From: Bacilli bacterium
Lineage (GTDB): Bacteria > Bacillota_I > Bacilli_A > RFN20 > CAG-826
DNA: 64,000 nt
Assembly (NCBI GenBank): GCA_045226015.1
Contig: JBGVBY010000021.1
Location: 17,485-81,484 of the forward strand
Reading direction: 5' to 3'
Shown: positions 1 through 64,000 of the stretch, in pieces
How positions within the stretch are numbered: position 1 is the first letter of the stretch
How the letters are laid out: each line of letters starts with the position of its first letter
Notes under the pieces: generated by a model
The model's input: the letters and a program-made list of their open reading frames with translations, nothing else
The model's database searches: none
Told to the model about the DNA's origin: nothing
Position numbers and translations under genes: made by a program

Positions 1-364
1 CTGAGAATTTATCAATATTCTCAAAAGAGAAACTAGTTAATTTCTTATATAAATCACTTCTTAGGTTAGCGGCCATTCCGACTGATGCTTTTGATGCAAA
101 GATACCACCAAAAATACCACAGAGAAGTGAGACTATAGCCATTCCAATAAGAATAAGGGCTAAATAGAAAACTGGAATACCGCTTGATGCGTGGAAAAAG
201 TCATCTGCATTATTTAAGAGTTTTATCTCATCAACAAACATACCCATTATGAATGGCATCGCGCATTCCATTGCGGCTTCGCCAATCATAAATAACGGGG
301 TTATCAACGCGTATCTTTTATATTGTCTAACACTTTTCAGTATTAGTTTAATTTTTGCTAACAT
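1..364 (-). CDS. ABC-type multidrug/lipid exporter, fused permease/ATP-binding protein (N-terminal 121 aa; gene runs off window start)
   Basis: Reverse-strand ATG at 364 preceded by a GAAGGTGA RBS. Translation MLAKIKLILKSVRQYKRYALITPLF...LRSDLYKKLTSFSFENIDKFS matches the N-terminal TMD of MsbA/MdlB-type ABC exporters (LRxDLF..L...SF.FFD motif). Not in the ORF track because it lacks a stop within the window. Confidence 0.75.
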   Translation of the reverse strand, partial: MLAKIKLILKSVRQYKRYALITPLFMIGEAAMECAMPFIMGMFVDEIKLLNNADDFFHASSGIPVFYLALILIGMAIVSLLCGIFGGIFASKASVGMAANLRSDLYKKLTSFSFENIDKFS

Positions 365-380
365 GTCGCTATCACCTTCT

Positions 381-983
381 CTATCTTAATAACATTTCCA
401 TAATGACTTCACTATGGGGACATATGAATCTCTTATATCCGATGTGAACTCTATTAAACGCTAAACCTTTAATCATACTGAGTATGGCAATTGCTAACTC
501 CATAGTTGTGTAGTCGTTAATATCTCCTTCTCTTTTACCTCTTTCAATAAGATCCTCCACCATCGCAAATATCTGCGTATGTCCTTTTTCATTCTTTTTA
601 ATAATTGGAAGACTCTTTTGTAAGTGGATGTTTAAAAGAAGATATAGTTCTTTCACTCTTTCATCATTCGGCGACTTAATTACTTTTAACGTAGTGTCTA
701 ATAAATCGTGAATTACAAATATTGCCTTTTGATCAAAGTTAACGTTTTCAATAATTCGTCTAGTGCTAGGATAGACAATTTGATTGAGAACCGCTTCGTA
801 AAGCTCTTCTTTTGAACGGAAATAGTGATATAAAAGTCCATGACTACATTTTGCGTCTTTGGTTACTTCATCAAGACTAAAAGCGTTATATCCTTTCATA
901 ACAAAAAGATTAAGTGCGCTTCTTAAAATCGTGCTCATTCTTTCTTGTCTAATTTGTTCAAATTGTTCTTTTGTCTTAGGCAT
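381..983 (-). CDS. TetR/AcrR family transcriptional regulator
   Basis: 200 aa. N-terminal HTH: ILRSALNLFVMKGYNAFSLDEVTKDAKCSHGLLYHYFRSKEELY (TetR_N signature). Immediately upstream of, and co-oriented with, the ABC exporter. Confidence 0.85.
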   Translation of the reverse strand: MPKTKEQFEQIRQERMSTILRSALNLFVMKGYNAFSLDEVTKDAKCSHGLLYHYFRSKEELYEAVLNQIVYPSTRRIIENVNFDQKAIFVIHDLLDTTLKVIKSPNDERVKELYLLLNIHLQKSLPIIKKNEKGHTQIFAMVEDLIERGKREGDINDYTTMELAIAILSMIKGLAFNRVHIGYKRFICPHSEVIMEMLLR

Positions 984-997
984 TTGTTATCCTTTTC

Positions 998-1015
998 ATT
1001 GACGAATCAGTCAAT
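998..1015. promoter_or_regulatory. Perfect inverted repeat ATTGAC-N6-GTCAAT in the tetR 5' region; candidate TetR operator
   Basis: ATTGACgaatcaGTCAAT lies 15 bp upstream of the tetR start, in the divergent intergenic region shared with the lipoprotein gene. Confidence 0.45.
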
Positions 1016-1167
1016 ATAAACGCAAGATAACTATACTATTCAATAAATTGTTTTTCAATTTGTTTTGTCAGTTTTGTTTTATTCAAAACGTATAATTTCT
1101 TTATTTTCATCCTCAATATTTGAAATATTGTGAGTAACAATATACTATTAATACAGAGGATTCAGAT

Positions 1168-4100
1168 ATGAGACACAAGATTATAGGTACATTTTTAGTC
1201 GCGTCGGCCTTGGTTTTTGCTAGCTGTTCGATTGGCAAAGATACAGGCGGCAACACACCTACTCCTAGTACAGAAGTTCCTGTTACTGGAGTTATGATTA
1301 CACCTAAAAATGTCACGATGAAAGTTGGAGAAACCCAAAACTTTATTGCAACCGTTTCTCCAGATGACGCTACAAATAAAGGTGTTGTTTGGTCTATAAG
1401 CGATGCTACCAAAGGAAGCATTACAGCCGAAGGCAAGTTCACTGCTTTAGCAGAAGGAAATTGTACAGTTATTGTAAGCACTAAAGACGGTGGCCATATT
1501 GATACAAGTAATGTCACTATTAATCCTCAAGATGCGCCTGTAACTTTATCTGAAATCAGATTATCCGGAGACTATAAAACTTCTTTCCATTCTGGAGAAG
1601 AATTTACCGCGTCTGGTTTAATTGTTACCGCTTATTATACAAATGGAGACTACGAACAAGTATTTAGATACTCAGTAAGTACTCCTTCTACCACATTGAA
1701 TGATGGTGAAACATCAAGAACAGAAACTGTCACTGTTAGTTATACAGAAGATGGGATAACTGTTAAAAGAACATACGATATCACCATTACAGAAAAAATC
1801 GCTACTAATATCAGAGTATTTGGTGATTATCAATCTGAATTTGAGGCTGGAGAAGAATTCAATCATAACGGAGTCAAATTACTCGCCACTTATTCAGATG
1901 GAACAACTGGAGAAGTCACTCCAACTTCTTTCTCTACCCCAAATATGAATCAATTAGGTCCTCAAGGAGTTAGTGTTTATTATTATAACGGTGAAGAAAC
2001 ATTGCAAGCCACATACACAATTACAATTTACGCTCCTCAGGCAAGCGAAATCATTGGTATTAGACTTGACGGAAATTATCAAACCACATTCTTTGTGGGT
2101 GATAGATTCAATAATGCCGGATTGAATGTCTACGCTATATATGATGATGGATCTGAATTATTATGGAATTTAGGTTATTCAATAACTGATCCAGATATGA
2201 ACACTGCTGGCACAGTAAAAATAACTGTTACCATCACTTACGAAGGACAAAAATTCAGTGCTAGTTACACAATTACAATTTATCCAAAAGAAACTGGCGA
2301 TTCTATCTATGACTTAAACTGTGAAATCCCATATCAATCAGGTGAATATGACATCAAAGGTACTGTCACCTGTACGTGGTATGATTCCTATGGAAATTAC
2401 AACTTCTATATGCAAAATACCGATAGCAATAACCAAACCGGTGGTGTTTATGTTTATAGATCACAAAGTATAGTTGAAGAGGGTTCTTATATCGAAATTA
2501 AAGGAAATAAAGCAGATTATACCTTCTATAGAAACCAACCAGAAATCAATGGTAATAGCAATCCAACTGTCACAGTGTTAAAATCCGCGAGTGAAAACCC
2601 ATACGCAGTTACTCCAATTGAATATACATCAGATAACTTTATTGGATATGATGACACAACAAGTGAAAACTTCATAGACGGAGGATATAGAGGCCCTATT
2701 GAAGTTCTCATTAAAGAAGTTACAGTTCAATCAATAGCAGGTTCATACACAGCGTATGTCAAATTCAGTGACGGACAACTTGCCCCTATCTATTACGGCA
2801 GTAATGAGAGTACAGAAGTTAACGCTATTGGCACTTTGCTTACTAACTACATGAATAACGGAAAGAAATTAGATATTATCGGACATCCGCATTCATCTAC
2901 TTATTCAAATCTTTTACAGTTAGTAGTTAAACACGTTGGCTATATCACTGAAAGTGAAAATCAAGATGTTCCACCTGTGGATGAAAAAATCAAAACATTC
3001 ACTATCGGAGCATTTAACGACTTTCATGGACACATTGAGGAAGAAGCCAGCAGTCTAGGTTTGTCAAGAATGGGTAATCTCATTAGAACATTCACTGAAA
3101 AAGATAATACCCTAGTTCTCTCACAAGGTGATGATTGGCAAGGTTCAATTTATTCCAATTTTAACCATGGAAATTTAGTTAATGATGTTTACGCTCAAGC
3201 AAAATTATCAGCTAGAACTGTTGGCAACCATGATTTTGACTGGGGTGTTGAAAAACTTGAAATTAATACCGCTAGAAGTTATAACGGATATAGAACTCCA
3301 GTACTTGCCGCAAACGTATATGATTATGATCATGAAAATAGAGTTGTTGGCACAGTTCAACAATCAGATATTGGCATTCCTACTGTCACATATACTTTAG
3401 AAAATGGATTGAAAGTTGGTATTGTTGGTATTATTGGTAAATCTCAAATCACTTCTATTAATTCTAGTTTTGTGACTGACATTTGTTTTACAAATCACAT
3501 TAATGTCATTAAAGAAAAAGCAACAGAATTAAGAAATGGTGGCTGTGATGTAGTTATTGCCTCTTGCCATACAGGCCAAGAAGAAGTTTTAGGTAATAAC
3601 CTAAGTAACTACGTTGATTTAGTCTTATGTGGCCATTCTCACAAAGAGGAATCTACATCTGAAGATGGGCTCTTCTATTCACAATGTGGAGCCTATGGTA
3701 GAAACTTTGCTGATATTCATTTAGAATACAACACCGAAACCAAGGAAGTCGCACTATCATCATATAACTTAATTGGTGCTACTAACTATTATAGTTATGT
3801 TACTTATCACGACCCTGAAATCGATAACATTATTTCTGCGTACAATGATCAATGTGCTACTGAAGCAAACGAAGTTTTAGCGTTAAATGTTTCAGGTGAA
3901 TTTGCTGCTAAAGGAGAAGCGGGAAACATGGTTTGTAGAGCAATTTACGACCAATGTGTAGAAGAAGGGCACGGAGACGTTGTCTTAACTTATGTTAACC
4001 AAGCTAGAGCTGGACTATATAAATCACAATGGACATATGCGGATATATATGAATCGTTCCCATTTGATAACATCGTTTATATCGAAGAAGCTAAAGGTAG

Positions 4101-4413
4101 TGATATTCTTTACGAAGTAAGAGGCTGGGGTAATGCATATTTCAATCCTTCATTTGATTGCCAAATTAATCCAAATTCATACTATAAAATTGCCGTTATT
4201 GACTATGTTTTATTCCATGAAAACGACAATAGAATCTTCGACTACTTCAAAGCGTTTGATGGTCATCCAGACAATCAATTATCTATAAATTATAGATTAA
4301 TAATGAGAAAATGGCTGAAAGATAACCATTACAATACAGACAGCAGTAAAGTGCTAAGAAGTTCTGATTTCACAGGTAACGACTACGATAGAAGTAGACT
4401 CACTCAAATCTAA
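1168..4413 (+). CDS. Large surface lipoprotein: Big_2 domain + four Ig-like repeats + OB-like domain + 5'-nucleotidase/metallophosphoesterase (UshA/CpdB-like)
   Basis: Lipoprotein signal MRHKIIGTFLVASALVFASC|S. Big_2-like segment VTGVMITPKNVTMKVGETQNF...GNCTVIV. Four ~85-aa repeats (IRLSGDYKTSFHSGEEF.., IRVFGDYQSEFEAGEEF.., IRLDGNYQTTFFVGDRF..). C-terminal calcineurin-like phosphoesterase motifs GNHDFDWG and CGHSH, followed by a 5'-nucleotidase C-terminal domain. Confidence 0.7.
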   Translation: MRHKIIGTFLVASALVFASCSIGKDTGGNTPTPSTEVPVTGVMITPKNVTMKVGETQNFIATVSPDDATNKGVVWSISDATKGSITAEGKFTALAEGNCTVIVSTKDGGHIDTSNVTINPQDAPVTLSEIRLSGDYKTSFHSGEEFTASGLIVTAYYTNGDYEQVFRYSVSTPSTTLNDGETSRTETVTVSYTEDGITVKRTYDITITEKIATNIRVFGDYQSEFEAGEEFNHNGVKLLATYSDGTTGEVTPTSFSTPNMNQLGPQGVSVYYYNGEETLQATYTITIYAPQASEIIGIRLDGNYQTTFFVGDRFNNAGLNVYAIYDDGSELLWNLGYSITDPDMNTAGTVKITVTITYEGQKFSASYTITIYPKETGDSIYDLNCEIPYQSGEYDIKGTVTCTWYDSYGNYNFYMQNTDSNNQTGGVYVYRSQSIVEEGSYIEIKGNKADYTFYRNQPEINGNSNPTVTVLKSASENPYAVTPIEYTSDNFIGYDDTTSENFIDGGYRGPIEVLIKEVTVQSIAGSYTAYVKFSDGQLAPIYYGSNESTEVNAIGTLLTNYMNNGKKLDIIGHPHSSTYSNLLQLVVKHVGYITESENQDVPPVDEKIKTFTIGAFNDFHGHIEEEASSLGLSRMGNLIRTFTEKDNTLVLSQGDDWQGSIYSNFNHGNLVNDVYAQAKLSARTVGNHDFDWGVEKLEINTARSYNGYRTPVLAANVYDYDHENRVVGTVQQSDIGIPTVTYTLENGLKVGIVGIIGKSQITSINSSFVTDICFTNHINVIKEKATELRNGGCDVVIASCHTGQEEVLGNNLSNYVDLVLCGHSHKEESTSEDGLFYSQCGAYGRNFADIHLEYNTETKEVALSSYNLIGATNYYSYVTYHDPEIDNIISAYNDQCATEANEVLALNVSGEFAAKGEAGNMVCRAIYDQCVEEGHGDVVLTYVNQARAGLYKSQWTYADIYESFPFDNIVYIEEAKGSDILYEVRGWGNAYFNPSFDCQINPNSYYKIAVIDYVLFHENDNRIFDYFKAFDGHPDNQLSINYRLIMRKWLKDNHYNTDSSKVLRSSDFTGNDYDRSRLTQI

Positions 4414-4424
4414 GAGGTAACGAC

Positions 4425-5705
4425 ATGAAAAACTTTGTATTAATTTCTCCAAACTTTCCAGAAACATATTGGCAATTCGCTAGAGCACTTAGAAACGTTG
4501 GCTTTAGAGTGCTCGGTGTTGGTGACGCCCAATACAGTGAACTTAAACAAGAACTCAAAGATTCTTTACACGAATACTATCGCGTAAACAACCTCGATAA
4601 TTTCGACGAAGAAAAAGAAGCGGTGGGTTATTTTGAAAGAAAATATGGACATATTGATTTCTTAGAAAGTAATAATGAATACTGGCTTAGAAAAGATTCA
4701 ATTTTAAGAGACCTCTTTTCAATTAATACAGGATTAAAATCATCGGAATTAGACACTTATCAACGTAAATCTTTGATGAAAGAAAGATTCCAAAAAGCAG
4801 GAGTAAAAGTCGCTCCATATATTCTCGTTAGCGATAAAGAAAGCTTGTTAAAGTTCGCTAACGATCACGGCTTCCCACTTTTTGTTAAACCTGATATTGG
4901 AGTTGGAGCCGAAGAAAGCTTTAAATTAAAAAATATTGAGGAATTAGAGGACTTTTTCGCGAAAAAACACGAAAATTATCAATATATTTGTGAGACATTT
5001 GTGTCTGGTGATATCGTCACTTTTGATGGCATCGCGGATGAAAATAGTGAGGTCGTATTTATGGCTTCATTAGAGTGCCCACCATCAATTAGTGACATTC
5101 TCCACGAAGGAAGTGAGATGTTTTATTACTCCAATCCATTCATTCCAAAAGAGTTTGAAGAAATTGGAAGAAAAACAGTCAAAGCATTCGAACTTAAAAA
5201 TAGATGTTTCCACATCGAATTCTTTAGAGTGAATAAAGATATGCCTGGATTTGCTAAGGTTGGAGATATTGTTGGATTAGAGGTTAATATTAGAACACCT
5301 GGCGGATACACTCCTGATATGCATAACTTCGCTAATTCAGTGAACATGTATCAACTATATGCGAACACAGTTGCGGGATTTAATCCACGTCCAGTTTGTG
5401 ATCCAAAATTCTACTGTGCAACCGCTAGTAGAAGAGATGGCGTTCAATACTTCTATAGCGATGAAGAAGTTTTAAGAACATACGAAAAAGAAATATGCGG
5501 TAACGGAAGATATCCAAAAGTTTTAGCAGGTGTTATGGGTGATCGTTTCTTTATGGCTAAATTCACCAACCTCAAGGACTTGGAAGTGTTTAAAGAATAC
5601 GCAAATAGAAGAAACGTACCTGGCGGTTCTAAAAATAGCGGTTCAATGTTCAACAAAGAAGGAAGTAATGAACCAATTTGCGATACACATATCGATGGAG
5701 CGTAA
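4425..5705 (+). CDS. ATP-grasp domain protein (carboxylate-amine ligase superfamily), function unknown
   Basis: 426 aa. ATP-grasp core is recognisable: KSLMKERFQKAGVKVAPYILV..HGFPLFVKPDIGVGAEESFKL..ETFVSGDIVTFDG... No specific family could be assigned. Confidence 0.55.
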   Translation: MKNFVLISPNFPETYWQFARALRNVGFRVLGVGDAQYSELKQELKDSLHEYYRVNNLDNFDEEKEAVGYFERKYGHIDFLESNNEYWLRKDSILRDLFSINTGLKSSELDTYQRKSLMKERFQKAGVKVAPYILVSDKESLLKFANDHGFPLFVKPDIGVGAEESFKLKNIEELEDFFAKKHENYQYICETFVSGDIVTFDGIADENSEVVFMASLECPPSISDILHEGSEMFYYSNPFIPKEFEEIGRKTVKAFELKNRCFHIEFFRVNKDMPGFAKVGDIVGLEVNIRTPGGYTPDMHNFANSVNMYQLYANTVAGFNPRPVCDPKFYCATASRRDGVQYFYSDEEVLRTYEKEICGNGRYPKVLAGVMGDRFFMAKFTNLKDLEVFKEYANRRNVPGGSKNSGSMFNKEGSNEPICDTHIDGA

Positions 5706-5707
5706 TC

Positions 5708-6214
5708 ATGTCTAATTTGTTATATCTACCAGAAGATTGGGACAACATCTTTAAAGCAGAAAGGGACAATCTTAGATTTGTTCTCCCAGAATTTAAATTC
5801 AATATTGAACATATCGGAGCAACATCAATTAATAATTGTCGTTCTTTTAGAAATGTCGATATTTTAATATCGCTATCTCATTTTAATGACATCTATACTG
5901 CAGCGATGTTACTTAATTCTCGTGGATATAAAATGCTTAACGCGCAATGTAGAAGTGACTGTGCGTTGCTCATTAAACGCAGCAAATATAAAAAGATAGG
6001 TGTCACTATTCGAATCGTTGAATACGGCGGAGATTTCTATAACCGCTGCAAGGCTTTCCAAGTGGTGTTAAGAGAATCTTATGATCGCACTCAAATGTAT
6101 AACAATTTTAGAGAAAAGCTATTTGCAAAATACCCAAAGAACATCAAGAGATATAACGAAGTTAAATACGACTATATCAATTCCCAATTAGATTACTATT
6201 TTAAATTTCAATAA
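5708..6214 (+). CDS. GrpB (UPF0157) family nucleotidyltransferase-fold protein
   Basis: ATG at 5708 lies 2 nt after the upstream stop. NIEHIGATSINNCRSFRNVDILISL resembles the GrpB HIGSTSVPG..IDI motif. The ORF-track start at 5678 is probably too far upstream. Confidence 0.5.
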   Translation: MSNLLYLPEDWDNIFKAERDNLRFVLPEFKFNIEHIGATSINNCRSFRNVDILISLSHFNDIYTAAMLLNSRGYKMLNAQCRSDCALLIKRSKYKKIGVTIRIVEYGGDFYNRCKAFQVVLRESYDRTQMYNNFREKLFAKYPKNIKRYNEVKYDYINSQLDYYFKFQ

Positions 6215-6215
6215 C

Positions 6216-7100
6216 ATGAACGGAATTATCATCACAAACCAAGACATTGGTCATAACGCTTATAAAATAAAACGATTCACTGAGGAAGCTAAACTTCTCG
6301 GTGTTTCTTTAATACATCTCATTAACGATGGAACTTTAGGCATTATTAAAGATAACAACATCATTATTAATCTTCCTAAATGTGATTTTGTCATTTATCT
6401 AGATAAAGACATATATTTAGCAAGACTATTAGAACAAAATGGTTATCGACTATTCAATAAGGCTGATTTCATCAAAATGTGTGATGATAAAAACCTCACA
6501 GACATCATGTGCGCGAACAAAGGTATTAAAATGCCTAAGACAATATGTGGCCCTTTGTTTTATTCTCCTGAATTAAAAGAAGAAAACCTAAAATTCTTGG
6601 ATTTTGTAGAACAAGAATTAGGATATCCTTTAGTGTTTAAGAAAGTTTATGGATCTCTTGGCCTAGGTATATTTTTAGTCAATAACAAGCAAGAACTCAT
6701 CTCTTTATATAAGAAACACTGTCGTGAACCACTACAATTCCAAGAATATATTGCCACAAGTTACGGCAAATCATTAAGGGTTCTTATAATCAATCAAAAA
6801 GTCATTGGAGCGTTTCAAAGATATAACACAAGCGACTTTAGAAGTAACTTCGGAGAAACCGCTACTAGTAAAGAATATAAACTTGAAGGCAAGTATTTAG
6901 AAATCGCTAATAAAATCGCCGAAGCATTTAAGGTTGAATACGCTGGTATTGATTTACTTTTTGGAGAAAACGATGAGCCAGTATTATGTGAAATAAATTC
7001 CAATGCCTTCTTTGAAGAATTTGAGAAAACTACTAAAATCAATGTTGCTAAACTCTTCATTGAAATGGTGATAGAAAAGATTAACAATGAACAAAAATAA
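6216..7100 (+). CDS. RimK-type ATP-grasp ligase (alpha-L-glutamate ligase family)
   Basis: 294 aa. LVFKKVYGSLGLGIFLVNNKQEL...KSLRVLIINQKVIGAFQRYNTSDFRSNFGETATSK...AGIDLLFGENDEPVLCEINSNA is typical of the RimK / glutathione-synthetase-like ATP-grasp fold. Confidence 0.65.
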   Translation: MNGIIITNQDIGHNAYKIKRFTEEAKLLGVSLIHLINDGTLGIIKDNNIIINLPKCDFVIYLDKDIYLARLLEQNGYRLFNKADFIKMCDDKNLTDIMCANKGIKMPKTICGPLFYSPELKEENLKFLDFVEQELGYPLVFKKVYGSLGLGIFLVNNKQELISLYKKHCREPLQFQEYIATSYGKSLRVLIINQKVIGAFQRYNTSDFRSNFGETATSKEYKLEGKYLEIANKIAEAFKVEYAGIDLLFGENDEPVLCEINSNAFFEEFEKTTKINVAKLFIEMVIEKINNEQK

Positions 7101-8010
7101 GAAAAGATTCGAACATCATTCAAAAGACTATTCCGGAATCAAAGAATACCCAGTGAATAAAGATTCTGAACTTTTAGAATTTCTTTTGGAAACCTTAAAG
7201 GGACAGTCACGTAATTCTGTTAAATCTCTTTTAACCAACCATCGTGTTTCTATTGATGGAGCGCCTATTTCTCAATATAACTTCAAGCTCTATAAAGGAG
7301 ATGTTGTTATTATCTCTAAGACTCCAATTCACAAGAAAACACGCAGCAACCTACCTATAATCTATGAAAATAACGAGATGATTGTTATCAATAAACCAAG
7401 TGGTCTATTATCTATCGCTAGTGATAAAGAAAAAGGATCAACTGCTTATAGGATGCTAACTGATTACGTTCAGCAAAAAGACAAACATAATCGTATATTT
7501 GTTGTCCATAGACTTGATGAAGACACTTCTGGAGTCCTAATGGTAGCTAAAAATCCAGAACTACAAAAGGCTCTTCAAGATAATTGGAACGATTTAGTTA
7601 AATCTCGTGGGTACTATGCGATTGTTGACGGCATCATGAAAGAAAAAAGTGGCACGATTAAGTCTTACTTAAAGAAGAATAGCCAAAACATGATGTATTC
7701 ATCTAAAAAAGCTGGTGATGGACAGTTCTCTGTAACGCATTACAAAGTTTTAATGGAAAATGGAAACTATTCACTTTTAGATGTTCATATTGATTCAGGT
7801 AGAAAAAATCAAATTCGTGTCCATTTAGGTGATTTAGGTCATAACGTTATCGGAGATGACAAATACGGTAATCCTACTAACCCTATTAAGAGATTAGGCT
7901 TGCATGCCTATGAACTTGTTTTAACTCACCCACTCACAAATAAAGAACTCAAATTTGTCGCGCCTACACCGAAAGAATTTAAAACTCTTTTCCCAAATTT
8001 CAATAAATAA
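7087..8010 (+). CDS. RluA-family 23S rRNA pseudouridine synthase (RluD/RluC-like) with N-terminal S4 domain
   Basis: HRLDEDTSGVLMVAKN catalytic motif and the C-terminal RLGLHAYELVLTHPLT. S4-like N-terminus HRVSIDGAPISQYNFKLYKGDVVII. Confidence 0.85.
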   Translation: MNKNKKRFEHHSKDYSGIKEYPVNKDSELLEFLLETLKGQSRNSVKSLLTNHRVSIDGAPISQYNFKLYKGDVVIISKTPIHKKTRSNLPIIYENNEMIVINKPSGLLSIASDKEKGSTAYRMLTDYVQQKDKHNRIFVVHRLDEDTSGVLMVAKNPELQKALQDNWNDLVKSRGYYAIVDGIMKEKSGTIKSYLKKNSQNMMYSSKKAGDGQFSVTHYKVLMENGNYSLLDVHIDSGRKNQIRVHLGDLGHNVIGDDKYGNPTNPIKRLGLHAYELVLTHPLTNKELKFVAPTPKEFKTLFPNFNK

Positions 8011-8082
8011 GCTTTTATCTATTCAAAAATAATTTTTATTTTTCGTTTATAAACTTTTTTGTATGCGTATAATTTTAAGCAT

Positions 8083-9672
8083 ATGAGAAACAAATATTTA
8101 AAGTCGTTTATTAATAGCGCAATTTCGATCATTCCAATCATTGCGATTATTTACGCTTTATCTTTTGTTTTGTCCGCTAGTGGAGAACAATCTTTAACAA
8201 ACACTGAATATGTGATGTTAGGCATTGGTGCCTTCATCATGATTAGCGGATTATCATTCTTCCAAATAGGTGCTCAAAGTAGCTTGATCAAAATTGGCGA
8301 ATACATGGGTGCTTCTTTGTCTAAACAAAAGAAACTCATCATCGTTATCATATTTGCCTTCCTATTAGGCACTCTTATCACATGTGCTGAACCAAGCATC
8401 ATAATCATGTCTAAGCAAGTTAATATGAACTCAGTTCTTTTAATTGCATCTATTGCTTGTGGAGTTGGCGTTTTTGTTATCTTAGGAATTATTAGAATTG
8501 TTACCCAAAAATCATTAAACGTGTGGTTTCTTACGTTCTATTTGATTGTTTTTATGCTTATCTGCATCCTTCAAGCAGATGTTAATAATCATCCATATCT
8601 ACCATTCATTTTTGACGCTGGTGGAATTACTACTGGAAGTGCTACTGTTCCATTTATTTTAGCCTTAGGTGCAGGTGTTGCTATGACTAGAGGTGGAGAT
8701 AAAACTAAAGACAGTTCTTTCGGTCTAGTTGGATTAGCGTCTATTGGCCCTATTATCACAATGGTGATTTTGATCTTGGCTAAACCTGGTGGATTCTCAG
8801 CTTACAACGTCACTGAATTACCCGCTATTAATCCTGACTATGTTGATTGGAACTATATCGGTAACCAATTTGTAAGAACCTTGTTGCCTCAAGAAGGTGG
8901 TTCTTTAGGATCTATTATTGAAGTTTTATTAGCGTTAGCACCAATCTTAATTATTTTCTTCATCTATGAAGCAATCTTTATCAAGTTATCTCTTAAGCGT
9001 ATCTTTTTCTTATTAAACGGTACATTTGTAACATTCTTTGGATTAACGATGTTCCTTTGTGCAGTTGGTTCCACAATGTCTCCAACCGGATTAAAGATGG
9101 GCGAACTTATTTCTAATTGGCAAGATTGGATTATCATCATTCTCGCCTTTGGAATTGGTTGTGTCACTATTCTATGTGAACCAGCAGTACATGTTCTTAC
9201 CACTCAAATAGAAGAAATTAGTAACGGCGAGCTTAAAAAGAGAACCGTATTATTCTCATTATCAATAGGTGTAGGCGCTGCAATATGTCTATCCATGATT
9301 AGAATGCTTTATGGCTTCTCAATTATGTATTACATCGTTCCTGGATATTTAATATCGCTTGTTATGATGTTTATTGTTCCTGATTTATACACTGCGGTTG
9401 CTTTTGACTCTGGTGGAACAGCTTCTGGACCAATGGCGGTTTCCTTTGTCCTTCCAATGATTATTGGTATATTCAGTGTTAGAACTGGCCAAACATCAAG
9501 TGTAGACTTCTATGAATCTGCTTTTGGAGTTGTCGCAATGGTAGCTATGACACCAATTCTGTCTATTCAAATACTTGGTACAACAAGTAAAATTAAGAAC
9601 ATCTACGCTTTACGTGTTATTCGTTCACAAGTTCATGATGGACGTAATGATGAAATCATTCATTTTTGTTAA
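8083..9672 (+). CDS. Polytopic membrane protein with internal two-fold repeat (DUF1538-like putative transporter)
   Basis: About 12 predicted TM segments. Two homologous halves (DAGGITTGSATVPFILALGAGVA / DSGGTASGPMAVSFVLPMIIGI). Followed by two PII-like genes. Confidence 0.5.
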   Translation: MRNKYLKSFINSAISIIPIIAIIYALSFVLSASGEQSLTNTEYVMLGIGAFIMISGLSFFQIGAQSSLIKIGEYMGASLSKQKKLIIVIIFAFLLGTLITCAEPSIIIMSKQVNMNSVLLIASIACGVGVFVILGIIRIVTQKSLNVWFLTFYLIVFMLICILQADVNNHPYLPFIFDAGGITTGSATVPFILALGAGVAMTRGGDKTKDSSFGLVGLASIGPIITMVILILAKPGGFSAYNVTELPAINPDYVDWNYIGNQFVRTLLPQEGGSLGSIIEVLLALAPILIIFFIYEAIFIKLSLKRIFFLLNGTFVTFFGLTMFLCAVGSTMSPTGLKMGELISNWQDWIIIILAFGIGCVTILCEPAVHVLTTQIEEISNGELKKRTVLFSLSIGVGAAICLSMIRMLYGFSIMYYIVPGYLISLVMMFIVPDLYTAVAFDSGGTASGPMAVSFVLPMIIGIFSVRTGQTSSVDFYESAFGVVAMVAMTPILSIQILGTTSKIKNIYALRVIRSQVHDGRNDEIIHFC

Positions 9673-9681
9673 GGTATAAAT

Positions 9682-10080
9682 ATGGCAAAGAAAGAAACAA
9701 AAAAGAACAATTCTAAACAAGCTCGTTTTGAAGATCGTGAAGACCTCAGAAAGTTATACCTTTACACGATTATTGTTCCTCGTGGACACGGCGATAACAT
9801 CATCCGTATCTTAAAAACGAATAAGAGCAGCGCTCAATTCTTTCAAATGGGAGAAGGCACTGCCAGTAGTAAAATCAGAGAACTTTTAGACATTGAAGAT
9901 ACAAAGAAAGATATCGTTTATTCTGTTGTCAGTGGTGAAGCAGTCAAATATATCAAAAAAGAATTAGATGCTTATTTCTTAGCGAGTAGAAGAAATAGAG
10001 GTATTGCATATACCATTCCATTAACCGCTTTAGTGGGGGTTAAAATGTACAAATTCTTCACTCAAACAGTTAGGGGGTAA
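9682..10080 (+). CDS. PII-like (GlnB-superfamily) signalling protein, divergent, with basic N-terminal extension
   Basis: 132 aa. Core ~100 aa has a ferredoxin-like PII pattern (YTIIVPRGHGDNIIRIL...GIAYTIPLTALVG). Translationally coupled to the next gene. Confidence 0.45.
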   Translation: MAKKETKKNNSKQARFEDREDLRKLYLYTIIVPRGHGDNIIRILKTNKSSAQFFQMGEGTASSKIRELLDIEDTKKDIVYSVVSGEAVKYIKKELDAYFLASRRNRGIAYTIPLTALVGVKMYKFFTQTVRG

Positions 10081-10082
10081 TT

Positions 10083-10406
10083 ATGGCAGAAAAGAATATG
10101 AATCACGAAGTGATCGTGGTAATCGTTAACGAAGGCCATTCAGACAAAGTAATGGACGCTGCTAGAGAAGCAGGAGCAAGAGGTGGTACTATCATCCACG
10201 CTCGTGGAAGTGGTACAAAAGACATCGAGAAAAAATATGGGGTTGTGATTACTCCTCAAAAAGAAATGCTCTATATTTTAGTGAATGAAAAAATAAGAGA
10301 TGCAGTCATTTCTTCTATCAATAAATCAGTCGGTCTAGAGACTCCAGGACAAGGTATTGTTTTCTCTTTACCAGTGAGCAATATCTCTGGTTTAAAATTA
10401 GATTAA
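10083..10406 (+). CDS. PII-like (nitrogen-regulatory P-II family) protein
   Basis: 107 aa. EVIVVIVNEGHSDKVMDAAREAGARGGTIIHARGSG...GQGIVFSLPVSNISGLK follows the PII fold pattern (beta-alpha-beta with a T-loop region). Confidence 0.55.
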   Translation: MAEKNMNHEVIVVIVNEGHSDKVMDAAREAGARGGTIIHARGSGTKDIEKKYGVVITPQKEMLYILVNEKIRDAVISSINKSVGLETPGQGIVFSLPVSNISGLKLD

Positions 10407-10479
10407 ATAGGTTATTTATTACATTCGTTAAAAATACGAATATAATTAATAGTATAAAAATCCAAGGGGGATAATAATT

Positions 10480-10833
10480 ATGCCAGCAAAGAAACCAGTT
10501 AAGGCTAAACCAGCTCCAGCAAAGAAAGCTGCGGTTAAAAAAGCTGTCCCAGCAAAGAAACCAGCAGTTAAGAAAGCTGAACCTGCAAAGAAAGCTCCAG
10601 CAAAGAAACCTGCCAAAAAAGAAGAAGTTAGCTTCCGTACTTATCACTTAGCAAAAAGAGAAGATGGCAAATGGGCAGTTAAATACGCTGGAGGAGAAAA
10701 GGCTATCAAATTATTCGATACTCAAAAAGAGGCATTAGAATATTCTAAGAAGATGGCTAAAAACCAAGACGGCTCCGTTTTAGTTCATAACTCAAAAGGC
10801 GCGAACAAAGGCAGAATTGCTAAAAAGAGATAA
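10480..10833 (+). CDS. DUF2188 domain protein with histone-H1-like Lys/Ala/Pro-rich N-terminal repeat tail
   Basis: N-terminus: repeated PAKK/AVKKA units (PAKKPVKAKPAPAKKAAVKKAVPAKKPAVKKAEPAKKAPAKKPAKK), encoded by a tandem CCAGCAAAGAAA DNA repeat. C-terminus FRTYHLAKREDGKWAVKYAGGEKAIKLFDTQKEALEYSKKMAKNQDGSVLVH matches DUF2188. Confidence 0.7.
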   Translation: MPAKKPVKAKPAPAKKAAVKKAVPAKKPAVKKAEPAKKAPAKKPAKKEEVSFRTYHLAKREDGKWAVKYAGGEKAIKLFDTQKEALEYSKKMAKNQDGSVLVHNSKGANKGRIAKKR

Positions 10834-10849
10834 TCTCTTATACAGAAAA

Positions 10850-10884
10850 GAAAAAAGCGTTGGAATCAAAATCCAGCGCTTTTC
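10850..10884. terminator. Bidirectional rho-independent terminator between the DUF2188 gene (+) and typA (-)
   Basis: AAAAAAGCGTTGGAatcaaaaTCCAGCGCTTTT: 9-bp stem with one G-U pair, A-run upstream and T-run downstream. Confidence 0.7.
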
Positions 10885-10900
10885 TTATATGATAAATGAG

Positions 10901-12733
10901 TTATTCTGCTTCTTGTGCTCTTTTAACATGAGCCTCGTATTTCTTTCTTTCGGCAGTATTTAAGATCTTCTTTCTCATACGATATGTAGTAGGAGTAATC
11001 TCCACTAACTCGTCAGCGTTAATATAGTCAAGACACGCTTCTAAGGACATCTTACGTGGTGATTTAAGAACAACAGTGGTGTCTTTATTTGATGAACGAA
11101 CGTTGGTTAAGTTCTTCTTTTGAGTAACGTTAACCGCAAGATCAAAATCATAACGATGTTCACCAACAATCATACCTTCATACACTTCAGTACCTGGAAG
11201 AATAAACATGGTTCCGCGTTCTTCAGTGTGTTCAATCGCATAAGGTGTAGCTTGTCCTGCCTCAACAGACACAAGAACTCCAATATTTCTTTCTCCAATA
11301 GAAGAGGCGGTGATAGGACGATATTCTTTATACGTGTGAGATAAAATGCCATAACCCTTAGTTAAAGTCATGAAATTAGTCATATATCCTAATAAACCTC
11401 TACTAGGAATAACATAGTTAAGAATAGTGACTGTTTCTTTAGCGTCCATATTGATGAGTTCACCATTACGTTCTCCAATTGTGGTCATAATGTCACCCAC
11501 AAATTCATTAGGAACATCAATTAATAAATCTTCGTATGGTTCGCATTTAACTCCATCAATCTCTTTAATAATAACTTGAGGTTTACTAACTTCGAGTTCA
11601 AAGCCTTCTCTTCTCATGTTTTCAATTAAAATTGAAAGATGTAACTCACCTCTACCAGAAACAATCCAGCTTTCAGTGTTAATAATACGTTCAACCTTTA
11701 AAGCAACATCTTTTTGAGTTTCTCTAAACAATCTTTCTTCTATTTTTCTAGCAGTTAAAAGTTTTCCATCTCTTCCACTTAATGGAGAAGAGCTTGTTCC
11801 GAAAGTCATTTGCAAGGTTGGCTCATCTAATCTAATTAGTGGAAGAGGATCAACATGACCAAATTGACAGATAGTTTCTCCAACATTAATATCCGCTAAT
11901 CCAGCTACCGCAACGATATCACCAGCATGAGCCTCGTTAATTTCTAGTCTCTTTAATCCTTGGAAACCAAATAATTTAAGCACTCTAAAGTTACTAACTT
12001 CGCCATTTAAGCGCGATACCGACACGTTATCGTTAACTTTGATGGTTCCTCTTTTAATCGTTCCAATACCAATCCTTCCAACGAAATCGTTGTAATCAAG
12101 TAAGGCAACTTGGAGTTGTAATGGAGAATCTTTATCCATACTTGGAGCTGGGATTTGATCTATGATGGTTTGTAAAACTGCATCCATTCCTTCTACTTGA
12201 GAAGCAGGATCACTTGAATATGATGATGTTCCTTTTAACGCAGAAGTAAATACGGTTTTGAAATCTAAGAATTCATCTGGAGCACCTAATTCAATAAACA
12301 AAGTAAGTACTTCGTCTAAAGTTTTCTCCACATCAATATTTGCTCTATCAACTTTATTGATAACAACAATTGGCTTAACATGAGCTTCTAACGCTTTCTT
12401 TAAAACGAATCTAGTTTGAGGCATTGTGCCTTCAAAAGCATCAACAAGTAATAAACAACCATCCACCATGTTCATAATACGTTCGACTTCTCCTCCAAAG
12501 TCAGCGTGACCTGGAGTGTCTAAAATATTGATCTTAGTGTCTTTATAAATGATGGAAGTAGTTTTTGCTAAGATAGTAATTCCTCTTTCACGTTCAATGT
12601 CATTTGAATCCATCGCACGATCAGATAATTCTTCATTAGCCCTAAATGTAGCAGATGATTTAAGAAGTTGGTCAACAAGTGTAGTCTTGCCGTGATCAAC
12701 GTGAGCGATAATTGCAATATTTCTTACATCCAT
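10901..12733 (-). CDS. typA: Translational GTPase TypA/BipA
   Basis: 610 aa. IRNIAIIAHVDHGKTTLVD G-domain. Overall EF-G-like architecture and BipA C-terminal domain. Confidence 0.95.
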   Translation of the reverse strand: MDVRNIAIIAHVDHGKTTLVDQLLKSSATFRANEELSDRAMDSNDIERERGITILAKTTSIIYKDTKINILDTPGHADFGGEVERIMNMVDGCLLLVDAFEGTMPQTRFVLKKALEAHVKPIVVINKVDRANIDVEKTLDEVLTLFIELGAPDEFLDFKTVFTSALKGTSSYSSDPASQVEGMDAVLQTIIDQIPAPSMDKDSPLQLQVALLDYNDFVGRIGIGTIKRGTIKVNDNVSVSRLNGEVSNFRVLKLFGFQGLKRLEINEAHAGDIVAVAGLADINVGETICQFGHVDPLPLIRLDEPTLQMTFGTSSSPLSGRDGKLLTARKIEERLFRETQKDVALKVERIINTESWIVSGRGELHLSILIENMRREGFELEVSKPQVIIKEIDGVKCEPYEDLLIDVPNEFVGDIMTTIGERNGELINMDAKETVTILNYVIPSRGLLGYMTNFMTLTKGYGILSHTYKEYRPITASSIGERNIGVLVSVEAGQATPYAIEHTEERGTMFILPGTEVYEGMIVGEHRYDFDLAVNVTQKKNLTNVRSSNKDTTVVLKSPRKMSLEACLDYINADELVEITPTTYRMRKKILNTAERKKYEAHVKRAQEAE

Positions 12734-12803
12734 ATTCTGCCCTCCTAATAAAAAATCTTTTCTAGTATAAGAAAAGACAAAGTATTATTTCAAGAGAAAT
12801 ATA

Positions 12804-13643
12804 TTATTTAAATAAATCTTTAATGTGATTCTTGCGAATTTTATATACGTCAGACGCTATTTCAATCGCATCTTTTTTACTGACACCTTTATTTATAAAG
12901 TATTGAACTTTATCAATTATTTCTTGGTCATTATATTCTTCGTTTGATTCATTGCCATTAACCACAATAACCATCTCGCCCTTTAAGGAATCTAAATCCA
13001 TAGCCACTAATTCCTTAAGAGTGCCATATATCTTTTCTTCGTTGAGTTTAGTTAATTCTCTCTGGAGAGAAACTTTTCTGTCACCAAGAACTTCATATAG
13101 CAACATCATAGTGGTTTTTATACGATGTGGACTCTCATAGAACACTAAGGTTTCTTGTTTGGATTTCAAAGATAAAAGTTCTTCTTTTGCTTCATTAGGT
13201 TTAGCAGAAAGAAATCCATGGAAATAAAAATGAGCTGTATCTAATCCTGAACTAGTAAGCGCATTTATAAAAGCACATCCGCCTGAAATAACAGACACTG
13301 CTATATCGTTTTCAATACATTTTTTACATAAAATGTAACCAGGGTCAGAAATACCAGGATATCCAGCGTCACTCATATATGCAACTTTTTTACCAGCAAG
13401 AACTTGTTCAACAATCTTATTAGACGCTTCAACTTCATTGTGTTCTCTAAGGGAAAATAATGGTTTTGATAAATTGAATTTTCTTAGAAGATCACCTGTA
13501 TTTCTGGTGTCTTCAGCGGCCACTAAATCAACTCCACGAATTGTTTCAATAGCACGTTCAGAAAATTCTCCTAAATTGCCAATAGGAGTAGCAATTAAAT
13601 ATAGAACTTTATGTGAATCATCAAATGATTTAATTATTTTCAT
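12804..13643 (-). CDS. rsmI: 16S rRNA (cytidine1402-2'-O)-methyltransferase RsmI
   Basis: LYLIATPIGNLGEFSERAIETIRGVDLVAAEDTRNTGDLL tetrapyrrole-methylase-like motifs. Start is uncertain: 13643 (MKIIKSF) or the track start 13697. Conserved position after ricT. Confidence 0.85.
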   Translation of the reverse strand: MKIIKSFDDSHKVLYLIATPIGNLGEFSERAIETIRGVDLVAAEDTRNTGDLLRKFNLSKPLFSLREHNEVEASNKIVEQVLAGKKVAYMSDAGYPGISDPGYILCKKCIENDIAVSVISGGCAFINALTSSGLDTAHFYFHGFLSAKPNEAKEELLSLKSKQETLVFYESPHRIKTTMMLLYEVLGDRKVSLQRELTKLNEEKIYGTLKELVAMDLDSLKGEMVIVVNGNESNEEYNDQEIIDKVQYFINKGVSKKDAIEIASDVYKIRKNHIKDLFK

Positions 13644-14502
13644 CGTTTTCAGGTTTATTAGGTCTTGGTCTAAAACCAGTTTGTTTTTTAAATTCATCTA
13701 AAGGTAAGAATTTAGAATCTTCTTCATTATCAACCTTCACCATCCTTGAAACAACATTTATTGTTGTAACGGTGTATTCAACTTTATCAATAAAGACTTT
13801 AAACCCAACTGGTGGGAATTCTTTCTTAAGTTCACTATAAGCATCGTCTTCATATTTTAAGCAGCATAATAGCTTTCCACAGTGGCCAGATAACTTAGGA
13901 ACATTAATTGCGAGCATTTGGTTTTTAGCACGGTTGATTGAAATTCCATCAAACTCATTTAAGAAACTAGCACAGCATAAAGGTAATCCGCACATTCCAA
14001 TGCCTCCAACCATTTTAGCCTTGTCTCTACTACCAACTTGGCGGAGTTCAATACGAGTGTGGAATCTACTAGCGAGCACCTTTAAAAGCTCGCGGAAATC
14101 AACACGATCATCGGCAACATATGAGAAGATAACTTTGCTCTTATCTAGTGTGTATTCACATGAAATGAGATTCATATCAATACCTAGACGTTTTACCTCG
14201 TTTTTACAAATTTCAAGGGCATTTTGCGCATCTTTTAGGTTAGTTTCATGTAATTTTTCATCAATATCTGTGGCTTTTCTTAAGATTGGCTTTAAGTTCA
14301 ATCGAGAACGATATTCACTCATTGGCATTGGGTCAATCCAGATGGTTCCAAACTCAGGTCCATGCATTGTTTCAACAACAACTTTGTCTCCCTTTTTGAG
14401 CTCTAAATCCTTGTTTCCAAAAAAGTACGCATGGTTAGAATAATGGAATTTAACACCAGCGAAATTGGTATATCTTTCATTTACATTTATTTCGTTTTCC
14501 AT
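13630..14502 (-). CDS. ricT: PSP1-domain protein RicT/YaaT
   Basis: PSP1 C-terminal domain with Cys-rich cluster (GGIGMCGLPLCCASFL...CGKLLCCLKYE). Lies downstream of holB as in B. subtilis. Confidence 0.85.
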   Translation of the reverse strand: MENEINVNERYTNFAGVKFHYSNHAYFFGNKDLELKKGDKVVVETMHGPEFGTIWIDPMPMSEYRSRLNLKPILRKATDIDEKLHETNLKDAQNALEICKNEVKRLGIDMNLISCEYTLDKSKVIFSYVADDRVDFRELLKVLASRFHTRIELRQVGSRDKAKMVGGIGMCGLPLCCASFLNEFDGISINRAKNQMLAINVPKLSGHCGKLLCCLKYEDDAYSELKKEFPPVGFKVFIDKVEYTVTTINVVSRMVKVDNEEDSKFLPLDEFKKQTGFRPRPNKPENDENN

Positions 14503-14507
14503 AACAT

Positions 14508-15500
14508 TTATTCCTTCATAATTTTGATAATTAAGTGGTCAATCATTAGTGGGACACTTACGTTTAGACTAGCGATGTTTCTTAACTTTAATATTTCCAT
14601 AAGAGAATTCTCAATATGGGGAAGTTTGTCCACTAAAGTAGACAATATTGTACCATAACTTTTTAAACTTATATCTCTATTAGATTTTAAGTTGAGGAGA
14701 TCTTCAAACACTTCAGTTAATAAATCAACAAAATATCTAAACTCTTCTTTAGTCTTTAGAATAGGGGTAATTTCTTTCTGAGTGTAATAAATTACATCCT
14801 TATAATTGCCACCCTCCATTTGATCTAATAAACCTAATAGCGCTTTTTTCGCTACTTCATAGTCTTCTTTTTCTTCGCTCTTTTCTAATAAGTCAGTAAT
14901 GAGTTCAGCGTCGTTATAGAAATATGACAACAATTCAGCGTCTTCTTTATTCACTAGTAGTGAAATCGCATCATTAATCACTTTTTCTCTTGGCACACTT
15001 CTTAAAGAAAGGGTTTGGCACCTACTAACAATGGTAGGTAATACATTATTCACATTATTAGTGGTCAAAAAAGCATAGACCGGACTATCTGGTTCTTCTA
15101 AGAATTTTAACAACGAATTAACTGCTTCAACAGTCATGTTTTCAACTAGGTTAATGATATAAATCATTACTCCCTTAGTTTCAAAAGCAGTTTTTTCAAA
15201 TCTATTTTCAATATTTAAAACATCTTCTTTTTTAATAGTGCCTTGGCTACCATCAAGTTTGATGATGTCTGGGTAGTTATCACTATCAATGCGTAAACAT
15301 GTTATGCAGTTATCACACGCTAGTGGGCTAGGATCATCACATAATAAAGACTTTGCTAAGTATTGAGCAACTTCATAAATAGGGGTTCCTGGATTTCCCA
15401 CGATTAAATAAGCATGAGAAACGGTATTGTTCTTAAGCGAATTGAGAAATGTTTGGTATACAACTTTTTGATTATCTTTTAAGTATTTCCCTATTTGCAT
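14508..15500 (-). CDS. holB: DNA polymerase III delta' subunit
   Basis: [27 protein letters not shown]...[10 protein letters not shown] (zinc module). tmk-holB synteny. Confidence 0.85.
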
Positions 15501-16111
15501 AGTTTCTTTAATATTGCGTCTAAAGTGTCTTTAGCAACTTCTTCTCTGCTTCTAGAAGCATCAATAACAATGAATCTATCAGGATATCTTTTTGCTAAAG
15601 CTAAGAAAGTTTCTCTAACTTTGTTATGGAAGTCTAATTTCTCTAAATCAAGACGATTAACTTCTCTATTCGCGTTGCTACTAATTCTTTTTAATCCTTC
15701 TTCAGGTTTAATATCAAATAACAAAGTTAAATCAGGCCAAGTATTTTCTGTAGCAAACAAATTAATATTTAAAATATTATCAACACCTAATCCTCTAGCG
15801 CCTCCTTGATAGGCTAAAGAGGAATCTAAATAACGATCACAAATAACAATCTTGCCTTCTTTTAAAGCAGGCCAGACTTTTTCAACAAGATGTTGACGTC
15901 TACTTGCCGCATATAATAACGCCTCAGTACGTGGATCCATCATCGTATTCTTTTTATCAAGAATAACGTTTCTAATTTCTTCTGCGATAGGAGTGCCACC
16001 AGGTTCTCTAGTACGGACAATTTGATATCCTTTTGCTTCAAGTGCTTTAACAGCAGCTTCAACTGCAGTAGTTTTTCCTGAACCTTCAGGTCCTTCTAAA
16101 GTAATAAACAT
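15491..16111 (-). CDS. tmk: Thymidylate kinase
   Basis: [16 protein letters not shown]-loop and the DRY..S motif ([14 protein letters not shown]). Confidence 0.95.
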
Positions 16112-16122
16112 GATGTATCCTC

Positions 16123-16719
16123 CTAAAAATTATGTCTTCCCTCAAGCGCTTTGGTTAATGTTAGAGGATCAACATAATCGAGATTTCCTCCAATTTGTAA
16201 ACCATACGCTAAGCGAGTGACATTAACGTTACTATTTTCGAGTAATTTATTGATATAAGCAGCAGTGGTTTCTCCATCAACTGTTGGGTTTGTGGCTAAA
16301 ATAATTTCTTTGAAATTACTTTCACTAATTCTCTTTAAAAGTGAATCGATATTAAGTTCTTCAACATTCATTCCTTTTGATAATGAAAGTTCGCCATTTA
16401 AGACGTGATATAAGCCCTTGTATGCACCACTTTTTTCAATAGACATCACATCTTTTGGATAACAGACAACCATTAACGTTGTTTCATCTCTATCTCTATC
16501 ATCACAAATGTAGCATCCATCAATATCAGTGATCATTCCACATGTTGGGCAGAAATGAATTTTATCTTTCAAGCTTGATATTGCATTAGCAATCTCTTCT
16601 AACTCTTCTTTAGAAAAATCTAAAAGAGAGAACGCCATACGTTCTGCGCTTTTCTTTCCAACTCCTGGGAGTTTGTAAAGATTCTCTATGAGATTATCTA
16701 AAGACTTAAGATTTTGCAT
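16123..16719 (-). CDS. recR: Recombination protein RecR
   Basis: Cys4 zinc finger [18 protein letters not shown] and Toprim domain. dnaX-ybaB-recR synteny. Confidence 0.95.
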
Positions 16720-16721
16720 GA

Positions 16722-17024
16722 TTAAAAGCCAAAGCCTCCGCTTCTTCCAGTGATTCTCTCACTGATTTCTTCGCTTTCTTCATCTATTTGAGCAAATAGT
16801 TCGTTAAGACCGCTGACGATTAACTCTTCAACCATCTCTTTGTTGTCTTTTTCATATCCATCTTCTTCGATGTTAATAGAAACAATTTCTTTGCTTCCTA
16901 AGACAACGATTTCCACTAAGCCAGCTTTATTCACTCTAAATTCTTTTTCCGCTAAAGTTTTTTGAGCTTTTTGAAGTTCACGTTGCATCTTTTGAGCTTG
17001 CATCATCATTTGTTGCATGTTCAT
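16722..17024 (-). CDS. ybaB: Nucleoid-associated protein YbaB/EbfC
   Basis: 100 aa. MNMQQMMMQAQKMQRELQKAQ...SGGFGF, typical YbaB. Confidence 0.9.
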   Translation of the reverse strand: MNMQQMMMQAQKMQRELQKAQKTLAEKEFRVNKAGLVEIVVLGSKEIVSINIEEDGYEKDNKEMVEELIVSGLNELFAQIDEESEEISERITGRSGGFGF

Positions 17025-17028
17025 AAAA

Positions 17029-18708
17029 TTATTCTCCTAAAAATTCAATAACGACATCTTTTGATTTTGGTAATTTACCAATTTGTAAAAGATTCATATA
17101 TAAACCTTGTAAATCGACTGATTTGTTTCTGCTTACTCCATACACAAACATCTTCTTATGGAAGATTTGTTCCATAATGGTTTGGAGTTCAACTTGAATA
17201 TCTTTTTGGTTAATCTTTTCTACTAACTTTGGCATTTCATAAGTAAGAATAACAATGTTATTAGATGCGACGAGTGGTCTACCATCTAATAGTAAAGTTG
17301 CGGCCTTACCTAAAGTTGGGTGAGTGGACAACTTTTTAATATTTTTCCATTCATCAATAAGTTGGCCTTTAATCTCTTTCTTAGAAAGGACCATGATTTT
17401 CACCATTAGGTCATCACTGATTTCAAAACCGTCTTCCCCTTCTGCATCCTTAGGGTAGATAACATTTTCCACTAGGCTGATGGATGATTCATATACCACA
17501 GGTTCTTCTTCTTTAACCTCAACTACAGGGGCTGGTTCAACCTTAATTGGTTCTTCTTTTAGCGGGGTTCTTATAGGTTTTTCAACTGGTTTGACGTTAA
17601 CTGTAGGTTCAGAAACAATCTCCTTCTTTCCGCTTTCTAAAGATGTTAATTTAATTAAACTAATCTCAAAAATAGGGTTGATAGAAGTAACGTTTTTGTA
17701 GTCTTTAATCGCGTTCATCAAAATATCAATCATTTGTAAGCATAGAGGATTTGGAATTAACTTATTAAGTTCAATAGCCTCATCTTCTTTTAACACTTCT
17801 AAATATTCCGCATTATAAGAAGAATTGAAAATAACTACATCCTTAAGGATAATAAGAAGATCTTCAGTTAATCTTTTGATATCTGTTCCTTTATTAACAT
17901 AGTTATTAAGTCTAGAAAGAACATCACTCATGTCATGATTAATCATGGAGTGAATCAATTTGATTTTTTCTTCCTTACTTTCAAGGGCAAAAATATCTAA
18001 AACATCTGATGCTACTAAGGTGTTACCACTATAAGCGAGAACTTTTTCTAAGATGGATAAAGCGTCTCTCATTCCTCCATCTGCAAGATTGACAATTAAT
18101 TCAATTGCTTCCTCGTTATATTCAACGTTCTCTTTAACAAGAATTTCTTTAAGTCTTTCTTTAATATCTTTCTCACTGACTTTGTCAAAGTCATATCTTT
18201 GGCATCTACTTAATATAGTAGGAAGAATCTTATGAGGTTCAGTTGTCGCTAAAATGAAAATAACATGTTCTGGTGGTTCTTCGAGAGTCTTAAGAAGAGC
18301 GTTAAACGCTCCAGTTGATAACATATGAACTTCATCGATGATGTAGATTTTATATCTACCAAGGATAGTGCCATATTTAACTTTATCAATAAGATCTCTG
18401 ATTTCATCAACACCATTATTACTAGCGGCGTCTAGTTCTAAAACATCTGGGTGATTACCTTCGGTAATAGCAACACAGTTTTTACATTCATTACATTGAC
18501 AACCAAGTCCGTGTTCACAGTTTAAAGCTTTGGCAAATAATTTTGCCATAGTGGTTTTGCCTGTTCCTCTAGGACCTGCAAATAAATATGCATGCGCTAT
18601 CTTTTTAGTAGCAATCGCGTTCTTTAAAGTTCTTACGATATGTTGTTGCCCAGCAACTTCTTCAAAAGTCTGTGGCCGATATGTTCTATATAATGCTTTA
18701 TATGCCAT
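17029..18708 (-). CDS. dnaX: DNA polymerase III subunits gamma/tau
   Basis: AYLFAGPRGTGKTT Walker A. Zinc module CEHGLGCQCNECKNC. AAA+ clamp-loader motifs. Confidence 0.95.
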   Translation of the reverse strand: MAYKALYRTYRPQTFEEVAGQQHIVRTLKNAIATKKIAHAYLFAGPRGTGKTTMAKLFAKALNCEHGLGCQCNECKNCVAITEGNHPDVLELDAASNNGVDEIRDLIDKVKYGTILGRYKIYIIDEVHMLSTGAFNALLKTLEEPPEHVIFILATTEPHKILPTILSRCQRYDFDKVSEKDIKERLKEILVKENVEYNEEAIELIVNLADGGMRDALSILEKVLAYSGNTLVASDVLDIFALESKEEKIKLIHSMINHDMSDVLSRLNNYVNKGTDIKRLTEDLLIILKDVVIFNSSYNAEYLEVLKEDEAIELNKLIPNPLCLQMIDILMNAIKDYKNVTSINPIFEISLIKLTSLESGKKEIVSEPTVNVKPVEKPIRTPLKEEPIKVEPAPVVEVKEEEPVVYESSISLVENVIYPKDAEGEDGFEISDDLMVKIMVLSKKEIKGQLIDEWKNIKKLSTHPTLGKAATLLLDGRPLVASNNIVILTYEMPKLVEKINQKDIQVELQTIMEQIFHKKMFVYGVSRNKSVDLQGLYMNLLQIGKLPKSKDVVIEFLGE

Positions 18709-18791
18709 AAATGTACCTAAGCAATAGTATACATTAGAGTTACTTTTCTTTGAAGAATTAATATTAATATTAACGAACTTTTCTTCACTCT

Positions 18792-18819
18792 TTGTAATAT
18801 CCTAATATTATGTTATAAT
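18792..18819 (+). promoter_or_regulatory. Sigma-A-type promoter for prfA operon (TTGTAA-16-TGtTATAAT, extended -10)
   Basis: Read directly: TTGTAA at 18792-18797 and TATAAT at 18814-18819 with an upstream TG. About 20 nt upstream of the prfA start. Confidence 0.55.
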
Positions 18820-18839
18820 CTACCGGGCAAGAGGTATTT

Positions 18840-19916
18840 ATGGAAGAGAGCATGTTTCAAAGGCTAGAAATAGCGAGGAAAAGATTAGAAGAAATTGACC
18901 AAGAATTACTTGATGAAAACACTATGAAAGACATCAAGCATTTTCGTGATATCTCTAAAGAACGTGCGGTTCTTGAACCTCAAGTCGAAACATTTAATCT
19001 TTATATAAAATCTGAAAACGAGCTAAAAGAAGCTATTGAAATGAGTAATGATTCTGATCCTGATTTATCAGAAATGGGAAAAGAAGAAGCAAAAAGATTA
19101 ACTAAGCTTCTTGAAGAATTAGAAGAAAAATTAAGAGAACTTCTATTACCAAAAGATCCTAACGATGATAAAAACATCATTGTTGAAATTAGAGGCGCCG
19201 CTGGCGGAGACGAAGCAAACATCTTTGCGGGTGATTTGTTTAGAATGTATACAAGATACGCTGAAAACCAGGGTTGGAAAATTCAAATGATGGATCAATA
19301 CCCATCAGAAGCCGGAGGTTTCTCTCAAGTATCATTCATGATTAAAGGAAAAATGGTATACTCCAAACTCAAGTTTGAAAGTGGTGCACATCGTGTTCAA
19401 AGAGTTCCTAAAACTGAAGCAAGTGGAAGAATTCACACAAGTACAGCAACAGTTTTAGTAATGCCAGAAGCAGAAGAAATTGATGTCGAAATCAATCCAA
19501 ATGATTTACAAGTTGATACATATCACTCCCAAGGCGCTGGTGGACAAAACGTTAATAAGACTGAATCCGCTGTAAGAATCACACACATTCCAACTGGAAT
19601 TGTTGTAGCGTGCCAAACTGAAAAATCTCAAATTCAAAATAGAGAAATTGCTATGCAAATGTTGAGAGCAAAGATGTATTCCACAATGCTTGAAAAGCAA
19701 CAAGAAGAAATCGGTAATGAAAGAAGACTAAAAATCGGTACTGGAGAAAGAAGCGAAAAGATTCGTACCTATAACTATCCACAAAATAGAGTTACTGACC
19801 ATAGAATTGGATTTACAATTCAACAATTAGATAGAGTAATGGAAGGGGAGCTCGACTCAATCATCGAGGCACTTGTCCATTATGATCAATCACAAAAAAT
19901 TGCAGGTGAGAATTAA
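18840..19916 (+). CDS. prfA: Peptide chain release factor 1
   Basis: GGQ motif ([38 protein letters not shown]). Start is 18840 or 18852. Confidence 0.95.
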
Positions 19917-20776
19917 TGACTTACCGTGAAAAATATTTTGAACTAGAAAAAAATAAGAACAAATATTTAAACCTTAATGTGATAAAACTGCTATTAGAAG
20001 ACGATGGCGGTTTTTCTGATTTTTTTAACCTCATTAAACATTTTGATGAAGAAATTAAAGATGAAGAAAGACTAAATCAAAACATTGATAGAGTTAACTC
20101 TGGAGAACCAATTCAATATGTTCTTGGATATGCTTATTTCATCAATTCAAATTATAAAGTTAATAATGATGTTTTAATACCAAGGCAAGAGACAGAAGAG
20201 CTCGCTGTTGGAACACTAAAAATGATTGTTAAAATGTTTGGCAAAGAGCCAAATATTAAGATTGTAGATATAGGAACTGGTTCCGGAATTCTTGGAATAT
20301 ACCTTAAAGAATATTTCGACAAATCTACTGTGATTTGCACTGATATTAGTGAAAATTCCTTAAAAATTGCTAAAGAAAATTCTGAATTACATAATGTCAA
20401 AATTGATTTAAGACAAGGCGATATGTTAGAGCCAATTAAAGATGAATCAGATATTTCAGTAATCATCAGCAACCCTCCTTATATACTTAATAAAGAAACT
20501 GTAGATCCTCAAACACTTAAATACGAACCACATCTCGCATTATTTGCAAATCCAGTTGAAAAGTATTACCATAAAATTTTAAAAGCAATTGACCTAAACT
20601 TAATGTCAGACAGATTCTTGATTGCCTTTGAAATTGGAGAAAACATGGAAGAAGTGTTAACCCACTTATTAGAAAAAAACTATAAGGGAATTATGTATAA
20701 ATTTGAAAAAGATATTTACGGAAAAACAAGATTCTTATATATAGTTAAAGATGAAGGAATTTCATATGAAGCCTAA
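19916..20776 (+). CDS. prmC: Release factor glutamine N5-methyltransferase PrmC (HemK)
   Basis: VDIGTGSGILGI SAM motif and ISNPPY catalytic motif. Immediately after prfA. Confidence 0.9.
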   Translation: MTYREKYFELEKNKNKYLNLNVIKLLLEDDGGFSDFFNLIKHFDEEIKDEERLNQNIDRVNSGEPIQYVLGYAYFINSNYKVNNDVLIPRQETEELAVGTLKMIVKMFGKEPNIKIVDIGTGSGILGIYLKEYFDKSTVICTDISENSLKIAKENSELHNVKIDLRQGDMLEPIKDESDISVIISNPPYILNKETVDPQTLKYEPHLALFANPVEKYYHKILKAIDLNLMSDRFLIAFEIGENMEEVLTHLLEKNYKGIMYKFEKDIYGKTRFLYIVKDEGISYEA

Positions 20777-21362
20777 CTTTATAAAAGCAAAGGAAACATT
20801 AGATTCGTCTAAAGTAATTGCCTTCCCAACAGAAACAGTAATGGGCCTAGGCGTTTATTTTGATGATTTTAAAGCATATGAATTATTAAATTCCATTAAG
20901 AGAAGACCAGAAGACAAACCATACACCCTTATGTTAGGAGATACTAATAGTATTAAAAATTACGCATATGTAGATGATAGAGCAAAAAAGATCATTGACT
21001 CTTTTATGCCTGGCGAAATAACAATATTACTTCGTTCAAAGGAATCCGTTCCACATTATGTTACTCACGGAACAGGTATTATAGGGGTTAGAGTGCCGAA
21101 CAAATCTGATTTACTTGAGCTGCTTAACTTTGTTAAAAAACCTTTATTGGTACCGAGCGCTAATAGAAGTGGGGAAAAGCCTGCTATGAGTAGCGATGAA
21201 GTTAGAGAAATATTTAAAGATGAGGTATTTATAGCAATAGAAGGTAAAGCTATAGGAGGAGTACCATCAACTTTAGTTGACCTAACCGATAAAGAAGTTA
21301 AAATTTATAGAGAAGGCAATATAAAACTTAAAGATATTAAAAATGTCTTGGGAGAAAACTAA
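20766..21362 (+). CDS. tsaC: L-threonylcarbamoyladenylate synthase (YrdC/YwlC/Sua5 family)
   Basis: VIAFPTETVMGLGV...LLVPSANRSGEKPA YrdC-fold motifs. Conserved position after prmC. Confidence 0.85.
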   Translation: MKPNFIKAKETLDSSKVIAFPTETVMGLGVYFDDFKAYELLNSIKRRPEDKPYTLMLGDTNSIKNYAYVDDRAKKIIDSFMPGEITILLRSKESVPHYVTHGTGIIGVRVPNKSDLLELLNFVKKPLLVPSANRSGEKPAMSSDEVREIFKDEVFIAIEGKAIGGVPSTLVDLTDKEVKIYREGNIKLKDIKNVLGEN

Positions 21363-21363
21363 T

Positions 21364-21801
21364 ATGAAAATAGCAATCGGAAGCGATCACGGCGGTCTAG
21401 AATACAAAAACGCTATAAAAGAACACTTAAAAACAAAAGGATACACAGTAATTGATGTCGGCACTAATTCAAAAGATAGTTGCCACTATCCAATCTTTGG
21501 AGCCGAAGTAGCTAAAAAGGTATCTTCAAAAGAATGTGATTATGGTGTTGTTGTATGTACTTCTGGAGAAGGCATATCAATAGCAGCCAACAAAATTAAA
21601 GGTGTTAGATGCGGCATTGCTTATAACGATGATGTCGCTAGACTAATGAGACAACATAATAACGCCAATGTCATCTCCTTTGGACAAGCATTCATGTCTT
21701 TGGAAGATGTATTAAAACGAGTTGATATCTTCTTAAATACAGAGTTTGAAGGCGGAAGACATCAAACAAGAGTTGATCTTATCAGCGATTTAGAAAAATA
21801 A
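21364..21801 (+). CDS. rpiB: Ribose-5-phosphate isomerase B (RpiB/LacAB family)
   Basis: MKIAIGSDHGGLEYKNAIKEHLKTKGY...CGTSGEGISIAANK. The start ATG at 21364 has a GGAGA RBS; the track ORF starts 21 nt further upstream. Confidence 0.9.
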   Translation: MKIAIGSDHGGLEYKNAIKEHLKTKGYTVIDVGTNSKDSCHYPIFGAEVAKKVSSKECDYGVVVCTSGEGISIAANKIKGVRCGIAYNDDVARLMRQHNNANVISFGQAFMSLEDVLKRVDIFLNTEFEGGRHQTRVDLISDLEK

Positions 21802-21822
21802 TTAAGTTTTTAAAACTTAAAT

Positions 21823-21853
21823 AGTCCCAACTGGGACTTTTTTTATTTTTTTT
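21823..21853 (+). terminator. Rho-independent terminator after rpiB
   Basis: AGTCCCaactGGGACT stem followed by TTTTTTTATTTTTTTT. Preceded by a second perfect palindrome TTAAGTTTTTAAAACTTAA. Confidence 0.85.
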
Positions 21854-21879
21854 GAATAAAAAATCGAATTTTCTCACTA

Positions 21880-22175
21880 TTTAAATAGTAAGGAGATGTT
21901 TTAAACATTTGCTACAAAACAAACAGGAGGAAACATGATAAAAAGAAACCGAAACCGAAAAGCAATATTTGAAAGCAGATGTAAAAAGCCTTTATTGAAA
22001 GGAAAATTTTACCGAGTGTTAGACTCTACTAACAAGAATCATTCAAAAATAATAAATAAAAAATGAGCAAAAGAATTATCAGGCAGACTTATAGAGAACA
22101 ATAAAAAGGAATAGATAGTTTGGTTTTTGCCGTATGTGGTTCCTCAAAAACACGAAATCCATAACAAAAAGGAGA
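21880..22175 (+). pseudogene. Orphan degenerate copy A of the comFA 5' end (RBS + zinc-finger region + Walker-A region)
   Basis: Collinear nucleotide similarity to 23510-23810. ...taaggagatgtt... corresponds to aaaggagatgtt. agcagatgtaaaaagcctttattgaaagg corresponds to cgtagatgtatttcatttaaaggcg. gaattatcaggcagacttatagagaacaataaaaagg corresponds to gaattatcagacaagctagttgagaactataaaaaagg. atagatagtttggtttttgccgtatgtggttcc (IDSLVFAVCGS) corresponds to the comFA Walker A. Frame is broken by stops. The 44-aa ORF 21936-22070 is part of this fragment. Confidence 0.75.
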
Positions 22176-22179
22176 AAAT

Positions 22180-22521
22180 ATGAAAGATAAATTTAGATAC
22201 AACAAGAAAAGAAAACACTATTCATACATTTTTAAAATTAAAAATGGTTATTGCTCTAACATCTTACTTACAACCCAAACTGAATCTATTCATAAAAAAC
22301 ATGGACAAACAAAAATAGTGAGGAACATCAAATTGTATAGACATCCTAACTCTAGGAAAACTAGTGTAATCGTTTTTATTTATAATCACCCACCATACAT
22401 AGATGCAAAAGAGTCTTTTGATGATAAAAGGTTAGATTGGAAATGGGATATAAATGATAAACGCAATGTTAAGAGGCTTAAGAATTACAAGAAGTACAAA
22501 AAATATTTTGAAAAGAAATAA
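22180..22521 (+). CDS. Small basic hypothetical protein X1 (113 aa, Lys-rich C-terminus), paralog of X2
   Basis: AAAAGGAG RBS. Shares its start region (aaatccataacaaaaaggagRaaatATGAAA) and weak protein similarity with X2. No recognisable domain. Confidence 0.45.
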   Translation: MKDKFRYNKKRKHYSYIFKIKNGYCSNILLTTQTESIHKKHGQTKIVRNIKLYRHPNSRKTSVIVFIYNHPPYIDAKESFDDKRLDWKWDINDKRNVKRLKNYKKYKKYFEKK

Positions 22522-22584
22522 AAAAATCGGTGATGAACTCCAGCTAACGCCAGGTATATCTAACCGACATGAATATTTAATCAC

Positions 22585-22692
22585 ATGAAAGGTGGCGACG
22601 CAATATAGAAAACTATAAGAAGGGGGTAGACAGTTTAGTTTTTGTAGTGTGTGGTTCCCCAAAGACACTAAATCCATAACAAAAAGGAGGAA
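22585..22692 (+). pseudogene. Orphan degenerate copy B of the comFA 5' end (internally deleted)
   Basis: aaaggtggcgacgcaatatagaaaactataagaagggggtagacagtttagtttttgtagtgtgtggttcc matches comFA 23530-23560 joined to 23755-23795; the zinc-finger segment is deleted. Encodes ..VDSLVFVVCGS.. out of context. Confidence 0.7.
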
Positions 22693-22694
22693 AT

Positions 22695-23012
22695 ATGAAA
22701 AAGTTTAGAAGACATTTTAGGATTTATTTCAAAAACAACCATCCTGCATATATTGTTGATGAAGAAGGAAATACCTACGTATTTCATAGAGTAACCCATT
22801 CAAAAACATCAGGAGGTAGAAAGAACTGGATAATTAAAAAGAACCCCATCAAAGGTGATAATAAAACGATGAATATTGTTAAAAAAGAAGAAAGAGACAA
22901 AAAAGCCAGATTCAGTATGTTTGAAATTGAATTAAAAAATGGTGTAGATGTCTCATATCCAGACATAAAACTGACAAGGGAACTGTTAAAGAAAAAGAAA
23001 AACAAGGGCTAG
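22695..23012 (+). CDS. Small basic hypothetical protein X2 (105 aa), paralog of X1
   Basis: AAAAGGAGG RBS. MKKFRRHFRIYFKNNHPAYIVDEEGNTYVFHRVTHSKTSGG.. No recognisable domain. Lys-rich C-terminal tail. Confidence 0.45.
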   Translation: MKKFRRHFRIYFKNNHPAYIVDEEGNTYVFHRVTHSKTSGGRKNWIIKKNPIKGDNKTMNIVKKEERDKKARFSMFEIELKNGVDVSYPDIKLTRELLKKKKNKG

Positions 23013-23539
23013 CCTTGTTATTAGAGTTAAATATCTTTGCTTTTCATAACTCTATTCTTGAAAACCAAGTCGCAATATGCCAAGCATACCCTTGCTTGAC
23101 GCAAAGCACATATTACTTTTCACCAATTACATAGGGGTGATTTTGATGAACTGGACTCCTTTGACACACCTGTTATTTGCTGAAGGTGGAACTCTGTGGT
23201 CATTAGCCACTAGTTGCCTATTTCGATCGTGTCTGGTATCCGGAATTACGCATACAAGTCCTAACTTTGCACCCGGTAAATTATTCAGGGAGGTTTAGAC
23301 CATTGAATCAACGATTCATAATTGGCTGTTTAATTGAGTTTTAATCAAAACTAAGTATCAGCTTCCTTAGTACAGCTCAATTAATATAACAAACGTTTGA
23401 TAAAAATGAAACAAGAAATAAAAAAGTCCATTAAGGACTTAGTGCATCGGGCAGATCGAGCTGCCAATTGGTGCGCGGTTGTCTGAGCCTATTCAGCTCT
23501 GCGTACAACTTGTGAATATATTAAATCAAAAGAAAGGAG

Positions 23540-24704
23540 ATGTTGCAATATAGAAACTTATAAATGTCCTGTTTGTGGCAATACAGATATTCATTCGATC
23601 GGAACGCTCAACGGCAAGCCTTATTGTCGTAGATGTATTTCATTTAAAGGCGAAGAGGTAGAACACAAACAATCTTATCCAAAGAAAGCACCTATACATC
23701 TTGAATATGAGTTATCACCTGAACAGAAAGAATTATCAGACAAGCTAGTTGAGAACTATAAAAAAGGTATAGATAGTTTAGTTTTTGCGGTGTGTGGTTC
23801 AGGAAAGACAGAGATAATACTCAAAGTCGTTCAATATGTACTTAATTGTGGAGAAAAAGTTGCGTTTGCGCTTCCAAGAAGAGATGTATGCATAGAAATA
23901 AATAATAGGTTAAAAGAAATTTTTATTAAAAATACAATTGCATGTGTATATGGAGGTCATACTAAAAGAAAAATTGCCGATATCGTTGTTTTAACAACAC
24001 ACCAATTATACCGTTATAAACGTTACTTCAATTTAATAATCTTAGATGAGATAGATGCGTTCCCTTTTAAAGATGATCCAGTATTAAATTCTATGTTTTT
24101 TGGAGCTTTAAACGGTCATTATATTATGATGAGTGCCACTCCTCCAAAAGAATTAATTAATTACTTTTCAAAAGAAGGAAAAGACATATTAAAACTAGAC
24201 ATTAGATTTCATAGACATCCTTTACCAGTCCCAAATATTAGATCAAATAATACTATCTTCTTATTTCTTATTCTATTAAAGGAATTAAGAAGATTTATCA
24301 AAGAGAAAAAACCAGTATTTATCTTTGCTCCAACAATAGAAGAATGTGAGAAATTGTATCGATATATATCACTATTTATCAGAGGAGGAAATTATGTACA
24401 TTCAAAACGAATTAATAGATCTGAAATCATAAATTCATTTAGACTTGGAGCATACAAATATTTAGTTACTACATCAGTATTAGAAAGGGGCGTAACAGTC
24501 AGAAATTTACAGGTAATTATCCACAAAAGTGACAGTTTTGTCTATGATTCTGGTACTTTGGTGCAAATTTCAGGAAGAGTGGGAAGAAAGAAAGATGCAC
24601 CAGAAGGAGAAGTAATTTTTCTAGCAAACAAAATAACAAAGGAGATGAGAGATGCAGTTAGTGAAATTGAAGACAAAAACAAATCATTGCAAGATGTGTT
24701 TTAA
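23540..24704 (+). CDS. comFA: Competence helicase ComFA (DEAD/DEAH-box, N-terminal zinc finger); start codon unresolved
   Basis: Conserved frame 23487-24704 encodes ..ETYKCPVCGNTDIH...GKPYCRRCISF (zinc finger), VFAVCGSGKTE (motif I), ILDEIDAFP (motif II, DEID) and TTSVLERGVT...QISGRVGR (motif VI). This frame has no in-frame ATG/GTG/TTG before GTG 23790. The ATG at 23540 (RBS AAAGGAG) is in the -1 frame and stops after 7 codons. Confidence 0.7.
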
Positions 24705-25317
24705 AGAGATAAATGACAACTCTTTTTACAACATAATTCACAAAGATAATTTACTATGTGAATCGTGTTTTTCAACTCTAAAGGCGAGGTTTATAAAATT
24801 CAAAATCAACAATATAGAAGCATTATCAATTTATGAATATGATGAAACAATCAAGAAACTGATTTATACATTCAAGGGATGTTACGACTATGAGTTAAAA
24901 GACATGTTCTTAAATCGATATAAAACATATCTAAAACTTAAATATTGGGGATATAGTCTAGTTACTATTCCTTCTAGTGATGTAGACGATCAAAAAAGAG
25001 GGTTCAATCACGTTAAAGAAATGTTCTCATTGCTTAAAATGAACAGACTAGAAGTATTAGAAAAATGTTCGCGGGAAAAACAATCATCAAAATGCAGTAA
25101 AGATAGGTTAAAAATTGATGAGATATTAATCTCTAAAAATATCGAACAAGTTAAAAATAAGAAAATCCTAATTGTAGATGATATTTATACGACTGGGGCA
25201 ACAATGTTTAAAGCAATACAACTAATAAAAAAGGGGTGTCCTAAAAAGATTAAGGTCTTAGTGGTAGCAAAGACTATTGAACTAGACAAACGAAATAACA
25301 AAAATGAACGTTCCTAA
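24652..25317 (+). CDS. comFC: ComFC (competence protein, phosphoribosyltransferase fold with N-terminal zinc finger)
   Basis: CKMCFKEI...CESCF zinc ribbon. PRTase motif KILIVDDIYTTGATM. Overlaps the comFA 3' end. Confidence 0.85.
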   Translation: MQLVKLKTKTNHCKMCFKEINDNSFYNIIHKDNLLCESCFSTLKARFIKFKINNIEALSIYEYDETIKKLIYTFKGCYDYELKDMFLNRYKTYLKLKYWGYSLVTIPSSDVDDQKRGFNHVKEMFSLLKMNRLEVLEKCSREKQSSKCSKDRLKIDEILISKNIEQVKNKKILIVDDIYTTGATMFKAIQLIKKGCPKKIKVLVVAKTIELDKRNNKNERS

Positions 25318-25420
25318 TATTTACCAAAATGTATTAGTCAAATCTAATACAAAAATGATATATTAGATAGCGAACGAAATTTGATTCTTTTATAAAAGAA
25401 AGAGAACGGAGGTATATTAA

Positions 25421-27820
25421 ATGGGTTTATTTGATAAAATCGCGATTAGTCGTTATTCAAAAATCGCTGATAAAGTTATTGCCCTTGAAGACAAAATGAA
25501 ATCTCTCTCTGATGAAGAGCTTAGAGGTAAAACAGAATACTTCAAAGAGCAATTAAGAGAAGGAAAAACCTTAGAAGATATTAAAGTGGAAGCATTCGCT
25601 GTTGCTAGAGAAGCTGCTAGAAGAACAATTGGCGAATTCCCTTATAAAGTACAAATCATCGGTTCATTAGCGTTACATTCTGGTGATGTCGCAGAAATGA
25701 AAACCGGTGAAGGTAAAACCTTAACTGCCACTATGGCGGTCTATTTAAACGCCCTTGCAGGTAAAGGTGTACACGTTGTTACTGTTAACGAATACTTGAG
25801 TGAACGTGACGCCAACTGGATGGGTCAAATCTATAGATTTTTAGGCTTAACTGTTGGAGTTAACTTAAGAAGTAAAACCACAAGTGAAAAAAGAGATGCA
25901 TATCTATGCGATATTACATACACAACTAACTCTGAGTTAGGTTTTGATTATCTTAGAGATAATATGGCGAGTTCAATGGACAATCGTGTCCTTAGAGGAC
26001 TTGATTTCTGTATCGTTGATGAAGCTGACTCAATTTTAATTGATGAATCTAGAACTCCACTTATTATTTCTGGTGGTGCTAGAGCAAGCGCATCTCAATA
26101 CACAGTTGCAGATAGATTTGTTAAAGCGTTAAAGAAAAACGAAGATTTTGAAATCGATGTTAAAGATAAAACAGTTAATTTAACTGATTCCGGTAACGCA
26201 AAAGCTGACAGAATGTTTGGTATTAAGAATCTTTATGATCCTGAATACGCTGATTTAGTTCATAGAATTCATAACGCTCTTAGAGCGAACTATATCATGG
26301 CGAGAGACGTCGACTACTTAGTCGATGCTGAAGGACAAATCCAAATCATCGACCAATTCACAGGTCGTGTTCTCCCAGGTAGAGAATGGTCTGATGGTTT
26401 ACATCAAGCTGTCCAAGCTAAAGAAAACGTTGAAATCAAACAAGAAACCATCACCATGGCGACAATCACATATCAGAACTTCTTCCGTCTTTATAAAAAG
26501 ATGGCAGGTATGACTGGTACCGCCAAAACTGAAGAAGAAGAATTCCGTAAAATTTATAACATGCGCGTAGTATGCGTACCAACCAATCGCCCAATCAAGC
26601 GTATTGACGCACTTGACTACGTTTATGCGCATAAAGGGCCTAAGCTTCAAGCTCTTATCAGAGAAGTAAAAGAAAGACATGAAAAAGGACAACCAATATT
26701 AATTGGTACTGTCTCAGTTGAATCTTCCGAAGAGATTTCTAAACTTCTTACCGAAAATGGTTTACCACACGAAATGTTGAACGCGAAAAACCACGCTAGA
26801 GAAGCAGAAATCATCAAAGATGCTGGTAAAAAAGGCGCTATTACCCTTGCTACCAACATGGCAGGCCGTGGTACCGATATTAAAATCGATGATGAAGTAC
26901 GAGCTTTAGGAGGTTTGTGTGTTTTCGGAACTGAAAGACATGAATCAAGACGTATTGATAATCAATTAAGAGGACGTTCTGGACGTCAAGGTGATCCAGG
27001 ATTCTCTCGTTTCTACGTTTCCTTTGATGATGAACTCTTAGTGAGATTCGCTGCTGATAATATGCGTAACTTCATCGAAAAGAATTTTGGTGACGAAGCT
27101 CTTGAAGCAAAAATGGTTACTAATGTTATCACAAGCGCACAAAAGAGAATCGAAGGTCAAAACTTTGATACTCGTAAATCACTTCTTGATTACGATGACG
27201 TTTTAGCAAAACAACGTCAAATTGTCTATGACAAACGTGACCGTATTATCGAAGGTAAAGATATCACTGATATCGTTGACGATATCTTTAAAACAACTGG
27301 AACATTCCTTGCTAATAAAGCTGTTCCAGAAGGAAATACAGACAAAATCATTTCTGGTGATCTTCTTGTTAAAGAAGTTGAACCAAGATTTTTACCAACT
27401 GGTTCATTAAAACCAGCGTTATATGACGAAGCATACGTTGATGACGTTGGACCAGATTTAGGTGAAGTCTTATATGATAGATACGCAGAAAGAAGAAAAG
27501 AATGGCCAGAAGAACTTCAAGGTCAAGTTGAAAGAAACTTCATCTTAAGATGTATTGACCAAAACTGGACAAAACATATCGATGCAATGGCAAGATTAAG
27601 AGAAGGTATTCACTTAAGAAGTTACGCTAACGTAAACCCACTTCAAGATTACGTTAACGAAGGCTATAAAATGTTCAGAGAATGTTTAGACATTGCTAGT
27701 GTTGATGCGGTTTTAAATTTACTTAATGTAAAGATTGAGAAAAAAGAACCAGAACCAGTAAAACCTGATGAATCAACAGTGGTTGATGTTCAACCAGAAG
27801 CAAAGAAAGAAGAAAAATAA
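25421..27820 (+). CDS. secA: Preprotein translocase ATPase SecA
   Basis: 799 aa. MGLFDKI.., AEMKTGEGKTLTA Walker A, DEADSILIDE, TNMAGRGTDIKI. No C-terminal zinc finger. Confidence 0.95.
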   Translation: MGLFDKIAISRYSKIADKVIALEDKMKSLSDEELRGKTEYFKEQLREGKTLEDIKVEAFAVAREAARRTIGEFPYKVQIIGSLALHSGDVAEMKTGEGKTLTATMAVYLNALAGKGVHVVTVNEYLSERDANWMGQIYRFLGLTVGVNLRSKTTSEKRDAYLCDITYTTNSELGFDYLRDNMASSMDNRVLRGLDFCIVDEADSILIDESRTPLIISGGARASASQYTVADRFVKALKKNEDFEIDVKDKTVNLTDSGNAKADRMFGIKNLYDPEYADLVHRIHNALRANYIMARDVDYLVDAEGQIQIIDQFTGRVLPGREWSDGLHQAVQAKENVEIKQETITMATITYQNFFRLYKKMAGMTGTAKTEEEEFRKIYNMRVVCVPTNRPIKRIDALDYVYAHKGPKLQALIREVKERHEKGQPILIGTVSVESSEEISKLLTENGLPHEMLNAKNHAREAEIIKDAGKKGAITLATNMAGRGTDIKIDDEVRALGGLCVFGTERHESRRIDNQLRGRSGRQGDPGFSRFYVSFDDELLVRFAADNMRNFIEKNFGDEALEAKMVTNVITSAQKRIEGQNFDTRKSLLDYDDVLAKQRQIVYDKRDRIIEGKDITDIVDDIFKTTGTFLANKAVPEGNTDKIISGDLLVKEVEPRFLPTGSLKPALYDEAYVDDVGPDLGEVLYDRYAERRKEWPEELQGQVERNFILRCIDQNWTKHIDAMARLREGIHLRSYANVNPLQDYVNEGYKMFRECLDIASVDAVLNLLNVKIEKKEPEPVKPDESTVVDVQPEAKKEEK

Positions 27821-28924
27821 TGAAAGACCTCGTTACTTTAAAGCAAGAACTTGGTGCTGTTGGTGAGAAAATCCATCAACTCGGGTCTTCTCTTTGACCT
27901 CGCTAAATTAGAAACAGAAATTACCAAACTTCAATCAATAAGCGAGCAAGAGAACTTTTGGAATGACCAAAAAAGCGCTCTTGAAGTAATTAACGAGCTC
28001 AATTCTAAAAAGAAAACATTTGAGACTTACAAAGATTTGTCTCAAGGAATAAACGATCTCCAAGAACTAATTGAAATTGGAGATGAATCATTACTAGAAT
28101 CATTAAATGATTCTTTTGATGAACTCAAAAAGAGAGTTAACGAATTTGAAGTTGATAGATTATTCACTGGAGAATTCGACAATCTTAACGCAATACTTGA
28201 AATACACCCAGGCGCAGGTGGCACAGAAGCACAGGACTGGGCGGATATGCTATATCGTATGTATGTCTTGTATGCGGAAACACACAAATTTAAGATGCAA
28301 CTCATCTCATACGAACCCGGAGAAGAAGCTGGTCTTAAATCTGTAACCATCAAAATCTCTGGCAAGCATGCATATGGACTTCTCAAAAGTGAAAAAGGTG
28401 TTCATAGACTTGTCAGGATTTCACCTTTTGACGCAAACAAAAGAAGACATACGTCTTTCGCCTCTGTAAACGTCATCCCTGAATTTTTAGACAATTCAAT
28501 TAATATTGAAATCAATGATTCAGATTTAAAAATTGATACATATCGTAGTGGTGGTGCTGGAGGGCAAAACGTCAACAAAGTTGAAACCGCTGTTAGAATT
28601 ACGCACCTTCCTACTGGAATTGTAGTTTCTTGTCAAATTGAAAGAAGCCAACTTTCTAATAAAGAAACCGCTATGGCGATGCTTAAAAGCAAACTTTACT
28701 TACTAGAAGTTGAAAAGAGAAATAATGAACTTAACTCCATTGTTGGAGAAAAGAAAAACATTGAGTGGGGCAGTCAAATAAGATCATACGTTTTCTGCCC
28801 ATACACTCTAGTGAAAGATAATAGAACATCATATGAAGATGTTGATGTTGAAGGAGTTATGAACGGAAATATAGATAACTTCTTATACGCTTATTTACAA
28901 ATGGAGGCCAAAAACAATGGATAA
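27820..28924 (+). CDS. prfB: Peptide chain release factor 2 with programmed +1 ribosomal frameshift
   Basis: ORF1 runs ATG 27820 to CTT-TGA at 27892-27897 (25 codons, [25 protein letters not shown]). The +1 frame continues DLAKLETEI... through [30 protein letters not shown] (GGQ) and SPF. The ATG overlaps the secA stop (TAATG). Confidence 0.9.
27889..27898 (+). promoter_or_regulatory. RF2 autoregulatory +1 frameshift site (CTT TGA C) with upstream GGG SD-like element
   Basis: cGGGtcttctCTTTGAC. Canonical CUU UGA C slippery/stop context with an internal Shine-Dalgarno-like GGG 6 nt upstream. Confidence 0.85.
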
Positions 28925-29888
28925 GAAGACCATAACAAGACAAGTAACAAATTATTTTTTAGTTATATTAGGAACGTTTCTATTGGCTTTTGGTTCTGTC
29001 ATTTTTCTATCTGAAGCTGAATTAGTTGCGGGTGGAGTAAGCGGTATTGCAATTATCATTCAACACTATATTGAAACACCTGTTTACGATTATATCGTAG
29101 CTGGATTGATAGTAGGGTGTTGGATTATTGGACTATTATTTGTTGGTAGAGACTTCGCCTTAAAAACATTATTGTCTTCAGTTTTATACATCGGATTCAC
29201 ATTCTTATTTAAGCGTGTAGATTTCTTCTTAGAATTAGCACACCAGTTCGCATATACATATAGAATTGTTGACGGTGTTGGAGTCGAAGCACAAGAAGTT
29301 GGAAATTTAATCTTATGCGGAATCTTTGGTGGCGTCTTTGTTGGAGGAGGCGTTGCCTTTGCTTTCTTAGGAGGAGGCTCATCAGGTGGAGTTGATGTTT
29401 TCCAAGTTCTTTTATCTAAGTATCTCAACATTAAAGAATCTTTATCTTCATTTATTATCGACGCTTCAATCATTGTTGTTGGAATGTTAACTGTTTCATT
29501 TGACCCATCTAATAGTAAATGGAACCTAAACCCAGCATTATGTGGCATTCTATCAAGTTTTGTTACCGCAGTCTTAATTGAAATCGTTTATATTCGTAAT
29601 CAGTCTGCGTATCAAGTCGACATCATTTCAGACAAATGGGAAGAGATCAGTAGATACGCTCAAGATGAGCTTGATAGAGGCGCAACAATCATTCCAGCGA
29701 AGGGTGGTTACAAAGGTGAAGAAAGAGTAATTCTCCGTGTTGTTTTTGATAAACTTCAATATGAAAAAATAAGACAATATATTGCATCAATAGATCCAAA
29801 AGCATTCGTCACATTCACTCAAACAAATGCTGTATTTGGAGAAGGCTTTAAGCACAACCATAAATTAAAGAAAAATAAGAAAAAATAG
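28917..29888 (+). CDS. YitT-family membrane protein (DUF161 + DUF2179)
   Basis: 323 aa. TM N-terminal domain with [13 protein letters not shown]-terminal DUF2179-like [21 protein letters not shown]. Confidence 0.8.
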
Positions 29889-29897
29889 GCAATTTGC

Positions 29898-31889
29898 GTG
29901 AAAAATATCGATAATTCCCACAAATTTGAAATAGTTTCTAAGTTCAAGCCAACAGGTGATCAACCCAAGGCAATTAGTGATTTAGTAACTGGATTAAACG
30001 AAGGAAAAAGACTTCAAGTTCTTTTGGGTGCGACTGGTACCGGAAAGACTTTTACGATGGCAAATATTATCGAGAAAGTTCAACGTCCAACACTCGTATT
30101 AGTTCATAACAAAACATTGGCAGGACAACTCTATTCCGAATTTAAGGAACTGTTCCCAAATAACCGCGTTGAATACTTTGTTTCTAACTTCGATTTTTAT
30201 CAACCTGAAGCATACATCCCAAAAAGCGATACCTATATTGATAAAACCGCTTTGATGAATGACGAAATCGAAATGCTTAGAACTAGTGCGATTAATTCTG
30301 TGCTTGAAAGAAGAGACACAATTGTAGTGGCCTCTGTTGCTTCTATTTATGGATTAACCGATCCTGATGAATACCGTAACCTTGTTTTCGATATAAGAGT
30401 TGGTGAAGAAATCAATAGACAAGCGTTCTATAAAGCGTTAGTGGACGCTCAATATAAGAGAAACAACCTAGATACACCTCCAGGAAGCTTTAGAGTTAGA
30501 GGCGACATTATTGAGATTGTTCCTGCCAACATGGAAGATCACACCATTATAAGAATTGATACCTTTGGTGATGAGATAGAAAAGATATATGAAGTAGATT
30601 TACTTAGTGGTGAAATCAAACATTCATATAATACATACCCAATTTTTCCAGCGTATGACCACGCTTCAACTAGAGAAAGAATCAAAGAAGCATGTAAAAC
30701 CATAAAAGAAGAACTTGCTGATCGTCTTTCATATTTCAGAAAGGAAGGAAAACTTCTAGAAGCTGAAAGACTTGAGATGCGAACAAATCAAGACGTTGAA
30801 AACATGGAAGAATTTGGCATGTGCCCAGGAATTGAAAACTATTCTAGACACATTGATAAACGTCTTCCGGGTCAAAGACCATTCTGCTTAATTGACTACT
30901 TCCCAAAGGATTTTATCCTTTTCATTGATGAATCTCACGTTTCACTTCCTCAAATTCGTGGAATGTATAATGGAGATAGAAGTAGAAAAGAAACGCTTGT
31001 GGAATATGGTTTTAGATTACCAAGTGCTCTTGATAATAGACCTTTAAATTTTGAAGAATTCGAAGAGTTAATGCCTCAAACAATTTGCACTTCCGCTACT
31101 CCAGGTGACTACGAATTAAATCACACTGATAGTAAGATTGCCGAACAAATTATTAGACCAACAGGATTATTAGATCCAGAAGTTGAAGTAAGGCCAACAA
31201 GAGCCCAAATTGATGATCTCTTATTTGAGATAAACGACAGAGTTAAAAAGAATGAAAGAGTAATGATTGTTACTCTCACAGTAAAAATGGCGGAAGACCT
31301 TACTGCTTACTTAAAAGAAAGAAGTATTAAAGTTGTATATCTACATCATGAAACCAAAACACTAGAAAGAAGCGAAGTCATTTATCAACTTCGTAAAGGA
31401 AAATATGATGTCTTAGTGGGAATTAATCTTCTCAGAGAAGGTTTAGACATCCCAGAAGTTTCATTAGTAGCGATTCTTGATGCAGATAAAGAAGGCTTCT
31501 TACGTTCTACTAGAAGCTTAATCCAAGTTATAGGTAGAGCAAGTAGAAACGCAAAAGGCAAAGTCATTATGTATGCTGACAATATGACCGATTCTATGAA
31601 AAACGCGATAGATGAAACCAATAGAAGAAGAAATATTCAAAAAGCATATAACGATGAATACGGCATAGTTCCTAAAACAATTGTCAAAGAGATAAGACCA
31701 CCTATTCATAATTTAGACGATGATATAAGTGATGTTAATAAATTAACAAAACATGCATCAAGATCACAACTAGCTGCAAAAATTAAAGAACTCGAAAAGC
31801 AAATGCATCAAGCTGCTAAAGAATATGATTTTGAAAGAGCAGCAGAGCTTAGAGACATCATCTTAGAATTAAAGGTAGAAATAAATTAA
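29898..31889 (+). CDS. uvrB: Excinuclease ABC subunit B
   Basis: GTG start. [17 protein letters not shown], beta-hairpin region, C-terminal UVR domain (FERAAELRD). Confidence 0.95.
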
Positions 31890-31963
31890 TATTATTTGTT
31901 CGTTTTTAGTTTCGTTTTAGTTTCGCGTTCTAATATATTCACATATCAAAGGAGGATGTTGAT

Positions 31964-34399
31964 ATGAAAAAGAAGAGTTTACCTTGTTATCTTGCTTTAG
32001 CATTTTTACTCGCTGGATGTGGAGCAAATAACGCAAGCGAAACACCAGTTGTAACTGTTGATCCAACTGTAACAAAAATCGAATTTGGTGAAGGAGAAAT
32101 CAAAACTAATTACCATTTTGGTGAATCTTTTACTAGACCAACAGTCTTAGCAACTTATAGTGATGGTACAAAAGAAGACGTCACAGCGTATTTAACAGTA
32201 AGTGGGTTCAATAGTAGAAAATTAGGAAATCAAACAGTTGTTCTTTCTTACGATGCATACGAATTAACTTATAGTGTTACTGTTGTTAACGAAATTAAAG
32301 AGATTCAATTAAGTGGACAAACAAAAGCGTTCGAAGTTGGTGATGAATTCTCTTTTGGAGGCGCTGTTTTTGCAGTATACGACAACGAAAGTGTTGTTGA
32401 TGTTACAAGTGAATCATCTTTCTCTGGCTTTGATTCATCAAGTGTTGGGGAATGTGAAATCACTGTTTCATATCAAAATTTCACCACCTCTTATGTTGTA
32501 ACAATTAAAGCAAAAAGTGCAAAAACAGTGAGCTCCCTACAAGTTAACGACCCTCAAACAGAATATGTTGTTGGTGATACATTCGTTAGACCAGTAGTTA
32601 ATGCAGTATATACAGACGAATCTTCTGAAGATGTATCTGATTTAGCAGTTTTCTCAGGTTATGTCTTAACCCAAGCAGGCACATATACTGTAACAGTTTC
32701 TTATGGTGGTGTTTCTACATCATACGAAATCACTGTTAAAGAAGACGAAGGAAACATTGATGATATAGATGACGGAGATGACACAATTTTTGGTTCATTC
32801 AAAATCACCACAAAAGATGGAGTTGCTCCAACAGTGGAAGACAACATTTACACAATCTCTGCGGCTGGATCATACAAAATCTCCGGAAAACTTGATAATG
32901 GACAAATCGTTGTCAACGCTCCAGAAGCTGAAGTTGAGTTATCATTCGAAGAAGCATCAATATCTTCAGATTTTGATTCACCAATTAGAGTTGTCACAGC
33001 AGACTCTGTTGATATTAAAGTAAAGAAGAATACATCAAATTATATTTATGATAATCGTGTCTTATCTTCTAGCGACACCGATCCAGAAGGAGCAGGAATT
33101 TACGTTGAAGATGGCGATTTAAAAATCAAAGGAACCGGAAAATTAGTAGTTAAATCAACCTATAACAACGGTATCCATGGTAAAGATGACGTCACTATTA
33201 AAAACGCTGTTGTTTTAGTTAGAGCTATCAATAACGGTATTAAAGGTAATGACAGTGTTACTATCGAAGAAACCCCAACAATCGATGTTATTTGTGGTAA
33301 CGACGGCATTAAAACCTCTAATACAGACGTCTCGTCTAAAGGAAATAGAAGAGGTAACGTTTCAATTACTGGTGGCAATATCCAAATCAACTCCTATGCA
33401 GACGGAATTGATGCAGCTTATGACGCTATTATCAGTAACGGTATAAAAGAAAACGATGACGGAACAACCGAAGAAACTTCACCAGTGATTGATATTTACA
33501 CAAATAAATATTCATCCTATTCTGAATCCGCTTTAGAAATTAATTCATTAGTGTCTAGAGCAACAAAACAAAAAGCTGCTGATTCTGCAAAAGGTATTAA
33601 AGCGTGTAATCTCTTAACAATCGATGGAGGAACAATTTACACCAAAACATATGATGATGGACTTCACGGCAACAAAACAAGTGATAATGTCCAAATCGTA
33701 TTTGAAGATGGAACTTATGCTACAGGTAACGTCACCATTAGTGGCGGAAGTTATACTGGTTACGCCAGCGATGATGGAATCCATGCCGATGGAACATTAA
33801 CAATCAGTGGTGGAGAAATTAAAATCGAAGGCGCGTACGAAGGTGTCGAAGGTAACGTTATTAACGTTACAGGCGGTAACACAGCTGTTGTTGCTAGTGA
33901 CGATGGAGTTAACGCTCAATCTTCAATCAACATCTCTGGTGGACTACTTGATGTCACTGTTTCTCCTAGTGGAGATACTGATGGTATTGACAGCAACGGA
34001 ACAATTACAGTTACAGGTGGAGTTATTATCACTCGTGGACCAAATAGTAACAATATGTCACCATTAGATGCTGACGGAACCATTGCCTTAAATGGCGGAA
34101 CCGTTATCATTGTTGGTAGAGATATGACTAGCTCCGGCGGTGGTGGAGGCGGCTGGTGGCTTAATCCAAACGAAAAGCCTGGTGGTCCAGGTGGTGGAGG
34201 CGGAGGAATGCCAGGAGAAGGCACAATCTCTGTTGGATCTAATATGACTACAACCGCTATTAAAAATGCTGGATTAAGTAAAGGAAGCTATACCGTTTCA
34301 TTTACAAATTCCACTTCCACAATTAGCTATACCAATATTTATACTTATTCTGGAGCAGTAACTGTTTATTCAGTTAACGGAACTGCGACAATTAAGTAA
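31964..34399 (+). CDS. Surface lipoprotein with Ig-like repeats, parallel beta-helix repeats and poly-Gly linker
   Basis: Signal and lipobox MKKKSLPCYLALAFLLAGC|G. Three Ig-like repeats homologous to those in the 1168-4413 lipoprotein (..GEGEIKTNYHFGESF..YSDGTKEDVT..). Repeated (D/N)G(I/V)x(G/A) beta-helix units (NGIHGKDDVTI.., NGIKGNDSVTI.., DGIHADGTLTI..). SSGGGGGGWWLNPNEKPGGPGGGGGGMPGEG low-complexity segment. Confidence 0.65.
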   Translation: MKKKSLPCYLALAFLLAGCGANNASETPVVTVDPTVTKIEFGEGEIKTNYHFGESFTRPTVLATYSDGTKEDVTAYLTVSGFNSRKLGNQTVVLSYDAYELTYSVTVVNEIKEIQLSGQTKAFEVGDEFSFGGAVFAVYDNESVVDVTSESSFSGFDSSSVGECEITVSYQNFTTSYVVTIKAKSAKTVSSLQVNDPQTEYVVGDTFVRPVVNAVYTDESSEDVSDLAVFSGYVLTQAGTYTVTVSYGGVSTSYEITVKEDEGNIDDIDDGDDTIFGSFKITTKDGVAPTVEDNIYTISAAGSYKISGKLDNGQIVVNAPEAEVELSFEEASISSDFDSPIRVVTADSVDIKVKKNTSNYIYDNRVLSSSDTDPEGAGIYVEDGDLKIKGTGKLVVKSTYNNGIHGKDDVTIKNAVVLVRAINNGIKGNDSVTIEETPTIDVICGNDGIKTSNTDVSSKGNRRGNVSITGGNIQINSYADGIDAAYDAIISNGIKENDDGTTEETSPVIDIYTNKYSSYSESALEINSLVSRATKQKAADSAKGIKACNLLTIDGGTIYTKTYDDGLHGNKTSDNVQIVFEDGTYATGNVTISGGSYTGYASDDGIHADGTLTISGGEIKIEGAYEGVEGNVINVTGGNTAVVASDDGVNAQSSINISGGLLDVTVSPSGDTDGIDSNGTITVTGGVIITRGPNSNNMSPLDADGTIALNGGTVIIVGRDMTSSGGGGGGWWLNPNEKPGGPGGGGGGMPGEGTISVGSNMTTTAIKNAGLSKGSYTVSFTNSTSTISYTNIYTYSGAVTVYSVNGTATIK

Positions 34400-34468
34400 A
34401 AAACAAATAATGATTGAATAAATCATTCTAATTAATTACAATTAACGTCAGCGAAAGGAGAAAAAGAT

Positions 34469-34702
34469 ATGCTTGCTTGGTACGATTGGGTATTACTTGC
34501 TACTAGTATAATCATTATCGTCTTATGCTTGTTACAAGGTGGTAAATCAGAAGGTGCTTCTGGTGCGATTACTGGTGGTGGACTTAACGTCTTCGTTAAA
34601 ACCAAAGAAAGAGGCGTAGAAAAAATCATTTCTATTCTCACCCTTATCATCGCGGCAATCTTCTTCATTCTCGCGATCTTGATTAAAATCCTTAACGGTT
34701 AA
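34469..34702 (+). CDS. secG: Preprotein translocase subunit SecG
   Basis: 77 aa, two TM helices. VLCLLQGGKSEGASGAITGGG..FF pattern typical of SecG. Confidence 0.75.
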   Translation: MLAWYDWVLLATSIIIIVLCLLQGGKSEGASGAITGGGLNVFVKTKERGVEKIISILTLIIAAIFFILAILIKILNG

Positions 34703-34721
34703 TAATCAAATATCAAAAAAT

Positions 34722-34751
34722 AGATGCTTCTTATTGAGGCATCTTTTTTAA
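34722..34751. terminator. Bidirectional terminator between secG (+) and the acyltransferase gene (-)
   Basis: AGATGCttcttattgagGCATCT stem-loop followed by TTTTTTA. Overlaps the minus-strand stop codon. Confidence 0.6.
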
Positions 34752-35819
34752 TTCTTTTTTTGGTAGCTTTATCTTCTTTATAAGATCAGTAGCAAAATCA
34801 ATTAGATAACGTAACGCTACTCCTCCTAATATTGCTACTCCCATAATAAATAAAGAAGTATAGATATCATTACCGTAACTAATATTCATTCTCTTAAAGA
34901 AAGCGTTAAAGAAATCAGATATAAGAAGTATTTCTAAAGATGATTTTCCTAATAAGGCCAAGATAAAGATAAGCCACTTTAAATACCTCTTTCCCATATC
35001 AAACGCTTTTGCGATAAGAAGTAATAACATAGGAGCAATTAATAAAAACGCATACCAATGTAAACCATATTCCCACATATAATCGCTTAAACATGTATAA
35101 ATAAGGATTAATAATCCAAAAGAGGCGATAAACATACCTAATATGATGAACCATCTTTTCTTATTCATCACGAGCTTATCTTTTAATGTCGCGGATATTG
35201 TCATTCCTAATAAGAACACTGGGAATCTAGAAAAGGCGATAAGACGATAATCTCCGTTTAGTCTAAAAGCAAAAACTACGGACACTAAAGCGATAAGAGA
35301 AACAAGGAGAATCTTTTTGCTGCTCTTCTTCATGAAGAAATGAATATAAACAGCGAGGAAATAAAATAACATCGTCGCATGAATATACCAGTTGCCTTGA
35401 CCTGCAAAGTTCATCCAGAAACCAGTGAAAGTAACAAAGCCAAAGACTTCTCCTCCTGTATAAGGAGTGGAGTAAACATAGCTACTCACCATCATTAAAA
35501 CAAATAGGTAAATAAGCCAGGTTGGTAATATCTTAATAAGACGGTTTTTGTAGAATGTCCCTAAATCATTTTTCTCTAAAGAGTTATATATCCCCATTCC
35601 TCCAAGTAGGAAAAAGACATCAACTCCTCCGTAACCGATTTCTTTAATAAAATTCAAAGTTTTATCAATAAAAGGAACACCAGAATTAAAGGTGATCGAT
35701 GAATGAAAAAATATCACCCATAAAATCATGATACCCATGATAACTGCGCGATATTTAGACAAATAAAAATAAGGGGTGTTTAAGTTATTAGCCTTACTTT
35801 TATTCTCAGTATTAGTCAT
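34731..35819 (-). CDS. Membrane acyltransferase family 3 (OatA/WecH-like O-acyltransferase)
   Basis: 362 aa, about 10 TM helices. Hallmark GGVDVFFLLGGMGIYNS. Confidence 0.75.
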   Translation of the reverse strand: MTNTENKSKANNLNTPYFYLSKYRAVIMGIMILWVIFFHSSITFNSGVPFIDKTLNFIKEIGYGGVDVFFLLGGMGIYNSLEKNDLGTFYKNRLIKILPTWLIYLFVLMMVSSYVYSTPYTGGEVFGFVTFTGFWMNFAGQGNWYIHATMLFYFLAVYIHFFMKKSSKKILLVSLIALVSVVFAFRLNGDYRLIAFSRFPVFLLGMTISATLKDKLVMNKKRWFIILGMFIASFGLLILIYTCLSDYMWEYGLHWYAFLLIAPMLLLLIAKAFDMGKRYLKWLIFILALLGKSSLEILLISDFFNAFFKRMNISYGNDIYTSLFIMGVAILGGVALRYLIDFATDLIKKIKLPKKELKKMPQ

Positions 35820-37398
35820 TAGAAGTTTTAATTAATGTGATAGTCGCTCTTTCGTTAGTGACTTCATCAAAATATATTGACCATCCAAATTCTTTTCCAG
35901 AATTTAGTAATTCTTTTCTTGGGAATTGAGCGCGATAGTTATGAATTGTGAAATAATCACCAGTTTTAAATAAATCCGCATTACAGAACCATGTTTTGCT
36001 TCTGCTATCTGCAGTCATATCGCCATAGATATCGTATTGTTTGTATCCACTTCTAAGCAACTTAAGTTGGTTATAAGAAGCAGAACCCGCTAAAGTGACT
36101 GCTCTTTCTCCAGAAGTGGTGTTACTAGTAGCAGCAACTACTTGTCCTTTAGAAGGCAAACCTGTAAGAGAACGTGTTCTAGCAGAATATAAACGTGAAT
36201 CAATATGCCATAAACGAACACCATATTCTTTAGGTCCAGCGTGATAATAACGGTATTGATAATCACAATCATGTTTGTTTAGTCCGGTTGGAGAATAAAA
36301 CTCAAGAATGAGATATTCATCAAATGGAGAACCAAATTTTTCTCCGTGATTTGATAAGACCACAATTTGTCCTCCGTCTTCAATTGGAGTAAGAGTGACT
36401 TTTTCAGTTTTTAATGGGTGATATGCCTTTGTCCAACCTAAAGAATATCTACTATATGGATCGTGAGCGCCAACGTTATGGTCTTGCATAGAGAAAGATA
36501 AGCTAGGAGCTGCTTGTCCTGAATAATCATAGTAATCTTGTAAGCCTAAAACGTGGCCCATTTCATGAATCAAGCAATGAGAGTCAACGATACAATGAGA
36601 TGTATCACCAGATCCGAAGCTAGAATAACCGGTCCTATTATATGCATCTTCTCCATGAGAATATAAGAAGTCATAACTGCTCCAGAAGAATGGGCAAGGT
36701 GTTGGACTATTAACGCTTGGAACAGAATTCATAATCCAATAGGTATACGCCCAAAGGTTATCACCTTGAATGCTGATGTTTTGATAATCAGGAGCAGCGT
36801 ATATCAAAATCACTCCATCTAGATAACCATCGCTATCAGAATCAAACGATTTCATTGTGCTATCAAATTTGGTTTTATACCAAGTAACTGCGCTTCTCAC
36901 TAATGAAGTAGTTTTATCTAAGTATGGATCACTATAGAAATACTCACTTGCGTATCCACATTGATACCAATCGGTAACGACACCAGTAAGATTAAGGTTA
37001 CCAAAAGAGTCTTTATAGTAATAAGATGAAACAGATTCCCAACCTGTTTCTTCTTCGGAGCCTAAATACGCTTTACGGATATCATCTCTAACATTTTCTT
37101 TATTGAGAATATAGTTTTCTGAATCTGTAAACCAAACAGGAACAATTAAGAGTTTTGGATTACCAGTAGAAGGACAGAAATGGGTGTTATAGTAGCTATT
37201 ATATCCATAGTCTTTATATGTAGTAGTCGCGTATTTACCATCAAAAGCGGTAATATCCATGTCATCATACTTATGATCATATGTATCAACTATGTTAACA
37301 ATAGGTCTAGAAGTTGGGGCATCCTGAGAACCACAACCAGTCATAGTGATTGCGGTTAATGATATTAATACGAATAAAAACTTACTACCTTTTTTCAT
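35812..37398 (-). CDS. Secreted zinc metalloprotease lipoprotein (HExxH; M6/InhA-like motif HEMGHVLGLQDYYD)
   Basis: Signal and lipobox MKKGSKFLFVLISLTAITMTGC|G. Start taken at 37398 rather than the track start 37440. Zincin motif HCLIHEMGHVLGLQDYYD resembles the immune-inhibitor-A family motif HExxHxxGLxDEYD. Confidence 0.55.
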   Translation of the reverse strand: MKKGSKFLFVLISLTAITMTGCGSQDAPTSRPIVNIVDTYDHKYDDMDITAFDGKYATTTYKDYGYNSYYNTHFCPSTGNPKLLIVPVWFTDSENYILNKENVRDDIRKAYLGSEEETGWESVSSYYYKDSFGNLNLTGVVTDWYQCGYASEYFYSDPYLDKTTSLVRSAVTWYKTKFDSTMKSFDSDSDGYLDGVILIYAAPDYQNISIQGDNLWAYTYWIMNSVPSVNSPTPCPFFWSSYDFLYSHGEDAYNRTGYSSFGSGDTSHCIVDSHCLIHEMGHVLGLQDYYDYSGQAAPSLSFSMQDHNVGAHDPYSRYSLGWTKAYHPLKTEKVTLTPIEDGGQIVVLSNHGEKFGSPFDEYLILEFYSPTGLNKHDCDYQYRYYHAGPKEYGVRLWHIDSRLYSARTRSLTGLPSKGQVVAATSNTTSGERAVTLAGSASYNQLKLLRSGYKQYDIYGDMTADSRSKTWFCNADLFKTGDYFTIHNYRAQFPRKELLNSGKEFGWSIYFDEVTNERATITLIKTSND

Positions 37399-37445
37399 AA
37401 TTGAGTCAACATTATAGCAAATTAAAATGCTATAAAACAAATTAT

Positions 37446-39137
37446 TTACATAATTGCCTGAATTAATCCCCAGATACCTTGAGTCTTTAAAATCTCAATG
37501 TAGTACGCAAGTTCGGCTTGAACAATTTCATCTAACGCTCTCATGGATCTCATCTCAATATCAGCGGTATCATCATATAAACGATAGCCGGTATCATAGT
37601 ATCGATACATGCTATTAACCATATCGGAATAACTCATAAAATTCGCATAATCGGGGTTATCAATATAGACATTGGATAGTTCTTCTTTAACATCTTTGTT
37701 TCCTTTATAGGAAAAGACTTCTAATCCAGTTGCGTTAGGAACCTTAACAGCGTATAGATTTCCAAACACTGACAACGCTGTGTCACATAAGCAGTGACTC
37801 ATAGAACCGGGATGGTCGTTATGCATGTTGATATTCATCATCATTAATCCATCAGTGTTAAGGTGATTATGCACTAACGAGAAAAACTCAACAGTTGTCA
37901 TATGAAATGGAGCGCTTATTGAAGAATAGGCATCCACAAGGATGATGTCATACATATTATTAGTTCTCGCTAAAAAGTTACGACCATCATCACAAACAAC
38001 GTTCACAGTTGGGTTCATATGGAAATATTCATATGAGAGATCAATGATCTTGCTATCAATTTCAACTGCAGTGATATTGCAATCGAGTTCCATATAATTT
38101 TTCATCATTGTCGCATAAGTGCCAGTGCCATTACCAAGAATAAGGACTTCTGGTTTATCTTTGACCAAATACTTGCTGGCAAGTAAATAGTCATAATACA
38201 TACCAGTTAATGAATCATCATCGTTAATCTTTGACTGAACTCCAAAAAGGATATTGGTGCTTAAATACACTCCTTTTCCTTGTCTATACACTTTTAAATA
38301 GTTGTATGTTGATTCAGTTTCTTTGATTGTAGTTCTATCATCCCATAACCCAAATGGAGCATTCACCGATAACACCAATCCAGCTATAAACAAGGACGAA
38401 TACACTGCAACTTTTGCAACCGTTTTATAGATACGGTTATGTTCTTTTCTCTCTTCTTTAGATAAAGACTTAACTTCTTCCTTACTCATCTTTGGACGAT
38501 TTTTAAAGTTATCCACTAAAGTTGTAATCGCATAAATAAGGCCGATAACCGCAATAAGCCCTCCAAAAAGAACAAAAGAATTACTTGTCCCAATAAATGG
38601 AATAGTTAAGAAAGTTGGCAAGAACGTACCTAAAATAGAGCCAATTGTGTTAAGGGCTTCTAATAAACCAATAACTTTGCCACTTACTTTTTCACCCATT
38701 GCATACTTAATTAAGCTAGGTGTAACTTTGCCTAAAAATAATAGAGGTGGCACAAAAAGAATTAAACAAGAGAACAGGGCTGCCCAAACGACAAGGTTAG
38801 TGGTAATAAAAGTCGCCAGTAATAAACTCACTCCAACAATAATGTACTTACCCACAAAAGGAATAAGAATGATGTATACACCAGCAAAGAGTAATTCTAA
38901 ATATAGTCTTAAATATGATGGTTTCTTATCAGCTTGTTTTCCTCCCCAATAATTACCAATTGCCATCGCAATCATAATCACACCAATAATAAGAGTCCAA
39001 ACAACTTGGCTAGAGGAAAAATAAACAGAAATTAATCGGGATGCACTCATTTCAATTCCCATTAAACACAAACCGACAACTGCCTCGGTTATAAAGTAAT
39101 AAATTTTGTTATTCACAAACAGCTTTCTATCTTCCAT
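37446..39137 (-). CDS. Fused polytopic membrane domain / spermidine-synthase-like (PABS) protein
   Basis: N-terminal ~230 aa with about 7 TM helices. C-terminal VLILGNGTGTYATMMKNYMELDCNITAVEIDSKIIDLSYEYF..DIILVDAY matches a class-I SAM/aminopropyltransferase fold. Confidence 0.6.
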   Translation of the reverse strand: MEDRKLFVNNKIYYFITEAVVGLCLMGIEMSASRLISVYFSSSQVVWTLIIGVIMIAMAIGNYWGGKQADKKPSYLRLYLELLFAGVYIILIPFVGKYIIVGVSLLLATFITTNLVVWAALFSCLILFVPPLLFLGKVTPSLIKYAMGEKVSGKVIGLLEALNTIGSILGTFLPTFLTIPFIGTSNSFVLFGGLIAVIGLIYAITTLVDNFKNRPKMSKEEVKSLSKEERKEHNRIYKTVAKVAVYSSLFIAGLVLSVNAPFGLWDDRTTIKETESTYNYLKVYRQGKGVYLSTNILFGVQSKINDDDSLTGMYYDYLLASKYLVKDKPEVLILGNGTGTYATMMKNYMELDCNITAVEIDSKIIDLSYEYFHMNPTVNVVCDDGRNFLARTNNMYDIILVDAYSSISAPFHMTTVEFFSLVHNHLNTDGLMMMNINMHNDHPGSMSHCLCDTALSVFGNLYAVKVPNATGLEVFSYKGNKDVKEELSNVYIDNPDYANFMSYSDMVNSMYRYYDTGYRLYDDTADIEMRSMRALDEIVQAELAYYIEILKTQGIWGLIQAIM

Positions 39138-39219
39138 AATTCTTTTCCTCTCACGGGTGATTATATTCGATTTTACTTTGTAAATCTTAAGATAATGATA
39201 TCATAAACTATGAGTATTA

Positions 39220-39247
39220 AAAAGAAAAATAGCCAGATTCAATCTGA
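39220..39247 (-). terminator. Rho-independent terminator for the minus-strand ispE-glmU-like operon
   Basis: On the minus strand: CAGATtgaATCTG hairpin followed by TATTTTTCTTTTTAAT. Confidence 0.55.
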
Positions 39248-39273
39248 CTATAATTCAAAATATAATTATTTAA

Positions 39274-39525
39274 TTATTTAATCGACATCGACTTATAGAA
39301 AACAAAGTTGTTATCTCCATCTATATAGCCGACTTCTTTCCCATTAATAATGATTGAACCATCATCATCAACATAGCCAATTTCTTTAGGTGGGAAAGAG
39401 ATTACTCCTTCATCTGATATCTCGGCAAATTTCTGGCCATTGATGAAGAGTTTGTTGTCATCAATATAACCAACTAGTTTGTCTTCGATATAGATATTTT
39501 TTCCAAAGGAATCAATTATTAGCAT
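39274..39525 (-). CDS. Small repeat protein (three (V/I)GY(I/V)DxD..(I)NG repeats; WG-repeat-like)
   Basis: 83 aa: VGYIDDNKLFINGQK / IGYVDDDGSIIINGKE / VGYIDGDNNFVF. Start overlaps the glmU-like stop by 7 nt. Coding status is plausible but unproven. Confidence 0.4.
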   Translation of the reverse strand: MLIIDSFGKNIYIEDKLVGYIDDNKLFINGQKFAEISDEGVISFPPKEIGYVDDDGSIIINGKEVGYIDGDNNFVFYKSMSIK

Positions 39526-40544
39526 ACTTCCTCATCTTCAATATCCGCGTAAGGTCCAATGTATTTTCCATTACCAACCTTAACGTTTTTTAGAACTGAG
39601 TTAACAATATGATTGTCATTACCCATCTTTACATTTTCTAACACTGAATTTGGACCAAGCCAGTTGGCCTCTCCAACTTCAGAATCTCCTAAGATAGTGG
39701 TGTTAGGCATAATAACCGTGTCTCTGCCGACTTTCACATCAGGAGAAATATAAGCAGTTTCTGGGTCTTCAATTGAAACACCAGAAAGCATTAATTTACG
39801 ATTGACTCTTTTTCTAATGACTTTAGCGGCGTAACTTAATTGGAAACGATCACTGACACAGAAGATATCTTGAGCGTCTTCTAAGACATATGCTTCCACT
39901 CGATAGCCATCTCTATTGAATAGTTTTACTAGTTCAGAGAGATAGTATTCATGTTTAGCGTTATCATTAGAAAGTTTTGGCAAGTACTCTTGTAACAACT
40001 TGTTGTTAATGATGTATATACCAGCGTTGACTTCACCAATTTCTTTCTCTTCTTCGTTACAGTCTTTATCTTCACGAATATCAAGCAAACGATAACTACC
40101 TTTTTCTCTAATGATACGTCCGTATCCTGTTGGATTTTCAAAGACAGAAGTACAAATAGTTAAAGCATTATCACCTTTCTCGTGTTTATGATAAACCTTC
40201 TTTAAGGTTTCTAAAGTTAATAAAGGTGTATCTCCTCCAACAACGATGATGTCTCCATCTTTGTCTTTAAGTTCAGTAACTTGCATTAATGCATGTCCTG
40301 TACCTAAGATTTCTTTTTGCCATACAACTTTGGATTCTTTTTCAACACACTTTTCAGTGGCTTTTCCTCCAAAACCAACAACAGTGTATAAATCTTTTAA
40401 ACCTAACCCTTTAACCGCATCAACAACATAGTTGATAAGTGGTTTTCCTAAGATTGGGTAAGCAACTTTTGAATGATCAGGATCACGGCTTTCCATACGG
40501 CTTCCACGTCCTGCACCTAATATAACAGCGTATTTATCTTTCAT
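39519..40544 (-). CDS. GlmU-like sugar-1-phosphate nucleotidyltransferase (short; only a few LbH hexapeptide repeats)
   Basis: N-terminal AVILGAGRGSRM...PLINYV..GGDTPLL matches the GlmU/RmlA-type pyrophosphorylase. C-terminal ~90 aa has only about 4 hexapeptide repeats. Total ~342 aa versus ~455 for canonical GlmU. Start taken at MKDKYAVILGAG (40544). Confidence 0.6.
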   Translation of the reverse strand: MKDKYAVILGAGRGSRMESRDPDHSKVAYPILGKPLINYVVDAVKGLGLKDLYTVVGFGGKATEKCVEKESKVVWQKEILGTGHALMQVTELKDKDGDIIVVGGDTPLLTLETLKKVYHKHEKGDNALTICTSVFENPTGYGRIIREKGSYRLLDIREDKDCNEEEKEIGEVNAGIYIINNKLLQEYLPKLSNDNAKHEYYLSELVKLFNRDGYRVEAYVLEDAQDIFCVSDRFQLSYAAKVIRKRVNRKLMLSGVSIEDPETAYISPDVKVGRDTVIMPNTTILGDSEVGEANWLGPNSVLENVKMGNDNHIVNSVLKNVKVGNGKYIGPYADIEDEEVC

Positions 40545-40554
40545 TCTTCTCTCC

Positions 40555-41409
40555 TCATTTCTTGAGAACCTTACAGATCTCAACAAAATATTTATCTTCA
40601 AATTCTTTCGCAACTTTCTTTAAAGCTGAATAATCAGTAGAAAGAGCGAATACAGTGGACCCAGATCCACTCATAAGAACAATTTTTAATCCTTTATCAA
40701 GCAAAGCTTGTTTGATGGACGCAATTTCTGGAACAACTTTCATTGCGGCTTCTTCTAAAGAGTTACCAATAGAGGCAGCAAGTAAATCATCATCTCCAGT
40801 TTCTAAAGCTTTAACAACGTTATCAATATCAACGTGGTTATATGGTTTAGAATCCGCTAAAGCGAACACTTCTTTAGTGGAGCATCCAGCAGATGGCTTA
40901 ACTAACAAAACGTAGTAGTTGTTCTTGATGGTAATAGGTTCTAATTTTTCTCCAATACCTTTACATCTAGAGGGTGTACAAGGAATAAAGAAAGGAATAT
41001 CCGCTCCTAAAGGAGCAGCAATCTTCATAAGTTCTTCTTCTGTCGCTCCTAATTTAAGGATGTTGTTTACTGTTTTTAAGGTGAACGCCGCGTTAGAACT
41101 TCCTCCGCCTAAACCAGCTTGCATAGGAATAACTTTATGAATATAGACTCTGAATTTTTCATTAAATCCATATTTCTCACTAAGCGCATCAATCGCACTA
41201 GAGGCCAAATTATAATGGCCTAAACCTTCTGAATAATCATCAACAGTAACAAAGTTATCATCGCTACTTTTAAGGATTGAGAAAATTAAAGAATCATGTA
41301 AATCGATAGGTATCATTAAAGAATCAAGTTCGTGATAACCATCTTCTCTTTTTTTAACAACGTTAAGCGAAATGTTAATTTTCGCATAACTCTTAACAGA
41401 TCTTCTCAT
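40555..41409 (-). CDS. ispE: 4-diphosphocytidyl-2-C-methyl-D-erythritol kinase
   Basis: GHMP kinase motifs: KINISLNVVKKREDGYHELDSL, PMQAGLGGGSSNAA. rsmA-ispE synteny. Confidence 0.9.
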   Translation of the reverse strand: MRRSVKSYAKINISLNVVKKREDGYHELDSLMIPIDLHDSLIFSILKSSDDNFVTVDDYSEGLGHYNLASSAIDALSEKYGFNEKFRVYIHKVIPMQAGLGGGSSNAAFTLKTVNNILKLGATEEELMKIAAPLGADIPFFIPCTPSRCKGIGEKLEPITIKNNYYVLLVKPSAGCSTKEVFALADSKPYNHVDIDNVVKALETGDDDLLAASIGNSLEEAAMKVVPEIASIKQALLDKGLKIVLMSGSGSTVFALSTDYSALKKVAKEFEDKYFVEICKVLKK

Positions 41410-41417
41410 ATCTACTC

Positions 41418-42227
41418 CTACATTATATTTTTATTTTTAAATAAAGTGTACATCTTTAAATAGTCACTTGGAGAAATATTCTCCGGTCTCTTATTTTTAT
41501 CGATGTTAAGTTCGTTGAGAACACTTTCAATAGCTTCGGTATCTTTAAAGGTGTTCTTTAAATTATTCCAAATAGTCTTCCTACGATTAAGGAATAAAGA
41601 TTTTGTCATCTTATAAACTTTAATCGCATCTTCTTTAGAAGTTATAGGATTATAGTCGAACACAAAGACACAAGAATTACACTTTGGTGCTGGATAAAAT
41701 GAACCAGGCTTAACTGTGATGGTTTTTCTAGTAGTTCCTAATAAATGAACAAGCACACTAGTAGGACCATAATTCTCACCTTCGACATCATAAAAGCGAT
41801 TGAACGCTTCACTTTGGCACATAAGCACCATCTTTTTAGCGTTGCTGCTAAGTAATAAGAAAGTAACAAGTTCAGTAGTGATGTTATAAGGTAAGTTACC
41901 AATGATTTTGTCGTATTTAGAGATATCAATCTTTCTAACATCGTTAAGGATGTAATTTATTTTGTCTCCGTAAAAGATTTTTAAAAAATCAATCATACGA
42001 AAATCAATATCACAAACATCAAGATCACATGAATCAACCAGAAAATGAGTTAAAGAACCTAAACCAGGACCAATTTCTAATACTTTGTCACTGGATTCTA
42101 ACTCAAGTTCATTAACAATTGACTCGGCGATAGTGGGTTCCACAAGAAAATTTTGTCCATAATCCTTATCAGGACGAACATTACATTTGTTCACTAATTC
42201 ATTAATGTTATTACGATTAATTTCCAT
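41418..42227 (-). CDS. rsmA: 16S rRNA (adenine1518/1519-N6)-dimethyltransferase RsmA/KsgA
   Basis: GQNFLVEPTIAESIV...VLEIGPGLGSLT...IIGNLPYNITT. Confidence 0.95.
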   Translation of the reverse strand: MEINRNNINELVNKCNVRPDKDYGQNFLVEPTIAESIVNELELESSDKVLEIGPGLGSLTHFLVDSCDLDVCDIDFRMIDFLKIFYGDKINYILNDVRKIDISKYDKIIGNLPYNITTELVTFLLLSSNAKKMVLMCQSEAFNRFYDVEGENYGPTSVLVHLLGTTRKTITVKPGSFYPAPKCNSCVFVFDYNPITSKEDAIKVYKMTKSLFLNRRKTIWNNLKNTFKDTEAIESVLNELNIDKNKRPENISPSDYLKMYTLFKNKNIM

Positions 42228-42747
42228 TGAGTAATTCTCTAATTTCTTGCGGTTTAATTCTTAAAATATTTAGTTGGTTTTGTATAGAATTAAGATTTCC
42301 TTCTATTAACCTATATCTGTCGATGATAATCTGCCTTGATTTGTTGGCATCTTTACTAAGAGACACATAAGTTGATAAGTCATAATCATATGTCTCAATA
42401 GGTCTATCAACCACAAACTCTTTAAGAGCGTCTAAGACAGCTTCTTTGGTGGATTCAGCAATACCTTTCTTTTTGCAATTTTTTCGGTAAATTTGCGGAC
42501 ATTTTGCCTCAAATACCCCATTAATTTCTGATTTAAGCTTATTTCTAATTGTTTCACCAGCTTCATCAGAATCAGTAAAAATTATGAGTTTATTTACATT
42601 GCTTGCTGATTTTAAAAATTCGATTTTTTTGTTATTAAGATCATAACCATTGGTGGTGAAAAATAACGCATTTAGAAACGAAGATAAATAACTTACATCT
42701 TCTTTTCCTTCGACTATCAAAACACCATCAATATTTATCTTATTCAT
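42217..42747 (-). CDS. rnmV: Ribonuclease M5 (Toprim domain)
   Basis: LIVEGKEDVSYLSSF...IIFTDSDEAGETIR Toprim motifs. Conserved rnmV-ksgA adjacency. Confidence 0.85.
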   Translation of the reverse strand: MNKINIDGVLIVEGKEDVSYLSSFLNALFFTTNGYDLNNKKIEFLKSASNVNKLIIFTDSDEAGETIRNKLKSEINGVFEAKCPQIYRKNCKKKGIAESTKEAVLDALKEFVVDRPIETYDYDLSTYVSLSKDANKSRQIIIDRYRLIEGNLNSIQNQLNILRIKPQEIRELLNGN

Positions 42748-43513
42748 CGATATTAAATAATGAACACGTATTCTTATAAATTACATCTTCAAGATGCTTT
42801 TTACTCATGTCTTTGAGTCTAGCTATTTCATCTAAAACTAGGCACAAATATTTAGGTTCGTTCTTTTCTCCTCTATGTGGATGAGGTGTTAAAAATGGAC
42901 AATCGGTTTCGATCACTAATTTATCTAGTGGAACTTCTTCGGCGACTTCTTTTGGAGTTTTTGCATTAGTGAATGTAACCGTTCCACCTAATGCGATATA
43001 TAATCCTAACTTAATTACCTGATGCATTGTTTCAACACTACCACTATAGCAGTGCATAACTCCTCCATATAAAGGTCTATGTTCTCTTAATATAGCAACA
43101 CAGTCTTCGGTGCTTTCTCTATTATGGATTGAGATTGGTAAATGGTGTTCATTTGCAAAATCAATTTGCTTAATAAACCATCTTTTTTGTTCTTCTCTTA
43201 AATCGATATCTTTAACCCAGTGATAATCTAGGCCTATTTCTCCAATAGCGACTACTTTCTTATCTTCGATTAAAGACATTGTTTCTTGATAATCAGAATC
43301 GCTTACACCTTCTATTTCAGTTGGATGAAATCCGATAGCAGCGTAGCATTCCTTATACTTATTAGCGATCTCAGCCGCTAAAAAGCTACTCTTTTTGTCA
43401 TAGCCAACAACCAAAAACTTATTTACTCCAGTCTTTTTCGCGGCCTCTATGACCTCGTCAATTCTAGGATATAAATTGTCGTCATTTAAATGACAGTGGC
43501 TATCAAAAAGCAT
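42740..43513 (-). CDS. TatD-family metal-dependent deoxyribonuclease (YabD-like)
   Basis: MLFDSHCHLND..., GEIGLDYHW, HNRES. The track start 43576 is probably 21 codons too far upstream. Confidence 0.85.
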   Translation of the reverse strand: MLFDSHCHLNDDNLYPRIDEVIEAAKKTGVNKFLVVGYDKKSSFLAAEIANKYKECYAAIGFHPTEIEGVSDSDYQETMSLIEDKKVVAIGEIGLDYHWVKDIDLREEQKRWFIKQIDFANEHHLPISIHNRESTEDCVAILREHRPLYGGVMHCYSGSVETMHQVIKLGLYIALGGTVTFTNAKTPKEVAEEVPLDKLVIETDCPFLTPHPHRGEKNEPKYLCLVLDEIARLKDMSKKHLEDVIYKNTCSLFNIDE

Positions 43514-43514
43514 A

Positions 43515-44843
43515 TTATTTACCAACACAGAATCTTGAGAAGATTTCTTTAGAAATATCTCTTTGATTGTATTCACCTAAAATCTCTAAAATCGCGTTAT
43601 AAGCATCGTTAAGAGAAACGCTCACAAGATCAACAGGTAAATCGTTTAATGCATCTTCTTTCGCTTTTAATAACGATTCTTTCGCGTTTCTTAATAAACC
43701 TAGTTGTCTAGTGTTATTTAGTGAAGGTGTTTTATACGTGTCTTCTTTTAAACCAAGCTTTTCATATATCGCATTTTTAAGTTCGCTTATCTCATTATTT
43801 TTAGCAGAAATGAAAACACCTTTTCCTTCATTGACTAATCCTTTATCGATTTTATTAAAGGCAATAATATGTGGAACATCTTCCACGAGTTTTAATATTT
43901 TCTTATCTTCTTCATCTAATGAATTAGAAGCATCTAAAAGCACGATAACTAGGTCAGCCTTTTTGATTAAATCTTTAGATTTATTAACTCCAATAGATTC
44001 CACTAAATCGTTAACATCTCTAATCCCAGCGGTGTCTAATAGATGTAAAACAATACCGTTAAGATTGATTTCACCTTCAACAACATCTCTAGTAGTTCCC
44101 GCTATATCAGTAACGATAGCTTTTGATTCTCCTAATAAAGCGTTTAATAAAGATGATTTACCAACGTTAGGTTTACCAACTAAAGCAACTTTAATACCTT
44201 CTTTAATGATTAAACCTTTTTCGCCTTCGCTGACGAGTCTGTCTATAACAGGTAATAGTTCATCAACAACTTCAACAATATTGCTCTTATTAGCAACTTC
44301 TATATCTTCATATTCTGGATAATCGATATTAACTTCTATCAAAGATATAATATCAGCGATTCTCTTTTTAATAGGAAGGATGAGTTTAGATGTTTCTCCA
44401 TTCAAAGATAACAAAGATAGTTCTTTTGCTTCTTTAGTAGTCGCATTAATCACATCATTAATTGCTTCCGCTTGAATCAAATCAATACGATTGTTAAGGA
44501 ACGCTCTAGAGGAATATTCTCCGTTAGTAGCGAGTCTAGCACCTTTAGTTAATAAAAGTTGAATAATCTCATTAGCGATCAATAAAGAACCATGACATAT
44601 AATCTCAACAAGATCTTCTCCAGTAAAAGATTTAGGTCCCTTATAAACCGCTAAAACAACTTCATCAGCAGTCTTGTTGTCGTCAATAATTTTCCCCACT
44701 AAAAGAGTGCGTTCTTTGATATCACGGATATCTTTAGAAAAGCACTTAGAAACAATATCAAAAGCATCTCTTCCACTTACTCTAATAATGTGGAGAGCAC
44801 TTTTCATTGGGGCTGTAGCAAGAGCAACGATTGTTTCTAACAT
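43515..44843 (-). CDS. mnmE: tRNA modification GTPase MnmE (TrmE)
   Basis: ETIVALATAP N-terminus. G domain VALVGKPNVGKSSLLNAL. C-terminal CVGK. Confidence 0.95.
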   Translation of the reverse strand: MLETIVALATAPMKSALHIIRVSGRDAFDIVSKCFSKDIRDIKERTLLVGKIIDDNKTADEVVLAVYKGPKSFTGEDLVEIICHGSLLIANEIIQLLLTKGARLATNGEYSSRAFLNNRIDLIQAEAINDVINATTKEAKELSLLSLNGETSKLILPIKKRIADIISLIEVNIDYPEYEDIEVANKSNIVEVVDELLPVIDRLVSEGEKGLIIKEGIKVALVGKPNVGKSSLLNALLGESKAIVTDIAGTTRDVVEGEINLNGIVLHLLDTAGIRDVNDLVESIGVNKSKDLIKKADLVIVLLDASNSLDEEDKKILKLVEDVPHIIAFNKIDKGLVNEGKGVFISAKNNEISELKNAIYEKLGLKEDTYKTPSLNNTRQLGLLRNAKESLLKAKEDALNDLPVDLVSVSLNDAYNAILEILGEYNQRDISKEIFSRFCVGK

Positions 44844-44887
44844 AATAGTCTATTTCCTAAAAAGCACCCATAGGGTGCATTTAGTGG

Positions 44888-45505
44888 TTATTCTTGTTCT
44901 TCCTTACTTTCAACGTAGATGATTTGAACTTGTCTATGGCTTCCTTCACCGATAGATTCAGTTCTGACGTTTCTCCATCCATTTAATGCATTGTGGATCG
45001 CACGTCTTTCATCTGCAGGCATTGGATCAAAAGTATAAGTTGTCTTACTTCTTTGAACGTCCTTAGCGGTCTTTCTAGCAAGTCTTTCAAGTTTAGAATA
45101 CTTGTTGTCTTTATAACCATTGATATCAATTAGTACTCTAAATCTCTTATGGAAATGATTGTTAGTGGCTAACTTTGTTAGTTCGTTTAAAGCTTGAAGA
45201 GTGACACCATTCTTTCCAATTAAAATTGGATTATGGGTGCTATCTAATGTAATTCTAATGACATCGTCATCAAGTTTGCTTTTAACTGAACTTTCAATAC
45301 CTAAAGCGTCAGTAACGTTAAGAAGATAATCTTCCGCGTATCTGATTACATCAGAGAGATCATATACTTCAATTTGAACCTTTTTAGAAAAGATACCAAC
45401 GGTTTTACCGTTATCGATATAAATAAGATCTTTAACAGCAACACCGGTTTCATTAGAAGCCTTTTCTAAAGCTTCTTGGACATTTTTTCCTGTATATGTT
45501 TCCAT
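44888..45505 (-). CDS. jag: Jag/KhpB (KH + R3H RNA-binding protein)
   Basis: Jag_N, KH and R3H (ERRAIHNALNGWRNVRTESIGEG). Position between yidC and mnmE. Confidence 0.9.
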   Translation of the reverse strand: METYTGKNVQEALEKASNETGVAVKDLIYIDNGKTVGIFSKKVQIEVYDLSDVIRYAEDYLLNVTDALGIESSVKSKLDDDVIRITLDSTHNPILIGKNGVTLQALNELTKLATNNHFHKRFRVLIDINGYKDNKYSKLERLARKTAKDVQRSKTTYTFDPMPADERRAIHNALNGWRNVRTESIGEGSHRQVQIIYVESKEEQE

Positions 45506-45514
45506 ATTGTCTCC

Positions 45515-47125
45515 TTATTTTTTGCTGTGTTTTTTCATCGCCACTTGAGTGATTAAGGTTTGTCCGATGGAGAACAACGCTCCGATGAACCAATAAATAC
45601 CCATAGCACTAACAAGTGAGAAGCCCATGAAGATGATTAAAGCAAGCATCACATAGGTGAAAATTTTCATTGTCTTATTTTGTTGTGATTGAGCAGGGTT
45701 CTTTCCAAGTTTTGGAGAATTCTTAGCTTTCATCTTTTGGATGAATTGAGGTAAGAGCATGCTAACAGTTTGAGCAAGCGCCATAAAGAGGAAGAGTAAT
45801 AAAGCGGTAACCGCTCCATAGCTTCCGGCAGCACTCCAATATTTAGCTGAGAAGAGCATGTCTTTAATACCTAAATCAAGGCGCATACCAAGAAGTGTAC
45901 CATTGGTAATCGCACTAGATCCGCTTAAAGCACCCCATACACAAATAAAGACAGGGAATTGAATAATCATTACAAGTAAACTTGTAAATGGATTAACTTT
46001 GTTCTTTTTGTAGAGTCGATTCATTTCTTCCGCCATACGTTGTTTCTCAATTTGAGAAGAATTGGCGTTAGGATATTTAGCTTGAATCTTTTGAATTTCA
46101 GGTTGTAATTCTGTCATCTTTGCAGAACTCTTTGTTTGCTTAAATGTTGCAAGAAGCATAAGTGAACGAAGAATTAAGGTAATGAAGATAATACCTAAGC
46201 ATGCTGCCCATCCAGCGGATGAACCAGATGCAACAAATCCTCCAACGATTTGGTCAACTAACCAACCGATTGGATAGACTAATAATCCTTCAAAGAAACC
46301 TTTAGACCAGGCATATCCCCAACTCTTAGCGTTGATATAGACACCTTCGGTGCTATAACCATATGAGCCATACATATCTTCTTTAGTTGTTAAACATGTA
46401 CGATATGTAGCAGCACTACTTTGAATTGAAGAACAGAATGTGATGGTGAAATCATATCCTGGACATTTGTCACTGGTGACAGTTTCTCTAACTTGTTTGT
46501 CGACTTTGTTATACATGTCCCACATAGAACCAATGTCGCTGGTGATGAATTTGATATAACTATATCTTGCAATCGCTCTATCAAATGCAGCGTGGTCTGG
46601 GGTTTTGTATTCTACAACTTCTCCGTTAACTCTTTTTAAATCGAGTGTGAATTCTTTAACCGCATAATTTGCATCTTTTGCAGATTGTAAAAGATATAAG
46701 CTCATCATGTTGTTTAAGACATACTCGTCAAACAATTGATAATATTCAATTGAAGAGGCATCAACTGTTGGATAACCTTTGTTTCTAGAACTCATAATCG
46801 CATTGTTAAGTGGTGCGATTCTTTCCATATAGGATTCGTATTCAGGTTTACCAACGAGTCCAGCATAGTCAAAGATGTTAACGTTTGTGTTCCAGTTAGC
46901 AACAACTGGTTTACAACTTTTAACTGTGAGTTTGTATTCTCCTTGTTCAAACACCATATCAGGAGCGGATGTGTCCGCTTCATAATATGTGATACCAGGA
47001 GCAAACGCGTACATAATACGCGCTGTGTCGACAGGAGAACAGAAGGATTGAGTACAACCAGAAACTGCAAAAATACCCGTAGCTAAGGCGGCAGCTCCTA
47101 AAGTTAATTTAAGTCCTTTTTTCAT
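45515..47125 (-). CDS. yidC: Membrane protein insertase YidC/OxaA, lipoprotein form with ~280-aa N-terminal extracytoplasmic domain
   Basis: Signal and lipobox MKKGLKLTLGAAALATGIFAVSGC|T. C-terminal YidC core (GLLVYPIGW..., QPEIQKIQAKYP..., NPFTSLLVMIIQFPVFICVW). rnpA-yidC-jag synteny. Confidence 0.9.
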   Translation of the reverse strand: MKKGLKLTLGAAALATGIFAVSGCTQSFCSPVDTARIMYAFAPGITYYEADTSAPDMVFEQGEYKLTVKSCKPVVANWNTNVNIFDYAGLVGKPEYESYMERIAPLNNAIMSSRNKGYPTVDASSIEYYQLFDEYVLNNMMSLYLLQSAKDANYAVKEFTLDLKRVNGEVVEYKTPDHAAFDRAIARYSYIKFITSDIGSMWDMYNKVDKQVRETVTSDKCPGYDFTITFCSSIQSSAATYRTCLTTKEDMYGSYGYSTEGVYINAKSWGYAWSKGFFEGLLVYPIGWLVDQIVGGFVASGSSAGWAACLGIIFITLILRSLMLLATFKQTKSSAKMTELQPEIQKIQAKYPNANSSQIEKQRMAEEMNRLYKKNKVNPFTSLLVMIIQFPVFICVWGALSGSSAITNGTLLGMRLDLGIKDMLFSAKYWSAAGSYGAVTALLLFLFMALAQTVSMLLPQFIQKMKAKNSPKLGKNPAQSQQNKTMKIFTYVMLALIIFMGFSLVSAMGIYWFIGALFSIGQTLITQVAMKKHSKK

Positions 47126-47457
47126 TTAGTTATTCCTATCTTACTTAACAAAATGTTAAGTACATTTTTGTTATCTTCAAAGGATCTATTTAAAAATTCT
47201 CCTTTAACAACGATAACAACATCAAATGTGTGAGATGAGTAATCAATTAACGAGTCACACATAGCTCGTGTTTGTCTTTTGACTTTGTTTCTGGTAACTG
47301 CGTTACCGATTCGTTTTGAGACACTTAGCCCTACTCGGCAAACAGATAATTCATTAGGTAGGTAATGAACTATATAGGGGGTCTCTTTGAGAGTTCTACC
47401 TTTTTTCACTATGAGAAGAAAATCTTCGTTACGTTTAACTCGATTAACAATTTTCAT
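47122..47457 (-). CDS. rnpA: Ribonuclease P protein component
   Basis: 111 aa. RVGLSVSKRIGNAVTRNKVKRQTR RNR motif. Follows rpmH. Confidence 0.9.
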   Translation of the reverse strand: MKIVNRVKRNEDFLLIVKKGRTLKETPYIVHYLPNELSVCRVGLSVSKRIGNAVTRNKVKRQTRAMCDSLIDYSSHTFDVVIVVKGEFLNRSFEDNKNVLNILLSKIGITK

Positions 47458-47495
47458 TAGTAACCCTCAAATAGATAAAGTGAAAATAGTAAAAA

Positions 47496-47630
47496 TTAAG
47501 CAGCTAATTGCTTACGGCCTTTAGCTCTTCTTCTAGCTAAGACTTTTCTACCATTAGCAGATTTCATTCTTGCTCTGAAACCAGCCTTGTGAGCGTGTTT
47601 CACTTTACTTGGTTGATATGTTCTTTTCAT
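47496..47630 (-). CDS. rpmH: 50S ribosomal protein L34
   Basis: [44 protein letters not shown] (44 aa). The track ORF is over-extended upstream. Confidence 0.95.
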
Positions 47631-47732
47631 GATACGTATTCCTCCAATTTTTACGCAAATAAGATTATAAATGTATTTATAAAGCATTGTCAAAGAATTA
47701 TGTACGCGCAAGCACAAATAAAATCATAATTA

Positions 47733-48010
47733 AATGTGGATAGAAATCATCAATGTGGAAATGTGGAATACTGACAAAATCACACATTTTGAGTAATCCA
47801 CAAAAAATATAGTGATAAAAAATCAATTTGTAGTGTAATAAGAATGAACAATGTTCATTCATATAGTTATCGTTAAACTACATTAAAAATTGTCCACAAA
47901 AATCCACATTTTCCACTAGTTTCCCACAATTTATCCACATACCAAAAAATGTGGAAAACTCAAAAAAATCACTATAGTAAATTTATTCCCTTAAACTTGT
48001 TGTGGAAAAC
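47733..48010. promoter_or_regulatory. oriC region 1: cluster of at least 9 DnaA boxes between rpmH and dnaA, including a perfect TTATCCACA
   Basis: Box-like 9-mers read directly at 47735 (TGTGGATAG), 47753, 47762, 47794 (TAATCCACA), 47890 (TTGTCCACA), 47901, 47910, 47921, 47931 (TTATCCACA), 47950 and 48001 (TGTGGAAAA). Both orientations occur. Confidence 0.85.
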
Positions 48011-48090
48011 CAAAAAATCCAGAAGTTTTTATTAAAAATAAGTACCGTTTACTCTATAATTGTCTCAAAACTCTAAAGGGCAACAGAAAT

Positions 48091-49467
48091 ATGGTTACAA
48101 CAATATCGGAAATGACTAGACTTTGGGAGAAAGTTCTCAAAAAAATAAATACCAGGATCGACAAAAGTGCATATGACTACTTCTTTGCTGATACCTATAT
48201 TTATCAACAACGTGGAAATTCTTTAGTGGTTGCCGTTCCTAATCTTGTTGTCAAAAACACAATTGAAAACAACTATAGTGATGATGTTTTAGAGATTTTA
48301 TCTGAATTAGAGGAACAAAATTTCGAAGTTACCTATGTAACCGCAGAAGAAATCAAAGCAAGCAAAGAAGAGGAAAAGGTTGTTTCCAAACCTTCAAAAA
48401 GCGAACCAGAATTCTTCAAGAACGCATTTTTAAAGCCTGAGTTTACATTCGACAACTTTGTTGTCGGAGACTTCAATAAAGAAGCTCAACAAGCAGCATT
48501 ATATGTTGCCAAAAATGGTGGAACTTTATTCAATCCACTTTTTATCTATTCTCGTTCAGGTTTAGGTAAGACTCACTTACTCTACGCGATCGGCAATTAC
48601 GTCAAAGAGAATAGAATCAAGGATGCGAAGATTTTATACATGTCCGCTCAAGACTTTGTGGATGAATACGTTAGCTACGTTCGTGGAGAACAAGAATCTA
48701 AGTCATTAAAAGCATTCTTCTATGATGTTGATTTGCTCCTTTTTGATGATGTTCAAATTTTAGCAGAGAAGGTTAAAACTGAAGAGATGTTCTTTGCTAT
48801 CTATCAAAACCTCATCAACGCCGGAAAACGCATCATCTTGACTTCAGACAAACAACCCGTTGATCTTAAAGGTTTAGAGGAAAGACTTGTTACCAGATTT
48901 AAGCAAGGATTAACTGTTAAGATTGGTGAACCAGACGTTGACACTTGTGTCGAAATCTTAAAACAAAAATGTATCAATTCTGGATTCAAACCAGAAAAAA
49001 TTGACGCAAATGTCCTATATTTTGTCGCAGAAAATTATTCAAAGGATCTTAGAGAACTTGATGGAGCGTTCAACCAATTAGTGTTCCTTGCCCTTAAATC
49101 TCCAGAGGATAAAACAATCACAATCGATGAAGCCATCAAAGTATTAGCAACTCTAAAAAGTGGCAAAAAAGTCTCAACTCAGTTAAATGAACAAAAGATC
49201 TTAAACGTTGTTGCAGACTACTACAAATTGACTCCATCACAACTCACAGGGAAGGATAGATTTGGTCAGATAGTTCTAGCTAGACACATCGCTATGTATT
49301 TAATTAGAAATAACTTAGATGTTCCACTAAAGAAAATCGGTCAATTGTTCGGTGGTAAAGACCACACAACTGTCATGAGCGCGATCACTAAGGTGGATAA
49401 AGAGTTGAAAACTGACAAGCAATTACAGGACGCAATCGCTGAATTAGAAAAGCGAATTAAGAAATAA
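48091..49467 (+). CDS. dnaA: Chromosomal replication initiator DnaA
   Basis: 458 aa. NPLFIYSRSGLGKTHLL Walker A, LLFDDVQ, C-terminal DNA-binding domain (HTTVMSA). Confidence 0.97.
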   Translation: MVTTISEMTRLWEKVLKKINTRIDKSAYDYFFADTYIYQQRGNSLVVAVPNLVVKNTIENNYSDDVLEILSELEEQNFEVTYVTAEEIKASKEEEKVVSKPSKSEPEFFKNAFLKPEFTFDNFVVGDFNKEAQQAALYVAKNGGTLFNPLFIYSRSGLGKTHLLYAIGNYVKENRIKDAKILYMSAQDFVDEYVSYVRGEQESKSLKAFFYDVDLLLFDDVQILAEKVKTEEMFFAIYQNLINAGKRIILTSDKQPVDLKGLEERLVTRFKQGLTVKIGEPDVDTCVEILKQKCINSGFKPEKIDANVLYFVAENYSKDLRELDGAFNQLVFLALKSPEDKTITIDEAIKVLATLKSGKKVSTQLNEQKILNVVADYYKLTPSQLTGKDRFGQIVLARHIAMYLIRNNLDVPLKKIGQLFGGKDHTTVMSAITKVDKELKTDKQLQDAIAELEKRIKK

Positions 49468-49539
49468 TTTATTAAAAATAAATACCTAGAGATAAAGTCT
49501 CTATGATAAAATTAAAAATGCAGATTTAATAAGAGTTAT

Positions 49540-49600
49540 CCACATATCCACAGTGATAATAATAATTATTAAATTATATAAATATATAAAAAGAAGGTAA
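49540..49600. promoter_or_regulatory. oriC region 2: DnaA boxes (TTATCCACATATCCACAG) plus AT-rich DNA unwinding element between dnaA and dnaN
   Basis: gaGTTATCCACATATCCACAgtg is followed by a ~40-bp, nearly 100% AT stretch (taataataattattaaattatataaatatataaaaag). Bipartite origin as in B. subtilis. Confidence 0.75.
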
Positions 49601-49606
49601 TTCTAT

Positions 49607-50731
49607 ATGAGATTTATAATTAAACGTGATGAATTCTTAAAAGCCTTATTAATAGCAGGAAGAGCAGTTAACTCCAAAAGCAGTGCTGTTCCAGTTTTAG
49701 CGAATTTAAAGTTTGATTTAGATGATAGTGGTTTATCTATTACTGGAAGTAACTATGAACTAACAATCAAAACTACTATTCCATTCGCTATTAACGAAGT
49801 CGAAGTTATTAGAAATGTCCAAGAAGGATCAACTCTTGTTAATTCCAAAATAATCACTGATATGGCAAGAAAGATTGATTCAGAAGAAATCTGCTTTGAA
49901 GTTGTTGATTCCACAATCGCTGTCATTACAGCAGGCAAGATTAAATATAATTTAAATTGCATTAAGGCTAACGAATATCCAGATGTTGACTTAGAACCAA
50001 ACGGTATTCAAATCTCATTAACAAAAGTTGAATTCTCTTCTTTAGTATCTCAAACCGCGTTTGCAGCTTCGTTAAAAGAACAAAGACCAATTCTTACCGC
50101 TATCAATTTAGAAGCTATGGATGGTGTCTTAACTGCCACCACAACTGATAGTGCTAGATTATCTAGAAAACAAATCAGTATTTCTACAGATTTACAATTC
50201 TCTGCTAACGTCCCAGCTAAGATGATGGTGGAAATTGACCATCTTTTAGATGATGTTGAATCTCTTAAGATTGCCTTAAGTGATAAGAAAGCCTTGTTTA
50301 CCTTCGGAAACACCGTCGTAGCGACACGTTTAATCGCTGGTGAATATCCTAACACTAAAAACATTGTTCCACGCGTTACAAACTACTCTTTGGAAGTTAA
50401 TGCCTCAGATTTCTTAAAAGCTATTGATCGTGTTAACATTCTATCTATTGATAGAGAGAACGTCGTAGACTTATATCTCAACGAAGACACAGTAGAGATT
50501 AGTGCAAAATCATCTCAAGTTGGTTCTGCTAGTGAAAGAATCGAAACGTTTAAGTTCGAAGGAAGTAACCTACAAATCAGTTTCAACAGTGAGTTTGTTT
50601 CCTCCGCTATTAGAGCGTTAGGAAGCGAAGATGTGACCTTCCTATTTGTTGGAGAAATGAAACCATTTGTGATCAAAAATCCTAATGACGAATCCATTAT
50701 CCAAATCGTCACACCAGTTAGAACTTATTAA
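49607..50731 (+). CDS. dnaN: DNA polymerase III beta sliding clamp
   Basis: 374 aa, three-domain clamp. MRFIIKRDEFLKALLIAGRAV.. dnaA-dnaN synteny. Confidence 0.95.
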   Translation: MRFIIKRDEFLKALLIAGRAVNSKSSAVPVLANLKFDLDDSGLSITGSNYELTIKTTIPFAINEVEVIRNVQEGSTLVNSKIITDMARKIDSEEICFEVVDSTIAVITAGKIKYNLNCIKANEYPDVDLEPNGIQISLTKVEFSSLVSQTAFAASLKEQRPILTAINLEAMDGVLTATTTDSARLSRKQISISTDLQFSANVPAKMMVEIDHLLDDVESLKIALSDKKALFTFGNTVVATRLIAGEYPNTKNIVPRVTNYSLEVNASDFLKAIDRVNILSIDRENVVDLYLNEDTVEISAKSSQVGSASERIETFKFEGSNLQISFNSEFVSSAIRALGSEDVTFLFVGEMKPFVIKNPNDESIIQIVTPVRTY

Positions 50732-50752
50732 TTAAATTTGATATCAGAAAAT

Positions 50753-50780
50753 GACGCACTCGATGCGTCTTTTCTTTTTG
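50753..50780 (+). terminator. Rho-independent terminator after dnaN
   Basis: GACGCActcgaTGCGTC stem followed by TTTTCTTTTTG. Confidence 0.8.
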
Positions 50781-50905
50781 ATTTTTATCAAACTTAGATA
50801 TCGATTTTAAGGCCTCAAACAGCGTATTTAAGACGTATAATTATTTATGGAATATTATTCCATTTTTGCATTATATCGTGTATAATACCCATAGAGTACG
50901 TTTAT

Positions 50906-51124
50906 ATGGCAACTAGAGTGGTAGAAATCCATAAAGATGAAGAGTACATAACACTTAATGTTCTCCTCAAAATCACCGATATAATTCCTACAGGCGGAAT
51001 GGCAAAACTCTATCTCGCTAATAATGATGTTTACGTCAATGGAGAGAAAGAAAACCGCCGCGGTCGTAAATTATATCGTGGAGATGTCGTTAAGGCGGAA
51101 AAAACGGAATTCTTGATTAAATAA
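50906..51124 (+). CDS. yaaA: S4-domain RNA-binding protein YaaA
   Basis: 72 aa. Conserved position between dnaN and recF. S4-like LYLANNDVYVNGEKENRRGRKLYRGDVV. Confidence 0.8.
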   Translation: MATRVVEIHKDEEYITLNVLLKITDIIPTGGMAKLYLANNDVYVNGEKENRRGRKLYRGDVVKAEKTEFLIK

Positions 51125-51126
51125 AG

Positions 51127-54247
<3,121 letters not shown>

Positions 54248-54265
54248 TCAAAGGAGGAAATAACA

Positions 54266-56872
54266 ATGTTGTTCGAAGATGAAAAATTAGAAAACGAAGT
54301 CGAAGAATCTAACGAAGAATCTGAAGCTAACGAGAATAACACCATTGAAGCTGGTATTGTTGCTGGCTTACAAGATGTTAACACTGTTGATATTGTTAAA
54401 GAATCCTTCTTGGACTACGCGATGTCTGTTATCGTCTCTCGTGCTATTCCAGATGCAAGAGACGGACTTAAACCAGTTCATAGAAGAATTATCTATGGAA
54501 TGAATGAATCTGGTATTACTCCAGAAAAACCACACGTTAAAAGTGCTCGTATTGTTGGAGACGTCATGGGTAAATATCACCCACACGGCGACTCTGCAAT
54601 TTACTTATCTTTAGCAAGATTTGCTCAAGAGTGGAACATGAGGCACTGCTTAGTTGATGGACACGGTAACTTTGGTAGTATCGATGGTGATGAACCAGCG
54701 GCTATGCGTTACACCGAAGCCAGAATGGCAAAGATTGCCCTTGAAATGGTTAGAGACATCAACTGCGACACTGTCGACTTTGTCGACAACTACGATGGTA
54801 GTGAACAAGAACCAAGCGTTTTACCTTCTAGGTTCCCTAACTTATTAGTTAATGGTTCTAGTGGTATCGCTGTTGGTATGGCTACTAATATTCCACCACA
54901 CAATTTAGGTGAAGTTATTGATGGTGTTGTTGCTATTGCACATAACCCAGAGATTTCCACTGTGGAATTAATGCAATATGTCAAAGGTCCTGACTTCCCA
55001 ACTGGTGCTCTTATTTTAGGAAGAAGTGGAATTAGAGATGCTTATGAAACCGGTACTGGTAGTATCGCTATTAGAGCAAAAACTCACATCGAAGAAAGAG
55101 GAGAACACGGTTTAAAGAGAATTGTTATCGATGAAATTCCTTACGGACTTAACAAGGCTACTTTAGTAGAATCCATTGCTTCTTTAGCTAGAGACAAGAT
55201 TGTTGACGGTATTACAGAAGTTAGAGATGAAACTAACAAAAAAGGAACTCGTATCGTTATCGAAGTTCGTAGAGACATCATCCCTGAAGTTTTACTTAAT
55301 CAATTATTTAAGAATACTTCTCTTCAAACCAGCTACGGCATTATCATGCTCTGCTTAGTTGATGGAGCTCCAAAAATTGCTCCACTTAATGTCTTGCTTC
55401 AAAAATACCTCGACTTCCAAGTTGAAGTTATTGAAAGAAGAACCAAATTCTTACTTGAAAAAGATGAAGATAGACACCATATTGTTGTCGGTTTAATTAA
55501 GTGTCACGACAACATTGATGATATCGTTGATATCATTAAAGAAAGCAAAACCCCAGAAGATGCCACAAATGCATTAATGGATAAATATGGCTTCAGCGAA
55601 GCTCAAGTCAACGCTATTTTAGCAATGACATTAAGAAGATTAACTGGTATTGAAGAAGACAAGTTAGAAGCTGAAAAAGTTTCTCTTGAAAACAATATCA
55701 ACGAATATAAACGTATTCTTTCTTCTAGAGAAAACGAAGTTGAAGTTGTTGTTAAAGAATTATTAGAAATTAAAGAGAAATACGCGGACGAACGTAGAAC
55801 TGAAATTACTAACGACGCCGCTAGTATTGATGATGAAGATCTTATTCCTCAAGAAAATATCGTTGTTGCTATCACCCGTGGTGGCTACGTTAAGAGATTA
55901 ACATCTGATTCCTTCAGAGCCCAAAATAGAGGTGGTAGAGGAGTTAGAGGTATGTCCACTAACGAAAACGATATCGTTGAGAACATGGTCTACACCAAAA
56001 CTCACACCGACTTATTATTCTTTACTGATTTTGGAAAAGTGTACCGTATTAGAGGCTACATGATCCCAGAATTCTCTAAAGCTAGTAAAGGTGTACCTAT
56101 TATTAACTTAATCAACATCGAAAAAGGTGAGAATGTTAAAGCTATTATTGCCTGTGATGAATATCAAGAAGATCACTACTTAATGTTCTTCACCAAAATG
56201 GGTGTTGTTAAGAAAACTCTTATCAGTGAATATGAATCCATCCGTCAAAACGGTAAGATTGCTATCTCTATGAGAGAAGGCGATACCTTATTCGCTGTTA
56301 AAGAAGTTGTCGAAGATACCATTATTGGTATCGCTGCTAATAACAGCAAGATGGTCAACTTTAAATGTGACCAAGTTAGACCAATGGGTAGAACTGCTTC
56401 TGGTGTTAAAGGTATTGAACTCGCTGATAACGAAGAAGTTGTCGGTGTTACTACATCCTTAGATGGTTCACACATCTTAGCTATGACATCTAAAGGATTT
56501 GGAAAACTTACACCTGTTATCGACGCAGACGGAGATATGACTTACCGTATCACTAAACGTGGTGCTAAAGGTGTTACAACCTTAAAAGCAACTGATAAAG
56601 TTGGTGATTTAATCGCTGTTAGAGCAGTCAATCTTGAAGATGACTTAATGTGCATCACTAACGCCGGTATTGTTATTAGAACTCCACTCGCTCAAATCAG
56701 AATTTGTGGAAGAAATACATCAGGTGTGAAGATTATGAACCTTGAAGGTAGACAAAGAATTGTCAGTATCGCGATTGTTCCACATGAAGAAATCGACGAA
56801 AACGCTGAAGTTGAAGAAGCTGAAGAAGTTTCTGAAGCAGCAAACGATACTGCCTTACCTTCAGAAGAATAA
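54266..56872 (+). CDS. gyrA: DNA gyrase subunit A
   Basis: 868 aa. Active-site region AMRYTEARM (Tyr). QRDR HPHGDSAIY. GyrA-box region. Acidic C-terminal tail. Confidence 0.97.
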   Translation: MLFEDEKLENEVEESNEESEANENNTIEAGIVAGLQDVNTVDIVKESFLDYAMSVIVSRAIPDARDGLKPVHRRIIYGMNESGITPEKPHVKSARIVGDVMGKYHPHGDSAIYLSLARFAQEWNMRHCLVDGHGNFGSIDGDEPAAMRYTEARMAKIALEMVRDINCDTVDFVDNYDGSEQEPSVLPSRFPNLLVNGSSGIAVGMATNIPPHNLGEVIDGVVAIAHNPEISTVELMQYVKGPDFPTGALILGRSGIRDAYETGTGSIAIRAKTHIEERGEHGLKRIVIDEIPYGLNKATLVESIASLARDKIVDGITEVRDETNKKGTRIVIEVRRDIIPEVLLNQLFKNTSLQTSYGIIMLCLVDGAPKIAPLNVLLQKYLDFQVEVIERRTKFLLEKDEDRHHIVVGLIKCHDNIDDIVDIIKESKTPEDATNALMDKYGFSEAQVNAILAMTLRRLTGIEEDKLEAEKVSLENNINEYKRILSSRENEVEVVVKELLEIKEKYADERRTEITNDAASIDDEDLIPQENIVVAITRGGYVKRLTSDSFRAQNRGGRGVRGMSTNENDIVENMVYTKTHTDLLFFTDFGKVYRIRGYMIPEFSKASKGVPIINLINIEKGENVKAIIACDEYQEDHYLMFFTKMGVVKKTLISEYESIRQNGKIAISMREGDTLFAVKEVVEDTIIGIAANNSKMVNFKCDQVRPMGRTASGVKGIELADNEEVVGVTTSLDGSHILAMTSKGFGKLTPVIDADGDMTYRITKRGAKGVTTLKATDKVGDLIAVRAVNLEDDLMCITNAGIVIRTPLAQIRICGRNTSGVKIMNLEGRQRIVSIAIVPHEEIDENAEVEEAEEVSEAANDTALPSEE

Positions 56873-56920
56873 TTAACCTATTAATTGATTAATTAATATT
56901 TATAGATAGGAAAAATTAGT

Positions 56921-58201
56921 ATGATTGATATTAATTTAATTAGAGAAAAACCAGAATATGTAAAAGAAGCTTTAGCAAAGAAGCTTTGGGACGCTGATTT
57001 TACTGAATTACTTTCCTGGGATTCTCGCAAAAGAGAACTCATGCAAGTAGTTGAAAATAACAAAGCTGAAATGAATAAACTTTCTGCTTCTGTTCCTGCT
57101 TTAAAAAAGGCTGGCGAAGACGTTAGTAAAGTGTTTATTCAAGTAAAAGAAATCGCTGCAAAAAATAAGGAATTTGAAGAAGAATTAGCGGAATTAGACC
57201 AAAAAATTACTGATTTTGTTGCCGCTCTTCCAAACATTCCAGACGATGATTTAGTAGGCGGTGGTAAAGAAAACAACAAGGTCGTTCATGTTGTTGGAAA
57301 GAAACCAGAATTCAACTTCAAAATGAAGGATCATGTTGAGCTCGCTACATCCTTAGGACTTGTTGATTATGACCGTGGTGCTAAGATTGCTGGTAGAGGA
57401 AGCTGGGTCTATACAAATTTAGGTGCTAGACTTGAATGGGCTTTACTTAATTTCTTCATTAGTGAGCATCTTAAAGATGGATATGAGTTTATCCTACCAC
57501 CTCATTTATTAAATGAACAAAGTGGTTACGTTGCTGGTCAATTCCCAAAATTCAGAGAAGATGTTTTCTGGCTTAGTGGACTTGAACCACAAAGATTCTT
57601 ATTACCAACCGCTGAAACTGCACTTGTAAACTTACATAGAGATGAAATTCTTTCTGAAGAAGATCTCCCAAGAAAATATTTCGCTTATACTCCATGCTAT
57701 CGTAGAGAAGCAGGAAGCTATCGTACTGAAGAACGCGGAATGATCCGTGGTTATCAATTTGATAAAGTGGAAATGGTTCAATATACAAAACCAGAAGATA
57801 GCGACGCTGCTTTTGAAGAATTAGTTGGAAAAGCCGCTAGCTTAGTTGAAAAACTTGGCTTACACTTCCAAATTTCTAAATTAGCCGCTGGCGATATCTC
57901 TCACTCAATGGCGAGAACATATGATATCGAAGTATATATTCCATCAATTGGAATTTATAAGGAAGTATCTAGCGCATCTAACGCTCGTGATTATCAAGCG
58001 CGTAGAGGTAAATGCAGATATAGAGATTCCAAAACTGGTAAAACCAGATTTGTTCATACTCTTAATGCATCAGGTTTAGCGACTTCCCGTGTCTTCCCAG
58101 CGATATTGGAACAATATCAACAAGAAGATGGAAGTGTCTTAGTCCCTGAAGTTCTCCAACCATTCATGGGTGGAATCAAAGTTCTTAAACCAATTAAGTA
58201 A
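56921..58201 (+). CDS. serS: Seryl-tRNA synthetase
   Basis: 426 aa. N-terminal coiled coil. Class II motifs (..YTPCYRREAGSYRTEERGMIRGYQFDKVE.., ..NASGLATSRV..). No T-box leader is apparent (48-bp 5' region). Confidence 0.95.
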   Translation: MIDINLIREKPEYVKEALAKKLWDADFTELLSWDSRKRELMQVVENNKAEMNKLSASVPALKKAGEDVSKVFIQVKEIAAKNKEFEEELAELDQKITDFVAALPNIPDDDLVGGGKENNKVVHVVGKKPEFNFKMKDHVELATSLGLVDYDRGAKIAGRGSWVYTNLGARLEWALLNFFISEHLKDGYEFILPPHLLNEQSGYVAGQFPKFREDVFWLSGLEPQRFLLPTAETALVNLHRDEILSEEDLPRKYFAYTPCYRREAGSYRTEERGMIRGYQFDKVEMVQYTKPEDSDAAFEELVGKAASLVEKLGLHFQISKLAAGDISHSMARTYDIEVYIPSIGIYKEVSSASNARDYQARRGKCRYRDSKTGKTRFVHTLNASGLATSRVFPAILEQYQQEDGSVLVPEVLQPFMGGIKVLKPIK

Positions 58202-58223
58202 CTCAATAAACACAAACAAATGA

Positions 58224-58249
58224 GCAGCCTAGTGATAGGTTGCTTTTTT
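58224..58249 (+). terminator. Rho-independent terminator after serS
   Basis: GCAGCCTagtgatAGGTTGC stem (one G-U pair) followed by TTTTTT. Confidence 0.75.
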
Positions 58250-58329
58250 GCATATATGTGCATTATTTGCATATTTTTATTTGCTATAAACTTATTAATA
58301 TATATAATATACGTGAAAGAGGTGCAAAT

Positions 58330-59523
58330 ATGACACTTAAAGAATTACGCAATAATTGCAAACTTACACAAAAAGAAGCTTCTGAAATTGTTAAGGTTTC
58401 ATTAAGAAGTTATGTTGATTATGAAAACAACGAAGAAAGCGCTGATGAATTAAAAATTCAAGCGATCAAAGACAGATTAATGGAGTATGCTGCTAAAGAT
58501 ACTTCCATCTTAAAGGACAAAGTCCTTCTAATCACAGGTGGTACTGGTAGCTTTGGTCACGCAGTCGTTGATCGTTTCTTAAACACTGAGATTAAAGAAA
58601 TCAGAATTTTATCCCGTGATGAAAAGAAACAAGACGATATGAGAAAAGCTTATAACAACTCTAAACTCAAATTCTATATTGGAGATGTTAGAAACCTCGA
58701 TAGCATTATCGACGCCTTTAAAGGAGTTGATTATGTTTTCTCTGCTGCTGCTTTAAAACAAGTTCCTTCATGTGAATTCTATCCAATGGAAGCTGTAAGA
58801 ACCAATGTCATTGGTAGTGATAATGTTATTACTGCCTGTGTCCGTAACGGAGTTAAGAAAGCCATCTTCCTTTCTACCGATAAAGCTGCATACCCAATTA
58901 ACGCGATGGGTATTTCCAAAGCCTTAATGGAAAAGAATGTTATTGCTAGAAGTAGACAACTTCTCCCAGGAGATACAGTTCTTTGCTTAACAAGATACGG
59001 AAACGTTATGGCAAGCCGTGGAAGTGTTATTCCTCTATTCTTAAATCAAATTCATGATGGCAAACCAATCACTATTACTAACCCAGAAATGACTAGATTC
59101 ATGATGACATTAGATGATGCGGTTGATTTAGTGTTATACGCTTTTGAACACGGTGAACAAGGTGACTTATTCGTTCAAAAAGCACCAGCCGCTACAATTG
59201 AAACTCTTGCTAAAGCAGTTATCAATTTAACTGGTAGTAAAACTGGCATCTCATATATTGGTACAAGACACGGCGAAAAGTTATATGAAACCTTAGTCAC
59301 TCAAGAAGAAATGCTTAAGGCTGTTGATTTAGGCAACTTCTTCTGTGTTAAAGCCGATAATAGAGACCTTAACTATGATAAATATTTCTCTAAGGGAAAT
59401 AAGAAACTCAATTTAGGAGAATCCTATACATCTCATAACACTGGTAGATTAGACGTCAAAGGTATGGAAGAACTTCTTAAGAAGTTGGAACTCTTTGGTG
59501 GACCAGTTAAACAACACGAATAA
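58330..59523 (+). CDS. UDP-GlcNAc 4,6-dehydratase/5-epimerase (Cap5E/FnlA-type) with ~55-aa N-terminal HTH-like extension
   Basis: Strong RBS (AAGAGG) before ATG 58330. Residues ~60 onward, KVLLITGGTGSFGHAVVDRFLNTEIKEIRILSRDEKKQDDMRKAYNNSKLKFYIGDVR, closely follow the Cap5E/FnlA N-terminus. Residues 1-55 (LKELRNNCKLTQKEASEIVKVSLRSYVDYENNEE) resemble an XRE-type helix-turn-helix. Confidence 0.75.
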   Translation: MTLKELRNNCKLTQKEASEIVKVSLRSYVDYENNEESADELKIQAIKDRLMEYAAKDTSILKDKVLLITGGTGSFGHAVVDRFLNTEIKEIRILSRDEKKQDDMRKAYNNSKLKFYIGDVRNLDSIIDAFKGVDYVFSAAALKQVPSCEFYPMEAVRTNVIGSDNVITACVRNGVKKAIFLSTDKAAYPINAMGISKALMEKNVIARSRQLLPGDTVLCLTRYGNVMASRGSVIPLFLNQIHDGKPITITNPEMTRFMMTLDDAVDLVLYAFEHGEQGDLFVQKAPAATIETLAKAVINLTGSKTGISYIGTRHGEKLYETLVTQEEMLKAVDLGNFFCVKADNRDLNYDKYFSKGNKKLNLGESYTSHNTGRLDVKGMEELLKKLELFGGPVKQHE

Positions 59524-59541
59524 GATAAGGAGATTAATCTT

Positions 59542-60693
59542 ATGCCATTCAAAAATAATGGAAAAATCAAATTAATGATTATCGTTGGTACTAGACCAGA
59601 AATCATTAGACTCGCCGCAGTAATTAATAAGTGTAGAGATTATTTCGATACATTGCTTGTTCATACTGGACAAAACTACGACTATAACCTCAACGGTGTT
59701 TTCTTTAAAGATTTAGGTCTAAAAGATCCAGACATCTACTTAGATGCAGTTGGAAACGATTTAGGCGAAACCATGGGTAACATTATCGCTAAGAGTTACC
59801 AAGTCATGGTTAAAGAAAAACCAGATGCAGTACTTGTCTTAGGAGACACAAATAGTTGCTTAAGTGTTATCGGAGCAAAGAGATTACATCTCCCAATCTT
59901 CCACATGGAAGCTGGTAATAGATGTAAAGACGAATGCTTACCAGAAGAAACCAATAGAAGAATCGTTGATATTATCTCCGATGTAAATCTTGCTTATAGC
60001 GAACACGCGAGAAGATATCTTGCTGACTGTGGTCTTCCAAAAGAAAGAACCTATGTCACTGGCTCTCCAATGACTGAAGTTCTCACTAACAATCTCAACG
60101 AGATTGAAAAGAGCGATATCTTAAAGAAACTCAATTTAGAAAAAGGTAAATATATCTTATTAAGCGCACACAGAGAAGAAAATATTGATACAGATAAGAA
60201 CTTCTTCTCATTGTTTAACGCGATTAATAAATTAGCAGAAATCTATAACATGCCTATCCTCTATAGTTGCCATCCAAGGAGCAAAAAGAAACTTGAAGCT
60301 ACTGGATTTAAACTTGATAAGAGAGTGATTATGCACGAACCTTTAGGTTTCCATGACTATAACAACTTACAAATGAACGCATACGCAGTTGTTAGCGATA
60401 GTGGTACTCTTCCAGAAGAAAGTAGTTTCTATGCTTCAATTGGAAAACCAATCGCTGCTGTATGCATTAGAACATCCACTGAAAGACCAGAAGCGTTAGA
60501 CGCTGCTTGCTTCGTTTTAGCAGGTATCGACACCAAGAACTTACTTCAAGCAGTTGAAGTTGCAGTCTTAAACAAAAACGGATGCAAACCAGTTGATGTT
60601 TATACCGACACAAACGTCTCTGATAAGGTTGTAAAAATCATCCAATCCTATGTTGGAGTCGTTAATAAAATGGTGTGGAGAAAAGAAGACTAA
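59542..60693 (+). CDS. UDP-N-acetylglucosamine 2-epimerase (non-hydrolysing; Cap5G/FnlC/WecB family)
   Basis: KLMIIVGTRPEIIRLAAVI...LVLGDTNS...HMEAGNR motifs. Confidence 0.85.
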   Translation: MPFKNNGKIKLMIIVGTRPEIIRLAAVINKCRDYFDTLLVHTGQNYDYNLNGVFFKDLGLKDPDIYLDAVGNDLGETMGNIIAKSYQVMVKEKPDAVLVLGDTNSCLSVIGAKRLHLPIFHMEAGNRCKDECLPEETNRRIVDIISDVNLAYSEHARRYLADCGLPKERTYVTGSPMTEVLTNNLNEIEKSDILKKLNLEKGKYILLSAHREENIDTDKNFFSLFNAINKLAEIYNMPILYSCHPRSKKKLEATGFKLDKRVIMHEPLGFHDYNNLQMNAYAVVSDSGTLPEESSFYASIGKPIAAVCIRTSTERPEALDAACFVLAGIDTKNLLQAVEVAVLNKNGCKPVDVYTDTNVSDKVVKIIQSYVGVVNKMVWRKED

Positions 60694-60694
60694 G

Positions 60695-61789
60695 ATGAAG
60701 GTTTTAGTTACAGGCGCTAAAGGTTTTATTGGGAAACATATGTGTCAACTTTTACTAAGAAAAGGACACGAAGTTTTTCAGTATGATTTAGACTCAAAAG
60801 AAGAGGAATTAATTGACTATATTTCTAAGGCTGAATTCATCGTTCATCTAGCGGGAATTAATCGTCCTTTGACTACTGAAGAGTTTTATGACGGAAACGC
60901 CAATTTTACAGCAAAACTAGTCGATTTGCTTAAAAAATCCGGAAAAATTACACCAATTATCATGTCTAGTAGCATTCAAGCTGAGTTAGATAATGATTAT
61001 GGAAAGAGCAAAAAAATGGGAGAAGATTTCCTTCTTTCTAGCTGCCTTCCAGTTTATGTTTATCGACTCAATAATGTCTTCGGAAAATGGTGCCGCCCAA
61101 ACTACAATTCAGCAGCGGCAACATTCTGCTACAACATCGCTCATGATTTACCAATTCAAATCAGGGATCGTGAGTATGTTGTTCACTATAATTACGTTAC
61201 TGACATTGTTGAAGAATTCCTTAAAGTTATCGAATGTAGTGATCATCAAGGTAAAAAGGATATTCAAACTGTTTACCCAATTTATGATTGCTCACTTGGT
61301 AAACTTGCAGATCTCTTATATTACTTCAAAGGTGAAATTGAAAGTGATAGACACCTTCCACTTATTCATAACGAATTTGAACTTAAGTTATTTAAGACTT
61401 TTTGTGACTACTTAAGTGATGAAGGATATAGCTTTAACTACGCGGAAGACGCTAGAGGAAGCTTTGAAGAATTATATAAGTCTAAAAAATGGGGACAAAT
61501 AAGTGACAACGTTGCCTTCCCTGGCATTATTAAGGGTGGTCACTATCATACTTATAAGCAAGAAATCTTCTACACCGTTATTGGTGAAAGCGAAATCAAA
61601 CAAAGAAATGTTAAAACTAACGAAGTTATCACTGATGTCGTTTGCGGAGATAAACCAAACCCAGTTCACATAAGAGTGGGATACACTCACCAAATCAAAA
61701 ATATAGGTGATATTGATACCCACACAATTATGTGGATCAGTGAAATATATAACCCAGAAACACATGACACATATCGTGAAGATGTGTAA
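60695..61789 (+). CDS. Cap5F/FnlB-type reductase (N-terminal SDR + C-terminal cupin) of UDP-L-FucNAc pathway
   Basis: MKVLVTGAKGFIGKHM Rossmann motif. ~365 aa with a C-terminal cupin-like region (HYHTYKQEIFYTVIGE). Follows the dehydratase and epimerase. Confidence 0.7.
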   Translation: MKVLVTGAKGFIGKHMCQLLLRKGHEVFQYDLDSKEEELIDYISKAEFIVHLAGINRPLTTEEFYDGNANFTAKLVDLLKKSGKITPIIMSSSIQAELDNDYGKSKKMGEDFLLSSCLPVYVYRLNNVFGKWCRPNYNSAAATFCYNIAHDLPIQIRDREYVVHYNYVTDIVEEFLKVIECSDHQGKKDIQTVYPIYDCSLGKLADLLYYFKGEIESDRHLPLIHNEFELKLFKTFCDYLSDEGYSFNYAEDARGSFEELYKSKKWGQISDNVAFPGIIKGGHYHTYKQEIFYTVIGESEIKQRNVKTNEVITDVVCGDKPNPVHIRVGYTHQIKNIGDIDTHTIMWISEIYNPETHDTYREDV

Positions 61790-61813
61790 GATATTTTGTA
61801 GAGGTAACTAATT

Positions 61814-62878
61814 ATGAAACTATCAAAACTTTTAGTTTTAGGTGCATGTTCTTTAATGATGGCCACAAGTTGTGGCACCGAAGAACCAGCCGCACCATAT
61901 GTTCCACCTATTGATCCACCAGAGACCGATCCTGTTGAGTGGGAGTTTGAAGAAGATGGAGATTATTACGCTGCATTAATTAAAGAAATTAAAGCAACTC
62001 AGCCATTTGAATTAGTTATTCCTAGCGAACACGAAGGAAGAGTGGTTAATCAGGTTGGTCTTGCTAGTAGAATTTTTATTACTTGGCATCCAAACAACGA
62101 GTATGTTACAAGCGTTTATTTCCCAGATTCAATTACCCGTATTCCATATACTCACGGAGAAGGATTACTTGATAGTTTACCAAACTTAGAAAGTGTAAGA
62201 CTTTCACCAAACTGTAAGGCCGTTCCACAATCTATGTTTGATAGTTGTCCAAAACTTAAAGAAGTTACTGTTCCCGAAGGAGTTACTTCTATCAATAGGT
62301 ATGCGTTTGTCAGATGTGGAATTGAAACAATTCACTTACCAACAACTTTAGACACTATCGGTGAAGGTTGTTTCTATTTATCCAATATTAAAAATATTGA
62401 TTGGGCGGAAGATGCTAATAATTCTTTATGTATAGAGACAAAAGCTTTTGAGTGCTGTTACGAGTTGGAAGAATTTGTTATGCCAGATTATGTTTATACT
62501 TATGCACAAGATGGTACATACACAAATTCATGCTGGCTTAAAGATTGCGAAAACATTAAAAAGATTAGAATGTCAGGCAAAGTTGGTATCTTTAGAGAAA
62601 ACATGTTAGGACAAATGAGTAGAACATGCGCTCTTGAAGAATTAATAATTCCAGCTAGTGTTATTAAAATTGAGAAGAGGTGCTTATATTTTTCACCTTC
62701 TTATTTCAACAATATTGATACAGTAAAATTTGAAGGAACAAAAGCACAATGGTTAGCAATTGAAAAGGATGAAGGTTACCTTGATTATGTTATTGGTGAT
62801 TATAAGAACAACAGCGCAATCGACAAGGTCTATTGCATGGGCGACGGTGAAACTGTTACATTAAGTCACGTTAACTAA
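61814..62878 (+). CDS. Lipoprotein with BspA-type leucine-rich repeats (LRR_5)
   Basis: Signal and lipobox MKLSKLLVLGACSLMMATSC|G. Repeated ~23-aa units with ..F..C..L..I.IP..V..I...AF. (KAVPQSMFDSCPKLKEVTVPEGVTSINRYAFVRCGIETIHLP..). Confidence 0.65.
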   Translation: MKLSKLLVLGACSLMMATSCGTEEPAAPYVPPIDPPETDPVEWEFEEDGDYYAALIKEIKATQPFELVIPSEHEGRVVNQVGLASRIFITWHPNNEYVTSVYFPDSITRIPYTHGEGLLDSLPNLESVRLSPNCKAVPQSMFDSCPKLKEVTVPEGVTSINRYAFVRCGIETIHLPTTLDTIGEGCFYLSNIKNIDWAEDANNSLCIETKAFECCYELEEFVMPDYVYTYAQDGTYTNSCWLKDCENIKKIRMSGKVGIFRENMLGQMSRTCALEELIIPASVIKIEKRCLYFSPSYFNNIDTVKFEGTKAQWLAIEKDEGYLDYVIGDYKNNSAIDKVYCMGDGETVTLSHVN

Positions 62879-62897
62879 TTATTAAATTTTAAGATTA

Positions 62898-62927
62898 AGC
62901 ACATCGAAAAATGTGCTTTTTCTTTTG
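62898..62927 (+). terminator. Rho-independent terminator after the LRR lipoprotein gene
   Basis: AGCACATcgaaaaATGTGCT stem followed by TTTTTCTTTT. Confidence 0.85.
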
Positions 62928-62968
62928 CCTATATACATATACCTACATATAATAGACGTACGGAAAGT

Positions 62969-64000
62969 ATGAGTAAATTAATCGAATTTTTAGAATCAAA
63001 AAATATCAATAACACGCAAGAAATCTACTATAATCCATCTTACGAGTTACTTTTTGAATTAGAAAAAGAAGCAATAGATGGATACGAAAAAGGACAATTA
63101 ACTAAGTTAGACGTTATTAATGTTTTAACTGGTAAATATACTGGCAGATCTCCTAAAGACAAATACATTGTCATGGATGATGTATCTAGAAACACCATCT
63201 GGTGGAATTCAAAAGAATACCCAAATGATAACCATACTGTTGATGAAGATGTTTGGAACGTTTGTAAAGACATTGCCACCAAAGAGTTAAGTAACAAAAA
63301 GTTATTTGTAGTGGACGCATATTGTGGTGCGAATAAATCCACCCGTATGGCGGTTCGTTTTGTTATGGAAGTTGCCTGGCAAGCTCACTTTGTGAGAAAT
63401 ATGTTTATTAAACCTAGCAAAGAACAACTTAAAACCTTTAAACCAGACTTTACAGTTTATTGTGCTTCTAAAGCTAAAGTTAATAATTATCAAGAACTTG
63501 GTTTAAATAGCGAGACCGTAATCATGTTTAATCTTACTAGCAGAGAACAAATCATCCTTAACACGTGGTATGGAGGAGAGATGAAAAAAGGAATGTTCTC
63601 GATGATGAACTATTTCTTACCATTAAAAGGTATTGCGAGTATGCACTGCTCTGCTAATACTGATTTAAATGGAGAAAATACCGCTATCTTCTTTGGCTTA
63701 TCAGGAACAGGGAAAACTACATTATCTACTGATCCAAAACGTCTTCTTATTGGAGATGATGAACATGGTTGGGATGATGAGGGAGTGTTCAACCTTGAAG
63801 GTGGTTGCTATGCAAAGGTTATTAATCTTGATAAAGATTCTGAACCAGATATCTATAACGCGATTAAAAGAAATGCCTTATTAGAAAATGTTATTGTGGA
63901 CTCTAATGGTGGCATAGATTTTAGTGATAAATCCATTACTGAAAACACTAGAGTTAGCTATCCTATTAATCACATAACAAATATTGTTAAACCTATATCT
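62969..64000 (+). CDS. pckA: Phosphoenolpyruvate carboxykinase (ATP), N-terminal 344 aa; continues beyond window end
   Basis: ATG at 62969. [13 protein letters not shown]..., kinase-1a [20 protein letters not shown], ...CYAKVINL. Absent from the ORF track because no stop occurs in the window. The track's antisense ORFs at 63040-63493 are spurious. Confidence 0.9.

What the first reader, a model, noticed from the sequence alone, without database searches (positions are those of the whole stretch)
23484..23560. comFA reading frame lacks an in-frame canonical start codon
The conserved ComFA frame opens after TGA (23484-23486). It contains no ATG, GTG or TTG until GTG 23790, which lies inside the Walker A motif and well downstream of the zinc-finger codons. 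The only ATG behind the AAAGGAG RBS (23540) is in the -1 frame and terminates after 7 codons (MLQYRNL*). Three explanations are possible. First, translation requires a +1 shift or re-initiation. Second, a rare ATA (23550) or ATT (23520) start is used. Third, the gene carries a 1-nt indel: a recent inactivating mutation or an assembly error. This is relevant to whether the strain is naturally competent.
Basis: seen in the sequence. Interest (0 to 1): 0.5.

Follow-up and report, generated by a model that had tools for sequence, protein, structure and literature searches.

The report
comFA starts at a conserved ATA
The DNA-uptake gene comFA really has no ATG/GTG/TTG start here. It most likely starts at a weak ATA codion shared by many related rumen bacteria, and that whole 5' end of the gene is a repeated module in a previously undescribed array of small gene cassettes.

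Summary
After TGA 23484 the ComFA frame has no ATG/GTG/TTG until GTG 23790, and ATG 23540 is out of frame (MLQYRNL*).

The best explanation is initiation at ATA 23550. It lies 10 nt after a 9-nt Shine-Dalgarno, at the codon where orthologues have ATG (MESYKCP...).
- 13 of 25 species-level orthologues carry ATA there.
- In 9 of them a stop lies 2-5 codons upstream, and ATA is the only possible start.
- Metagenomes add full-length genes with ATA (11), ATC (2) and ATG (3).
- The 79 codons after ATA evolve with dN/dS 0.05.

An indel or assembly error, a +1 frameshift and a GTG 23790 start are rejected. The database protein identical to this gene is a truncated 304-aa call.

Unexpectedly, promoter, SD, start codon and the first ~90 codons form a repeated module. 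Relics of it alternate with small cargo genes between rpiB and comFA (21870-23800), each ending exactly at the Walker-A codons. Some cargo genes have a MazF-like fold or are YhcG nucleases.

Cassettes are more similar between species than secA, and distant relatives lack them. No integrase was found, so the insertion mechanism is unresolved.

The parts
23484..23486 (+). In-frame TGA that closes the ComFA frame upstream
   Evidence: Sequence read and translation.
23531..23539 (+). Extended Shine-Dalgarno AGAAAGGAG
   Evidence: Sequence. The same GGAG + 10 nt spacing to the start codon is seen in both ATA-type and ATG-type orthologues.
23540..23563 (+). Out-of-frame mini-ORF ATG..TAA (MLQYRNL*); probably incidental
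   Evidence: Sequence. The ATG has 0 nt of spacing to the SD and is absent in L011, L014, L065 and L066.
23550..23552 (+). ATA, the inferred initiation codon of comFA
   Evidence: It is homologous to the ATG of the MESYKCP-type orthologues. It is the only ATG/GTG/TTG/CTG/ATH codon between the upstream stop and the Zn finger in 9 orthologues. ATA, ATC and ATG alternate at this codon in metagenomes.
23550..24704 (+). comFA coding sequence as re-called here (384 aa): a 4-Cys zinc finger (CPVC...CRRC) followed by a DEAD/Helicase_C core
   Evidence: Pfam DEAD, Helicase_C and ResIII. Homologues are 380-400 aa. dN/dS is 0.046 for the 79 codons after ATA.
23781..23810 (+). Walker-A codons. Position 23800|23801 is homologous to the point where every upstream comFA relic breaks off.
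   Evidence: the repeat finder family D1 and the junction table.
23388..23512 (+). Leader module upstream of the SD. It is shared with other arrays and includes a relic of the 3' end of an F4-type cargo gene.
   Evidence: blastn: 88-93% identity to L009, L024, L034, L010, L004 and L018.
23152..23321 (-). Conserved non-coding segment holding the cow-rumen-1 RNA motif (RF02946, 23217-23279). It is convergent with the F1 cargo gene.
   Evidence: Rfam 56.3 bits against a gathering score of 53.4. The same motif in the same orientation occurs in L016, L020, L023 and L006, and the same segment occurs in L050.
22695..23012 (+). Cargo gene F1 (105 aa, basic, no known family)
   Evidence: ORF. 545 homologous clusters without a Pfam domain. 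No Pfam, PHROG or PADLOC hit.
22659..22694 (+). Conserved junction segment (CCAAAGACACTAAATCCATAACAAAAAGGAGG) with the SD of the cargo gene
   Evidence: Pattern search: 2 matches in the window, 0 expected by chance. Consensus across loci.
22573..22658 (+). comFA relic 2. It keeps the leader, the SD, ATA 22605 and the first 4 codons. An in-frame internal deletion then joins them to the last 13 codons, ending ...VVCGS.
   Evidence: the repeat finder D3 and D1 and sequence.
22180..22521 (+). Cargo gene F7 (113 aa, basic, no known family)
   Evidence: ORF. A homologue occupies a cassette in L020. No family hit.
22144..22179 (+). Junction segment with the SD of cargo F7
   Evidence: Pattern search and the repeat finder D1/D2.
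22067..22143 (+). comFA relic 1: only the last ~25 codons before the Walker-A break, with a premature in-frame stop
   Evidence: the repeat finder D4 and D1 and blastn to comFA 5' ends of many loci.
21870..22066 (+). Oldest end of the array: a leader/SD remnant, a junction-like segment (21915-21942) and a truncated F6-type cargo ORF (21935-22066, 43 aa)
   Evidence: the repeat finder D2, blastn to L017, and comparison with the F6 proteins of L017 and L018.
24652..25317 (+). comFC (ComF-family phosphoribosyltransferase-like), overlapping the end of comFA
   Evidence: TIGR00201 comF at 3.9e-21, which is below its curated cut-off, and Pfam Pribosyltran.

Best explanation
comFA is intact and is translated from ATA 23550, a weak near-cognate start codon read by initiator tRNA. 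The codon sits 10 nt downstream of a strong, extended Shine-Dalgarno (AGAAAGGAG). The product would be (M)ETYKCPVCGN..., 384 aa.

**Shown**
- ATA occupies the codon where orthologues have ATG, with the same SD spacing.
- In many orthologues no other start is possible.
- The codons behind it are under strong purifying selection.
- ATA, ATC and ATG alternate at this one position in full-length genes.

**Inferred**
- ATA is decoded as the start.
- It lowers ComFA output to a small fraction of what ATG would give (a few to some tens of percent).

**Context (shown)**
The leader, SD, start codon and first ~90 codons form a module that is repeated as decaying relics between rpiB and comFA. Each relic ends exactly at ...CGS of the Walker-A motif. 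Each is followed by a conserved ~30-nt junction with an SD, then a small cargo gene.

**Context (inferred)**
These are cassettes of the form [junction - cargo - leader - comFA 5' end] that have entered one after another at the Walker-A codon. Each left the previous 5' end behind and supplied a new one. On this reading, the cassette that arrived last dictates the promoter, the SD and the ATA-or-ATG start of comFA.

The recombination mechanism is unknown. It could be a site-specific recombinase acting in trans, or homologous recombination after transformation.
For: **Start codon**
- Many homologues begin MESYKCP. Others were called from spurious upstream starts and read ...NIETYKCP, or were truncated to MCGNTD or MLNGK. 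About 25 of 120 cluster representatives are affected.
- Of 25 full-length orthologues from species-representative genomes, 13 have ATA and 12 have ATG at their start. The three ATG genes with the same ME(S/T)YK N-terminus (L004, L006, L010) have it at the same codon with the same GGAG + 10 nt spacing.
- In 9 ATA loci an in-frame stop lies 2 or 5 codons upstream. ATA is then the only ATG/GTG/TTG/CTG/ATH codon before the first Cys.
- Among the 13 ATA genes, the 79 codons after ATA have median dN/dS 0.046 and dS about 1.2. All 13 are full length.
- A metagenome scan in the same sequence context found ATA 16, ATC 5 and ATG 4. Full-length genes: 11 ATA, 2 ATC, 3 ATG.
- The window segment 23518-23560 is 100% identical to L017 and 93-96% identical to seven other independent assemblies over 40-45 nt of 23516-23560.
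- AUA starts with extended SDs have been validated in another member of the Bacilli. In S. aureus, infC, ccpN and citZ use AUA and give about 10-30% of the AUG level (PMC13009471). In E. coli AUA gives 1-2% of AUG (bioRxiv 10.1101/063800).

**Array**
- Repeat families in the window.
- Identical junction architecture in more than 20 loci, with up to 4 zinc-finger-containing copies of the 5' end in L008.
- F2 cargo is 91-97% identical between genomes whose secA regions are 77-84% identical and whose comFA bodies are 62-68% identical.
- Distant relatives have rpiB directly followed by an ATG-started comFA, which represents the empty site.
Against: - There is no direct evidence of initiation at ATA, such as ribosome profiling or N-terminal peptides.
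- The 13 ATA genes are not independent. The 5' module moves horizontally, so the ATA state may have spread as one haplotype.
- 11 of the 13 ATA genes also carry an out-of-frame ATG 7 or 10 nt upstream. Its co-occurrence is unexplained.
- ATG variants in the same context exist, so ATA is tolerated rather than strictly required.
- For the array, no recombinase, no circular form and no gain/loss polymorphism between near-identical strains was found. Contigs with an identical ComFA had identical upstream DNA.
- Insertion at the Walker-A codon is inferred from the junctions only.
Confidence: 0.85

Rival explanations
1. A 1-nt indel, either a sequencing or assembly error or a recent inactivating mutation, has displaced an original ATG (23540) from the ComFA frame.
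For: ATG 23540 follows the AAAGGAG directly and is one base out of frame.
Against: - The same sequence, 100% identical over 23518-23560 in L017 and 93-96% in seven further assemblies, has the same frame relation.
- ATG-type orthologues start at the codon homologous to ATA, not to ATG 23540.
- ATG 23540 has 0 nt of spacing to the SD.
- The gene is full length, and its 5' part has dN/dS 0.05.
Confidence: 0.02
2. Translation starts at ATG 23540 and shifts +1 (prfB-like) at UUA UAA A (23558-23564) into the ComFA frame, giving MLQYRNLKCPVCGN....
For: An out-of-frame ATG 7 or 10 nt upstream of ATA, with a stop at the same TAA, is present in 11 of 13 ATA-type genes and in none of the ATG-type MESYK genes.
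Against: - L011 and L014, plus L065 in the metagenome set, have ATA and a full-length gene but no ATG, GTG or TTG in any frame between the SD and ATA.
- SD-to-ATG spacing is 0-3 nt.
- tRNA-Leu on UUA cannot re-pair on UAU, and no SD-like stimulator lies 3 nt upstream of the shift site. This rests on established knowledge of the prfB site.
- Residues E, Y/F and K between ATA and the first Cys are conserved in the ComFA frame in both ATA and ATG genes.
Confidence: 0.03
3. The gene is expressed as the database call has it, from GTG 23790, giving a 304-aa ComFA without the zinc finger. On this reading the upstream 100 codons are untranslated.
For: GTG 23790 is the first canonical start, and the database holds this 304-aa call (P0003).
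Against: - GTG 23790 lies inside the Walker-A stretch (AVCGSGKT) and has no SD.
- The upstream 77-79 codons are the most constrained part of the gene: 92% aa identity against 62.5% for the body, with equal synonymous saturation.
- Homologues are 380-400 aa.
Confidence: 0.03
4. Another in-frame near-cognate codon upstream of the SD is the start: ATT 23520 or CTG 23499.
For: Both are in frame after TGA 23484.
Against: - Neither has an SD upstream.
- In 9 of 13 ATA orthologues and most metagenome genes, an in-frame stop lies between these positions and ATA.
- The amino acids they would add (YIKSKERRCCN) are the translation of the -10-like box and the SD.
Confidence: 0.02
5. ATA-type comFA is effectively silent: the last cassette knocked it down. 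It is kept intact only because the 5' module is selected elsewhere, for example as a recombination arm or as a partner of the cargo proteins.
For: The 5' module travels with selfish-looking cassettes. Mobile elements that disable competence genes are known, which is my own knowledge of the chromosomal-curing argument.
Against: All 13 ATA genes and 11 further metagenome genes keep about 300 downstream codons open over divergences with saturated synonymous sites. This would not be expected without translation of the whole gene.
Confidence: 0.05

Closest known systems
Conserved non-canonical AUA/AUU start codons with strong SDs (E. coli infC AUU; S. aureus infC, ccpN and citZ AUA)
   Same: A near-cognate AUH codon sits at the position of the start. 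An extended SD is present. The feature is conserved across relatives. Expression is expected to be reduced but real (PMC13009471; 10.1101/063800).
   Different: - The gene is a late competence ATPase.
- ATA, ATC and ATG alternate between lineages.
- The start codon lies on a module that is exchanged horizontally.
- There is no experimental mapping here.
Integrative elements that carry a replacement end of their target gene (phage 21 and e14 in icd; islands in tRNA genes, with tandem accretion). Recalled from my own knowledge, not tested.
   Same: The target gene stays intact because the incoming DNA brings its own copy of the gene end. The displaced ends remain as direct-repeat relics, and successive insertions give tandem arrays.
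   Different: - The units are only 0.5-1.2 kb with one cargo gene and no integrase.
- The replaced part is the 5' end, including promoter, SD and start codon.
- The break point is in the Walker-A codons of comFA.
Integron cassette arrays and integrase-less attC clusters (CALINs)
   Same: Tandem single-gene cassettes lie in one orientation, each with its own SD. They appear to sit downstream of a resident promoter, although no promoter or transcript was mapped here. Cargo is diverse and mostly of unknown function, with some candidate defence genes.
   Different: - There is no IntI nearby.
- No attC-like long imperfect palindromes were seen.
- The repeat between cassettes is a fragment of a host gene.
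- The hosts are Bacilli, where integrons are essentially unknown (my own knowledge).
Orphan toxin/immunity modules downstream of cdiA or rhs genes. Recalled from my own knowledge.
   Same: Displaced gene-end fragments accumulate next to the full gene, each broken at the same conserved motif, with small accessory genes between them.
   Different: Those are 3' ends with immunity genes. Here the fragments are 5' ends lying upstream, and the main gene is a housekeeping-type competence ATPase.
MazF/Kid/PemK and CptN (type III) endoribonuclease toxins
   Different: - There is no sequence-level membership (no Pfam hit; no PDB profile hit).
- No adjacent protein antitoxin gene is present.
- Both termini are very basic.
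- The two intact cargo genes of this window (F1, F7) could not be tied to this fold.

Membership tests
Non-canonical (AUH) bacterial start codon | A near-cognate codon at the position homologous to the start codon of orthologues | tested here: met
   ATA aligns with the ATG of MESYKCP-type genes. ATA, ATC and ATG alternate at this position.
Non-canonical (AUH) bacterial start codon | A Shine-Dalgarno sequence at functional spacing | tested here: met
   AGAAAGGAG 23531-23539 with GGAG + 10 nt spacing, identical to that of ATG-type orthologues.
Non-canonical (AUH) bacterial start codon | No canonical start available, and downstream codons under purifying selection | tested here: met
   A stop lies 2-5 codons upstream in 9 orthologues. 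dN/dS is 0.046.
Non-canonical (AUH) bacterial start codon | Ribosome initiation and fMet at that codon | not testable with these tools
   Needs Ribo-Ret, toeprinting or N-terminal proteomics.
Programmed +1 frameshift (prfB type) | A conserved zero-frame start upstream, plus a slippery codon, stop and SD stimulator | tested here: not met
   The upstream ATG is absent in L011, L014 and L065. The UUA UAA site lacks re-pairing potential and has no SD 3 nt upstream.
ComFA | A DEAD-box-like helicase core with an N-terminal 4-Cys zinc finger | tested here: met
   Pfam DEAD, Helicase_C and ResIII. CPVC...CRRC in the translation. One homologue is named ComFA by JGI (P0061).
ComFA | Followed by comFC | tested here: met
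   TIGR00201 comF at 3.9e-21 (below the curated cut-off) and Pfam Pribosyltran for 24652-25317.
ComFA | Role in DNA uptake | not testable with these tools
   Needs genetics in a cultured relative.
Integron | An IntI tyrosine recombinase next to the array | tested here: not met
   The neighbours are dnaX, prfA, prmC, tsaC and rpiB on one side, and comFC, secA, prfB, yitT and uvrB on the other.
Integron | attC imperfect palindromes between cassettes | tested here: not met
   Only short AT-rich inverted repeats and a terminator hairpin were found. The inter-cassette repeat is a comFA fragment.
Gene-end-replacing integrative element | Direct repeats of the target-gene end flanking each unit, all broken at one point | tested here: met
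   The junction ...TGYGG(A/T)TC | NCC AAAGACAC... occurs in more than 20 loci.
Gene-end-replacing integrative element | An element-encoded integrase | tested here: not met
   Cargo genes are 98-135 aa proteins of unknown family, or a YhcG nuclease.
Gene-end-replacing integrative element | Horizontal mobility | tested here: met
   F2 cassettes are 91-97% identical against 77-84% for secA. Outgroups show an empty site.
MazF/PemK toxin (cargo F3-F6) | Fold | tested here: met
MazF/PemK toxin (cargo F3-F6) | Sequence family membership and a cognate antitoxin | tested here: not met
   No Pfam or PADLOC hit. No PDB profile hit. No antitoxin-like ORF in the cassettes.
cow-rumen-1 RNA (RF02946) | Covariance-model score above the gathering threshold | tested here: met
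   56.3 bits against 53.4 at 23217-23279, minus strand.

The most novel reading that the evidence does not exclude
The ATA-started 5' end of comFA may be the conserved arm of an undescribed class of integrase-less mini-cassettes in rumen Bacilli.

Each cassette is 0.5-1.2 kb. It enters at the Walker-A codon of comFA and brings a MazF-fold, YhcG-nuclease or unknown cargo gene. The cargo would be expressed from the displaced comFA promoter. The cassette also brings a replacement promoter, SD, start codon and zinc-finger domain for comFA.

Cassette turnover would then reset how strongly the DNA-uptake motor is made (ATA/ATC against ATG). The zinc-finger domain is five times more constrained than the helicase body. 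This might be because it must work with any host body, or because it interacts with the cargo proteins as a target or antitoxin-like partner.
Probability: 0.4. Interest if true: 0.8.

Novelty: new variant of a known kind. Interest (0 to 1): 0.55.

Why it matters
**Practical.** Gene callers mis-start this gene family. About a fifth of the database homologues are truncated or wrongly extended, including the 304-aa database call identical to this gene. A reader could wrongly score the strain as comFA-defective.

**Biological.**
- A conserved ATA/ATC start on a late competence gene points to deliberate low-level synthesis of the DNA-uptake ATPase.
- The start codon, SD and promoter sit on a horizontally exchanged module. 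Expression of a core competence gene may therefore be set by whichever small cassette arrived last.
- If the cassette system is real, it is a new way for small genes to accumulate in Gram-positive genomes without disrupting the target gene. It also ties toxin-fold and defence-type genes to the transformation machinery.

Tried and rejected
- **Rfam on the leader.** There is no riboswitch or leader RNA on the plus strand. The only hit is cow-rumen-1 on the minus strand.
- **Promoter and terminator scan.** No convincing sigma-70 promoter lies directly upstream of the SD, so the promoter remains undefined.
- **Cargo protein families.** Pfam, PHROGs, PADLOC and NCBIfam gave nothing for the small cargo proteins, apart from YhcG/PDC-S02 for the 330-aa cargo.
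- **Viral and plasmid carriers.** IMG/VR, INPHARED and PLSDB held no F1 cargo, and IMG/VR held no comFA 5' fragment, so no phage or plasmid carrier was found.
- **AF2 of cargo F1.** pLDDT was 41, which is unusable.
- **Profile comparisons between cargo families.** F1 and F7 against F3/F4 were not significant. F2 against F1 was weak, with probability 40%.
- **PDB sequence-profile search for F3-F6.** Nothing was found.
- **Strain-level polymorphism.** Thirteen contigs with an identical ComFA (P0001) all had identical upstream DNA. P0003 itself is not on record.
- **Literature.** Searches for comFA cassettes and for cow-rumen-1 found nothing relevant.
- **Genome-wide loose start-codon use.** This was rejected for this window, because comFA is the single outlier.
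Full report
**1. Observation**

- TGA lies at 23484-23486, and the ComFA frame follows it.
- There is no ATG, GTG or TTG in frame until GTG 23790, which lies inside the Walker-A stretch AVCGSGKT (23787-23810).
- The Shine-Dalgarno AGAAAGGAG occupies 23531-23539.
- ATG 23540 is in another frame and reads MLQYRNL*, ending at TAA 23561.
- ATA 23550 and ATT 23520 are in frame.

Among the 49 stop-to-stop ORFs of at least 150 codons in the window, comFA is the only one with more than 36 codons between the upstream stop and the first canonical start. It has 101. The feature is therefore real and exceptional for this genome segment.

The gene has DEAD, Helicase_C and ResIII domains and a CPVC...CRRC zinc finger. 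It is followed by a ComF-family gene. The database holds a 304-aa product identical to this gene, called from GTG 23790 (P0003).

**2. What orthologues show**

The closest homologues come from rumen metagenome-assembled Bacilli, many labelled Erysipelotrichaceae. Many begin MESYKCP(V/I)CGN.

Others read ...KERRCCNIETYKCPVCGN after a spurious upstream start, or are truncated to MCGNTD... or MLNGK.... About 25 of 120 cluster representatives are affected.

At the DNA level, 25 full-length orthologues from species-representative genomes split into 13 with ATA and 12 with ATG at their start.
- The three ATG genes with the same ME(S/T)YK N-terminus (L004, L006, L010) have ATG exactly where the others have ATA, 5 codons before the first Cys and GGAG + 10 nt downstream of the SD; the other nine have different N-terminal leaders, with ATG 6-8 codons before the first Cys.
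- In 9 of the 13 ATA genes, an in-frame stop lies 2 or 5 codons upstream.
- In those 9, ATA is the only ATG/GTG/TTG/CTG/ATH codon before the zinc finger.

A scan of JGI metagenomes with the surrounding context, leaving the third base free, gave ATA 16, ATC 5 and ATG 4. Among full-length genes it gave 11 ATA, 2 ATC and 3 ATG. Variation confined to AU-A/C/G at one codon directly behind an SD is what a start codon read by initiator tRNA would show.

**3. Is the region translated?**

Among the 13 ATA-type genes, the 79 codons after ATA have median dN/dS 0.046 with dS about 1.2. All 13 are open for more than 380 codons. This excludes a dead gene and a start at GTG 23790.

**4. Rival explanations**

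*Assembly error or recent indel.* Window segment 23518-23560 is 100% identical to L017 and 93-96% identical to seven other independent assemblies over 40-45 nt of 23516-23560.

*+1 frameshift from ATG 23540.*
- The ATG abuts the SD.
- It is missing in L011, L014 and L065, which still have ATA and full-length genes.
- UUA UAA A has none of the features of the prfB site.
- E, Y/F and K between ATA and the first Cys are conserved in the ComFA frame in both ATA and ATG genes.
- One point remains unexplained: an out-of-frame ATG 7 or 10 nt upstream accompanies ATA in 11 of 13 genes. I take this as haplotype linkage.

*ATT 23520 or CTG 23499.* Both lie upstream of the SD. In most orthologues a stop separates them from the gene.

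**5. Mechanism and precedent**

- AUA, AUC, AUU and CUG initiate at 1-2% of AUG in E. coli reporters (bioRxiv 10.1101/063800).
- In S. aureus, AUA starts of infC, ccpN and citZ were mapped by Ribo-Ret. All have extended SDs and give about 10-30% of AUG (PMC13009471).

The comFA site fits this pattern, with a 9-nt SD. I infer a weak but real start that holds ComFA synthesis low. This step has not been shown experimentally.

**6. The unexpected context**

The leader, SD, start codon and first ~90 codons of comFA recur upstream, both in this window and in orthologous loci.

In L008, four zinc-finger-containing copies plus partial relics lie in tandem, 690-830 bp apart, separated by small ORFs.

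Every relic ends at the same point...GTNTGYGG(A/T)TC. It is followed by NCC-AAAGACACGAAATCCATAACAGAAAGGAGG, then 4-8 nt, then the ATG of a cargo gene. The functional gene continues ...TC(A/T)GGNAA(A/G)AC, that is GSGKT.

The window contains the following:

| Coordinates | Element |
|---|---|
| 21870-22066 | Oldest remnant, with a truncated F6-type ORF |
| 22067-22143 | comFA relic 1 |
| 22144-22179 | Junction |
| 22180-22521 | Cargo F7 |
| 22573-22658 | comFA relic 2, again with ATA at 22605 and an in-frame internal deletion |
| 22659-22694 | Junction |
| 22695-23012 | Cargo F1 |
| 23152-23321 | Minus-strand non-coding segment |
| 23388-23512 | Leader module |
| from 23531 | SD, ATA and comFA |

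This map rests.

Relics decay by deletions and stops, and roughly half are disrupted. Cargo genes are often intact.

**7. Mobility**

- F2 cargo genes are 91-97% identical among L004, L008, L018 and L034. The secA regions of L004, L008 and L018 are 77-84% identical, and their comFA bodies 62-68% (L034 holds neither).
- More distant relatives, with ComFA 47-50% identical, have rpiB followed directly by an ATG-started comFA. That is the empty site.
- The array always lies in prfA-prmC-tsaC-rpiB-[array]-comFA-comFC-secA. No recombinase lies within 6 kb.
- One F1 cassette sits elsewhere, between hypA and another gene. It carries its non-coding segment, its leader and the first 11 nt of comFA (ATAGAAAACTA).
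- No phage or plasmid carrier was found.

I infer sequential entry of [junction - cargo - leader - comFA 5' end] units at the Walker-A codon. Each entry displaced the previous 5' end. The recombination mechanism is open. It could be a recombinase acting in trans, or homologous recombination after transformation, using the 5' comFA copies as arms.

**8. Cargo**

- Families F3-F6 form one family. An AF2 model reached pLDDT 87 and pTM 0.79.
- There is no sequence-level membership and no adjacent antitoxin.
- A 330-aa cargo is a YhcG/DUF1016 PDDEXK nuclease, which is the PADLOC candidate PDC-S02.
- The two intact cargo genes of this window, F1 and F7, remain of unknown fold.

**9. An unexplained asymmetry**

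Across 300 pairs of full-length genes, the zinc-finger part and the helicase body differ sharply in amino-acid conservation, although both are equally saturated at synonymous sites.

| Region | aa identity | pN | pS |
|---|---|---|---|
| Zinc-finger part (77 codons) | 92% | 0.052 | 0.68 |
| Helicase body | 62.5% | 0.25 | 0.70 |

The part of ComFA that travels on cassettes is therefore about five times more constrained at the protein level. Recent homogenisation does not explain this.

**10. Verdict**

- The ATA-start reading is supported, with confidence 0.85. The indel and frameshift readings are rejected.
- Taken alone, the start codon is a new member of a known kind.
- The cassette architecture that carries it is, as far as I could find, undescribed. 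It resembles gene-end-replacing integrative elements and integron arrays but meets the defining features of neither.

Noticed in passing
window 21870-23800; L001-L024, L034-L036, L051-L058: Tandem array between rpiB and comFA. Relics of the comFA 5' end alternate with small cargo genes. Every relic is broken at the Walker-A codon and followed by a conserved ~30-nt junction carrying an SD.
   Followed up: yes
window 23217-23279 (-); L016 98-160, L020 1989-2051, L023 1390-1451, L006 2670-2731 (all -): The orphan Rfam motif cow-rumen-1 (RF02946) lies inside these comFA-upstream arrays. It is always antisense to comFA. In the window, L020 and L023 it lies downstream of and convergent with an F1 cargo gene. 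In the window the two share a terminator-like hairpin (23001-23019). No ORF follows it on the minus strand. An RNA partner of F1, such as an antitoxin-like RNA, is a guess.
   Followed up: partly
L050 4960-5715: An F1 cassette with the same cow-rumen-1-like non-coding segment (not scanned with Rfam), its leader, SD and the first 11 nt of comFA (ATAGAAAACTA) sits at an unrelated locus, between hypA and a PF01171 gene. This suggests the cassette can land elsewhere.
   Followed up: partly
window 23565-23795 versus 23796-24704, and 24 orthologues: The zinc-finger N-terminal part of ComFA is 92% identical in amino acids across species, while the helicase body is 62.5% identical. Synonymous saturation is equal in both (pS 0.68 and 0.70). 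The reason is unknown.
   Followed up: partly
L006 1960-2283, L010 2507-2881, L017 2562-2921, L008 284-688; window 21935-22066 (truncated): Cargo families F3-F6 have a confidently predicted MazF/Kid/CptN-like fold. They have very basic termini, no Pfam membership and no neighbouring antitoxin gene.
   Followed up: yes
L011 1850-, L013 577-, L015 2010-3002, L022 2010-3002, L023 2007-: Some cassettes carry a 330-aa YhcG/DUF1016 PDDEXK nuclease (PADLOC candidate defence PDC-S02). Its stop overlaps the comFA start.
   Followed up: partly
window 23540-23566 and orthologues: An out-of-frame ATG 7 or 10 nt upstream of ATA accompanies 11 of 13 ATA-type genes and none of the ATG-type MESYK genes. It opens a 6-7-codon mini-ORF that ends at a TAA immediately followed by another ATG. 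Its significance is unknown.
   Followed up: partly
L034, L035, L036 (contig ends): Several MAGs hold a second contig that ends inside such an array. The repeats evidently break short-read assemblies, so array lengths are probably underestimated.
   Followed up: no
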